The position numbers and the translations under genes were made by a program. From Rebecca billardiae RCC1528 (taxonomy: Eukaryota; Protista; Haptophyta): a stretch of 64,000 nt of DNA. The first letter of the stretch is position 1. Each line of letters begins with the position of its first letter. Shown here in pieces: positions 1 through 64,000 of this stretch. Location of the stretch: positions 310,001 through 374,000 of the forward strand of contig OZ251242.1 in assembly GCA_965240325.2 (NCBI GenBank), given 5' to 3'. Under the pieces are notes generated by a model that was not told the DNA's origin, made no database searches, and worked only from the letters and a program-made list of their open reading frames with translations.

Positions 1-1998
1 CAAGGGCCAAAGTATCAAGCGCTGCGCACGACAACCAACTCGCGCGATTCACCGCCGCGCGTCGGGCTCGGTGCGGAAAGGCCCTCATCACGAGGTGTCT
101 CGCGGGCGGGAAGCGCCATCGCGCGCGACGCAAGATTTGGCGCGGCCTTCTGAACTCGATCGCCGGAATCCTCGCACCGGACTGTCGTCGCTCGCGGTCC
201 CTCAGCCGAAAGCCCACGTCCGCCTGCATGGCGTCGACGGTGACCAATGCGACGGAAGCGCAGGGCCAACGGCGTACGACGCGCAGCGGACGCACCTCCC
301 GGGTCTGTCGCCGTGGCAGCAACCGCGTCTTCGCGAATTGGCGACCCTCGCCGCAGCGCGACGCAGACAAGCCCGTGATGCCATCCGCAGAGAGATGAAT
401 CGTCGAGCATGCAGCATTGACGCGCCATCCTCGTCCATGGCGCAGGCGCTGCGGGACGAGGAGGAAGTCGGCACGCCGGTGACGGATGCGCTGCGATTCA
501 TGTGCCCACGTGAGCAGCTCGTGCCCACTCTCGATCGCGAGTGGCACACGCTGTCGCTGTGCGCGCGCGCGCGCACAACCAACAGCTTCTCGTGTCGCCG
601 AGACACGCGGGCGCCAGACCTGTCGAAGAGGCGAAGAGCGACGACCGCGTGAACGTCAACGCGCTCGTGCTCAGCGTGGCGGCCGTGTACGACGTCAACG
701 CGACCTGCGCCGAGCCCATCATGCCCGGAGCAGACATCGGCAAGCATCCTCGCAACGACCGCTCTCGGCTGACGGCAGGAGGACATGCACATGATCTACT
801 CTGGCGGCTTCGTCGGCGGCGAGGCGCTCGATTACGCCATCGCGGTCGAGATGCGGCACATACAGCGCGTACCCGCGCTCGCGCGGAGCAACGGGCTACC
901 CGCCCCGCCCCGCGTGCTGCACATTCCCTCGTGGGTGTGGGCCTCGCTGATGCGCACAGACTCGTGTACTCAGTACTGACGTGCCACGCGGGAGAACTTC
1001 AGGTGTCACTGGTCCTCGCCCTCGGACTGATGTGGATCCGTCACCCACGGCCACGAGCGAATTTGGAAAGACGCGAACTCGCAGAGAAACATCGCGACAG
1101 CACTGGCACGGCCCGCCGAGGCGACCCCCCCCCGCGGGGCCCGCCCGCCAGGGCACAGTTTGTTGGGCCGCGCGAATTTCACCGCCGCGGAAAGCCGGGG
1201 CGGATAGTCCCCCTCAGGGCACCATCAGGGCGGGGGGTTTGATGGTCGTAGATGACTCTTCTTCAGGCCTTGGCATCGCTGGGCGACTCGTATCCACCTC
1301 TCTCCAGCTCCTGTTGTCCCTGCTTCCGCATGGCCTGTGTCTGTGAAGTGTGAACTCTGTGATCGACGTGCCACCGGCCGAGACCGTGCACGGGGCATTC
1401 AAGACAAGTGCATAATGCCGTCAGGGGGAGGCCGGAGTTGTCGGTGGTGGATGTTTGCGCATCGTTCATGGAATGCCGTCAGCGCTCGCAGCTCGCATGT
1501 AGTTTCGCTCGCCGCTCCAGGGCCAGCGTCTCCGCTCCTGTGTTAGTATACCAGCCAGGCATTACGGTGATTGCTTTTTGAATTGGGATTTTTCTGCAGC
1601 TTCTGTCGTGTATGGCTCTGGAGCTCTTCCAAGGGGGTGTCTGCAAGGATCGGATGGGCTCGAGAGCTCGCGCACGCGCTGGCAGCCTCCCTCCGAAGGC
1701 TACGTGCACTGCTCGCGTTCACTCATCCAGGAGCGCAGGGTAAGAATCCGAGCAGGGCGCCCGCGCGGGCGGGCGTACGATCAAAGATCACAGCAGCGGT
1801 CGCTTGCACAAGCCAAACGACAATGGAGGTACATTACAGGCGCCAATGTGCGTAGATACCTCAAGCACGTACATGTCACACAATCCGCAACGCCACACGC
1901 GCCGTCGCGCCCGTGGTGTCCGCGTGGGCGCTCCCTCGTTGTGCGAGAGATGGCCCACGCTGGGAGCGATGGGCAGCCATCTCGCGAGCCGCGGCAAC

Positions 1999-2030
1999 GC
2001 TTTTGAGCCGGACTGGCGCCCCGAGGGGGA
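1999..2030 (+). repeat. 32-bp dispersed repeat, copy 1 (GCTTTTGAGCCGGACTGGC[G/T]CCCCGAGGGGGA)
   Basis: Matches 16763-16794 at 31 of 32 positions. Confidence 0.8.
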
Positions 2031-2098
2031 ATAGGACTTGGCCTCGCGCGCACCGGGGGACGGCCCTTCCTTCGGTGGGGGGGGGCGCATTGGCTGCC

Positions 2099-4978
2099 AT
2101 GTCGAGCGGCGGGCGCGAGCGACGCGTGCCGGGCAACTACGGCTCGAACGGGCTGCGATCAGACGGCACGAGCTTCAACGTCGGCAACCAGCTCGGCGAC
2201 CGCCCGTCCATTCGCCTTTTCGGCCACTACAACAGTGGGGCAGCCATGGCTGCTATCTTGTCAGGCGGTGCGCCTGACGAGGGAGAGGACGATGCGGCGC
2301 GCGCGGGCAGCGCGTTCCCGCGCGGGGTGGAGGTCGACGTGTCCGACTCGCCGCCCGCTCGCCCGGCTACTGCGCCCAGGCGCTCCTCTGCGCCGCCGGC
2401 CGAGCTTGGCGCTGACGCGCGCCGCCTTCCCGAGCCGCGGCGCCGAGCGGACGCGGAGGTGCCCGCGCGGCTGACAACCGCGTCGCGCTCGACGCGGGCA
2501 CCCGCAGCGCGTACGCCACCGGGCGCGAGCGCGCGCGAAGGGCCCGACATCTTCAAGCGACCGTCGACAGCAGCGGCTACGGCGGCGCCGCGCGTCGGTG
2601 CCGGCACGTGCCAAGCCAGTGTCCGAGGCGGCGCGCCCCGGCGCGGCTCTGAGCCGACGCCCTCGGGGCGCACACCCGCGCCGCCCCCCGCCATTTCCAC
2701 GCCGCCGCCCAGTGGCAGCCCCTTCGCGCCCTCCGCCATCCTGCCCCGCTCGCCAACGGCTCCGGTTGAGGGCGGCGGCGCACAGCAGGGGCCGGAGGAG
2801 CCCCCGTCCACGCCGCCCAGCGGAGGGGAGCAGGCGGCGCCCTCCGGTGGGGCCGCGGACGAGGCCGCCGCCGCCACCGATCGCAGCTGGTACACCGTGC
2901 GCACCGTCGAGGGCGACGCGCACGGCGCGGCGGTGAGCGCGCGCGCGGCCCAGCTGGCCTTGCCCTCCCTCGCAGAGCAAGGCGCGCGCGCAGGCGCGCC
3001 GTCGGCGCCGCATCGCCCGACGGCGGCGCGCACGAGCGCGGCCGGCGCGGAGGCGGGGGGCCGCACCGCCAGGGCGCTCGACGAGCGGGCGCAGCCGGGC
3101 GCCGGCGCGCAGCCCAGAGGCGCGGCGGGTGCGGAGGCCCGCGGCGGCGCGGCCGGGCCGGCTGGCGCGGCCGCGGTGCGGCGTGGCTCGCGCAGCGGCG
3201 GCGGCGGGGGGGGCCCAAGCTTTGTCTTGCTTGAGCCGCGCAAGCCGCCGCCGCCGTCGCACCCGGCCGCCCTCGCCGCCGCGGCCGGCGCGGCCGGCGC
3301 CGCCTCGGCGCCCGCCGCCGCGCCCGAGGCGGACGCGGACGCGCGCGGCGAGGCCGCGGGCGGTGCGGGCAATGCGGGTAATGCGGGTACCGACGTCGGC
3401 ACCGTGCCCGGGGTGATTGTGATGGAGTCTCGGCACCGCCCGCCGCCCGCCGAGCTGCCCGCCCAGCCGGCCTCGCCGCAGCACACCCCCTCTGCCGCGG
3501 CCGAGGCTCCGCCGCCGCGTCCCGCCTCGCCCGCGCGCGAGCCGCCGCCGCCGCCGCCGCCGCCTGCCGCCGCCGAGCCACCGCCGACGCCACCGGCCAA
3601 GCCCGCCGCGCGCCGCGCCTCTGTCTCCTTTGCGGCGCCGCCGCTGTCCGACGGCGCGCGGCTGAACGAGCAGTGCGCGCTTGTCCTCACGCGCGCGCGC
3701 ACGCAGCCGCACTCGCTCCTCCCCGCGCTCGAGCGCCGCCTCGCCGCGTTCCGAGGGCGCGACTGGGTGCGCGATGGGCACACGGTTGTGCGCACGGCGG
3801 AGGGCGCGGTGGCGGTCCGCGAGGCCATCGCCACACTCGCGGTGGCGCCGGCGCTGCGGCCCGTGCGCGCGTCCGAGGGCCTGCGCCGCGCCGCGCGGGA
3901 CCACGCGTCCGACCTCGGACCGCGCGGCGGCACCGAGCACGTCGGCTCCGACGGCAGCCATCCCGCGGACCGCATCGAGCGCTATGGCTCGTGGCAGCGC
4001 GCGCACGCGAGCGTGCTGCACTTTGGGCGGCTGCGCGGCGCGGCGCCGGCCGACGCCGAGTCGGCGTCCGAGCCGGAGGTGCGCGCGGCGCTGGAGGAGG
4101 CGGTGCTCACGCTGCTCATCGACGACGGCGACCCCGCGCGCGGGCACCGGCGCACCCTCCTCGACGCCGACTACGCCCACGTCGGCGCCGCCGCGGCCGA
4201 GCACACGGGGTACGGCGCCGTGCTAGTGCTCGAGCTCGCCGCCGAGTACGCGGAGGCCGAGCCGGAGAAGAATGATTCGAATAATACTCGTTCTGTGGCG
4301 AATATGAATGACGAGAAGTCGACGAGTCTTCAGAAGTCTCAGCCGCAGGAGAAGCAGGGTGCCGCCGGTGGGATGGGGCAGGGTCAGCCGGCGAGAGCGG
4401 GCGAGCACGATCGGCACGCGTCGGCGGCAGGGGCGGCGAGGCCCACGCCGCAGCAGGGCGGCGGAGCGGCCGAAGATGAGCGCGGCGCGCCCGCGCGTGT
4501 GCGGGCCGGGATGGGACCGCCGCGGGGCGCGGGCGGGCGTGAGCGCACGCCGCCGCCGCCCGCCGCGCGCGGCGGCGGGCTGTGTGCGCACTGCGGCGAG
4601 CCTGTCAACGGCGGCGTCCGCCTCGCCGCAGAGCCAGCGCAGGGCCAGCCGGAGCGTGTGTACCATTCGCAATGCTTTGCGTGCGCGCGCTGTGCGCGCG
4701 AGCTCGGTGGCGGCACCTTCAGACTCGACCGCGGCGGCGCCGCCGTCTGCCACCAGTGCTTCGCGGATGAGGTGGCGGAGCGGTGCGCCGCGTGCGGCCG
4801 GCCGGTGCTCGACACGGTGCTCACCGCGCTCGGCCGCGCGTGGCACCCGGACTGCTTCGCGTGCGGGCGCTGTGGCAAAGTGCTCGGCCGCGGCGCGGAC
4901 GACGAGACGCGCTTCCTCCGCGGCCGCGACGGGGAGACACCGCTGTGCGAGCCGTGCGGGCGCGCGGTGGGCGTCTGA
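2099..4978 (+). CDS. CAP/SCP-domain protein with two C-terminal LIM domains, long Pro/Ala low-complexity linker and an N-terminal SPIRAL1-like motif
   Basis: Single long ORF. CAP motifs GLRRAARDHASDLG..EHVGSDGS, LLIDDGDPARGHR..VG. LIM Cys/His spacing CAHC..YHSQCFACARC..CHQC and CAAC..WHPDCFACGRC..CEPC. ATG 2099 chosen as the likely start. Confidence 0.85.
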   Translation: MSSGGRERRVPGNYGSNGLRSDGTSFNVGNQLGDRPSIRLFGHYNSGAAMAAILSGGAPDEGEDDAARAGSAFPRGVEVDVSDSPPARPATAPRRSSAPPAELGADARRLPEPRRRADAEVPARLTTASRSTRAPAARTPPGASAREGPDIFKRPSTAAATAAPRVGAGTCQASVRGGAPRRGSEPTPSGRTPAPPPAISTPPPSGSPFAPSAILPRSPTAPVEGGGAQQGPEEPPSTPPSGGEQAAPSGGAADEAAAATDRSWYTVRTVEGDAHGAAVSARAAQLALPSLAEQGARAGAPSAPHRPTAARTSAAGAEAGGRTARALDERAQPGAGAQPRGAAGAEARGGAAGPAGAAAVRRGSRSGGGGGGPSFVLLEPRKPPPPSHPAALAAAAGAAGAASAPAAAPEADADARGEAAGGAGNAGNAGTDVGTVPGVIVMESRHRPPPAELPAQPASPQHTPSAAAEAPPPRPASPAREPPPPPPPPAAAEPPPTPPAKPAARRASVSFAAPPLSDGARLNEQCALVLTRARTQPHSLLPALERRLAAFRGRDWVRDGHTVVRTAEGAVAVREAIATLAVAPALRPVRASEGLRRAARDHASDLGPRGGTEHVGSDGSHPADRIERYGSWQRAHASVLHFGRLRGAAPADAESASEPEVRAALEEAVLTLLIDDGDPARGHRRTLLDADYAHVGAAAAEHTGYGAVLVLELAAEYAEAEPEKNDSNNTRSVANMNDEKSTSLQKSQPQEKQGAAGGMGQGQPARAGEHDRHASAAGAARPTPQQGGGAAEDERGAPARVRAGMGPPRGAGGRERTPPPPAARGGGLCAHCGEPVNGGVRLAAEPAQGQPERVYHSQCFACARCARELGGGTFRLDRGGAAVCHQCFADEVAERCAACGRPVLDTVLTALGRAWHPDCFACGRCGKVLGRGADDETRFLRGRDGETPLCEPCGRAVGV

Positions 4979-5170
4979 ATAGCTATACGTCATCTCGCGA
5001 CGACACACACCGCGTGGCAGGCGTCTATCGACCCTAAACCGGCGGCGGCCCCTCTGTCAAGTGCGACATAACCCGCCAGCCACTATTAGCTACTAAGACT
5101 GTTACAAAATCTGTTACGCTGTACTACTAGCAGTAGCTACAAAAGAAGTTTAGCGCCGATACTGTCGTCA

Positions 5171-5218
5171 ATCTCGCCTGCCTGAGCTGTGTGCGTCTCT
5201 TATTCTTAGTAAACTGTA
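5171..5218 (+). repeat. Dispersed ~45-bp element end or short repeat, copy 1 (ATCTCGCCTGCCTGAGCTGTGTGCGTCTCTTATTCTTAGTAAACTGTA)
   Basis: 42 bp identical to 28427-28468; near-identical reverse copy at 61723-61768. Confidence 0.85.
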
Positions 5219-5417
5219 CATCAAGGGTCCGGCCAAGGGTGTCCACCCTTGGTCCGGCCGGGCGCCGGCCCAGCCATCCAGCCGGGCCCAACGGGCGGGC
5301 CGGATGAGCAGCGCGGAAACTTCCGCGCGCCGGCATTCGCTGCCGGCCGCCGTCGTCGTCGTCAGCCCGCTTTCGTCCTCGTCCTTGCCGCCGACGCAAA
5401 CGCACGCACACGCGCCG

Positions 5418-6443
5418 ATGTCGTCGACCAGCACCGAGCATCAGATGCTTGCAGACGTGACCCCGCCCATCGCCATCATCGCACTCAGCTCGTTCGTCGT
5501 CGCCCTCGCCGCCTCGTTCATCTGCGCCAACGACGCCGGGCAGTGCACCGGCGGCGTCGCGCTCGCCCTCGCGGCCGGCTCGCTCGGCCTCGGCGCGTCC
5601 GCCGCGTTCCTCGCGTGCCACCTGCAGCTCGGCGCGAGCGAGGCGTGTGCAAAGATCGTCCCATACCTCACCATTGCGCTCGCCGCCTGGTGGGGTATCG
5701 CCGCCATCGTGCTGACCTCCGCCGGACCGTTTGTCCATGTCTCGAACGGTTACGTGGCCGCGTGGGTGGGCGCGGCCGCGTCGGTTCGCGCGGCGATGCT
5801 CGCCTCGGCGCGCGTGCGCGGGCTGGCGGAGACCATCGAGCGCGGCTATCACTCCGCCGTGGCGAGCGTCCCGTTCTCCCTCGCCGTCCTCGGCGCCGCC
5901 TCGCTCGTTGAGCTCATCGCAGCCGCCGTGCCTTGCTCGGTGCTCAGCGGGCGCTGCGCTGGCTACAGCGCCTTCGCCGTCGCGGCGGGCGTGATCGGCT
6001 TGGCGAGCGCGGGCGTGCTCGCGCTGGGCTCCAAGCTCCTCGAGACGCGGCTCCACGCGCGCGCGCCCCTCGGCCTGGCCCTCTTCGCCAGCGCCTGGTG
6101 GGCGTGCGCCGCGCTGCTGCTGACGTTCGTCCGCCCTTTCACGTTTGCCGGAAACGGCTTCTTTTCCACGTGGCTCGCGGCGGCGGCAGCGGCGCACCTC
6201 GCGTACGAGAAGCTGGCGAGCGCGCAGCTGGCGAGCGCGCAGGCGAGCGGCGCACACGACAAGCAGCCGGCCACGTGGTCGGACGTGCCGACGAGCGCGG
6301 GAACTGGCGGCCCCGATCACGCAGATGCAGGTGGCACCGGGGCGGCATCTGATTCTGCACCAGGCGTCGGCGCAGCAGACAGCCGCCAGGCACCGTCCGC
6401 AGACAAGAACTACTCGTCGTCATCATTGTCAGCGGCCGTGTGA
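5418..6443 (+). CDS. Multipass membrane protein (~8 TM) built from two internal repeats
   Basis: Hydrophobic ORF with duplicated motif W...LTSAGPFVHVSNGYVAAW / W...LTFVRPFTFAGNGFFSTW. Start uncertain (5304, 5418 or 5445). Confidence 0.75.
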   Translation: MSSTSTEHQMLADVTPPIAIIALSSFVVALAASFICANDAGQCTGGVALALAAGSLGLGASAAFLACHLQLGASEACAKIVPYLTIALAAWWGIAAIVLTSAGPFVHVSNGYVAAWVGAAASVRAAMLASARVRGLAETIERGYHSAVASVPFSLAVLGAASLVELIAAAVPCSVLSGRCAGYSAFAVAAGVIGLASAGVLALGSKLLETRLHARAPLGLALFASAWWACAALLLTFVRPFTFAGNGFFSTWLAAAAAAHLAYEKLASAQLASAQASGAHDKQPATWSDVPTSAGTGGPDHADAGGTGAASDSAPGVGAADSRQAPSADKNYSSSSLSAAV

Positions 6444-7504
6444 TCCCCGCCGCTGCGCCCCCGGAGCGCCGTCGCTTGCGCCCATGGCAGCGTCGGACCG
6501 GTTCCGAGCTCGCGGGCCACCGTCAGGCCGCGATGTGAGCTACCACTCAGCGCAGGCGTTCAAAATACACACGCGCATTGCAGAGGATGCACTCGCCATA
6601 GGCGGCAGGTTTATTCCAGCGCGCCACCCAAGTTGACGCGCGGCGCCTGCTGATGACGAACGACCCACTAACTATTGCCAGTCTGGACTAACTTTGAAGT
6701 TTGAGCTCTGACGACGAGAGCGGTGGCACCCTGCTGTGCTGAGGCTTCAGCTCCTAACTCCTGAGACGGAACAGCAGTCGCGTCGGAGTATGAGTTACTC
6801 CGCCGACCGACAGCCGATCGGGGTCCCGCGGTCCGCGCGTCAGCGGCCGGACAGTACGGTCTGCCCGGTAGTGCTGACTCTGCCGATCACGACGACTGTG
6901 ACTCGATGATGATCGATGAGTCTAGTTCGGATCGGAGGCTCTGTCTCGGCGAGCACGGTCGTACGCCCCGGGAGTACGGTCGATCACGGATCAGTGCTGC
7001 TGCTGTTCAACGGTGTGCCGTCTAACTGAATTACTGAATCTGAATTGCGTCAGCTTGCAAGTCGGTATATAGCCGCAGTCCGACGGATCGATCTAATTAG
7101 TATATATATATAATATATACTAATCAAAGTGCTCTGAGATGATGCTGATGCATGATACATATATATATATATATTCAGCAGCGCAGTCTGATTACTGTGC
7201 GCCCGCGCACGGTCCACGCACGGATTGGACCACGGTGCGCATGTATGCCGTGATGCAGCAGACTGGCAGCAGATCGAGTCTGCCAGCCAGCCAGGCTCCG
7301 TTACCGTATCAATACCGCGCGGCGCGGCGCGCCCTGCTCACGCTGCGGCCCTAAATCGTACGCGACTCATCATCAGACTACCGTCGGCACTCGATCGCGC
7401 GCATCCGGTCCGATCAGTCGCGCGCCGGAGTCGTCATCTTTACGCGCATGGTCATGATGAAGACTATATATACATGACCGCGTTCCGCGGTCCTTCCATA
7501 GAAC

Positions 7505-9616
7505 CAACGTAGTTAGGGGCCCGCGGTGCACCCTCCGTCGGCATATGCTGTCCGTCCAACGCGCGGCCGTAGCGGCAGCAGCAGCGCGGAGCGCCGTCGA
7601 GCACGCGCGGCAAACGAATAATGGAATATTATGCAGCGCGGGCGAGTCGACGGTCTGGAAAATGCGCGATCACGCCACAGCAGGCTGGCAGAGCCCGCCC
7701 GAGCTGCAGCATGCGCCGTAGGTGCTGCCCCAAGCTCTCGACTGCCCGTAAGCGGCGGCATGTGCGGCGGCGCCGGCGGCGGCCATGCTGCCCCGCCGTT
7801 GCGCGCCGCGGGGCGCTGCCGGCACCTCCGTGGTGAAGCGCACAGCGCTCGAGCCCACAGGGGCTGGCGACCGTCAAACCGACACCCCATGACGCGGGGC
7901 TGCGTGTGCCAGCTGCGCGCACCCCCTGGGCCCACCTGGCCCGCTCGAGCAGCTCGCGCCTTGGGTGCGCACAGCGGCTCGAGCATACCGTGGTATGGGA
8001 CGCCTGCTGCGGTGCCGCCGAGCACGTGCGGCCGAGGGTCACGCAGCACGGGCGACTCGACGGCGGCGAGCAGGCGCGACGGCCTCGCCGCGCCGCGGTA
8101 GAGCCTGCCCGGGCTGCAGCACGCCGTAGGAGCAGCCCAGCGCCCTCCTCCGCCCTCCAGCTTCGGCGCGCGTAGCAGGCCCGGCGGCGGCCATGCTGGC
8201 GTGCCCAAGCAAGCAGGCAGATGGGCGCGGCCGGCCGCGCCGTCGCAAAGCGCGCAGAACTCGAGCTCGGGGGGGCGGACGGCCGCCAAACTGGCGCCGC
8301 AGGACGTGGCACTGCGTGCGCCAGCTGCGCGCACCCGCTGCGCCCGCGTAGCCCGTGCGAGCGCCGCGCCTCGAGCACACGCCGCAGCAGCTCGACACAG
8401 CCACTGCAGCGCGCACGCAGCCTGCACGCCGTGGCCCGTCGGCATCTTGGAAGCCGCCGAGAGCGTGTGCTTTCCCCGCACGACGGCGGTAGCTGCCGCG
8501 ATGTATACGAGCGTGCTGCCGCGCCGGCCGCCGCTGCCCGGCCGCCGCGCCGGCCTCCACTCCGCGCCCGCTGCGCGTCCGCAGCTGGCAGCTGCGCTGC
8601 TGCGCCCGCCGTCAGCCGGCGGCGGTGGCTGCCCGCGCTCGCTGGGCGACCACTCGATGATGCGCGCAGCGTAAAGTGCGCGCTGGGCACCTCCTCGTCG
8701 CGTGCAATTTCGAGGTAGTCCTGCATCTGCTCCTGCATCAGCCCCTCCCACCCTGCGCGCGGGCGCGGACGGAGTCGCACGCACGCGGTCCGATCGACGA
8801 TCGATCGAGGGCGCGGGCCGCGGCAGCGGGACGGGCGTCGACGCGCAGGTTAGTTAGGTATGGTGCCGGCGCTTCCCGCAGGCGTTGCGCGCTTGGGGCG
8901 AGTGGGGCGCGTGGGCGAGACCAGCAGCCAGCCAGCCCACGCCACCGGGGCGAGGGCACCGGCGCGGCGCGCACGCCTTTGCACGGCATCCAAACGCTGG
9001 CGGGCGGGTAACCTGTTTTCACAAGCGCCTCTCTTTCATTATGGGCTTATGGCACAGGAGTACAGGACGAGGTTCATCCATCGAGGCAAGCGGGTAACTG
9101 GCTTTAAATAGCGCTATTCAAAAGAATCTCTTTCAATATTATGAGGAGGTTCATCCATCGAGGCAGACGGGTAACTTGGTTGGACAAGCGCCATTGAAAA
9201 GAATATATCTTTTAATATGACGAGGCGGTTCATCCATCGAGACAGACGGGTAACGTATTTGAACAAGCACTATTCAAAAGAATCTGGCTTCATAGCTGTT
9301 TTCGACCCAAAACAATCAAACGTCGCTCGGCAAACTCGTACTTCAGCATACAAGAGGGATAGGAATACTCACTTGTTTCACCCCCGGGGTATCTGATCCC
9401 ACGTCCGTCCATAGTAGATACAAGAATTGCAGCGGGCGCGGCCTTTTAAGCTGTGATGGACAGCATACCCCCCCTCAAAAAGTCGAAAACTCACCCTCCA
9501 ACAGCCCTCAAAATCGTCCCCCATCCCCTTTTCTTTGATCAAAAGATCTTTTTGACAACGTAGTGAGGGCCCCCGGCGGGGCTCCACGCTACGCGCTCCG
9601 CCCTGCACCGCGGGCC
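7505..9616. mobile_element. Putative non-autonomous or degenerate DNA element with mixed direct and inverted termini
   Basis: 13-bp inverted repeat GGCCCGCGGTGCA (7518-7530 / 9604-9616); imperfect 22-bp direct repeat (7505-7526 / 9556-9576); subterminal 78-bp tandem array; broken internal ORFs; no clear TSD. Confidence 0.4.
9071..9295 (+). repeat. ~78-bp tandem repeat, 3 diverged copies plus an eroded upstream copy
   Basis: Units begin GGTTCATCCATCGAG at 9071, 9148 and 9227; each has CGGGTAAC and AAAAGAAT. Confidence 0.85.
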
Positions 9617-9669
9617 ATCATGATGCATGCATGATTGATCATCAGCAGACATCATCAGTCACCGCGCCA

Positions 9670-12437
9670 TCAGCCGGCCTCCTCGCTCGGCTGCGGCTCC
9701 ACCGCGCCGCCCTGCAGCTGGCGCTTGACAAGCTCCTGGTACTCCGCGCAGCTCTCGAGCAGCTCGGCGTGCGTGCCCACGCCCGCGACGCGCCGCGCGC
9801 AGAGCACGACGATCCGATCGGCGGAGACCACCGTCGAGAGCCTGTGCGCGACGACGAGGGTGGTGCGCTGCTGCACCAACGTGTCGAGGGCGGCCTGCAC
9901 GAGCGCCTCCGACTGCGCGTCGAGTGCGGACGTGGCCTCGTCGAGCAGCAGCAGCGACGGGTCGTGCAGCAGCGCGCGCGCGATCGCGATCCGCTGCTTC
10001 TGCCCGCCGGACAGCCGGACGCCGCGCTCGCCCACGAGCGTGTCGTACCCGTCTTCGAAGCCGGAGACGAACTCGGCGGCGTTGGCCTGCGCCGCGGCGG
10101 CGCGCACGCGCTCGCGCAGCGCCGAAGCTTCCTCCGCGGCCGGCGGCGGCCGGCCGGCGGCGAGAGCGTCGGCGACCTCGGCGGCGTGCCGCGCGCGCGC
10201 GCCGTACGCGATGTTGTCCGCGATCGAGCACGCGAAGAGCGTCGGCTCCTGCGCGACGAGCGCGAGCTGGCGGCGCAGCCAGCGGCCGTCGACGCGCGGC
10301 AGCGGCACGCCGTCAATCAGAATGCGCCCGGTCGCGGGCTCATAGAAGCGCATCAGCAGGCCGATGATGGTCGACTTGCCGCCGCCCGACGGCCCGACGA
10401 GCGCGACGGTGGCGCGCTCGGGCACGCTCAGCGAGAGCCCTTCGAGCACCAGCGTGTCCGGCCGCGCGGCGTACGCGAAGCTCACCGCCTCGAACGCCAC
10501 GCGCGGGACAGTGCTGCCTGGTGCGCGCTCGGGCACCTCGCCCGCGCTGCCGGCCGCGTCGAGTGGCGACGGGATCGCCGGCACGCGGTCGATCAGCTGG
10601 AAGACGCGCGTGGACGAGCCGACCGCCTCCATGAAGGAGGAGAAGAGAGACGCGACCGTGCCGAGCGACGCGCCGATCTGCGGCGCCGGTGCGAGCACGG
10701 CGGCGGGGAGGTTGGTGAGGGCAGCGGGCAGGCGGTCGCGGGGCGCACCGCCGGGCGCGCGCGCGCGCGGCGCTGGCGCGCGAGGGGAGGGTTGCGCACG
10801 CTCCCCCGCGACGCGGTCTGGCGGGCGGGCGGACGCGCGCGCCCAGCTCGCACCTGCACCGCGTACATCACGAACGAGATCAGATCTCCCAGCCGCGCGT
10901 GCCCCTGCAGCACGAGCGTGCAGCCGAACCACAGGATGGCCACCATGGCCAGGTAGAAGGCGAGGGTCATGGACGCCATGAACGCCGCGCCGTAGCACGC
11001 CTTGGCGATGCCGAGGGCGTACGCCGAGCGCTCGGCGGCGGGCGCGCCGGCGCGCGCGCAGCACGCGCCCGAGACCAGCGCGCACGCGAGGCTGACCAGC
11101 CCCTCCGTACCCGGATTACCCACGGCGGTAATATACCCGCCCAGCTGCAGCGCCTCCGCGCCGAACGCGCGCACGGTCTTGACCGCGCCGAGCGCCTCGG
11201 CGGACGTGTCCGACGCGCGCGAGACCGCGTCCTGGTACTTCTCGGACACGGCGCGGATCGCGCGGCCGTACAGCACGCCGAACACCGCCATCGGCGGCAC
11301 GACCGCCAGGCAGACCAGCGTGAGCTGCCACTGCGTCGCGGCCATCAACACGATGGAGAGGGCGCACATCATCAGCGAGCGCAGCAGCGCGGAGACGTTC
11401 GAGGTGGCCGCGTCCTGCAGCTTGGTGCAGTCCGCCATCAGCCGCGAGAGCAGCTCGCCCGACTTGGCCGCGTCGAAGAACGCCGGCTCCTGCGACAGGA
11501 TCGCGCCGAAGAGCGCACCGCGCAGCCGCGCGACCACTCGCTCGCCGGCCGAGTTGAAGAGGAACGCGCGCACAAACGTGAGCGCGGCGCCGGCGGCGAG
11601 GATGCCGACGAGCTGCAGCGTGTGCGCGCCGAGCCGCGCGCCGTCCGCCTCGACCACCGAGTCCACGAGCAGCCCGAAGAACTTTGGCACCAAAAGGTTG
11701 GCCAGAGAACCGCCGAGCAGGCAGCCAAAACCGACGGAGAGCGCCGGCCACTCCGGGCGCGCGAGGCCGAGGATGCGCCCCGCCTTCGCGGTGAGGCCCG
11801 CCGCGGCTGGCGCGGGCGAGGGCTCGGGCGCGGGCGCGCCGCCCGAGGGCGGCCCGTCCTCGCCGCCATCCGCCGCCGCGCCGTCGAGCAGCGGCGCGCC
11901 CAGCGAGCCGTCGCCGACGGCGGAGCGCGCGCCCGCCGCCCAAGACACGGCCGCGCTCGCGCGCAGCAGCGCGCCGAGCTGCGCGGCGCCGAGCACGGCG
12001 TAGCCCACGAGCACGCCGATCGAGAGCCGCGCGAGCTCGCGCGCGTGCGCCGACGCCGGGTGCTCGCGCCGCGGCGTGTGCGCCCAGTGCAGCAGCTCGA
12101 CGACCGCCGCGCACACGCCGATCACCGACGCGACGACGGCCCACGACGCACCGAGCGGCAGGCGCGCTGAGGGCGCGGCGCAGGCGCGAAGCAGCGCCCC
12201 CACTGCGCCGCGCAGCGCGGCGCACGCCGCGAGGATCCACAGGTGCGGCAGCGAGCGCAGCACGTGCGCCTCAAACCACGACGATGACGAGGCCGGCGAC
12301 GGCGACGGCGGCGCGACGGGCGCAATGTACGCGAGAATCGCGAGGCCCGACGCGCCGAGGAGGGCGTCGAGCGCGAGGAGCACGCCCAGGAGCACGCGCG
12401 CGGCGAGCGCGCCCGCGTCACGACGCGCAGGGGCCAT
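9670..12437 (-). CDS. ABC transporter B-family half transporter (ABCB10/TAP-like); exons 12437-10854 and 10677-9670
   Basis: TMD motifs GERVVARLR..QEPAFFD..SGELLSRL; Walker A GPSGGGKST; signature LSGGQKQRIAIARA; Walker B LLLLDEATSALD; AHRLST. GT-AG intron 10853-10678 restores the frame. Confidence 0.93.
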
Positions 12438-12846
12438 TCGCGCCTATGGTAATGGCGATCGGCGAGTGGTGTCGGCACGCTCGCCTGGATGACGCGCCCC
12501 CAACTCTTCCTTTTTTAGTTTTTTTCCCCTTCGGCTGCCAGCTTTCCTTTTTTTCTCATCATCCGCGGTGCGGCGGTGGTCGGTGGCTGCCACGAAAGAA
12601 GGCGCCGCGACTCCTGACCACCTATCCATACCGTACCTAGAAAACTGCATGTGACGGTTGGGTCGAACGTCTGGACTCCAAGGAGAAAGAACTGAGACTT
12701 CAAGCTCAAAGCGAGCTAGCGGCAGGCCAGGGCGGCGGCGGCTGCACCGCAGAGCGCGGCGCCGGCTGGTCGGCCGCACGTGCCCAGCGGCGGACCCGCG
12801 CGCGCGTGCGCGCCGCATTCTCGGAGCCGCGCCACGCACGGGCCAG

Positions 12847-15105
12847 ATGCGCCCAGACGCGCCGGCGCTGCCCTCTTCGCTCCGCCGCGACCTGACGCCC
12901 GCGCTCGATGGCGCGGGCGCGGGCGGCGGCGCGGGCGCCGAGCAGGCGCCGGCCGACACACACGCGGTCGACGCGAGCGTGACGCGGCAAGGGTGGCTGT
13001 ACAAGCTCTCCACCACTGCCGTGATGCCCCACTGGACGCGCCGCTGGTTCGTCCTCTGCGGCGGCTCCCTGTACTACTTCAACTCGGCGAGCGTAACCAC
13101 GGAGCCCACCCTCTTTGCGCACCTGAGGGACGTTGAGGTGCATGCGCAGCCGCCGCAGGCGCCGGGGCGCGGCGCGCCGCGGCAGCAGATCTGCTTCGCG
13201 CTCGGCCCGCGCCGCGCGGCGGGCGGCTCCGTCGCCGGGAGCGTCGCGAGCGGCAGCTGCGGCGGCAGCTTCAGCGCGAGCAGGGGACGGACCGCCGCGA
13301 ACGCGGGCGGCGGCGGCGGCGGCGGCGCTCGTCTCGATCCGCTGCACCGGCCGCTGTCGGAGGGCGACGCGGGCTCGCTCGGCGGCGCCATCTCGCCCGC
13401 CGCCTCCGCCGCCTCGGGCCCGGGCTCGAGCGCGAGCGGCCAATCCGACCCCTCGGCCGCGCGCGCGCGCACGCCTGTGCGCGGCGGCGCCCGCAAGAAG
13501 CGGCCGGGCAGCGGGCAGAGCACGCCTCCCCGCGCGCCGCCCGCGCCGCCGACCTTGTTCCTGGCGGCGGACACGGTGGACGGCAAGTACGGGTGGGTGC
13601 GGCAGCTCGAGGCCGCGCGCGCGCTGCCCCCGTGCCCGGTGCTCTCGCTCAAGACCGCGCTCGAGCGCGCCGCCCGCCAGCGGAATGTCGACGTGAATCT
13701 GCTTGCCGCCTCGCTGGGCGAGGCGGAAGCGGAGGCGGAGGGCCTGCGCGGCGCGCTCGACGAGGCGCGTGCGGAGGCGGAGGCGCTGCGCGCGGCGGTG
13801 CAGTACAAGGACGCGCAGCTCTGGACGCTCTCGCAGGCCATCGACTCCGCGCTCCCCGCGCCGATGCGCATGCTCCGCCGCTGGTTGGCGCCTCGGGTCG
13901 TCGACGACGCGCCGGTGGCGCGCGGCGCGGGTCCTTGGCAGCTGTGGCGCTTCGGCGGCGGCGGCGGCGGCGGTGGTAGCGGCGGGCTGGGCCGGATGGG
14001 GACGGGCACGCGGCGCTCGCGGCTGGACCGGCTGAGCAGGCAGGACCTGGGCCTCCCCGACGACGCGGCGCACCCCGCGCACCTCGCACACCCGGAGCAC
14101 GGCTCCTTTTGGAACCCGGCGCGCGCCGGCGCCGCGGGCGAAGTCTCGGGCGTTCCACTTTCCTTCCACAAGTCGCCTCTGATGTATGTGGGCATGTCGG
14201 GCTGGCTGACGAAGCAGTCGAAGGGCGGGTACACGACCAATTGGAACCGCAGGTGGTTCGTGCTCATCGAGGGCTCGCTCTACTACACCTCCTCGCCGGT
14301 ACGTGCCGCGCGCGGCGCACGCGGCGGGCGGGCTCGCGGCGCGGCGACGCGCGCTGAGCCGCGCGCCGCGCGCGCGCGCGCATGCGCCCGCGGCGGCTGC
14401 GGCCGGCGGCTGCGCGCAGGAGATGGACGAAGAGCCGAAGCTGTTCTGCCACCTGCTGCAGTGCCAGCTCCTCCCCTTCGTCGAGGTGGGCAAGGAGCAC
14501 GCCTTCGGGCTGTGGACGCCGCTCGGCGGCGGCGAGGAGCTCGGCGTGCAGCTGCTGCTGCATGCAGATTCGGCCATCGATCGATATGAGTGGCTGGAGG
14601 CGATCGAGGAGCACCTCGAGCTGCCCGCCGTCGAGCCTGAGGACGCGCAGGTGCGGCGCGGTGGCGGGGCGCGCGCGGGGCGGGGGCACGGCCGAGCAGC
14701 GTTCGCTCGGCGCCGCCCCATCACGCGCGCCGCGCGCAACCCCTGCTCACGCGCGCGCGCGGCCGCCGCGCGCGCGCGCGCTCGGCGCAGGCGCTGTGCG
14801 AGGGGCGCTACTTGCTGCTGGACGTGGGGGAGCGCAAGCTGCGGAACGCGGCGCTGAACCAGATGGCGCGCTCGCTGCACACGCTGCAGGTGCCGCGCGG
14901 GGATCAGCCCCTCGGGTTAGCCGGCCGTGCAGGCGGTGTGAACGGCGGTGGTGCGCCGCCGCAGCGCAATGGTCGCGCCGGCGGCCTGGCGCTCGGCGCG
15001 GCGGCGGCGCTCGGGAGCGTGTGGGGGCCTGCCGCGGTGTCGGCCGGGCGGCGAGACGAGCGTGCGCAAGAAGACATCTTCGCGCGCCTCGTCCCGAACA
15101 TCTGA
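12847..15105 (+). CDS. Double PH-domain protein with central coiled coil; exons 12847-14298, 14420-14650, 14791-15105
   Basis: PH starts RQGWLYKL..WTRRWFVL..LYYF and SGWLTKQ..WNRRWFVL..LYY; PH C-terminal helices LAADTVDGKYGWV and LHADSAIDRYEWL. Two phase-0 GT-AG introns. Confidence 0.8.
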
Positions 15106-15743
15106 GGACTCGGGACAGACCGCGGACCAGTGATGCCACGGATCAGTGTGACGCTGACCCTCATATCGTCCCCTGACGAGAAGGTTACATCCGCACACCT
15201 ACTAGACGCTGATAGTAACACCTAGTACGACGCGGAAGATAATCAGATTCGTCACTGGAGACAACGAAACATATCCGAAACCTCAAACCACACACACATA
15301 AAGTATATATAATTTAATGTCAAAATATAAAGAACACAAAATTAAAAACCAAAATAAAATTCACCATTTACTCGCATGCCAACGGCATCATGATCATTTT
15401 TATTACTATCTAAATTTTATTTTGATAGTAACATTGTTATTACTAACTAGTATAATGACGTTGTTACTGCTATACAGTTAGTATGACATTGGTAGCTATC
15501 TCGGTAGTGACACTGTCACTACTAAGCTAGATCTATACTTCGTCAATCTATACTTGCTATAATACTATACTTCAATCCCGGTCAGTCATCTCAGTCTCAG
15601 ACATTGATAGATAGATATCCGACTCGAGTCGTCTCGGCGTCTGTCATTCTCTTGAAAGTTATTCTGGCGTCCGCCGGAACAGTCATCAGCATAGTCTAGC
15701 TGCTCTCTCTCTCGTCTCTAGCTAAGCTGCTACTAGAATCATT

Positions 15744-15795
15744 ATCATCATCATCATCCAATATGATCCATCATCATCATCATCATCATCATCAT
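15744..15795. repeat. (CAT)n microsatellite, interrupted
   Basis: Visible ATC/CAT runs in an AT-rich spacer. Confidence 0.85.
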
Positions 15796-15920
15796 TGACA
15801 TCGTCGTCTGAATAGTAATAATAAAGCTGGTTACAAAGTACGACTACTAAATATACTAACTTAATTTAGCGTGTATCTGTGAAGTCCTGTCTAACTACCC
15901 GTTCGACCGCCTATGCCCTA

Positions 15921-16220
15921 TCCGGACGGGGCATCGAGCTCGAGCCAGGCCCGCATCCAGACCTGCGTGTAAAGTTGTAAAGTGTAAAGTACATCCGGGA
16001 GCCAGGCCGGACCTATCCGGACAGCCGTCCGGCCACGCTGCACGCACGCGTGCGGGCTGTGCCGACGCGCCGCGCCGGCCGGCTGCCGGGCGCACGAGGG
16101 CGTGTATGACAGTGTGAAAAAGTAAATCCGGGCGCCTCCGGACGGGGCATCGCGCGCCGCGCAAGCTGCTTGGCCCAGCAACCCCCCGTAAAAGTTGTAA
16201 AGTGTAAAGTAAGTCCGGGG
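15921..16220. repeat. Imperfect direct repeat with ~216-220 bp period, probable transposon subterminal region
   Basis: TCCGGACGGGGCATCG at 15921 and 16137; AAAGTTGTAAAGTGTAAAGTA at 15971 and 16191. Confidence 0.7.
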
Positions 16221-16762
16221 CTTTCGCGGGTCCAATCCGGGATCCCGCAGCCCGAGCGGCGGCGCGATGTTCGCCGCCATGGTCGATGGTGTTCGCAAGC
16301 ACGTTCAGAAGCCGCCCGCCCTCGACGACGCGATCTGCACGTGCGCGCGTTGGTCAGAGCACACGCGTGACGTGGGTGAGTCGGGGGACTACCCACTACG
16401 AAGCAAAGTAGAGCGTGAAGCAAGGTAGAGTGTGTTTCCGCGTGCGCGCTCGGGCAGCTCTGCTGTGACCCCTCGGCCACGTCGTGATGTGTGCGTCCGC
16501 GCGCACGGCCACGCCAGCGTGGCCAGTGCGCTTCCTCTTCAACGACACCAACGAGCTCGCCCTGGCGCACAACGTTGGCAGCAGCGCCGTGACTACACGG
16601 CTGCTGGTGGTGCGCGCGTCCGGTTGGCCACACCCTCGTGACTCTGCGGCTGCGCGCAGAAGCAGCGCCACCGGCGTGCTGCTGCCTGCCGGCATGCTGG
16701 TGGCGCCCGCGCCCGCGCCGCCGCCGCCATTTTGTGACCGTCCCACCAAGGGGACTCCCCTT

Positions 16763-16794
16763 GCTTTTGAGCCGGACTGGCTCCCCGAGGGGGA
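16763..16794 (+). repeat. 32-bp dispersed repeat, copy 2
   Basis: Matches 1999-2030 with one mismatch; preceded by palindrome CAAGGGGA-C-TCCCCTTG. Confidence 0.8.
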
Positions 16795-17525
16795 GACCAT
16801 CACCGGCCAAGGTGGTCCAGTCAAAGGGCGCGGGTACTTCTGAACCGATTTAATTCCTCCGAGACTCCGACTAATGAGCCAATCATTGAATTGGAGGCTA
16901 AGTGCAAAAAAGTCAAAATAGTACTCACGCAGTGATTGAGATTGGGAGATTGTCCTCAACTTGAAACTGTGCCATGGACCTCGTTAATTTGCAATCAGTC
17001 CCAAATTATTTTTGATCACGATGGACGCCGCCGCGCAGGAATCTCCCTTCGATCCAGCTGTGTGAAGCTTCTGAAGAGTTTAGCCGTAAACAAGGCGAGC
17101 AACCGTTGAATTGGCGTTCTCGGTACAGTGCTTTCTTCGCTTTCAGGCCCCCCTGGGCGACGCTGGCCTCGCGCGAGCGTTCGTCCCGAGCTCGGAGGGT
17201 GAGCTCGGAACGTGCCGAAGCCCTCAACCGCCTCGCTCGCCCCTAATTGTTTCGCCTAATTGGCAGATGTTCCGTCGGCCTCCCGGGACAACGAAACACA
17301 AGGCAAAGATTCTGCGCAACGAGATGAGGATCCTTGCAAGGATTGAGCTCGGGTGAATCGCTATTAATTGGCTCGCGCACTCCAAGCTCTCCCCACTCAC
17401 GGGCGGTACGCCGCCACTGGCAAGATCTGCTCCACCGAACGTGGATCATCGCGAACACCACTGCGCGCGCGGTGCACGAGCCTGCTCGCACACGCTGCGT
17501 TGGGGGGCGCAATACGCACACCAAC

Positions 17526-19559
17526 ATGGTGGTCGGAATACTACTCGTGGCCATGCACGCGCTCGCACGTGCGGACGCCGGCAGCGACGCCTATCGCGAC
17601 GCATCTGCACGCGCGGACGCGGCGCCGTGCGGCCTCGCGGACGCAAGCGTCGGCGGCGTCGGCGGCGGCGTGCTCGTCGCTGGGGACGGCGCGCTGGCCG
17701 CGCGGCCGGCGGCGGCACTCCTCGTTGTCCTCCTGACGACGCTCGCGCTGCTCGCGCGAGCCCTTGCGCGTACCCGCGCCGAGCTCGCCGCCGCGCGCCG
17801 CGGCATGCGGCTCTGGTCGCATGAGTCGAAGAACGCTCTGCTCGGCGCGCTCGCGACCGTGGACGCGGCGCGGGACGCGCTCGCGCCGCTGCAGGAGGAG
17901 GAGGGCCTCGTCGCGCAGAATGCCGCGCACACCTTCGCCACGCTCGACGACGCCTCCACCGAGCTGCGCACCGCGATCGACGCGCTGCTTGACACGACGC
18001 GCGCCAACGCGCTCGCGGCCGGCACCTATCGCTCGCAGCGTGTGGCGGTGGACCTGCGCGAGCTGCTCGGCATGTCGGCGCGCGTGACGGGCTGCTCGGC
18101 GCGGCACGTGCTCGAGGTCTCCGTCGAGGGCGGCGGCGCGCCGCTCGTCTCCGTCGACGCCGACGTCCTTCGGCACGCGCACGCGAACGCGCTGAGCAAC
18201 GCATGCAAGTACGGCGATCGGCAGCGCCCAATCAGAACGCGCGCAGAGGTGTCGCGCGCGGGGCAGCTGCGGCTGAGCGTGACGAACGCGCCGGGGCCGG
18301 GCCACGCCGCGCTGCTCGAGCTCAGCGCGCGCGCCGCCGCCGACCTGCTCTGCACCCCCGGCACGCGGCTGCGCGTCAACCGCTGCAACACGGGCGCCGC
18401 GATTGCGCGCGCGTCGGCCGGCGACGGCGGTTGGATCATGGCTACGTGTGCGCGCGTGCTCGGCGGCGAGATGGGCTTCGAGGCGCGCGAGGGCGGCGTG
18501 GAGTGGGCGCTCACGTGCCCCGCGCCGCTCGTCGCGCCGTCCGCCGACCGGCAAGAAGCGGAGGCCGCGCCCACCGTCGAGCCAATCCTCGCACCCATCT
18601 CAGCTGCCGCCGCGGCCGCGGCCGCGGCCGCGCAGCACGGGCCACCTGCGGCCGCGCTGCCCGCGTCGCCGCCGCCGATTCGGCGGGCGCAGAGCGCCAG
18701 CGCGCCGCGCACGGCGTGCGGCAGCAGCGCCGACGTGTTCCGCCTGCCGCCGCACGCGTACGTCCTCTGCGTCGACGACTCGCGCGTCCAACGCTCAGTG
18801 CTCGCGCGCACCGTCCCCGGCGCGCTCGGTGTCCCGGCCGCGCGAACGATCGTGCGCGGCAAGGACGCGGATGAGATCGGCGACTTTGGCGCGCTCGTGC
18901 AGCGGATGGTGCGCGCGGAGCCGGACGCGGCGTTCCTCGTGATCGCCGACGAGCACCTCAGCGGGCCGGACACCCTCGCCGCCGCCGCCGACGTCGACGG
19001 CCCGCTCGGCGGAGTGCACACCGGCGCGCCCGGCGCGCCCGGCGCGCTGCGGCCGGCTGGCGGCAGCGCCGTGTCCGGCTCGGCCATCCTCGCCGAGCTG
19101 CGCGCGGCGCTCGGCGCCGAGCTCGAGCGGCGCGTGCTGTGCGTCGTGCGCACCGCGGACGACGGCGAGGAGACCGCGGCGTACATCCGCCCCGGCCACG
19201 CGCACGGTGTGATCGGTAAGGCGCAGGCGGGCGCCGCCGCGCTGCGCCAGGCGATCGAGCCGCTGTGGCGCATGCACTTTGACGAAATCGACGGCGGCGG
19301 CCGGCGGCCGCGGCCGCAGCGCGGGGACGGCCTGCCCGTGGACACGTCGTCCGAGCCCCCCTCCCTCTCCGCATCGCCCTCGTACTCCGAGCGGCTCGTC
19401 CCGCGCACCCCGTCGTCGGGCCGTGGCAGCTGCGCCAGCTGCGTGGACCTCCCGTTGTGGACGCAGGCGCAGGCCTCCACCCCCACGGGCGGCTCCGGGC
19501 TCGCAGTCGCAGTCGCAGCGCCGCTCGGCTCGAGCCTCGGGCTCGGGCTTGGCCACTGA
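17526..19559 (+). CDS. Membrane-anchored hybrid histidine kinase (HisKA, atypical HATPase, receiver-like domain)
   Basis: Hydrophobic N-terminus and TM segment; H-box WSHESKNALLG; N-box NALSNACKYG; G-box-like AGDGGWI..CARVLGG; receiver start VLCVDDSRVQR and FLVIADEHL. Confidence 0.8.
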   Translation: MVVGILLVAMHALARADAGSDAYRDASARADAAPCGLADASVGGVGGGVLVAGDGALAARPAAALLVVLLTTLALLARALARTRAELAAARRGMRLWSHESKNALLGALATVDAARDALAPLQEEEGLVAQNAAHTFATLDDASTELRTAIDALLDTTRANALAAGTYRSQRVAVDLRELLGMSARVTGCSARHVLEVSVEGGGAPLVSVDADVLRHAHANALSNACKYGDRQRPIRTRAEVSRAGQLRLSVTNAPGPGHAALLELSARAAADLLCTPGTRLRVNRCNTGAAIARASAGDGGWIMATCARVLGGEMGFEAREGGVEWALTCPAPLVAPSADRQEAEAAPTVEPILAPISAAAAAAAAAAQHGPPAAALPASPPPIRRAQSASAPRTACGSSADVFRLPPHAYVLCVDDSRVQRSVLARTVPGALGVPAARTIVRGKDADEIGDFGALVQRMVRAEPDAAFLVIADEHLSGPDTLAAAADVDGPLGGVHTGAPGAPGALRPAGGSAVSGSAILAELRAALGAELERRVLCVVRTADDGEETAAYIRPGHAHGVIGKAQAGAAALRQAIEPLWRMHFDEIDGGGRRPRPQRGDGLPVDTSSEPPSLSASPSYSERLVPRTPSSGRGSCASCVDLPLWTQAQASTPTGGSGLAVAVAAPLGSSLGLGLGH

Positions 19560-20802
19560 TGACTGCTGATCCGGTGGTGACTGCATGACGACAGTTCCCT
19601 TCATCATAAACAGCTATATAGCGTTTATTTAATTTATAATAATTATAATTTATATACTCCCAGCAGGTTACTGAATACTGATGCTCGGTGACCGCCTTAC
19701 GAGTTAATCGAGTTAATATAATTACGCCCGGCGATTTAATAATAATATAATATATAATATTATTACGGTTCTGTGAGTCTGCGTGGCAGCTGATTTTATG
19801 ACTGATCTATCCGCGACGACGACGACTACTTAGCAGTCTCAATAATTACTGATGTCAAGAAATATTCGGCGGATTACTCTAGTTTGTGTCAACTCTTCGT
19901 GACATAATCCGTCTTTTCGCACTCCGCTGTTGATCATCGCTCCGCCGTCCAGCTCGACATCCGCAGCAGCAATGCCCCAAGTTTACTTCCCACTTTGGCA
20001 TTTTGCACCTTTGACACATCGGACATCCAGCAAAGTTCACGTCCGAACAGTCACACTCTTACCTTTCGATCTTATTCATCGTCTTTGTCGATTATACCTT
20101 GGGCCTCCAAGTTTTGCCCAGCAGTTTAATCGTCACGACTTTCCAGCTTCTTATTCTTCGAGTTCAATTTATCGTACTTCGTCATTTTAATTTTTTCGGT
20201 CTTTCTCTCGGGCATGCCTACCACACCCGAGCTCTCGACCTTGCCGAAGGACCTCCCTATTTGATTCGGTCAAGAAGCTTCCGCCGGACAATTATTCCTA
20301 CTCGTCACGTACATTCACGACGAATGTCGAGAATCTATCCGTGGTTGACCGTTCGGGCAACGTTCCCGAACGGCTTACGCGCCGAATAATTTCCCGTTAT
20401 TGTTGCGCAATCAATTCGTCAGTTTTGTGCACACCTGCTATTTAGCAGACGGTTTGCACCTTTCCGCGCCCGCCAGATGCCGCGTGTGGGCACCTCGCTT
20501 TGCCTTTCGCCTTTTGCCTCCCGAGCGACCGCGAGGTCCATCACCGCCCGTCCGCGTCGTCGCCGCGACGCTGAGTCACGTGCCTGACGCGCGCGCTAAC
20601 CGAGTATCTGACAATTACACATCAGTCTCAGCGCTCTATAAGCGGCTAGCTATCACTACCGTCCGTTATGTCCGTGTCCGTGACGCCGGTGCCCGTGATG
20701 CGGCATGTGATGCGCGCGCGCGGCGCGGGGCGCCCCGACGCCGGACGCGGCCTACGCCGCGCAGGCTTCGCAAACCGGAAACCCGCCAACGCGAGCAGCT
20801 GG

Positions 20803-21519
20803 TCAGAAGCCCACGCCGTCGAAGCCATGCTCTGCCCAGCCCGCGTCAGGCTGCTCTGCGGCCGAGCGCCAGTGCGTCCGACGCCGAGCCGGCGGCGCGC
20901 GCCGCGCCGTGCGCCGGTTCGTGTCCTCTGCGTGGTGGTGGTCGTCGTCGTCGTCGTCGAGAGCGTAGCGCTCAGTGACATGTAGCAGGTGCGCGGCGCG
21001 GGTGAGCGTGCGCGCGTGCGCGGAGCCCGGGCGTCGCGCCGGCGGGCGCAGCGCGTCCAGGCTCGCCGCCTCGAGCCCCGCCCGCCGCGCGTCCAGCACA
21101 GACTCTCCGCCCCCCAGCGGCGGAACACCAAGGTCCGCCCAGTGCGCGCGCCGAGCGAGCGTTGTGTAGCCCAGGGGCATGCGGAGGAGCTCGAGCGGCT
21201 CGATGCACTCGACGACGATCTTGCCACGCCGACCAACGGGTGCACGCGCGCCCCACGCGCGGCAGCGTAGCACCGCGCGCGGCGCCACGCGCAGCGCACT
21301 CGCGCGCGGCACGTCGGCCGCCGCCGCGCGTTCAAACGTCGCGTAGCAGTAGTAGCCGCCCCCGCCGTGCGCGGCGGCGCCGAGTGGCCCGAGCGGCTGG
21401 CGCATGGCCACGCCGAGCGCGTACTCGGTCCGGCCATCGTACACCGAGAGCAGCCGCGTGCCCACGCGCGCCACTTGCTTGAACACCTCGACCACCTCCG
21501 AGCCGTCGTCGGCCGTCAT
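20803..21519 (-). CDS. Conserved hypothetical protein (protist-type domain of unknown function)
   Basis: ATG-started ORF with globular composition: FKQVA..LSVYDGRTEYALG..HGGGGYYCY..PRAVLRC..G..GK. Family resemblance is from memory. Confidence 0.65.
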   Translation of the reverse strand: MTADDGSEVVEVFKQVARVGTRLLSVYDGRTEYALGVAMRQPLGPLGAAAHGGGGYYCYATFERAAAADVPRASALRVAPRAVLRCRAWGARAPVGRRGKIVVECIEPLELLRMPLGYTTLARRAHWADLGVPPLGGGESVLDARRAGLEAASLDALRPPARRPGSAHARTLTRAAHLLHVTERYALDDDDDDHHHAEDTNRRTARRAPPARRRTHWRSAAEQPDAGWAEHGFDGVGF

Positions 21520-21921
21520 CCCTCACGCCCGGGTCGAGGGCACGGCCGGTTCACCGTCCGGAGTCCGGACCGCGATGATTTTCGGGGTTCGAGTCGGCCG
21601 CGCGACGGCGATTTTGTGCGGATTAATTCACGCGGACGAAATAGTCATGTTCCGGCGCACAAAGCCGCTCCGGAGCGCAAATGGCGCGAACCGCAACTCC
21701 ACAAGACCACAACACTGAACCTGATGAATCCCGATATAATCATGCGCCCTGCGCTAGGACAGTGCGGGTACCTTTCACACAAGTCCAATAGGTGCCAATA
21801 AGTGTGGCGGCCCTGGACTCGCGAACGAGCAGTCGCGCAGTGCAGTCAGCAGTGCTTCCGCCAAGCAGCGCGCCCGGCCACTCGCGCGCGCACGCTCGGG
21901 CGAGCCACGCCAACGAGCACG

Positions 21922-23697
21922 ATGGGGGCCGCGGGCGCGCGCGGCGGGCGCGCATCCGCCGCACCCGCCCCGCGATCCACGCTTGTACTCGCCTTCTGGC
22001 TCGCGCTCGCCCTCGGAGCGCGCAGTTCCGCGCCGCCCACGCCGCGAGCGGCGCGCCGCCCGCCGCCGGCGCGCGCGCTCGTGCCTCCGCGCGACACGGT
22101 GGCGGCCAGGCGCGTGCCGCGGCTGGCCGAGTCGGTGGACGACGCGATTGACCGCGCGATCGAGACCGCGCGCGCTGCGTGCGACGTGACCGAGGTGCAG
22201 CCCACAGACGCGCGTGGCGGCGGCGGCGGCGCGAGCTCCACATCGCCGCCTGCCGGCGGGAGCGCGCGCGCGCTGTGGGCGGACGCGGCGAGCGCGGCGG
22301 CGCGCTCGAGCTCCGCGGCTGCGGAGGGCGAGCGTGCGCCTCCGCCCGACGGCGTCGTCTCGCTCGGCGCGATGCACGGCTGGTGCCTCACCGCCGCCGA
22401 GCTCGCCGACATGCAAAGCCTGCGGTCGACGCTCGCGCCGCGGCTTGCGTATTTGCCCGCTGCGCACGCGGCGCGCGTGCTGACCGCGCTCGAGCTGGCG
22501 TACCAGGCGCAGGGCCGGCTCTCCGCCTCGCGCGACCGCTCGCGCATCGCGCGCTCCGTCGCCCTCGTCGAGCTGCTCGCCGGCCTGCGCGTGGGCGCGG
22601 ACGCGCTCGTCGCAGCAGTCCTGCACGGCGCCGTGCTTAGCGGCGACGCATCGCTGGAGGAGTTGTCGACGTGCTCGGCGGTGCTCGGCCCGGCGGCGGC
22701 GGCGGCGGCGGAGGGCGGCGAAGGGGCGGAAGGGCGTGAGGCCGACGCGCTCTTCGCCGCGGACGCCGACGCCGACGCGCTGCTCGGCGGCTGGGGCGAC
22801 GTCGGCGGCGGCGTCCCGGATGCTCGCCCGCGCGCGGCCGGCGGCGCCGCGGCTGCGGCCACCGCCGCCGCCGACGAGGACGGCGGGCGCGACGGGGTCG
22901 ACGGGAAGGCGGCAATGGGCTCCGGCGGCGATGAGACGTCGGCGTCGGCGCCCGCGACCGGCACGCGCGCCCTCGCGCTCCTCACGTCGCTGTGCAAGGT
23001 GCGCGCGCGCGCGCGACCCGTGCACGCAGCGAGTGCGCCCCCGCATGCGGCGCGTGCGCGCGCGCTCGATCCGCGCAGGCGCCGTGCGCACGCTCGCGCA
23101 GCCCGCGCGGGCGCGCCGACTGAGTGCCGCCCCCGCGGCCGCGCCGCCCCGCGCTCGCGCGCCGCGCAGGTCGAGCGCCTCCTCGGCGCCATGCGCGCCT
23201 CCGGCACCACAGGCTCGACCGCGCAGCGCGAGGCCGCGCAACTCCTGGTGCTCGCGCTAGCGTCCGAGCCAACGGCCGTGCTGGTGCTGCTGGCGGCGCG
23301 CACGCTCGCGCTGCGGGACGCGTCGGAGATGTGCGCGGGCGCGCGCGCGCACGCGGCGCGCGAGGCGCTCGAGCTCTTCGCGCCGCTCGCGCACCGCCTC
23401 TCCATGTGGTCGTTCAAGCTTGAGCTCGAGCAGCGCGGCTTTGCGGCGCTGCATCCGGACGCGTGCGAAGCGATTTCGGCCCAGATCGAGCGTCTGCGTA
23501 CCGACGCGCGGCCGTCGCTCGAGCACCACAGGGCGCGGCTGGCGCGCGCGCTGGCGGCGGACCCGTGGCTGCGCGCGCACGCGCCCTCGATGCGCGTCGA
23601 GGCGCGCCTCAAGGAGCCCTACTCCGTCTGGCGCAAGGCTTGCCGCACCGCCGCTCGGCGCGGCGCGAGCGGCGCGAGCGGCGCGCGCGGCGGCGCG

Positions 23698-23728
<31 letters not shown>

Positions 23729-26569
23729 CGGCGGTGGCGCGGCGGCCGCGCGCGGCGCCGGCGGCGTCGCAGGCGTTCCTCGTGGCCTCGGACGTGCTCG
23801 GCCTGCGCGTCATCTTCGAGGCGCGCCCGCTCCACCCGCAGCTCGACGCGGCGGATCGGGCGCTGCTGTCATCTCACGGCGGCGACGGGTGCGCGGCGGC
23901 GGAGGCGCGGGACGCGCAGGTGGCCGGCCGCGTGCTGGCGCTGACGCACTCGCTGTGGCCGCCGGTGCCGGGGCGCGTGAAGGACTACATCGCGAGCCCG
24001 AAGCCGAACGGCTACCGCTGCGTCCACTCCACCGTGCTCTGGGGCTCGCTGCGCGCAGAGGTGCAGGTGCGCTCGGCGGCCATGCACGCCCACGCAGAGT
24101 ATGGACCGGCCGCCCACTGGATGTACAAGAAGCGCCGCCCGAGCGTGGGCAGGGATGCGGGGAGCACGGCGGGGCCGGCGGGGGCCGGCGTCGGCGCGGC
24201 GGCCGACGCACCGCCCGCCGCCCACGCCGCGCCGGGCGCCGCCGGCGGCTCCGCAGCGGACGCCCTCTGGCTGGCCGCCGCCGCCGAGTGCGCCGCAGAC
24301 GCAGGCCTTGTCCAGTCGGCAGCGCCCGCGTTCGGGGCGACGATTCCGACCGCGCCGCCGCAGCGCGCGCTGCCGGACCCGGACGCGGCGGTGGATGCGG
24401 AGGCGGGGGCTGGTGGCGAGCCCGGCCCCGCCGCGCGCCTCGGCTCGCACGGCGCCGCCGGGCCGACTGCCGCCGCCGCTGCCGACCGAGCCGACGCCAG
24501 CGGCGCGCCCGGCGGCGGCGGCGGCGGCGGCAGCTCGCGAGGTCCGAATCTCGGCGGCTCGCGAGATTGCGATCTCGCGCTCGAGGCGGCGCCGACGCCG
24601 CACGTGGCGAAGCTGCTGCGCTCGGTGCGGCGCGCGCTGCTGCGGGCGGGCGTGTACGTCGCCACCTCGCGCGGCCAGGTGCTCACCCTGCCGCGCGGCG
24701 CCACCGTTCGGGACGCGCTCCTGCGACTGCACGCGATGGAAGGTGAGCAAGCGATTTGCGAGCGCGCACCCGCGCGCCGCGCGCGCCGCCGCGGGACCAG
24801 AAGGCTCATCAAGCATGCACTCATCAGCATGCATGCATGCATGCTCGCGCGCCGCGCGCGTGCGAGTGCGAGAGGGCGCGGCGCGTGTGTGCCCCGTGCC
24901 GCGCCATACGCGCGAGGGGGGCGCTGCACACGGCGCGACGCCGCCCGCCCTGCCGCCGCGCGCACACACACACCCGCGGCCGCCGTGCAAGCGCTCACGC
25001 GCGCCGTCCGTCCGCGCGCGCCGCCCACCCACCGCCGCGCCCAAACCCCGCCGCCGTCGGCCACGCGCGTGCGCGCGCTCGCGCAGCGGTCGTGGAGGGC
25101 CGCGTGCGCGTCAGCGTGAACGGGCGCCGCGCCGCGCTCGGCGCCGCGCTCGCCAACGGTGACCTGATCGGAGTTGACGCGATTGAGCCGGCGGGCGGCG
25201 GCGCGGCCGCGCTCGCCGCCGCGGGCTGGCCGGCGCGCGGCGCGGGGCGCGCTGGCGAAGGCGGCGGCGGCGGCACTGGCGGCGGCACTGGCGCCGACAG
25301 CCGCGGCGCGCGGGACGAGCCGCGAGCGCGCCGCGCCGCGCGCGGGCCCTCGCACTCCTGGGCGTTCGGGAGCGAGCGCACGCGCGGCGCGCCCGCGCCC
25401 GCGCCCGCGCCGCCGGCCGCGCCCGCCGCGGACGCCGCGGATGGCGGCGGCACCGTGTGCGCGCAGACGGCGCAGCAGCCGGCGGTGGCGGGTGCAGGCG
25501 CGGCTGAGGCCGCCGCTCACGCGCCGGCCGACGCGACGCCCGCCGCCATCCGTGCCGCGGACGCCACCGCGCCCACGCCGAGCAGCGGCCGAGGCCCGCC
25601 GCTGGCGCGCGCCCTCGCCGACGCCGCTCGGCGCGCGCCCGCCGCCGTCGGCGCGGCGTGGCTCGCAGAGGCAGAGTTGAAGCACGGGCGCGTCGCCATG
25701 CTCGGCGCCGCGCACGTGCTGCTGCACGCGGCCGCCGCGCAGCGCGGCCTCGAGCTCCCGCTCGCGGCGCGCTTGCTCGCGCCCGCCGCCGACCTCGCCG
25801 CGGCGGCGGGCGGCGGCAGCGGCGCGGTGGGCGCGGCGGCCGCTCACGGCAGCAGCGCGGTGTTGTGGACTGGAGGATGGCTGCTCCTGGCGGCGTTCGG
25901 CGCGATCGAGGGCGTGCAGGTGCGCGCGGCTGCGCGGCCGCGACGCTGCGCGCGCCGTGCGCTCCCCCGTTCGCGCCGCCCATGCGCGTGCACGCACCGC
26001 TGGGCCCGCGCGCTCCCTTGGCGCCGCGTTGTGCATTGTTGTTCGTTGTTACTGTCTGTTGCCATGTGCTGTTGTTGTAGTCTGTTGTCATGTCGTGTCT
26101 CGACTCTCGAGCAGCGCACTCTGCGCCCGCGCCGCAGTCCCCTGCGCCCGAGCGCCGAGACTGAGCCCAGGCGTCCCGCCCCCGCGCGCGCGTGCGCTCG
26201 TGCCGCGCCGACGCGCAGCTCACGCGCTTGGCCGCCGCGGACGCGGCGACCGCCGCGGCCGTCGCCGCCGCGGACTCCGTCAGCGCGCGCGTCGCTGAGA
26301 TGCGGCGGCGCGCCGAGCAGCGCTTGCCCGCGCCGCGCGGCGCGCGCGCGACGGCGGAGGCGGCGGCGGCGGCGGCGGCGGGCAGGGGCCCGTCGGGTGC
26401 GCCCCGCGCACCGACGACGCTCGAGGCGGCGGTGAGGCACGCCGACACCGCCGCCGCCGCCGCCGCCGCCTCGCTCAGCTCGGGCGAGGTCGAGGTGGCG
26501 CTGGGCCGTCTGGCGATGGTCTACCTGCTCGGCACCGCGCTCGCGCTGCTCAGCGCGCGCTCTTACTGA
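21922..26569 (+). CDS. RSH: RelA/SpoT homologue (degenerate HD, synthetase, TGS) fused to a C-terminal LHC-like three-helix domain; exons 21922-22998, 23170-24742, 25087-25919, 26219-26569 (~1277 aa)
   Basis: Synthetase motifs [54 protein letters not shown] split across a phase-1 intron ([11 protein letters not shown] / [18 protein letters not shown]). LHC motifs [12 protein letters not shown] and EVALGRLAM. All introns GT-AG and phase-compatible. Confidence 0.85.
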
Positions 26570-26735
26570 TGAGTACTACTGACGTAGTATACGATATACG
26601 CGTACTGCTGCTGGCGGTATCATCCGCAACTACGCTAGCAGCATCATCATTATGATTAGGCGGCGCCATATATCGTCGTAGCCACGGTCGGCGCCACCTC
26701 GGCCGGTAGCTAACGCAGCTGCTAGCATATTGCCA

Positions 26736-26856
<121 letters not shown>

Positions 26857-26991
26857 TTAGCGTGCATATCATAATCGACGACCGGCGGGCCGGCCCAGAC
26901 CTCATGACAGACACGAGACTCCGTGCTCACTCTGTCTGCTGCTCGCGCGCAGGATAAGGCCTTGGCATCACGCGCTGGTGACTGGCACGAC

Positions 26992-28071
26992 TTACTCGGG
27001 CACCCAGTCAGCCACCCCGCAGACCTGCTTGACGATCTTGACATCTGCCTTGCCCGTGATGCTCGAGAGCCAAACGCGGTATGGGAGCGCAAAGATGACC
27101 GAGAGCTGAGCGAGGAGGAACCAGTACGGCCCCACGAAGAACGGGGTGCTCTCGCCCTGGCGAATGGCGAGCGCACGGTCCGTGAAGCCCTCGAGTTCGA
27201 GAACAGCGGTGAAGCTATTCTTGGAATCGCGCGAGTGGAGCTGCCTCCACGCGTGTTCGTGGCGGAGGTAGACCTCGTCGCCGACGACCGTCCTGGACAG
27301 ATCCAACTTGGTCATGCGGTAGCGTTCGATGTCGCCCACTGGCGGCGACGCGTCCGACCAGCTGGCAAGCGGGACGACCACGTCTGCAGTATGGGTAACG
27401 ACCGTATGAGAGGTCGACGACGTCATGTTACCGTGACTGTCGTGACTGCCGGTGCTGGAGGTTGTGGATTCGTGCGAGCAAACCATGTGCCAGCGCACAA
27501 CGACCGGCGTTTGCGTGCGCCATGAGTTGAGCAAGTCGTTCATCTCCGACCCGCCCTTGATGGAGAGCAAGTGGCGGAACGTGCGCGAGATGAGCCCCTC
27601 CAAGAAGAAAGCCACCACCACAAAGGGGAAAGAGATGAAAGCGTAGAAGCCTATCAAGGGGATCCCTAGAACCATGGTGATGAGGAAGGCGTGGGGGACG
27701 ACCATGCCGAGGTGCATGTCGCGCTTGCAGCCAACGACCAGACCGCTGTCCGGTAGCGGCTCGGCCTTCGGAGGCGGCAGTGCCGCCACCGTGACCATCT
27801 TGCCGTCTTCAGGCTGCGCCTTCTTTGGCTTGGCGCCCGCGGCCAGAGGCTTGTACGTGACGACCATCTCCTGCCCATCCTGCATCCCGGGCGGCACGCA
27901 GGCGCGCACGGACTGCCCGTCGGGCGTGACGGCCAAGAACGGCACATCGGCGGCCAGCCCCGGCGGGATGGCCACGGTCATGAACGCATGCGAGGGCTCG
28001 GGTGGAGCCTCCACGTCCTTCACGCTGACGTTGACAGGGTCCGTCTTCTCGGTGTTGGCCGTGTTGCCCAT
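26992..28071 (-). CDS. TMEM151-like membrane protein, paralogue A
   Basis: Intact ORF; two TM helices then [29 protein letters not shown], and C-terminal [19 protein letters not shown], resembling the TMEM151 family. Start MGNT at 28071. Confidence 0.7.
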
Positions 28072-28305
28072 CCCGGTGCTCGGGACAGCGGATGGATGCA
28101 CAGCTGATGCAAGGGTGCTGATGCAAGGGCGGTCGGCCGGTCGCTGATGAAGGGATCAGCGTCCTTCACGCTGACGTTGACAGGGTCCGTCTTCTCGGTG
28201 TTGGCCGTGTTGCCCATCCCGGTGCTCGGGACAGCGGATGGATGCACAGCTGATGCAAGGGTGCTGATGCAAGGGCGGTCGGCCGGTCGCTGATGAAGGG
28301 ATCAG
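28014..28305. repeat. Perfect 146-bp tandem duplication spanning the TMEM151-A start codon
   Basis: 28014-28159 equals 28160-28305. Confidence 0.95.
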
Positions 28306-28426
28306 CCCCAAGAGACCGTACCGTAATTAACGTCACCAACCACTGCTGCATCTATCCAGCGGTGGACGGGTCCGGACCAGGGGATCTGGCCGGAGGAGAT
28401 CCGCCTAAAGTTGAAAGCAGTACTGT

Positions 28427-28468
28427 CCTGCCTGAGCTGTGTGCGTCTCTTATTCTTAGTAAACTGTA
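28427..28468 (+). repeat. Dispersed ~45-bp repeat, copy 2, near the duplication junction
   Basis: Identical to 5177-5218. Confidence 0.85.
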
Positions 28469-28548
28469 ATGAATTGGTCCTTCAGCAGGTAGATAGGTGA
28501 GTGACGAGTAAGATACGGTAGATCTTCCCGGCCGTGAGCCGCACGCTT

Positions 28549-29712
28549 GCCGTGGACGGCGCAGATGGCGGCGGCACCGTGGGCGCGCAGCCGGCGCAGC
28601 AGCCGGCGGGGGCGGGTGCAGGCGCGCCTGAGGCCGCCGCCCACGCGCCGGCCGACGCGACGCCTACCTCCATCCGTGCCGCGGACGCCATCGCACCTAC
28701 GCCGAGCAGCGGCCGAGGACCGCCGCTGGCTCGCGCCCTCGCCGACACCGCTCGGCGCGCGCCCGCCGCCGTCGGCGCAGCGTGGCTCGCGGAGGCAGAG
28801 TTGAAGCACGGGCGCGTCGCCATGCTCGGCGCCGCGCACGTGCTGCTGCACGCGGCCGCCGCGCAGCGCGGCCTCGAGCTCCCGCTCGCGGCGCGCTTGC
28901 TCGCGCCCGCCGCCGACCTCGCCGCGGCGGCGGGCGGCGGCAGCGGCGCGGTGGGCGCGGCGGCCGCTCACGGCAGCAGCGCGGTGTTGTGGACTGGAGG
29001 ATGGCTGCTCCTGGCGGCGTTCGGCGCGATCGAGGGCGTGCAGGTGCGCGCGGCTGCGCGGCCGCGACGCTGCGCGCGCCGTGCGCTCCCCCGTTCGCGC
29101 CGCCCATGCGCGTGCACGCACCGCTGGTGGGCCCGCGCGCTCCCTTGGCGCCGCGTTGTGCATTGTTGTTCGTTGTTATTGTCTGTTGCCATGTGCTGTT
29201 GTTGTAGTCTGTTGTCATGTCGTGTCTCGACTCTCGAGCAGCGCACTCTGCGCCCGCGCCGCAGTCCCCTGCGCCCGAGCGCCGAGACTGAGCCCAGGCG
29301 TCCCGCCCCCGCGCGCGCGTGCGCTCGTGCCGCGCCGACGCGCAGCTCACGCGCTTGGCCGCCGCGGACGCGGCGACCGCCGCGGCCGTCGCCGCCGCGG
29401 ACTCCGTCAGCGCGCGCGTCGCTGAGATGCGGCGGCGCGCCGAGCAGCGCTTGCCCGCGCCGCGCGGCGCGCGCGCGACGGCGGAGGCGGCGGCGGCGGC
29501 GGCCGCGGGCAGGGGCCCGTCGGGTGGGCCCCTCGCACCGACGACGCTCGAGGCGGCGGTGAGGCACGCCGAGTCGCCGACACCGCCGCCGCCGCCGCCG
29601 CCGCCTCGCTCAGCTCGGGCGAGGTCGAGGTGGCGCTGGGCCGTTTGGCGATGGTCTACCACTCTACCTGCTCGGCACCGCGCTCGCGCTGCTCAGCGCG
29701 CGCTCTTACTGA
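28549..29712 (+). pseudogene. 5'-truncated duplicate of the LHC-like tail of the RSH gene
   Basis: Copy of 25425-26569 lacking the RSH domains and any in-frame ATG before the LHC motif; two 8-nt insertions (~29571, ~29661) frameshift the last exon. Confidence 0.8.
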
Positions 29713-29779
29713 GTACTACTGACGTAGTATACGATATACTGGCTGCTGCTGGTATCATCCGCATCAACGCTAGCAGCAT

Positions 29780-30630
29780 CATCAGGCGGCGCTGCGCCGC
29801 GCATATATCGAGTAGTAGTCCGAGTCGGCGCACCTCGTCGCGGGTATATATAGCAGCGCGCATACCTTCGCGCTCCACTCGCCGCCATGCCCCCACGTGG
29901 CCACGACAATCGGCCGGGACGATCGCGGGGAAGGTGTCGAGCCGCGCCTCGTACGGGCCCACCTGGCCCTCAAGCGTGCCGTAGTAGACCTCGCGGTCGA
30001 GGAGCTGCAGCTGCTTGCGCCGCTCGCGCGGGACGAGTTCCGCGCGGTGGCGCACCGCACGACGTTGCGGCCGTCGCTCACTCACCCCGTGTAGCGCGAC
30101 GGGCTCAGCGAGATGGTCTTGACCTCGAACAGGGTACAGCAGTTGCCGTGCACCTCGGCACTCAGGTCCACCATCGGCACGCGCTTGCGGTCCGTGCCGA
30201 GCACCGCCTGCGCCTGGGCGGCGGACTGGGCGTGCACCGAGCCGAAGATGTAGGTGTCCTCCGTCACGGCGCACACACCGGCGTACGTGCGGAAAAACTC
30301 CGCCAGCACGCGGATCACCGGGTCGTGCCGGTAGCGTGCGACGTGGTCGCCGGGGAGCGCGTTGCGGCCGGACGCGCTAAGGAGCGCGTCGCCGTACGTG
30401 TCCACCCGGATGCCGGGACCCGAGCGCGTGGGCACGTACGCCCCGGCCTGGGCCAGCGGCGCGCAGACTGGGCTGGGGATCCCGAGCGCGCGCGCCGCGA
30501 TCTCCAGCCACTCACCCTGGTGGTGGACCCTCGCGCTGCCGATCGGGAGCGCGCCCACGAACGCAAGTGCGGCACGGTCTACGTTCTGGATGAGGTGCAC
30601 ACGGCGGTCGTCCCGCGAGAGAGAGCTGAG
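29780..30630 (-). mobile_element. Degenerate 5'-truncated non-LTR retrotransposon fragment (CRE-like, restriction-like endonuclease region)
   Basis: Across a stop and frameshifts: VDTYGDALL..GDH..RHDPV, VPMVDL..LFEVKTI (PD-(D/E)XK-like), LDREVYYG..VGPYEARL, GEWSAKVCALL. 5' end abuts an (AT)5 tract. Confidence 0.6.
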
Positions 30631-30761
30631 CATATATATATAGTATTAGCGTGCATAATCGACGACCGGCGCGGGCCGGCCCAGGCCTCATGACAGACTC
30701 ACGAGACTCTGCTGCTCGCGCGCAGGATAAGGCTCATCACGCGCCTGGTGACTGGCACGAC

Positions 30762-31817
30762 TTACTCGGGCACCCAGTCAGCCACCCCGCAGACCTGCTT
30801 GACGATCTTGACATCTGCCTTGCCCGTGATGCTCGAGAGCCAAATGCGGTATGGGAGCGCAAAGATGACCGAGAGCTGAGCGAGGAGGAACCAGTACGGC
30901 CCCACGAAGAACGGGGTGCTCTCGCCCTGGCGGGTGACAAGCGCACGGTCAGTGAAGCCCTCGAGATCGAAAACAGCGGTGAACTCGTTCCTTTCATCGC
31001 GCGAGTGGAGCTGCCTCCATGCGTGTTCGTGGCGGAGGTAGACCTCGTCGCCGACGACCGTCCTGGACAGATCCAACTTGGTCATGCGGTAGCGTTCAAG
31101 GGCGCCCACTTGCGGCGACGCGTCCGACCAGCTGGCAAGCGGGACGACCACGTCTGCAGTGTGGGTAGTGACTTCGCGCCTCTCACGCTTACCGTCACTG
31201 TCGGTGCGAGTGCGGTGGTGAGAGCAACGCATGTGCCAGTGCACAACGACCGGCGTTTGCGTGCGCCATGAGTTGAGCAAGTCGTTCATCTCCGACTCGC
31301 CCTTCATGGCGAGCAAGTGGCGGAACGTGCGCGAGCAGAGCCCCTCGAGGTGGAACACCAGCGCCGCACCGCAAGACTGGATGAGGAGGGGCCAGCACCA
31401 GCACCGGTAGGACTGGAAAAGCGAGATGATGAGGAAGGCGGTGGTCAAGATGACGAGGAGGTGCACGTCGCGCTTGCAGCCAGCGACCAGACCGCTGTCC
31501 GGTAGCGGCTCGGCCTTCGGAGGCGGCAGCGCCGCCACCGTGACCATCTTGCCGTCGTCAGCCTGCACCTTCTGCGGCTGGGCGCCCGCGGCCAGAGGCT
31601 TGTACGTGACGACCATCACCTGCCCATCCTGCATCCCGGGCGGCACGCAGGCGCGCACGGACTGCCCGTCGGGCGTGACGGCCAAGAATGGCGCGTCGGT
31701 GGCCAGCCCCGGCGGGATGGCCACGGTCATGAACGCATGCGAGGGCTCGGGTGGAGCCTCAACGTCGTTCAGCACGCCGATCGTGGCAGGGTGCGTCGCC
31801 CACGCGGTCTTGCCCAT
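30762..31817 (-). CDS. TMEM151-like membrane protein, paralogue B
   Basis: Intact ORF collinear with 26992-28071; start MGKT at 31817. Confidence 0.7.
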   Translation of the reverse strand: MGKTAWATHPATIGVLNDVEAPPEPSHAFMTVAIPPGLATDAPFLAVTPDGQSVRACVPPGMQDGQVMVVTYKPLAAGAQPQKVQADDGKMVTVAALPPPKAEPLPDSGLVAGCKRDVHLLVILTTAFLIISLFQSYRCWCWPLLIQSCGAALVFHLEGLCSRTFRHLLAMKGESEMNDLLNSWRTQTPVVVHWHMRCSHHRTRTDSDGKRERREVTTHTADVVVPLASWSDASPQVGALERYRMTKLDLSRTVVGDEVYLRHEHAWRQLHSRDERNEFTAVFDLEGFTDRALVTRQGESTPFFVGPYWFLLAQLSVIFALPYRIWLSSITGKADVKIVKQVCGVADWVPE

Positions 31818-31955
31818 GCCGGTGCTCGGGACCGCGATGACGAAATGGCGGAGCCAGGCAGGGGGATCCACAAGAGGGGATCCGCAAGAGGGGATCGTGT
31901 AAAGTGAATCTGATGCGCGGCAGGTGCGTGAGCAACCACCCGTCCCAGAAAGCCC

Positions 31956-32012
31956 CTGAGCCCGTCTTCGGCTCAGCGGGCTCAAAACATGCCGACGGCA
32001 TGTTTTGAGCCC
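31956..32012. other. Tandem hairpins: 7-bp stem-loop followed by a perfect 35-nt palindrome
   Basis: CTGAGCC-7nt-GGCTCAG, then GGGCTCAAAACATGCCG-A-CGGCATGTTTTGAGCCC (31978-32012). Confidence 0.85.
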
Positions 32013-32807
32013 AGTGACTATGAAATGGGCTGGCAACGAAAACAGCGGGGGCCTAGCGGCCTTTTCCCGGTGGGGCTGGTCGAACACAGCGCGTCTAGGA
32101 CGCGACGGAGAAGCTTGCCAGGGCCGGCAGACCCGACGACGATGAGACGAGTTGGCCGTTCAGCGCTGACTAACGGTATCATCCGAGCTGCCGCGTCTTC
32201 GCGCGTCGCGTGTGCGATTTAGCCATTAGCCAGGTGCGGCAGCGTGGCTCTCCCAGTTCTGCAAGGCCCACCGAGGCGCCAGCGAGGCGCGCGTCGATGC
32301 AGTCGATGCAGTCGTCGCTGCCGGCACGGCCGCTCGGGCCTGGCGGCACGGCAACGGCACGCACCGATCACGCCGTGCGTGCGCGCGTCGGCCATCGACG
32401 CGTGGTAGTCGTGCAGCAACTGCAGTCCGCACGTCGTGCTGCCGCCGGACGCCCAGATGGCGCGCGACCGCGTCGGTCGCGGCGGCCTCGCGCGCCGCGC
32501 GCGGTTCGGCTCGACGCGCGGCGTGACCCTCGCGGCGCTCCGCGTTGCGCGCCTCGTCCACGCCGTTCAGCGTGCTCGCCAGCCGCGCTGCGCGAGGCAC
32601 GCGTCGAGCGCTGCCGGCGTCTCGCAGTTTGGGTGCGAGGCCGCGGGCGCGCGCGCGCCGGGGCGCGTGGCCTCGTGCGGGTGCACGGCGAGGCGCGCCA
32701 GGTCCGTACCGTTACCGTATTGTATAGGCGGTATGAACTGGGTAAGGGGGTACCGCTAAGATCGCCGCCAGATTTGTGGGAATCGCAACGACATCTCTAT
32801 GCGGCGC

Positions 32808-32905
32808 GCGCAAAAATTAACCACATGCGCTTCGATTCCCGAGGCGTGCCCTAATTGGCGCAAAAATTAACCAAGTGCGTTCTCGATTCCCGAGGCGTGC
32901 CTAAT
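32808..32905. repeat. 50-bp tandem repeat, 2 copies
   Basis: GCGCAAAAATTAACCA...CGATTCCCGAGGCGTGCC(C)TAAT occurs twice. Confidence 0.85.
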
Positions 32906-33092
32906 CAAAAAACGTTTGAGGCCCCATTCTTCGTATTCCTACTCCGGTATTACTCTCCCCATCAGTACGTCACACCCAATTAAAGGGGGTCGGAGCTGGG
33001 TCTCCCAGGGCTTTCTCACGAATTAAAATTGTTTAAAGCTGTGTTCACCAGAATAGCTGCGGGTATTTTCCATACCAGGGAGCCTTGATGTA

Positions 33093-33697
33093 TGGAGCGC
33101 TCGTTGGAACTTGGCGGGGCTTGGAACTTGACACCGCATTTCCCAGCGAAGTGCCCCATCTCGGCGGGGCTGGCACGGTCGGCACACGCTCCTGAGCGCT
33201 CGCTTTGCGGTGCGGCAGGCCTTGGGCAGCCCAGACAGACATGCCGCGACCGAATTACCGGGCCATGCGCGCACCACACCCGCGCTACATGGCCTACGCG
33301 CTGGACGACTGAGAGGCAACGCCGAACCACTGCATTCCACTGCCCGGCATGCACCCCGAGTCACCTTCAGAGGGCGTCGACGAGCGCAGAGCGGGTGCGT
33401 GGGAGTTCGACCAACTCGTGTACCTTCTTGCAAGCACCAGCGGCGAGGTCGCAAGCCGAACCTTGACCAGCCGTGGAACTTGAGCTGGTCGGCAGCAAAA
33501 CCACCGTTCAACCCGGATCAAGTTAGCAGCGTGCGAGGAGGAGGCGCGGTGCGCGTCCGCGGCTGGCGAGAGGCGTCCGGACCGTGCCGTTCTCAGCCGC
33601 GCCCGCGCGCTTCCCGCCGCCGCGGGCCCCGTGTACGCCCGTCGTCGCCCTCGCCGCGCGGGCGCCAAACCGGCGTCAAGTTCCAACGAGCGCTCCA
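33093..33697. mobile_element. MITE-like element, 605 bp, 21-bp TIRs, TA on both flanks
   Basis: TGGAGCGCTCGTTGGAACTTG (33093-33113) and its reverse complement (33677-33697); TA at 33091-92 and 33698-99; internal GGAACTTG repeats. Confidence 0.6.
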
Positions 33698-33722
33698 TAG
33701 GGGGCTGGGACGGGTGGAGACC

Positions 33723-34773
33723 GAGGTCGGTCGGGCACTCGGGCTCTGTTTGCCTCGGAGCGGAGCGGAGCGAGCACTATCAGCGGCGGAGGGCGCTGAG
33801 GCCGCGCACGGCGTGAGGCGCGGCGTCGGCCGAGTCGGTCCGATGAGGATGCGCGGCGCTCGGCCCGCTGCGCAGCGGCAGTGCGCCTCACTTTGCCCCA
33901 AGCGCCGTCCTCCGCGTCGCCTCGTCCCCGCCTTGGAGCAGCACGCATGTGCGCGCCGCCGCATCGAATGCGGCACAGGCTTGCTCAGACGACCGCGCGC
34001 GCGTGGCGCGCGACTTGGTCGGCTGCGCGCGCGCGCTGCCGCGGTGCAAGGTAGCGCCACCGCATTCGCGCGCCGTGCCCGCGCGAGCCCTCACTCACGG
34101 CCATCTCGTAAGCGTAGTGCTCACTTGTCTGCTTGCTCACACGCCATGGTTTGCTGTGCCTCACGCTGGCACTCGTCGGGTCGATCAGCGAGGTGTTGAG
34201 TGACATTGGATACCCATGAAGAAGGCCTAGTGTTGTGTATTCCTTCTCAGCACGAAAGCAAGCGGACGCTCAGGCTCCGCATCGATGGTACCAACACTCA
34301 CGCCGCTGTCTTTTCCAGCTTCCCGTCAGTCGGCAAGTCGGATGCCAAGCCGGCATTCAATACATGTGAGTGAGCTCGCACTCACGTCCGTGCACACGCT
34401 CTCGCGCGGGCACGGCGCGCGTATGCGGTGGCGCTACCTTGCACCGCGGCAGCGCGCGCGCGCAGCCGACCAAGTCGCGCGCCACGCGCGCGCGGTCGTC
34501 TGAGCAAGCCTGTGCCGCATTCCGGATGCGGCGGCGCGCACATGCGTGCTGCTCCAAGGCGGGGACGAGGCGACGCGGAGGACGGCGCTCGGGGCAAAGT
34601 GAGGCGCACTGCCGCTGCGCAGCGGGCCGAGCGCCGCGCATCCTCTGCGGACCGACTCGGCCGACGTCGCGCCTCACGCCGTGCGCGGCCTCGCCGCCCT
34701 CCGCCGCCTGATAGTACTCGCTCCGCTCCGCTCGCACCGCTCGCCGAGGCAAACAGAGCGCCCGACCGACCTC
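33723..34773. repeat. Long inverted repeat (foldback): ~365-bp arms 33723-34087 and 34401-34773 with a ~310-bp spacer
   Basis: Arms are reverse complements with few substitutions and indels. Confidence 0.92.
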
Positions 34774-35081
34774 CGCGGCTGTCGCCAGCGGAGTGGCGCT
34801 CCCTTACTACCCTTGCCCTGACCGTCACCGTGGCTGGAGCCAGGCTAGCGATGGCGGGGATGATGCGTGCTGTAATATGCTCAGAGCAGCGCCGTAGCTG
34901 CGCAGATAGGTCATTGCCGGGCGCAGCGCGGCTTGCTGGAAAGGCTCGGCCTTTCCACACCGATAGCCCGACGCGCGGTGGAGGATCGTGCGAGGCGGCT
35001 CAGTCGTGCGCAGCAGCGCGTGTACCGTGTTTGAATGCCGTGGCCGACCGCACCGTGGCGACACGCCACAGCCCTACGACA

Positions 35082-36597
35082 TCACCGCGCGTCGTCAAAC
35101 TCGCCGCGGCCATCGACGACCTCATCGTGCCCATCGGGCTCGCACACATGCGGCAGCAGCGACGTCGGCACGGCCGGCCGTGCGACGCTGCCGTTGCGCT
35201 GCGCGCGCAGCGGCACGCCGGCCTGCACGAGGCGGCGGCTGGTGCGCAGCAGCAGGAAGCGCGTGTACTCCGCGCCCGCGACGCGGAGCGGCGCGGGGCA
35301 GCGCGGCCGCTCTGGCCGCCGCCGCTCGCGCGCGCGCCGTCCGCGCGCCGCGCGCGCGGCGCGGCCGCGGCGGCGCGCGGCGTGCGGCGGCGCGGCGCGC
35401 GCGCCGTCCGCGCAGGTGGCTGCCAACGCGCTGTCGAGGGTAGCGAGGACGTGCGCGTCGCGGCGGACGGTGGGCGGCGCCGCGTCCCACTGCCGCGCGT
35501 GCACGCGCGCAAAGTGCGCGTACAGCGCCAGGTCGACGCCGTGCGAGCGGCGCAGCAGCGCCATCGCCGCCGCGCTCGCGACCGGCTGCGCCGCGCGGTG
35601 CGCGCACGCGGCGCGCCCCGCTTCGGCCGAGTTGCGCCTGAGGGCGACCAGCTCGGCGAGGCCGAGGGCGGGGGCGAGGTCGGCGCGCATCAGCGCGAGC
35701 GACTCGTGCCACCGCTCCATGATCAGCACGCGGTCGAGCTCCGCCTCCAGATCGCGCAGCCACGCGCTCACGGCGGCGCTGTCGCCGTCGCGCGCGGTGG
35801 AGTAGGCGTGCCGCAGGCCGCGACCGGCGGCGGCGGCGGCGGCGGCGGCGCTGGCGTCGGCTGGCGGGGCACGGAGGTACCAGCCGAGGTCGAAGGCCTG
35901 CGGGTTGCGCACGTACGCCGCCATCGCGCCCGGCGTGAGCGCGCGGTGCTGCACCGCGCGCATCGCCGCGCCCGCCTCGAGCACTTTCGTCGTGTTGCAG
36001 AAATACGATCGCCGCTGCGGCGCAAAATAATTGGCCGCGCTCGCGACCTGCGTGCGCGGGTCGCGCAGGATGGTGAGCCAGTACACGGGCCCGTTGCGCG
36101 TGCGCATGTACGCGCTCATCTGCGCGCGCTCGTAGATCGCGTGGTTGCACAGCACGTCGAACTGCGCCGCCGGCGGGTCTGCGTGCCGGAAGCGCGCGGG
36201 CCACGGCAATGGCTGACGCCGGGCGACCAGGTCGCCGGCGATGAGGAAGGAGAGGTTGCGCCAGTCGCCGAGGCGCTGGACGATGTTCATCAGCGACATC
36301 GAGCCCGTCTTGTGCGTCTGCGCCGGGCATCACGGCGCGCGGGTGGGGGCGTGCGTCTGCGGCGACGCGGCGTGGCGCACGGCGCGCGCGGCGAGTGCGC
36401 ATGCACACCTTCAGCAGCACGATTGGGCGCAGCCGGTGGCGGGCGAGGCGCGCGCGCTCGCCAGGCGAGAGCAAGAACGAGTCCATGCCGCCCAGCGGCG
36501 CGCCCGTGTCGCACAGCCCAGCCCCGCCCGCCGCCCAGCTCACATGGCCGAGCAGTGTGACGACGGCCGCCGCCGTGAGCCGCCATCGTGGCATCAT
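35082..36597 (-). CDS. Galactose-3-O-sulfotransferase family protein; exons 36597-36409 and 36317-35082
   Basis: Splicing creates the PAPS-binding LLKTHKTGS; also LCNH, TILRDP, NPQAFDLG, VLIMERWHESL, DLALY; hydrophobic N-terminal signal or anchor. Confidence 0.85.
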
Positions 36598-36683
36598 GCC
36601 GTTGGTCGGCATTATTTTTGGCCACGCCGCGCCGAAAGTCGTTCGGCGTCGACCGGCCACTCGGCCAAGGCTGCCTTCCCGCG

Positions 36684-38174
36684 ATGGCCGCCACGGCCGC
36701 CTTGATGAGAGCGCGCCTGTGCCGCCTCGCCGTGGGGCGCGCCCCGCTCGGCTCGCGCGGCGTGACGCAGGCGTGCCGCGACGCGGTGCGCGCTCGCCAG
36801 CCCGTCTCCGACTGGCTCCAGCCGCGCGTCGTCTACCACGGCGGCATCCATCGCTCGGTCGGCCGGTCGTTCCTCGGCCGGCTGCTCGGCCGGTGGCGCA
36901 CGACGACGATCGACTTGAACTTCGACTTCAGGAGCTGGGCGCGGCACGAGGAGGCGTCGCGGCACGTGCGCTACTGGATCAACCCGCTCTTCTTCTCCTC
37001 CTCGCAGACGCTGCGCCGCCTGCTCTTCCCCGATCTCGCGATGATCGGCGCCATCTCGGCCGCCATCTCGTGGCACCAGATTGCGATCTCGGCGGGCGGC
37101 GCTGAGGCGGGTGCAGCGGGCGCGCTCTCTCCGTCCGCGCTCGCGCTGCCCCCCGAGCCCTTCGCGCTCTCGGGCTTCGCCCTCGGCCTCCTCGTCACCT
37201 TCCGGGTGCAGGCCTGCCACGGCCGGTACGCCGAGGCGCGGCTGCTGTGGGGCGAGGTTGTGAACGCGACGCGCGACGGCGCGAGCCGGCTGCTGTGTCT
37301 CGCCGAGCCGCATGGCGGCGGCCCGGCGGGGCCGCGCGGCGGCCGGGGCGGCGCGGCGGACGACGCTCGCGGGCAGCATGGCGCAGCCGGCGGCGCCGCG
37401 CTCAGCGCAGCCGAGCGCGAGGCGTGCCTACGGCTGCTGCGCACGTTTGCGCGCGCACTCAAGTACCACCTGACCGTTGACGGGTGCAACCAGCACATTG
37501 ACATCCGCGGCTGCACGCACGCCGAGGTCGCCGCCGCCAAGGACGAGGCGCTGCGCGACGAGCTCGAGCTGATCTGGGGGTCGAAGGGGCCGGAGGGGGC
37601 GGGCGTGGCGGCGGTGGCTGCCGCGGCGCTCCGCGCCGCCTCGCCGGCTGCGCCGTCGTACCCCGACGCGCTGCTCGCGCGCGCGCACGGCTACCGCCCG
37701 CTGTCCGTGCTGCACGACCTGGGGCGCACGCTGGCCGCGCTGCGCGCGCGCGGCGGCGCGGGCGCGGTCGAGGTGGCGATGCTCGAGGAGCGGGTGCACC
37801 TGCTCGCGCGCGCGCTGGGCGGGTGTGAGCGGCTGCTGCGCACGCCGATCTACACGCCGTTCACGCATCACACCTCGCGCTTCCTCATCCTCTGGTGCGC
37901 CGCGCTGCCGTTCGCGATGCTAGACCTGGTCGGCCCGATCGCCACCGCGCCCGTCAGCCTGGTCGTCTCGTTCATGCTCCTGGGGATTGAGGATATTGGC
38001 TCCCGGATCGAGATGCCGTGGGACACGCTGCCGCTGTGGCAGTACTGCGAGGGGATCGACGACAGCGTGCTGGGGCTGCGCGCGCACGACCTCGCCGCGC
38101 GCGGCGTCACTGGCGTCGGCGGCGAGCCCGCGGCCGGCGAGGGCCCGCCCGGCGCGCGCGCGCCGCCGCCGTGA
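36684..38174 (+). CDS. Bestrophin-like (UPF0187/VCCN-type) anion channel
   Basis: [54 protein letters not shown]. Confidence 0.9.
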
Positions 38175-38406
38175 GGCGGTGATTTATTCGCGTCGTCATC
38201 GCGTCTTTTCCGCACGAGCGAGTAAAACCGTGATGACGACGTCAGCATCAGCCAAAATTGCAAAAAACGCCAGCAGGCCGCCGCCAAAAAAACCCCAAGT
38301 GAGATGCATCGTCCGGCCGATCATGCGCCGATCACGAGAAGTCGCGCGAGCATCATCAGCGTGGACGGCCTTTCGTCCACGAGGCGCAGCCAGCGTCGCC
38401 TCACCG

Positions 38407-40635
38407 ATGGCCGCCGTGGCGACGCGCTCGCTGCCGATGGTGCTCGGCCTGCTCGCGGGCTCGGCGCTCGTACGCCCAGCTGAGGCGCTTGGCGCCCTGA
38501 GCGCCGCGGCGCGCACCGCGCGCGTGCCGTCCGCGCTGCTGCGGCGCGGCGCGCGCGGCGGCGCGCGCGGCGCGGCGTCGGCGTCCGCCGCCGCGGGCGG
38601 CGCGCCGCAGGGGGCGGCGGCGGCGGCGGCGCCCGCCGAGGCGGCGGCGGACGGGCCGACGCCGGCGAAGGGCCTCGAGGAGCTCGGCACCGACATGAAC
38701 GAGATCGTCTCCCTGTGCAAGCGCCGCGGGATTGTGTACCCATCTTCCGATATCTACTCTGGGTTCAACGGCTTCTATGACTATGGGCCGCTGGGCGTGG
38801 AGCTGCGCGCGAACATCAAGAAGGCGTGGTGGCAGGACATGGTGCACCGGCGCGAGGACGTCGTCGGCCTCGACTCCTCGATCATCGCCTCGCCGCGCAT
38901 CTGGGAGGCCTCCGGCCACGTCGCCGGCTTCTCTGACCCGATGGTGGACTGCAAGTCTTCCAAGCAGCGCTTCCGCGCGGACCAGCTCTTCTACGCGCCG
39001 GTGAGCGCGCCGGAGGGCTCGGAGGGCGCGCCCGAGGGCGGCAAGCCCGTCGGGTACGTGTCGCTCCTCGAGTCCGGCGACATGGAGGGCGACGCCGCGA
39101 AGGCGGCCAAGGCGGTGTGCAAGAAGGCGGGCGTCAAGCTGCCGCCGCACACGAGGCCTGTGGTCGGCGAGCTGAGGGACGTGACGCACGCGAGCGCTGA
39201 GGAGCTCGCGCTGATCCCGAGCCCGGCGACGGGCGAGGTGGGCACGCTCACGCCGCCGCGCGACTTCAACCTCATGTTCCAGACCTCGGTGGGCGCGCTC
39301 GCCGACGCGTCCGCCGTGGCGTACCTCCGGCCCGAGACGGCGCAGGGAATCTTCACCAACTTCAAGAACGTCGCGTCGACGTCGCGCGTCAAGGTGCCGT
39401 TTGGGATCGCGCAGATTGGGAAGGCGTTCCGGAACGAGATCACGCCGCGCAACTTCATCTTCCGCTCGCGCGAGTTCGAGCAGATGGAGCTCGAGTACTT
39501 CTTCAAGCCGAACGCGGAAGATCCGGACTCGGCCGACGGCGGCTGGCGCGCGCTGCACGCGGACTGGGTGCAGTCGCGCTTCGAGTGGCACGTGGGCATC
39601 GGCGTGCGGCGCGAGCTGCTCTCGATCGAGGCGCACGCCGACGACAAGCTCGCGCACTACGCGCAGGCGTGCTCCGACATCATGTTCAAGTTCCCGTTCG
39701 GCGTGCAGGAGCTCGAGGGGTGCGCGGCGCGCGGCTGCTACGACCTGACGCAGCACATGGAGGCGAGCGGCAAGTCGCTCGAGTGGGTGGACGAGGCGAC
39801 CAAGGAGAAGGTGCGCGCGGCGCGTGTGGCGAGCGCGCGCTCGCGACGGGCGGGCGCGGGAGGCCGGAGGCGCGCCGGGCGCGTGCGCGGAGGCGCGCGG
39901 ACGGCCGGCGCAGCGAGCGAGCGCGCGCGCGCGTGCCCTGGCCTCTCAGCGCGAGCCCCCGCCGCGCGCCATCGCGCCCGCTCCGCTCGCGCGCACCCGC
40001 CGCGCGCCACGCCCCCGCGCGCCTCCCCCGCCCCTCGGCAGTTTGTGCCGCACGTCATCGAGCCCTCCGTCGGCGTCGACCGCTGCATGCTCGCGCTGAT
40101 CTGCAGCGCGTATGCGGAGGACTCGGTGGGCGGGGAGAAGCGCACGCTGCTGCGCTTCCACCCGCGTATCGCGCCGATCAAGGCGGCGGTGTTCCCGCTC
40201 GTCAAGGTGCGCGGCGGGAGCGGGCCGCGTCGCCGCGCGCCGTGGCCTGCGCGTCGCGCGCTCGGCGGGCGCACGTTTGAACGCACACGCTCGGTGGGCA
40301 CACGTCCGAATTGAACTGACACGCCCTGCCGCCCCTCCCACCGCGCCCCTGCTGCGCGGTGCGTGCGTGCGCAGAACAACGCGGAGCTCGTGGGGCGTGC
40401 GCGCGAGCTCTTCGAGCGGCTGCAGCGCCGGTACAACGTCGCCTTCGACGCGGCGGGCAACATCGGGCGGCGATATCGGCGCATGGACGAGGCGGGCACG
40501 CCCTTCTGCGTGACTGTCGACTTTGACACGCTGGAGGACGGCACGGTGACGCTGCGCGAGCGCGACTCGACCGCGCAGCGGCGCATGAGCATCGACGAGG
40601 TCGTGGCGTACATCTCGGACGCGGTAGACGGCTGA
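38407..40635 (+). CDS. glyQS: Glycine--tRNA ligase (alpha2 type, organellar); exons 38407-39810, 40042-40206, 40375-40635
   Basis: [87 protein letters not shown]; signal-peptide-like N-terminus. Confidence 0.95.
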
Positions 40636-41069
40636 GCACGGCCCCAGCGCGCGGTGCCGCGCCGCCGCAGGCGCCGCTCCAGCCCCGCGGTGAGGCCGCA
40701 GAGCGGCCGGACTCGGTCAGCAGCCGCGCCGCTGCGGCGGCACGGCGGCGGCGAACGAGCGAAGCGGCGGGGATGCGAGGAGTGTGGGGTTAGGGGCTTC
40801 TGGGCAGCTGGTCGCGCCCGGTCTCGACGAGTAGTGCGCCGTGACACGCGCAGCTCGCGATAGCGCGGGCCTGCTGAGCACGGGCAACGACCGCCATCTT
40901 GAAATCATGCGATACGGGATTAACAAATCCACGACGACCGATAAAGCCGAATAAAAGCCCCTCCCCTCGGTCGCTGCCTCGCCGCCGTGCGGTGCAGCCG
41001 GGGGAAGGCGCTCGAAGCCAGGCGGAGCGTCCACGCCCTTCGATCATCATCGCTCCGGCGCTGCGTACC

Positions 41070-42824
41070 ATGGCCACGGCCCTCCTCTCGACGTTCACGG
41101 CGGCGGCGTCGGCGGCGGCGTCGGCCGCGCCGGTCTCGCGCGTCGTCGTCTGGTTCAAGGGCACGCGCGACCTCCGCGTCCACGACAACCCACTGCTCGC
41201 GCGCGCGGCAGAGTACTGCGCGGCGGGCGCGGCGGACTGCGTGCCGTGCTTCTGCTTCGACGACGGGATGTTCAAGGCGGAATCGCCGCAGGGCTCGCGG
41301 CGGGTCGGGCCGCACCGCGCGCGCTTCCTCCACGAGTCGGTCGACGACCTGCGCGCCCAGCTCCGCGAGCAGCTCGACGCGGAGCTGTTCGTGGGCGTCG
41401 GGCGGCCAGAGGCGGTCGTGCCGCCGCTGGCGCGCCGCGTGGACGGCGACGGCGCCGTCGGGCGCTCGGTGCTGCTCGTCGCGGCGGAGGTGGCGAGCGA
41501 GGAGCGCGGCGCGGTGCGCCGCGTGATGCGCGCCATCGAGGCCGCGGGCACGCCGTGCGAGCTCGAGACGCTCTGGATGTCTACGCTCCACGAGCCGAGC
41601 TCGCTGCCATTTCCGCTCGAGAAAATGCCGAATGTGTTCACGCCGTTTAAGGACAAGGTGGAGCGCGGCGCGGAGCGGCGGGCCGAGGCGGCGCCGGTGC
41701 GCAAGGGCGCGCTGCGCATGCCGCAGGGCTCGGCGCGCGAGAGCCTCGCGCCCGGCCTCGACGGCGCGCTGCCCAGCCTCGCCCAGCTCGGCGCCGCGCC
41801 GCTGCCGCCGCCTGTCGCCGACGACGGCGGCGCGCTGCCGTTCCGCGGCGGCGAGTCGGCCGCGCTGGCGCGCGTGCGGCACTACATCTGGGAGGCGGAC
41901 CTGCTCAAGGTGTACTTCGACACGCGCAACGGGATGGTCGGCGCGGACTACTCCTCCAAGTTCGCGCCGTGGCTCGCGCACGGCTGCCTCTCGCCCACGC
42001 GCGTCGCGGCCGAGTGCGCTTCTTACGAGAGTACGCGCGTCAAGAATAAGTCGACGTACTGGCTGATCTTCGAGCTGCTCTGGCGCGACTTCTTCCACTT
42101 CCTCGCGCTGAAGCACGGCGACGCGCTGTTCCGCGAGCAGGGCTTCGGCCGGGCGAGCGTCGAGTGGGTCGCGCCGCTCGAGCAGGCGCGCCGCGCGTCG
42201 CGGTGGAAGGCTGGGCAGACAGGCATCCCGCTGGTGGATGCGTCCATGCGCGAGCTCGCCGCGACAGGGTTCACGTCGAACCGCGCGCGGCAGAACGTGG
42301 CGTCGTACCTCGTGCTCGAGCTCGGCGTGGACTGGCGCGTGGGCGCGGAGCACTTCGAGGAGCTGCTCATCGACTACGACGTCGCGTCCAACTGGGGCAA
42401 CTGGCAGTTTGCCGCGGGCGTCGCGGGCGGCAAGCCCGCGCCTCGCTTCAACGCCGTGCGGCAGGCGCGCATGTACGATGCAGACGCCAAGTTCGTGAAG
42501 ACGTGGCTGCCCGAGCTGCGGCCCGTGCCGAACGAGTGGGCGCACACGCCGTGGCTGATGCCGGCCGAGGTGCAGGACGCGTGCGGCGTGCGCGTCGGCG
42601 AGGACTACCCCGCGCCGGTCGTGCTGCCGGAAGCGTACGCCGCGTATGGGCCGGGCGGCGGCGGCGGCGGCGGCGGCGGCGGGCGCGGCGGCGGAGGGCG
42701 CGGCGGTGGTGGTGGGCGCGGGCGGCGACCCGCGCGCCCGCGCGCCGGCGATCGTGGCGGCGCGCCGCCCGACGCGCTCGTCGGCGTGCGCCGCGCGCCG
42801 CGCGGCGGGCGCGTGCAGCATTGA
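41070..42824 (+). CDS. cry-DASH: Cryptochrome DASH
   Basis: DLRVHDNP, GGESAAL, YFDTRNGMVGADYSSKFAPWLAHGCLSP, STYWLIFELLWRDFF, SNRARQNVASYL, DYDVASNWGNW; Gly/Arg-rich tail. Confidence 0.95.
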   Translation: MATALLSTFTAAASAAASAAPVSRVVVWFKGTRDLRVHDNPLLARAAEYCAAGAADCVPCFCFDDGMFKAESPQGSRRVGPHRARFLHESVDDLRAQLREQLDAELFVGVGRPEAVVPPLARRVDGDGAVGRSVLLVAAEVASEERGAVRRVMRAIEAAGTPCELETLWMSTLHEPSSLPFPLEKMPNVFTPFKDKVERGAERRAEAAPVRKGALRMPQGSARESLAPGLDGALPSLAQLGAAPLPPPVADDGGALPFRGGESAALARVRHYIWEADLLKVYFDTRNGMVGADYSSKFAPWLAHGCLSPTRVAAECASYESTRVKNKSTYWLIFELLWRDFFHFLALKHGDALFREQGFGRASVEWVAPLEQARRASRWKAGQTGIPLVDASMRELAATGFTSNRARQNVASYLVLELGVDWRVGAEHFEELLIDYDVASNWGNWQFAAGVAGGKPAPRFNAVRQARMYDADAKFVKTWLPELRPVPNEWAHTPWLMPAEVQDACGVRVGEDYPAPVVLPEAYAAYGPGGGGGGGGGGRGGGGRGGGGGRGRRPARPRAGDRGGAPPDALVGVRRAPRGGRVQH

Positions 42825-42995
42825 GTGACATCGACCGTTGGACGTTGGTCGTTTTGTCCGGGCGACGAGGAATTTCGGATTAATTCGGGCTGGGATCCAA
42901 GCTGGGGCGGATATTCAGTCTCGTCACACAACGAACTACCCACCTAGGTCATTCCACTTGTCCACGCTCTGCGAGTCCTCGAATCAAGTGCAGCT

Positions 42996-43038
42996 TCTGG
43001 GCTCAGAGTTACCCAGAGCGGGTAACTCTGAGTCCGGA
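42996..43038. other. Stem-loop upstream of the kinase gene
   Basis: CTCAGAGTTACCC-AGAGC-GGGTAACTCTGAG is a perfect 13-bp stem, extendable to 19 bp with G-U pairs. Confidence 0.75.
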
Positions 43039-43267
43039 GATATTGAGCGCTTGCAAGCTGATTGGCCGCAAGGCGAACCGGACCGGACAAATGAACGAGA
43101 ACGCATCAGGAGTCCGTTGGCCGATCGAGAGCGCTGCTGCAGCCGAAACTGGAGGCGGAAGCGGCCTCAGGATTCGAGACGCCCCTTCATCGGCTTGGCA
43201 GCATTGCTTGCGGCCCCACAAGCGCCGTCCGAGCCCCGCGCGAATCTGCAGAGCCCCATACCCGCGC

Positions 43268-45638
43268 ATGGCCCGCATCCCCGACGTGGACGAGCCCCAG
43301 GCCGCATCGGCCTCGAATGGCCCAACCGCCGCCGCGCGCACCGCCTCGATGCCCCCACCATCCGCGCGGACCAACGGGCCGAGCGCCGCGGCGAAGGGCG
43401 GCTCCGGTTTGACGCGGCCCTCGTCGCAGGCGCCGTCGCAGTCGCCGGCCGTGCGCTCGCTGAAGCGGCACCACTCGTCGTCGCTGCTCGAGGGCCGCTC
43501 GGCCAAGCTCATCCGCGAGGAGCACGCCAAGGCACACGTGCACGCCGCCGTGCACGCGCCGAACGTGCAGCACGCGGCGGTGCGCCCGTACAACCTCGAG
43601 CTCAAGGCAGGCGAGAAGCAGCCGGGGATGAAGCCGGTGCCGTCGGCCCCGGCGGGGCTGGACAAGCTCGCGAAGCAGCAGCAGCAGATCCGCATGCGCC
43701 AGGCGCAGCGCACCGCCTCCTCCCTCGGCCGCCGAGGCTCGTCGTCGCTCGGGCCTGGTGGCATGGCGGTCGCGGCCGCGGCCGCCGCCGCCGCCCAGGC
43801 GGCGGCGGACTCGGCGGCGGCGGCGGCGGGGCCGCCAACGCCGGGGAAGGGCGGCGGCGGCGGCAAGCTCGCCGTGCGCCGGCGCTGGCGCGAGCCCAAG
43901 CTGGGCAAGTGCTTCTTCCCCCTCGACTCGACGTCGGAGTCGGCGCTGCTCAAGTACAGGCAGGCCTACAGAGCCTTCCGGACTGGCGCGGCGAAGGGCG
44001 CCAAGGGCGAGGCGTGCACGACGATCTACCGCGTGCAGCGGCACAAGAACGTGTGGCGGCTGCGCGCATCCGACTTCTACCGCAACATCGCCACGGCCGA
44101 GGGCTTCTCGCTCACGCCGCCCGTGCCGCTCGCCGACGCTCGCAGGGCCTCGATCGCGGTGATGCCCGAGGGTGCGCCCGCGGCCGCGGAGCGCGCCGCG
44201 GAGCCCGCAGCGGCGGCGGCGCCCGCGGCGGAGCCGGATGCCGCGGCGTGGATGCTCGGGTACAAGCCCGCGTCGCTCTTCACCCAGCTCTTCGCCCTCG
44301 GCCGCGAGCTCGGCAACGGCCACTTCTCCACCGTGCTGCACGCCACCCTCCGCGCGGACGCGCCGTGCGATGAGGGCGAGTACCCGGAGGAGGTCGCGGT
44401 CAAAAAGATTGCCAAGCCGAGCGACGAGCAGACGCAGCGGCTGCTCGCGCGCGAGGTGGAGATCTGCGTGCAGCTGTCGCACTCGCAGGCCGCGCCCGCC
44501 TTCTGCAAGCTCATCGACCGCTTCGAGGACGACGAGCACCTCTTCCTCGTCATGGAGGTGAGATTGCGCCCAGATTGCGCCCAGATTGCGCCCAGATTGC
44601 GCCCAGATTGCGCCCAGATTGCGCCCAGATTGCGCCCAGATTGCGCCCAGATTGCGCCCAGATTGCGCCCAGATTGCGCCCAGATTGCGCCCAGATTGCG
44701 CCCAGGGCGAGGCGCGCGCGCGTGCGCGCGGTTCGGGCGGCGGGCGCGCCCCGTGTGCGGTAGGGCCGCGCAGGGCGGCGTGTGCGCGTGTATGTGCGTG
44801 GAGGCCATGCCCCGCGTGCAAAGGCCGCGAGGGGGGTGGCCTGCGTGTCGCCGTGGCGGGTACCGTGTGCGCACCGGCCGCCCCACGTCGCACCCGCTGG
44901 CTGACACGCGCGCCGCGCTCACGCCGCGTCTCGGCCCCGCGCGCGCCCCAGCTGTGCGATGGCGGCGAGCTGTACGACCGCATCATCGACGTGCACGGCG
45001 GCCAGTACCCGGAGCCACTCGCGCGCACGCTGATGCGCCAGCTCTTCGAGGGCGTCAACCAGCTGCACGCCCTCGGCGTGATCCACCGAGATCTCAAGGT
45101 GGGAGATTGCGCCGAGAGTGCGCGGAGATTGCGCGCGCGCGCGTGTCGCGCTGCATGGCGTCTCACCGCGCCGCCGCGCTTCCCGCACCCCCGGCCCGCC
45201 GCGCCTTTCCCCGCCGCCCAGGTGGAGAACGTCCTCTTCGTCGACCGCTCGGACGAGTGCCCGCCCAAGATCTCCGATTTTGGGCTGTCGCGCGTCGTGC
45301 AGAACCCGTCCGAGCGCGTCATGTACACGGGCTGCGGCACGGTCGGCTACACCGCGCCGGAGATCATCGGGCGGAAACCGTACGGCGCGAAGGTGGACAT
45401 CTTCGCGCTCGGCGTGATCGCGTACATCGTGCTCTCGGGCACCGAGCCCTTCACGGGAGACAACGACATGGAGACGGCGCAGCGCACGACCGCGGGCGAG
45501 TACTATCTGGACGGCGAGGAGTGGGACACCGTCTCGGACGCGGCCAAGGACCTGATCCGCCTCTGCCTCGCGGAGGAGCCGGACGAGAGGCCGACCGCGA
45601 CGGAGGCGCTGCAGCACGAGTGGCTGCTCAACGCGTGA
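43268..45638 (+). CDS. CAMK-group Ser/Thr protein kinase with long N-terminal extension; exons 43268-44557, 44952-45098, 45222-45638
   Basis: LGNGHFSTV, VAVKKI, LVME/LCDGGELYDRI, HRDLK/VEN, SDFGLS, CGTVGYTAPE, DIFALG. Confidence 0.92.
44561..44705 (+). repeat. Intronic 11-bp minisatellite (AGATTGCGCCC)x13
   Basis: Perfect tandem array starting 3 nt into the intron. Confidence 0.97.
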
Positions 45639-46218
45639 GCAGCGGCCTGCGGAGTGTTGATCGCCGCATATTCTTGTGCAGTAGGCGCGGAGCATCAGCA
45701 TGCGTGCCCGTGTTCTCTGCGACCGATGTGTCTCGTGTACAGGTGTCGGAGCTGCATCACTCACCGATGCGCTGCATCATCGGCATGATGATGGGGAATG
45801 ACGATTGACGAGCTAAGCGCGATGCCGACGATGATGAAGTTGATATGAGTACGACGAGCCGCCACGCGGCACGCCGTCTCGGTGCACTCACTCAGACGGT
45901 GCAGCCTCGTCGGGCTGTCACGGCACTCTCACTATCTCAGATCGCGCCGCCGCCGGAGGCCGCCGTGCGCCGCGTGCGGCTCAGCCGGCGGGCGTGGCAC
46001 CGAGTTCGGACCCGGGACTCGGAAGTCGGAACCGCCGCCTAGCCGCCTAGCGTCACAATCAATAATATATATATAGCTAGATATAATTATAAATAGGGGT
46101 GTACTGATTACTATAATAATATATATATTGTAATATAGACTCTATATAATATATTCGGCCGCCGGCGCCTCCGAAGGCGGATGCGAGTAGTCGTCCTGGT
46201 CATAGAGTCTATACGCAT

Positions 46219-48081
46219 TTAAGTCGTCATACTCATAGAGCCTGCACTCCGGCAAGCGCACGTCGTCCGCAGCTCGCGCAGCAAGGCCTTCCTGATCACG
46301 TCCATCCCTTCGCGGCCATCGTTCAACAATCCTTGGTTGCTGCGACCTGGCGTTGTGAGCACGTTGGCATCCTCGGCAGGCGCAGTGCCGGCCAGCGCAT
46401 ACAGCACGTCTTCCGTCGGCGGAAACTTGCCCTGAGCAAAGCCACCACCCCGCCGCACGCAACGGCTGTGCAGCATTGTGCTGGGCATGCTGAGCACGGA
46501 CATGTTCAGCCAGTCCCTTGCCTCCTGCACTCTCGTGTCGACCCCCTCGACCAGCTTCCATTCGCGGCTCAGCACCGCGAACGCCGAGCACTCGCTCTGG
46601 ATCACGAGGCTGCGCCTCGGGCTCTCCGCTGGCACCTTGCCCAGCAGCATCTGCCCCAAACTCACGCTGTCGGGCGCCTCACCCGAGCCGAGCTCGGTGC
46701 CAGCAATCTCAGCGAGCGTGGCGTACACGTCAATGGCGGAGACTAGCTCGTCGGAAACGTGCCCAGGCTGGATGCGACGCGGCCATCGCATCATCATCGG
46801 CACCCGCACGCCGCCCTCCCAATAAGTGCCCTTGTGCCCGCGGAAATGGCCGTTGATCTTCAGCCCTGCGGCCCTAGCTGCCTTCTTCGGACCGCCGCCG
46901 CCGAGGACGCCTCCATTGTCGCTGACAAATACAACCAGCGTGTCGAGGGCGAGCGTCCCGTGCTGTGAGGGGCCCTTGCGATGCTCCAGAAACTCGAGGA
47001 GCCGCCCGACTGCCCAGTCGAGCTCATTCACAAAGTCGCCATACTTGCCGGCGGCGCTGCCGCAGTGGCCGCACTGGACACACGGCGCGATCGGGGAGTG
47101 GACCGCAGTTGTCGCAAAGTACAGGAAGAAGGGGCGGTGAGCTACCTGCTCCAGCCATTCGAGCGCGCGCGTCACGAGCGTGTCTGTCACCCACTCCCCG
47201 GGCTCGGCGCCCACGCCAGCTCGGCTGCGCCTGGGTAGGAGGGAGGATGGCGGTGCGCGTTTGGGGCACGGCGAGACCCGCCGCGCGCTCGTGGCCACAT
47301 TCTTGGCCTCCTCCTCCTCCCTGAGCTTCTCCTCCTTTCGGCGCCACGCCTTGCGCTGCCCGAGCCGAGCTGCCATTGCGTCCGCGTCGTCCCGGAGCCT
47401 CTCCTCCGCCTTGTGCCATACCTTGCCCCGGTGGTGCTTGAGCCAGGGCCAGGGCCGGAGCGCTCGACCTCTCTTCTTGCGCACTTCGAGCTGCGGCATG
47501 AGCGGCTCGCCCACCACCGTGTGATTCTCGACGAAGACTGAGCTGTTCTCGTGGATGGTGGATGGGAGGCCGAAGAAGTAATCGAAGCCCAGCTCGATCG
47601 GGCCCGGGGACAGCTGCTTCGACCGGATCGTCTCCGGCCCCACGTCGCCCACGCCGAGGCCAAGGTGCCACTTGCCGATCGCGGCAGTTGCATAGCCGGC
47701 ACGGCGCATCATCGATGCAACCGTTGGCCTGTCCACCTCGATCGAGAGCGGATCGAAGGGTTGGAGCACCGCCCCACTCTTGTGTGCAGAGCGCCACATG
47801 TACCGCCCGGTCATGATGGCGTACCGGCTCGGCGAGCACACCGAGCTCGTCGTGTACGCTCTCGTGAAGCGAATGCCGTCGGCGCCGATACGATCCATGT
47901 GCTCGGTTCGAATGAGGGTGCTGGGCGCGCCGTACGCGTTGGTGGAGCCGTAGCCGTGATCGTCCGAGACGATCAGCACGACACCGTGCGGCGCCCGTGC
48001 GCTGTCCACCGCGCAGTCTCCCGGCAGGCCCGCGAGAAGCAGAGTTAGGACCACGCATCGGGCCCGCCCGCGCGGCGCCAT
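46219..48081 (-). CDS. Formylglycine-dependent sulfatase (arylsulfatase-like), with signal peptide
   Basis: SDDHGYG, CSPSR (CxPxR), TGRY, GKWHLG, GFDYFFG, SDNG, KGTYWEGGVRVP. A short in-frame intron near 47220-47300 is possible. Confidence 0.92.
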   Translation of the reverse strand: MAPRGRARCVVLTLLLAGLPGDCAVDSARAPHGVVLIVSDDHGYGSTNAYGAPSTLIRTEHMDRIGADGIRFTRAYTTSSVCSPSRYAIMTGRYMWRSAHKSGAVLQPFDPLSIEVDRPTVASMMRRAGYATAAIGKWHLGLGVGDVGPETIRSKQLSPGPIELGFDYFFGLPSTIHENSSVFVENHTVVGEPLMPQLEVRKKRGRALRPWPWLKHHRGKVWHKAEERLRDDADAMAARLGQRKAWRRKEEKLREEEEAKNVATSARRVSPCPKRAPPSSLLPRRSRAGVGAEPGEWVTDTLVTRALEWLEQVAHRPFFLYFATTAVHSPIAPCVQCGHCGSAAGKYGDFVNELDWAVGRLLEFLEHRKGPSQHGTLALDTLVVFVSDNGGVLGGGGPKKAARAAGLKINGHFRGHKGTYWEGGVRVPMMMRWPRRIQPGHVSDELVSAIDVYATLAEIAGTELGSGEAPDSVSLGQMLLGKVPAESPRRSLVIQSECSAFAVLSREWKLVEGVDTRVQEARDWLNMSVLSMPSTMLHSRCVRRGGGFAQGKFPPTEDVLYALAGTAPAEDANVLTTPGRSNQGLLNDGREGMDVIRKALLRELRTTCACRSAGSMSMTT

Positions 48082-51047
48082 TGCCCCTCGCCGGTCTGGG
48101 TAGTATGGGGGAGAACCCCTTTCATTCCTTTATTGAGTAGACCGCCGTAAACTGTATTAATAGCTGCTCCTTTCCGTCTTATAATTGTTTCCGATCGAAC
48201 TGACTAATTCTATGATTTAAAGACACAGGCACGAGGGCGCAGCTCTCCTGATTCGTCTGTCGACTGCTCGGACCATCAATGTACGTACCGGTACAATACT
48301 GGATGCGGACGTTCCGCCTCCAACTGACCCTGCTGAGTAGTGCTGGCTGCAGCCTGTACATCCCGCGGCCGGCGCATTCAACATCACTAGCTTACTAGAG
48401 AGTGAGTTGCAGCCGCCGCTGCACGCCGGCGGCAGTTCAGCACGACTACTACCTCGTTCTGATTCAGCGCGTTGATAGCGGCAATCTCGGCCAATCTGAC
48501 AGCGCAGTGCGGACAGCGTTGGCAACTCTGCCGTTGTGACTCAGACTCGCTGTCTCGCTGCAGACGACGACCGTGCCGGCATGCGACACGTGTGACGTGC
48601 CAGCGAGGACTTAATTCAATTCAGACAATGATAATAACTCATCACAGTGATCGGTTAGCTGGTAGCAGCCGTCAAGACAGTCACCGCTGGTCGTCATGCC
48701 AGGCAGCTGCGGTGCCACGGTCCCGAGTGCTGCTGACGCTGGGGCGGGGCGTGGCAGCCTGCCCGTGCGGTGCGGTGACAACTGACAACTGCGCAGAGCA
48801 CGCATCAAGCGCACGCCGGCCGGGCTGTCACTATGACAGTGAGTCACTGAACCGCTCTGATTGGAGTAGGACCATTGGCGGACGGCCGTGCCGCGAACAG
48901 TTGCAGGCGACGCCCCGGGTGCGCAGATCCAGTCGAGCAACACTGATCGGCACGCCGCCGTCGAGAGTTGCAGCAGCAGGGGCAGGCAGCCAGGTGACAA
49001 CCGCGCAGGGCACGGCATGCAGCAAGCGTGCGCGCGGCTATTGAGCCTCGGACTCGGTACGGGGCTTATGGTGGACGGCCGTAAATTATAGCTGCGCACC
49101 GACTGACTAGTGACGACTGTCAGCGATTCGTGGACGCGAACGAATTATATGATATATACGACGAAGACTGCTCCGCATCATCATCGTCCCGGATCATCGT
49201 CAATGCTGGTAACCGCGGCGGAACCGCCGTGAGGCTGCGGAACGGCGCTTGACTGCATGCTCATCTGCGCGCGCGCGATATATATGCTCCGAGGCTCCGC
49301 GTCCGGACCGACTCGTAACACTCGGAAGTAGACTCTGAGTCTCCCGCTCCTCAGACGATCTGAGTAGTCCGCGCCTGTCGCGACATATATTTTAATAAAT
49401 GGCATGCAGCGACGATGAATTATATATGTTATTAATATGTGATGACGGTCGTCACCGTTCAGCCGCACCAGGCTTGAGGCTTCAATCCACCTTGACTGCC
49501 CCCCAGCCCCGTTTTTGGCCGCACGATTGCGAATCTCAGAGTTACTTGGCCAGTCAATGTTTAGAGTTTTGAAGAAGGCGAAAGACTATCTGGCGGCCGA
49601 AACGAGGGACGGCTGTCCCGATGGCGTTCCGGCCGCGAAGTCCGCCGGTGCCTTGCACGAGGGCGGCCGATCAGTGGCGCCTAGCCCGGTCGTCCGCGCG
49701 GTTGCGTCAGCGTACGCGCCATGTGTGTGCCCCCCGCTGTCACGGCATGTTGTGCGCCAGCACCGTGGGAGCTCCTCGCCTGTTCCTGTCACTCACGGCC
49801 AAGCGACGGTGCAGAGATCTTCCGAGTCCGAGCCCGCGACTGCTGAACTTCTGTGATACGTGTGCGAATCCTTGCAGAAAAGCACGCTCTGCTCCCGCAA
49901 ATCTACCTGGCGAACGTGCGCTGGTGTCAATGCTTCACGCAGTGCACAAATGCCATGGCGAATCAGTCTTCCCTGCGTGTCACAGGCCTTGGCGTTTGCA
50001 CAACGACAAGCTAACGGAGTAACGAGTCCCGACGAGCTGCGTATGGCTGTGGTCGCATGTAGTGTGGGCGTCGAACGCCGGAGAAGGTGGTGGCTGAAGG
50101 CGATAGAAGTATGCTCTCCCATCGGGTACAAGCCAGGCTTGGAAGACGTCTGCTTGCATCACACACACAGCTTACGCCGACCCGTGCGACGTGAAGCGCC
50201 TCAAGCGTGACGGAAGCAACCCAAGGTGCGCGCAAGGCGTGAGGAGCAGGGTGATCTAACCTTACGCGGGCCTGCTCATCTAGCAGCGCACTCAGTAGAT
50301 CGCCCCCGTCCTCAGGCGCACGATGACCACCGAATCGTGAATGTGTAGACGCTGACGCGTGCCAGCTTGCGGCGAGCAGCGACCAGTGCCGCGGACTCGG
50401 GCCTCGCGCAAGAACAAGCAGGTTTTTTTGGCGCGGAGGACGCTAGCATGACCTGCACGTACAGCGGGGAGATTGTTTGCAAGGCGTGCCCTACATACAG
50501 CTCGCGTGCCCCTCAGATATCCCGCGCGGAGAACGTCAGCAGCCCAGCATCGCAGTCCGCGCCGCAGCCCCAACCACTCAGCTCCGCCCCTCGCCCACCA
50601 CGAGACGGCGAGATACCGACGTTCGCGAAGTGGAACGGAGCGAGCATCCATTTCCGATTGGGGCTCGCGGGGGCCGATGTGATCATTTTTCATTGAGCGA
50701 AGCCCGAGCTGGCTTCCCATTGGACGGATTGGCGGCTGCGCTACTCCGCAAGGCGAAACACTTACAGCTTCACATCCCGAAAATGCAAGTTTGGACAATA
50801 GAGTGAGGCACCCTCCTCCAATGAAATTGCTGAAAATACCGACGAAACTTTACTCGCACGTGCGGGTACACGCAATCTCCGGGAGATGTGGCCATTTCCG
50901 CCCACTGGGGCCATTCAAGGTGACTAGCTTGACACTTATAAGACTCGTCTCCGAACTTATCTCGTCAGACTCTCCGGGGGTGATGGAGCGGGCTGGGCAC
51001 GGGCCACGGCTATTGCCACTCCTTCACTCAGCCGAGTGACTGCTTAC

Positions 51048-52448
51048 TTATGCAGCCGTGGTCGGCGGCGGCAGCACCACCTCCGGGTGGAACGCCGGGC
51101 AGCGCTCCTTGAACGCGCACCAGTCGCACAGGGGGCCGGTCTTGGGCTCGAAGACGTGGGTCGCGGCGGCGCGCGAGATCTCGCGCGCCACCGCGAGCAG
51201 CTCCGCGCGCGTGCGCGCGAGCTCCGCCTCGGCGTGCGGCTGCTCCAGCACCGTCGGCCCCTGCAGATACAGCAGCCGCAGCCGCGCGGGCGTCTCGCCC
51301 AGCTGCTCGGATGCGAGGAGCGCATACACGCGCAGCTGAAAGAAGGCGTCGTCGAGGATGCGCGCGTTGGTGGCCTGCGCGTACTTGAGCGCGGGCGCCT
51401 TGCCCGTCTTGTAGTCCACCACCGCCAGCGCCCCGCCGTCCGCCTCCGACCTGTCCACGCGGTCGAGCACGCCGGTGAACGGCACAGGCGGCGCGGCGGG
51501 CGCGCTCGGGTCGGCCAGCTTGACGTTCAGCTTCTGCTCGAGGGCGACGGGCTCGAGCGCGGCGGGCGACTCGAGCTGCAGGTAGTTGACGAGGTACCCG
51601 CGCGTGCGCTCGAGCCACGCGCCCTCGCCCAGCTCGCTCGCGCGCACCGGCTCGGCGTAAAATCGCTTCGCGAGCAGCGCGCTCCACTCCCGGTCGAGCA
51701 GCCGCAGCAGCGACCCCTCGTCACGCTCGGCGGCGGGCAGCTCGTACAGGTGCTGCAGCGCGGCGTGCGCGGCGATGCCGACGGTCATCTCGGGCGAGGG
51801 CGGCGAGGGCAGCTTGTCCACGTACCGGAAGCGGAAGAGCAGCGCGCACTGCCGCCACGTGTCGATCGAGGACGGCGAGAAGGCGCGCGGCAGCCGCGCG
51901 GGCACTGGCTGCACGGCGGCCGGAGCGATGGCCGCGGCTTGGACGGGGGCGTGCGCGAGTGGCGGCGGCTGCTGCGGCGGGCGCGGGGGCTCCGGCGCCT
52001 GCTGCGCGACCACCGCCTCGGGTGCCGCCACAGCGGGCCCGGGCCCGGGCGCACCGGCCGCCGCGCCCGCGCCCGCGCCAGGCACAAGGGCGATCGCCCG
52101 ATCTGCGGCGAGCATGTTGAGGTGCGCCAGGACTGTGCGCGGATCGGCCTCGCCCGGCGGCAGCGCCCACGCGCGCTCGTCGGGCCGCCATCGGAAGCGC
52201 ATCTGCTTCAGCCCTTCCTTCACCGGGAACGTCGCGCCGCTCACGACGAGGCTGCCGTCGTCGCCGAGCGCGTACACAATCTCACGCGCGCTCGGCCGCG
52301 GCGCGCTGTTCGTCAGCGGCGTTGACGGCGGCGGCGCGGCCGACGCGAGTGCGAGCGCGCGGCGAGTGCTCCGCCAGGCCGAGCCGAGGCCCGCGAGCCG
52401 GGAGCCGTGCCACGTGAGCCCGCCGACGACGAGCGCGTTGAGCAGCAT
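51048..52448 (-). CDS. RecB/Cas4-like PD-(D/E)XK nuclease with predicted Fe-S cysteines, probably organelle-targeted
   Basis: SPSSIDTWRQC, GIAAH, E..GVLDRVD..VVDYKTG, QLRVY, LCDWCAFKERCP; Arg/Ser/Ala-rich N-terminus. Confidence 0.88.
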   Translation of the reverse strand: MLLNALVVGGLTWHGSRLAGLGSAWRSTRRALALASAAPPPSTPLTNSAPRPSAREIVYALGDDGSLVVSGATFPVKEGLKQMRFRWRPDERAWALPPGEADPRTVLAHLNMLAADRAIALVPGAGAGAAAGAPGPGPAVAAPEAVVAQQAPEPPRPPQQPPPLAHAPVQAAAIAPAAVQPVPARLPRAFSPSSIDTWRQCALLFRFRYVDKLPSPPSPEMTVGIAAHAALQHLYELPAAERDEGSLLRLLDREWSALLAKRFYAEPVRASELGEGAWLERTRGYLVNYLQLESPAALEPVALEQKLNVKLADPSAPAAPPVPFTGVLDRVDRSEADGGALAVVDYKTGKAPALKYAQATNARILDDAFFQLRVYALLASEQLGETPARLRLLYLQGPTVLEQPHAEAELARTRAELLAVAREISRAAATHVFEPKTGPLCDWCAFKERCPAFHPEVVLPPPTTAA

Positions 52449-52653
52449 GCCGCGGTGCACGCCGCGCGTGGCGCGTCCACCGGTGCGCTGTGCGTGACTG
52501 CGTGAGCACCGGTGGAGCAGAGTCCGGGGACTCTTGCAAGCTCCACAGTCCGGAGCACGGCCGCCATTGTTGCCCCCGGCACGTGGCACAGCCACAGCGT
52601 GGGGAGCTTGGGCTTGCGTGTAGCGCCCGCGTGTCGCTGCCAGTGCTGCGAGC

Positions 52654-53601
52654 ATGGGTGTGCGCGGGAGGAAGTGCGGGCTCAAGCGCATCAATGCGCC
52701 GAGGCACTGGATGCTCGACAAGATGGGCGGCGTGTGGGCCCCCAAGCCCTCGTCGGGCCCGCACAAGTCGCGCGAGTGCGTGCCGCTCATCGTGCTGCTC
52801 CGTAACCGGCTCAAGTACGCGCTCACGTATCACGAGGCGAAGATGATCGTGAAGCAGCGGCTCGTCTCGGTGGACGGCAAGGCGCGCACGGACATGCGCT
52901 ACCCGGCGGGCTTCATGGGTGCGCGCGCAGCCCGCGCAGACCGCCGCCCGCCGTGCGCAGCCTGCACGCGAGGGGACGCGCGCGCCTTGCGTGCCGCTCC
53001 GCTCCGCACGAGCGCTCACGCGCGCTCCGCGCCGCGGCACCTCGCGCCGCACGCCTCGCGCCGCCGACCGCGCGCGCGCGCAGACGTGGTGAGCTTGGAC
53101 AAGACGGATGAGCACTTCCGCCTGCTGTACGACGTGCGCGGCCGCTTCGCCATCCACCGCATCCAGGCGGAGGAGGCGAAGTACAAGCTGTGCCGCGTGC
53201 GCGAGGTGAAGGTCGGCGCCAAGAAGGTGCCGTACGTGGTCACGCACGACGGGCGCACGGTGCGGTACCCGGACCCGCAGATCAAGACGAACGACACGAT
53301 CAAGCTCGACATCGCCACGGGCAAGATCACCGACTTCTTCAAGTTCGAGTCGGGCAACCTGGCGATGGTGATCGGCGGCAAGAACACAGGGCGCGTGGGC
53401 GTGGTCACGCACCGCGAGCGCCACCCCGGCTCGTTCGAGATCGTGTACATCAAGGACACGAACGGCCACTCGTTCGCGACGCGGATGCAGTACGTCTTCG
53501 TCATCGGCAAGGGCAACCGCCCCTTCGTCTCGCTGCCCAAGAGCAAGGGCATCAAGCTCTCGATTGTCGAGCAGCGCGAGAAGCGCCCGCCCAAGAACTA
53601 G
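52654..53601 (+). CDS. RPS4: 40S ribosomal protein S4 (eS4); intron 52919-53083
   Basis: [63 protein letters not shown]. Confidence 0.97.
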
Positions 53602-53941
53602 GGCGCTCGCAGGCCGCTGCGGCCGCAGCGCGCGCTGCGGCCGCGGGCGCGGTGGCCGCGAGCGGCGGGCGTGGCGTGCGCGCCGGCGGCGGTGGCCGGC
53701 GTCGCCGGCAGCGCGAGCGGCGCGCCGAGCAGCTAATTCTGCGCGGTCGAGCGACTCCGCTGTGCACCTCGTGCTGTTGCGTTCGCCTCTGCCCGAGACG
53801 GGTGGCGGATGATCAACTTCACGTGCGTCTTTGTCGTTTCTGCTTCACGATTACAAAGTCTGCTGTTACCAGTCAGACGCGGGAAGAGTGGGACCGCCAT
53901 GCTCTGCTGCGACTCACTGACCAATGAAAGGCGCAGCACGC

Positions 53942-54160
53942 ATATATATAATATTATATATATATATATTTATTTATTAATTTAGAGAGAGAGAGAGACC
54001 GCGTCAGAGACGGCCGTCAGATGTCGGAGATGAGCCGCCTGTCCCCGCCTGAGAGAGACCGTCAGAGAGTACAGACTACAGAGAGAGAGAGTCCGAGTCC
54101 GAGACGGAGAGACTGCCGCTAATCTGAAATCTGAGAGACGAGACAGAGACGAGAGAGACC
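53942..54160. repeat. Eroded (TA)n and (GA)n microsatellite region
   Basis: TA run followed by interrupted GA-rich runs. Confidence 0.7.
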
Positions 54161-54879
54161 GTGAACCGACGGACGACTCTGAATCGGATGGAGAGTCTGC
54201 CAGGCCCAGAGTCTCGTCACGGATCGACGATCTATACTATAGTGTCGATTTGACGCGCCTATTCCGTGTCATCTGACTTTACTGACTTAGCGCAATCACT
54301 CCGAAAGTTGCTCCGAAGTCATCAGAGGCTTATTATAATCACTGATATGCTGCGCGCTACTAGTGCCTAGTAATTAGTATACATCTAGCTCTCGGACAGC
54401 AGTGAGTTCATCACAGAGTGACGGAGTTGTACCGTGTACGACTCTAATATAAATACTGCTATATAAATACTGCTGCCTAGGCATCACTCCGCGGCACTCA
54501 CTGGGCCGAGTTTCAGTTGGCCGAAGGCGGATCCGCGGAGGCACCGTAGCCGCTCGGCTACTAGCAGTGAAGTCTGAGGATGGCAACTGACACTGTACAG
54601 TCGGTCTAAGTGTACACGGTCACGCTGCATGACTCTGACATATGCCGAGTCGCCAGTGGAACTCAGCACGATCGGCCCATCGGCATCGGGCACCATCCAT
54701 CGTCACCGTCGTCCTCCGTCGCCCACGAGTGACTCGATGTGAGCACGCGGCAGTGCAGGCTATCATGCTGATGCAGGCGACTGCGGCGGCGATCGCGCGC
54801 GAGCAGCGTCGCACCAGCCGGCGATGCGCCGCCGCCGGGCGACCTCTCGGCGCGGCGTGGCGGCGGTGCTCGGCGCGTG

Positions 54880-61566
<6,687 letters not shown>

Positions 61567-61630
61567 CGATGATGTCTGCTGCTATAAGCTACATATGTAC
61601 AGGGTCCACGAACTACTGTACATGATGATG

Positions 61631-61768
61631 TCTCGCCTGACGAGCTGTGTGCAGCGTCTCGTATTCGTCGTCAGCTGAACTGACGGTGACAACTGTGTCA
61701 CGTACTACTACTGTCTGTACATCAGTTGACTAAGAATAAGAGACGCACACAGCTCAGGCAGGCGAGAT
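61631..61768. repeat. Inverted pair of the ~45-bp dispersed repeat (eroded + copy 61631-61682, well-preserved - copy 61723-61768)
   Basis: Reverse complement of 61723-61768 matches 5171-5216 with one mismatch. Confidence 0.75.
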
Positions 61769-61900
61769 GCATCGTACACGGCCGGACTGACGACGGCTTG
61801 AAAGAGCCGGATCGAGCGAGCGGCCGCCCGGTGGCAAAAGCTCCGCTCACCAAGCGGCCAGCTCAACGACCGGGCGTGCTCGACGGCTGTCCACTGCAGC

Positions 61901-62365
61901 ATGTGCGCGCTCAAAGCGAATGAGATGCACGAGATCGAGTGGCTGCTCGAGATCCACCCGACCTCCCGCATCATCGTTTCCAAGCCGCTCACGACCTCCG
62001 ACCTCAGCCGGATCGGCCGTGTCGTCTTGCCCAAGGAAGACGCGCTCGTGGCCTTCGGTGAGGTCGCCGCGAGCGCCAAGCTCCAAGTGCGCGTGCGCGA
62101 CGTGTATCAGCGCGAGTTCACATTCGGGTACCGTGTGTGGCCCAACAACAACTCGACCATGCACGTGCTCGAAGGCATGCGGCCATTCTTCAACGCGGTC
62201 GGCGTGCAGCCGGACGACACGTTTGTGCTCGCGGTCGATGTCAACAACAACTTCCAGGTTGGCGTCATTCACGGCCCCTACGATCACAAGCAGCGAGCTC
62301 GCAAGAAGAAGAAGACCGGGGTGAAGGCGTATCCTCTGCTTCTGCCGCCGCCCGTCGTGGGCTAG
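61901..62365 (+). CDS. B3 DNA-binding domain protein, LAV (ABI3/VAL)-like, with a basic NLS-like tail
   Basis: KPLTTSDLSRIGRVVLPK..D..FTFGYRVWPNNNSTMHVLEG resembles VAL/ABI3 K.LS.SDA.RIGRLVLPK..RFWPNNNSRMYVLEG; RARKKKK tail; an upstream exon is possible. Confidence 0.85.
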   Translation: MCALKANEMHEIEWLLEIHPTSRIIVSKPLTTSDLSRIGRVVLPKEDALVAFGEVAASAKLQVRVRDVYQREFTFGYRVWPNNNSTMHVLEGMRPFFNAVGVQPDDTFVLAVDVNNNFQVGVIHGPYDHKQRARKKKKTGVKAYPLLLPPPVVG

Positions 62366-64000
62366 CTGTACCTGCGCAGTGGAAGCAAGTATTGTCTGCC
62401 GTCTCATGCATGCATGCGCCCGCGCGCGCGAGGGCTTTGCCCATTGTCATCGTCAGCTCTCAAATCTGGATCCGCTTGTGGCGCACATCGGCGAGGCGCG
62501 ACGTCACAGCAGAGTATGTGTGTGAGCAAAACGCGCCGCATGCGAGGAAGCCCGAGCCTTGGCCTCTTCTGCATGGCCCAATAATCGATCATTCAACGTC
62601 GACATGTTACGACATGTAGACATCTGCCGTTGGTGAACTGCGTGTGCAGGACCTATGGTGCAGGATTCACTCGCGAGCTCAAGTTTCGGCGGGTTGCTCG
62701 AACGGGTCGCCCCTGACAAATGCGATGATGACAAATGATGTGCGCTCTGTATAGCTCGTACTCTCTGATCCATCGGCGAAGGGCGCGAGGCATGCATGAT
62801 GACACCTGCATGGCTGCATAGAAGTACGTATGACAGCTATAGAGTGCCAATGTGCCAAATTGGCATTGATGTCCGTCTGACGTGAGAGTCAGCCTTGACA
62901 CCATTCGCTGATGACTGCGTGATGATGATGTTTCCGGATTGATGCGTCAGTCAGATGGTGATGTGCGTACAAGCGCATAACTAACGCGTTTCGAAGTTAT
63001 CGATCTTATTGACGATCTATAGCAGTAGACTGGACAGTGCAGCAGGCTACTCTTTCTCCCACTTCTTCCCAACTCGGGGCTCATCAATCGCATCAATGTC
63101 TGACTCCTGGCAATAAAGAGCTGGTGGAAGCAATTCAGACTCCCACCGTGTGCTGACTACTTAGTAGTCGAGTCGTGACTACTGTAATGTCAGTCACTGA
63201 GGCTCGCGGCACGCCTTTGACTGAGCAGTACTCTGTACCGGTTCGGGCGTGTACTGGTACACCAGGCGCTGATGATGATGATTGATGGAAACAGTGACAG
63301 TACAGGGATATGTCATGCGACTAGGATTCCTCTCAGTGAAAAGTTAAACTGCAGTCGCGGCCTGCACTGAATCATTATCATATGCCAGTCCCGACTGTCC
63401 GAGCGGGCTCGGGGTCTGACTGACCCGTGACCGGCTGACCGCGCCCGGCCCAACAATTATAAGCTCGTCGCGTACCGAGTCTGAGTCTCCCTCGAAGGCC
63501 CCGAAGAGCGGAACGGCAGGCTTGAAGCTCACAGACGAGGGCGGCGTGGGGCACTTGTGCAGAAAGCGCGCCTGTGCTTTCTAGGAATCTAGCGACTGGA
63601 GTGTCCACGCGGAACTCGTACACCAAGGGCGGTCGTACACCATCCCACAATCAGAGGATGCACAGGACATAGACTTGGGAGCCGGACCAGCCGGTGGAAG
63701 TGGTCGTGAGTTCGGAGGAGGTTCCACCTCTCAACTCCAGAAATCTCCCTGCCAGAAGATGAATGGGTACATCCGAAATCAGGCTTGATCAGCCAATGAG
63801 AAGCGCTCCTATAGTCACCCGGTGCACACACACGCACGTCATCAGCAACATGATTGGTCGCCCGGCAAAACGGTGCCGAGTTGAACAATAATCCTCGCAT
63901 CGCGGTTCGTGGCAAATACATACCTCGCGCGACGCCGCGGCCGAGCCGCGCGGGCGAGACCCGCCGCGACCTCCTCCGCCGTCCAAGGGATGCTCGCGCT

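Follow-up and report, generated by a model that had tools for sequence, protein, structure and literature searches.

In the 64,000-nucleotide stretch of DNA analysed here (the window), positions 21922 to 26569 of the plus strand most probably hold one nuclear gene. The source alga is a haptophyte with very GC-rich DNA and a relative of Pavlova and Diacronema, and the gene product is predicted to be a long RelA/SpoT homologue (RSH). In this product, a ppGpp synthetase and a TGS domain are followed by a tail resembling light-harvesting complex (LHC) proteins. The best explanation, to which we assign a probability of roughly 0.7 with the thylakoid tether included, is a plastid RSH that would only synthesize ppGpp and that its LHC-type tail would hold at the stromal face of the thylakoid.

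Gene structure

The original prediction had joined a frame of about 1277 amino acids across three GT-AG introns. Splicing the four exons (21922 to 22998, 23170 to 24742, 25087 to 25919, and 26219 to 26569, all on the plus strand) gave 3834 nt, a length divisible by three, which encode 1277 amino acids plus a stop and contain no internal stop codon, in agreement with that claim. Each intron runs from GT to AG with CGCGCAG at its 3' end, and all three exon junctions align without gaps to three relatives. Although intron 1 (22999 to 23169; 171 nt; GC, 0.86) is in frame and free of stop codons, its removal is supported because the three relatives fit without a gap. Intron 2 (24743 to 25086; 344 nt) lies within the TGS domain, and an intron is found at the same TGS point in D. 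lutheri (L003), L004, and L005. Intron 3 (25920 to 26218; 299 nt) has the lowest GC content of the gene (0.73) and falls in the stromal loop after LHC helix 2. GC3 exceeds GC2 in the exons, a pattern that the introns lack.

Upstream, an intergenic or promoter region without an assigned strand (21520 to 21921) separates the gene from a divergent neighbor, and its GC content dips to 0.545 at 21600 to 21799. The 3' intergenic region (26570 to 26991, likewise unstranded) has a GC content of 0.40 to 0.45, carries an (AT)58 microsatellite at 26738 to 26853, and is followed by a convergent gene.

The start codon, a hydrophobic signal-like segment, an Arg/Ala-rich transit-like stretch, and a GWCLT motif all lie in exon 1, which also encodes the N-terminal half of the HD domain. 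In four species, a heuristic based on hydrophobicity and composition picked out a hydrophobic h-region (KD, 2.0 to 2.8) and, downstream of it, a stretch rich in Arg, Ala, and Ser and poor in acidic residues; in relative L001, AVAAAAF follows the h-region. By this heuristic, such a signal-plus-transit-like leader would carry the protein into a complex plastid. The exon also holds a 92-codon low-complexity insert (22687 to 22962) that is absent from the relatives.

A predicted synthetase-only core

Exon 2 encodes the second half of the HD domain, a helical bridge, and the synthetase core, and after a stretch of low complexity it ends within TGS, of which it carries the N-terminal half. The Pfam HD_4 domain is split across exons 1 and 2, with its second half at 23206 to 23409, and PF13328 scores 34.8 and 17.9 bits in the window gene and 56 to 80 bits in the relatives. 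Its hydrolase residues are lost: HD is changed to HG, ED to LS, and DRLHN to ARTLA, and the first two His residues are missing. The synthetase domain, RelA_SpoT (PF04607), scores 71.7 bits against a cutoff of 27 (E value, 7.9e-20), with the core at 23788 to 24135. NCBIfam TIGR00691 matches at 7.9e-49, and the best solved-structure matches are Rel and RelA chains in the PDB, at 2e-46. Aligned to bacterial bifunctional RSH, the synthetase residues RxK, Asp, Arg, Glu-x-Gln-x-Arg, and HW..YK are kept, and the sole substitution in these motifs is Ala for the Gly before RxK. Judged from its sequence, the hydrolase site is dead and the ppGpp-synthetase site is intact. Because the HD residues are lost and those of the synthetase are kept, we predict a synthetase-only enzyme.

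An LHC-type tail in place of the regulatory end

The TGS domain begins at 24613, near the end of exon 2, and its C-terminal half extends to 25175 in exon 3. It is complete only after splicing (amino acids 841 to 913, across the intron 2 junction; 6.1e-8), the match covering profile positions 377 to 447 of a bacterial RSH HMM built from 95 sequences. In relative P0001, TGS (PF02824) scores 34.7 bits. The helical/ZFD/ACT region of the same HMM (positions 452 to 715) was unaligned in all four family members compared, and PF19296, PF13291, and PF01842 gave no Pfam match, nor did an EF-hand in the window gene. What follows TGS is an Ala/Pro/Gly linker (25176 to 25658) with a GPSHSWAF motif; the linker is long, of low complexity, and poorly conserved, and the motif is kept across the family as GPxHGWAF.

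Beyond the linker, exon 3 encodes LHC helices 1 (25659 to 25733, with the E of ELKHGR at 25674) and 2 (25866 to 25919, closing the exon). Exon 4 encodes a conserved loop motif (26273 to 26314), helix 3 (26486 to 26566), and the stop codon (26567 to 26569). These are the positions at which the LHC motifs had been predicted. Chloroa_b-bind (PF00504) matches exon 3 at 30.9 bits (gathering cutoff, 22.3; 4.8e-7) and the relatives at 27.0, 29.6, 38.6, 32.7, 31.2, 37.2, and 26.7 bits; canonical LHC proteins and polyproteins reach 174 to 450 bits per protein, far above these tails. The HMM scan proposed with the original prediction was thus borne out, with RelA_SpoT and Chloroa_b-bind above cutoff and TGS complete in the spliced protein. 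Since long open reading frames of similar composition in other frames or on the other strand matched no Pfam family, the domain matches are not an artifact of composition.

Across six tails and 44 canonical LHCs, E15, H18, and R20 of helix 1 and E160, R165, A167, and M168 of helix 3 are invariant, and E75 of helix 2 is nearly so. The E and R of helices 1 and 3 belong to the ExxxxR(x)AM motif, which makes the crossed ion pairs. Three of the four chlorophyll ligand positions in helices 1 and 3 are kept (E and H in helix 1, E in helix 3); the fourth, the helix 3 Asn/His, is Ala or Leu in every family member. PsbS-type, non-antenna members of the LHC superfamily likewise lack this ligand. Helices are predicted at tail residues 5 to 35, 60 to 88, and 156 to 184. 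In profile searches, the best PDB matches of the tail were photosystem I (PSI) antenna chains of haptophytes, dinoflagellates, and diatoms, at about 1e-10, and all 100 of the nearest ESM Atlas clusters carry PF00504. Both AlphaFold models were mediocre. The first (pLDDT, 64) had zero Foldseek matches and a wide VIA result without LHC. For the second (pLDDT, 71), the top 50 Foldseek matches were all LHC chains at nonsignificant values (E, 0.37 to 3; TM, 0.2 to 0.3), and the VIA match to LHC chains (Z, ≤7.7) was also nonsignificant.

Taken together, the alignments indicate that the ribosome-sensing ZFD/ACT end is replaced, first by a disordered linker and then by a divergent tail of three helices that belongs to the LHC superfamily and is of the red-lineage type. 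The first reading of this gene had likewise placed an LHC-like module where the regulatory end would be.

Known relatives and precedents

The original prediction knew of no described RSH-LHC fusion, and on this point it has to be revised. In their text and Table S2, Avilan et al. 2019 (Sci Rep; PMC6881373) list Ectocarpus RSH1 (CBN78357.1) with a Chlorophyll A-B binding domain. In our assessment, the fusion has a single mention in the literature and has never been the subject of a study, and its synthetase type and its haptophyte host are new. According to the supplement of that paper, CBN78357.1 has the same order as the window protein (GWCxTxAE, HD, synthetase-like domain, TGS, linker, and C-terminal LHC-type helices), and its three helices read REVELQHARLSMFA ... 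GVLEGG ... RERELHNGRLAMIA. However, Ectocarpus is a brown alga and the window gene is from a haptophyte. By eye in the paper's alignment, the Ectocarpus protein keeps its hydrolase residues (HDTVEDT and DRLHNMRT) and has degenerate-looking synthetase motifs, the reverse of the window protein. Its helix 3 also keeps the Asn ligand that the window family lacks.

Closer in lineage are two Emiliania huxleyi RSH4 proteins, XP_005759301.1 and XP_005763353.1. Like the window protein, they are of haptophyte origin and have the GWC motif and PLAxRLGMW-type motifs on the synthetase side, and their HD site (MLAG/VLAG) is likewise dead. Table S2 of PMC6881373 annotates them as "RRM, MOAD" and "MOAD," respectively. 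In the supplement, XP_005759301.1 ends after TGS with VEAERKHGNVALTA ... PVEAGRAAMLVL, which we read as LHC-like helices 1 and 3; this tail is more degenerate than that of the window protein and is unannotated and not recognized as LHC-like in that paper. The protein also has an additional RRM insert. For both E. huxleyi proteins, orthology to the window gene was judged by eye.

The same study describes an extended RSH4 clade with degraded hydrolase and conserved synthetase, in which the Gly equivalent to SAS1 G45 is often substituted; the "red RSH4" clade shows this substitution, and its members are active synthetases (PMC6881373). The window protein resembles plant and algal RSH4 (CRSH) and the diatom PtRSH4a/b in its degraded hydrolase, conserved synthetase, and substituted Gly before RxK, a likeness at the level of residues. 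It differs from RSH4/CRSH in lacking an EF-hand, a feature of the green CRSH subgroup, from PtRSH4a/b in having a complete rather than partial TGS, and from all of these in its membrane tail. With bacterial long RSHs (Rel, RelA, and SpoT), e.g., the N-terminal domain of Thermus thermophilus Rel (PDB 6S2T and 7OHG), it shares the HD-synthetase-TGS core. Unlike them, it has a dead hydrolase and no helical/ZFD/ACT ribosome-binding end, and it adds long low-complexity inserts, a plastid-targeting-like leader, and the membrane tail.

There is precedent for a stromal enzyme linked to an LHC-superfamily anchor in the thylakoid. Type II ferrochelatase of plastids and cyanobacteria has, joined through a linker, a C-terminal CAB motif that affects its activity or oligomeric state (PMC3563542), and LIL3, with its LHC-superfamily helix, anchors the soluble stromal enzyme geranylgeranyl reductase (PMC6819399). 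However, the CAB motif is a single helix and LIL3 a separate protein, whereas the window gene encodes a complete three-helix unit. The precedents also serve tetrapyrrole or isoprenoid metabolism and not alarmone synthesis.

Predicted placement at the thylakoid

The tail is C terminal in every case. LHC proteins have their N terminus in the stroma, and a C-terminal tail is the only orientation in which this topology leaves the enzyme stromal. An LHC-type tail that entered the thylakoid membrane in the standard orientation of the superfamily would thus leave the enzyme on the stromal side, which makes a thylakoid anchor with a stroma-facing enzyme plausible; the envelope is the other candidate membrane. 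The tail would tether the synthetase to the photosynthetic membrane, and ppGpp would then be made there instead of on ribosomes. The tail may also modulate the enzyme's activity, much as type II ferrochelatase is modulated by its CAB tail; pigment binding, or docking to antenna or photosystem complexes, could be the means.

A stronger version of this role, which we consider doubtful, is that the tail is a pigment-coupled sensor. It would bind chlorophyll and/or xanthophyll, or sit in the antenna belt of PSI or photosystem II (PSII), and the pigment or excitation state would switch the synthetase allosterically, making ppGpp a readout of antenna state. The invariance of three of the four core ligand positions and of both ion-pair Arg residues, together with the nearly invariant helix 2 Glu, is consistent with such a role, as is the finding that the closest solved relatives of the tail are genuine red-lineage PSI antenna proteins. 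The family-specific loop motif GSVSARLAALRAA and the post-TGS motif GPxHGWAF are both conserved, which suggests more than a greasy anchor. However, the tail scores far below canonical LHCs with PF00504, has lost the helix 3 Asn/His ligand, and has long, variable, Ala-rich loops that are not antenna-like. Ferrochelatase can be cited on both sides, since its CAB tail changes kcat but the domain itself shows no evident direct pigment binding (PMC3563542). In a diatom, ppGpp is known to lower both photosynthesis and antenna proteins (PMC8252717), which also fits a sensor. More speculative still is the proposal that the tail is a true sensor that docks to pigment or antenna and that the haptophyte RSH4-type synthetase and the Ectocarpus RSH1-type hydrolase are LHC-anchored opposing arms derived from one ancient fusion.

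The tethered synthetase that we favor would place ppGpp synthesis at the site that senses light, pigment supply, and antenna assembly. In plant and algal RSH enzymes, the bacterial ribosome-sensing end is missing or altered, and Ca2+ (through CRSH) is, to our knowledge, the only established input to plastid ppGpp synthesis. A conserved synthetase-only RSH with an LHC-superfamily module as its regulatory end could couple stress signaling through ppGpp directly to the photosynthetic membrane. Reported targets of ppGpp, namely the expression of plastid genes and the delivery of LHC proteins that depends on cpSRP (PMC12104861), act at that same membrane. Should the more speculative sensor proposal be true, the plastid stringent response of red-lineage algae would be wired into the thylakoid, and the alarmone level would report antenna or chlorophyll status and not that of the ribosome.

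One fused gene, retained in relatives

In six related loci, including that of D. lutheri, TGS, linker, and LHC helices lie in one open frame, so the expectation that orthologues would share the architecture held. The same architecture is seen in P0001, D. lutheri P0002/P0007, and P0003, and in L004, L005, and L006 the end of TGS, the linker, and the tail occupy a single frame. The linkers of the six loci have diverged (112 to 291 codons; lower GC than in the window), and each is open and in phase with the domains on either side; multiplied together, the probabilities of staying open by chance come to about 1e-5, with the frame factor not yet counted. The mRNA-like contig L001, also among the six, has one uninterrupted open reading frame from the signal peptide to the stop after helix 3, followed by an AT-richer 3' tail. 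Metagenome scans for transcripts from the window's own organism were empty. In the window, exon 3 joins half of TGS to LHC helices 1 and 2 with no stop and no Met ahead of helix 1, in accord with the earlier translation. GC dips of the intergenic type occur at the two ends of the gene and nowhere inside it. Because of this frame continuity, the lack of an internal dip, and the lack of a Met before helix 1, we read one gene and not two, and these data support a single fused gene for the RSH synthetase, TGS, and LHC-like tail.

A single chain could still be a polyprotein-like precursor that is cleaved in the linker, releasing the RSH as a soluble enzyme and the LHC-like part as a protein of its own, which we think very unlikely. 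LHC polyproteins are cleaved in euglenids and dinoflagellates, they are common among the weaker matches of the tail profile, and the linker is suitably long, disordered, and poorly conserved. However, we saw no repeated decapeptide of the cleavage type and know of no LHC polyprotein processing in haptophytes, and both the conservation of GPxHGWAF and the strict 1:1 pairing of RSH and tail across lineages argue for a functional link. Least probable, and already largely refuted, is the wrong joining of two adjacent genes, one for an RSH and one for a small LHC-like protein: it is conceivable because stop codons are rare in DNA of 80% GC, and the window's 172-codon linker (86% GC) would stay open by chance with a probability of about 0.44, but the evidence given above for one gene, including the L001 contig, and the same domain order in the Ectocarpus and E. 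huxleyi gene models stand against it.

The fused architecture also bears on database models. Helix 3 is missing from the D. lutheri model, though the genomic DNA encodes helices 1 to 3 in frame through to the stop codon; the present analysis corrects this model and that of E. huxleyi, in which the tail is unannotated.

Exon structure and domain content

The RSH-LHC gene (window 21922-26569, +) lies in a region of ~80% G+C in which all six frames contain long open frames. An open frame alone is therefore little proof of a gene here, and so the exon model of the original prediction was tested directly. Joined, exons 21922-22998, 23170-24742, 25087-25919 and 26219-26569 amount to 3834 nt and translate to 1277 amino acids plus a stop. 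All three introns begin with GTG and end with CGCGCAG, which bears out the proposed model. Intron 1 (22999-23169, +; 171 nt, GC 0.86) is in frame and stop-free, so that its retention would add 57 residues without truncating the protein. Within the dead HD domain, exon 1 carries a Gly/Ala/Asp-rich low-complexity insert of 92 codons (22687-22962) that is missing in all three full-length relatives. This insert may reflect an expansion of low-complexity sequence in this lineage, or else an in-frame intron of unusual type. As a candidate fourth intron it offered no GT...CGCGCAG-type site, just weak in-frame GC/GT...AG pairs, and it was kept as coding.

Run on each exon by itself, Pfam divided HD_4 over exons 1 and 2, matched RelA_SpoT (7.9e-20), placed the opening 23 positions of TGS where exon 2 ends, and recognised Chloroa_b-bind (PF00504) in exon 3 (4.8e-7; 30.9 bits versus a cutoff of 22.3 bits). 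NCBIfam agreed with Pfam for the RSH part. A profile of 95 bacterial RSH proteins placed the complete TGS domain at residues 841-913 of the spliced protein, spanning the intron-2 junction, and gave no match there to the helical/ZFD/ACT part. Both the RSH and the LHC parts read from the sequence were recovered by HMM scan. As alternative genes we considered ORFs 24012-26036 (-), 21846-23612 (-), 25111-26448 (-) and 23463-24746 (+) and rejected each, none having a Pfam match; these ORFs, in other frames or on the other strand, are equally GC-rich.

Relatives and frame continuity support one gene

Searching with the RSH part yielded three proteins that combine PF04607, PF13328 and PF00504: P0001 (1370 aa, JGI sample 3300016846), P0002 (965 aa, Diacronema lutheri KFE25_011573) and P0003 (1124 aa, Logan assembly of SRR12366011). 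Each aligns with the window model over its whole length, all three exon junctions being free of gaps, and all share with it a 10-residue stretch followed by (I/V)A, W..W..L...G..EG.QL, DSVS.RLA.IR and EVA.GRLAM. A degenerate pattern, LFAPLAHRL(N/S)MW, matched the contig L001. Metagenome scans with this pattern and with an exact 45-mer of exon 3 gave no match, in a collection that does not include the L001 sample, and so carry no weight. When a profile of the tail was searched against 1.84 billion representative proteins, it recovered the same family (the D. lutheri genomic ORF P0007, and three more contigs with P0008, P0009 and P0010) and little else, with ordinary LHCs and LHC polyproteins ranked next. 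P0011-P0025 and the other long tail-profile matches were examined as further fusions and proved to be LHC polyproteins or spurious. A homologue search based on the synthetase core turned up bacterial RSH but added no fusion to the list, and one limited to the P0003 tail gave back the query alone, its candidate list being crowded by low-complexity words.

Two adjacent genes would be the alternative to a fusion. In six loci, however, the end of TGS, the linker and helix 1 form one stop-free frame. The linker is 112 to 291 codons long and poorly conserved in these loci, its other frames usually contain stops, and the product of the chance probabilities of its openness is ~1e-5, before the shared-frame requirement is counted. 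The pre-TGS and TGS exons sit upstream of the tail in L004 and L005, two loci of relatives. In the D. lutheri genomic locus (L003:8001-11899, JAGTXO010000022.1), which encodes SERLAALRAADRG...EFERAAGRVAMLHL, the frame is open over 8998-11899 and includes helix 3 (EFERAAGRVAML). In the window, exon 3 holds the second half of TGS together with LHC helices 1 and 2, with no Met between them. Just two stretches, 21600-21800 and 26600-27000, have a G+C as low as 0.40-0.55, and it is at least 0.675 throughout the gene interior; GC3 is well above GC2 in the exons and not in the introns. Frame continuity at six loci, gap-free junctions, the lack of a Met before helix 1 and the lack of an internal GC dip all argue, as had been proposed, for one fused gene rather than two, and orthologues in relatives retain the fusion. 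Taken together, these sequence comparisons show a predicted single polypeptide consisting of an RSH core, TGS, a linker and a three-helix LHC-type end that replaces ZFD/ACT, and they show that several genomes of Pavlovales-like type have kept the fusion.

L001 resembles an mRNA: its ORF reaches upstream beyond the called start to MWLLFLACLALAGVPCAVAAAAF and is continuous to a stop past helix 3, after which the sequence is AT-richer for ~400 nt. The IMG samples of the series to which L001 belongs are presumably culture transcriptomes. The NCBI model KFE25_011573 lacks part of the linker and the whole of LHC helix 3 and is mis-spliced near its 3' end, because the genomic frame is open to 11899 and contains helix 3.

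The enzyme core is of the synthetase type

We aligned the RSH family with bacterial bifunctional RSH and with Thermus Rel, the best PDB match for the core (2e-46). The hydrolase residues are lost save one His: HD has become HG, ED has become LS, DRLHN has become ARTLA, and the H...HP pair is missing. The synthetase motifs, in two stretches of 30 and 20 residues, are intact in the window protein when aligned to bacterial bifunctional RSH; across the family, the sole change in them is the replacement of the Gly preceding RxK by Ala or Cys. The alignment thus shows a core predicted to be synthetase competent and hydrolase dead. Diatom enzymes that belong to the "red RSH4" clade are active synthetases with the same Gly substitution (PMC6881373), and the window enzyme fits the description of that clade, this substitution included.

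A divergent LHC-like tail

Helix 1 of the tail has the textbook form of its counterpart in red-lineage LHCs, comparable to a 16-residue segment of a PSI antenna chain from E. huxleyi. The tail's best profile matches in the PDB are to PSI antenna proteins of haptophytes, dinoflagellates and diatoms (~1e-10), and each of its 100 nearest clusters in the ESM Atlas is a PF00504 family. Across six tails and 44 canonical LHCs, three residues of helix 1 (E, H, R) and four of helix 3 (E, R, A, M) are invariant, and the helix-2 Glu is nearly so. At the sequence level, the tail's homology to the LHC superfamily thus has good support. The tail is also very divergent, with long, Ala-rich loops and a score of 27 to 39 bits where canonical LHC proteins and polyproteins score 174 to 450; the helix-3 Asn/His ligand is Ala or Leu in all family members. 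Two AlphaFold models reached pLDDT values of only 64 and 71, and four fold searches gave no significant LHC structural match. For the pLDDT-71 model, the top Foldseek ranks were exclusively LHC chains, at scores short of significance, and VIA Z was at most 7.7.

Two motifs are specific to the family. The stromal loop between helices 2 and 3 carries G(A)GSVSARLAALRAA(D/E)RG (11 residues in the window, 26273-26314), which is strongly conserved in P0007-P0010 and predicted to form a short helix, and RGP(A/S)HGWAF directly follows TGS. It is conceivable from their sequence that Ser residues in these motifs are phospho-sites.

Previously recorded fusions

The original prediction knew of no described RSH-LHC fusion. 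The novelty claim is overstated, as Avilan et al. 2019 already recorded one, Ectocarpus CBN78357.1 (PMC6881373). That protein has the same domain order as the window protein and ends in REVELQHARLSMFA ... GVLEGG ... RERELHNGRLAMIA (PMC6881373 supplement). Read by eye, its hydrolase residues are retained and its synthetase motifs seem degenerate, whereas the window protein is of the synthetase type. E. huxleyi XP_005759301.1, listed as an RSH4 with "RRM, MOAD" and without its LHC-like tail being flagged (PMC6881373), ends after TGS in VEAERKHGNVALTA ... PVEAGRAAMLVL, an LHC-like helix-1/helix-3 tail (PMC6881373 supplement). Its gene model has an RRM insert and seems to be without the EVQxR part of the synthetase. 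The literature searched made no mention of the fusion beyond PMC6881373. With these two proteins, the architecture is older and wider than the genome of the window; it has been noted once and never analysed. The window gene represents its haptophyte version, of the synthetase type.

A possible route to thylakoid tethering

In four species the leader consists of a hydrophobic h-region and, after it, a stretch rich in Arg, Ala and Ser; such a leader would take the protein to the complex plastid. LHC proteins have their N-terminus in the stroma and their C-terminus in the lumen. The tail would insert like any other of them, leaving the enzyme part of ~1000 residues in the stroma, tethered to the thylakoid. 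Under this topology only a C-terminal tail permits a stromal tethered enzyme, and the tail is C-terminal in every lineage observed. Frame continuity and the relatives uphold the fusion as first interpreted, and thylakoid anchoring is probable; the novelty claimed for the fusion is overstated.

By analogy, and speculatively, the tail may bind pigment or dock to antenna complexes and so modulate activity. Its closest functional parallel is found in type II ferrochelatase, in which a linker-joined C-terminal CAB motif alters kcat and oligomeric state (PMC3563542). ppGpp is also reported to bind the cpSRP GTPases, which deliver LHC proteins (PMC12104861); a feedback loop that includes an LHC-tailed synthetase is conceivable as a conjecture. 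For plastid signalling, the gene presents a candidate route of input to ppGpp synthesis that is concrete and open to test.

Neighbouring features and a probable contaminant

Upstream lies an ORF of 238 amino acids (window 20803-21519, -; FKQVARVGTRLLSVYDGRTEYA...LGYTTL) with no Pfam match. It also adjoins the RSH-LHC gene in a related genome (L002:84-791, +), in the opposite relative orientation, and the pair represents local synteny with an inversion. Downstream, a perfect (AT)58 microsatellite (26738-26853) occupies the AT-rich 3' intergenic stretch before a convergent ORF (26992-28101, -), which encodes 369 amino acids with hydrophobic segments, has a lower GC (~0.63) and gave no Pfam match. 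P0145, a 730-aa RSH of full bacterial architecture attributed to the brown alga Discosporangium mesarthrocarpum, matches deltaproteobacterial RSH at nearly every residue when aligned and is probably a bacterial contaminant of the brown-alga assembly.
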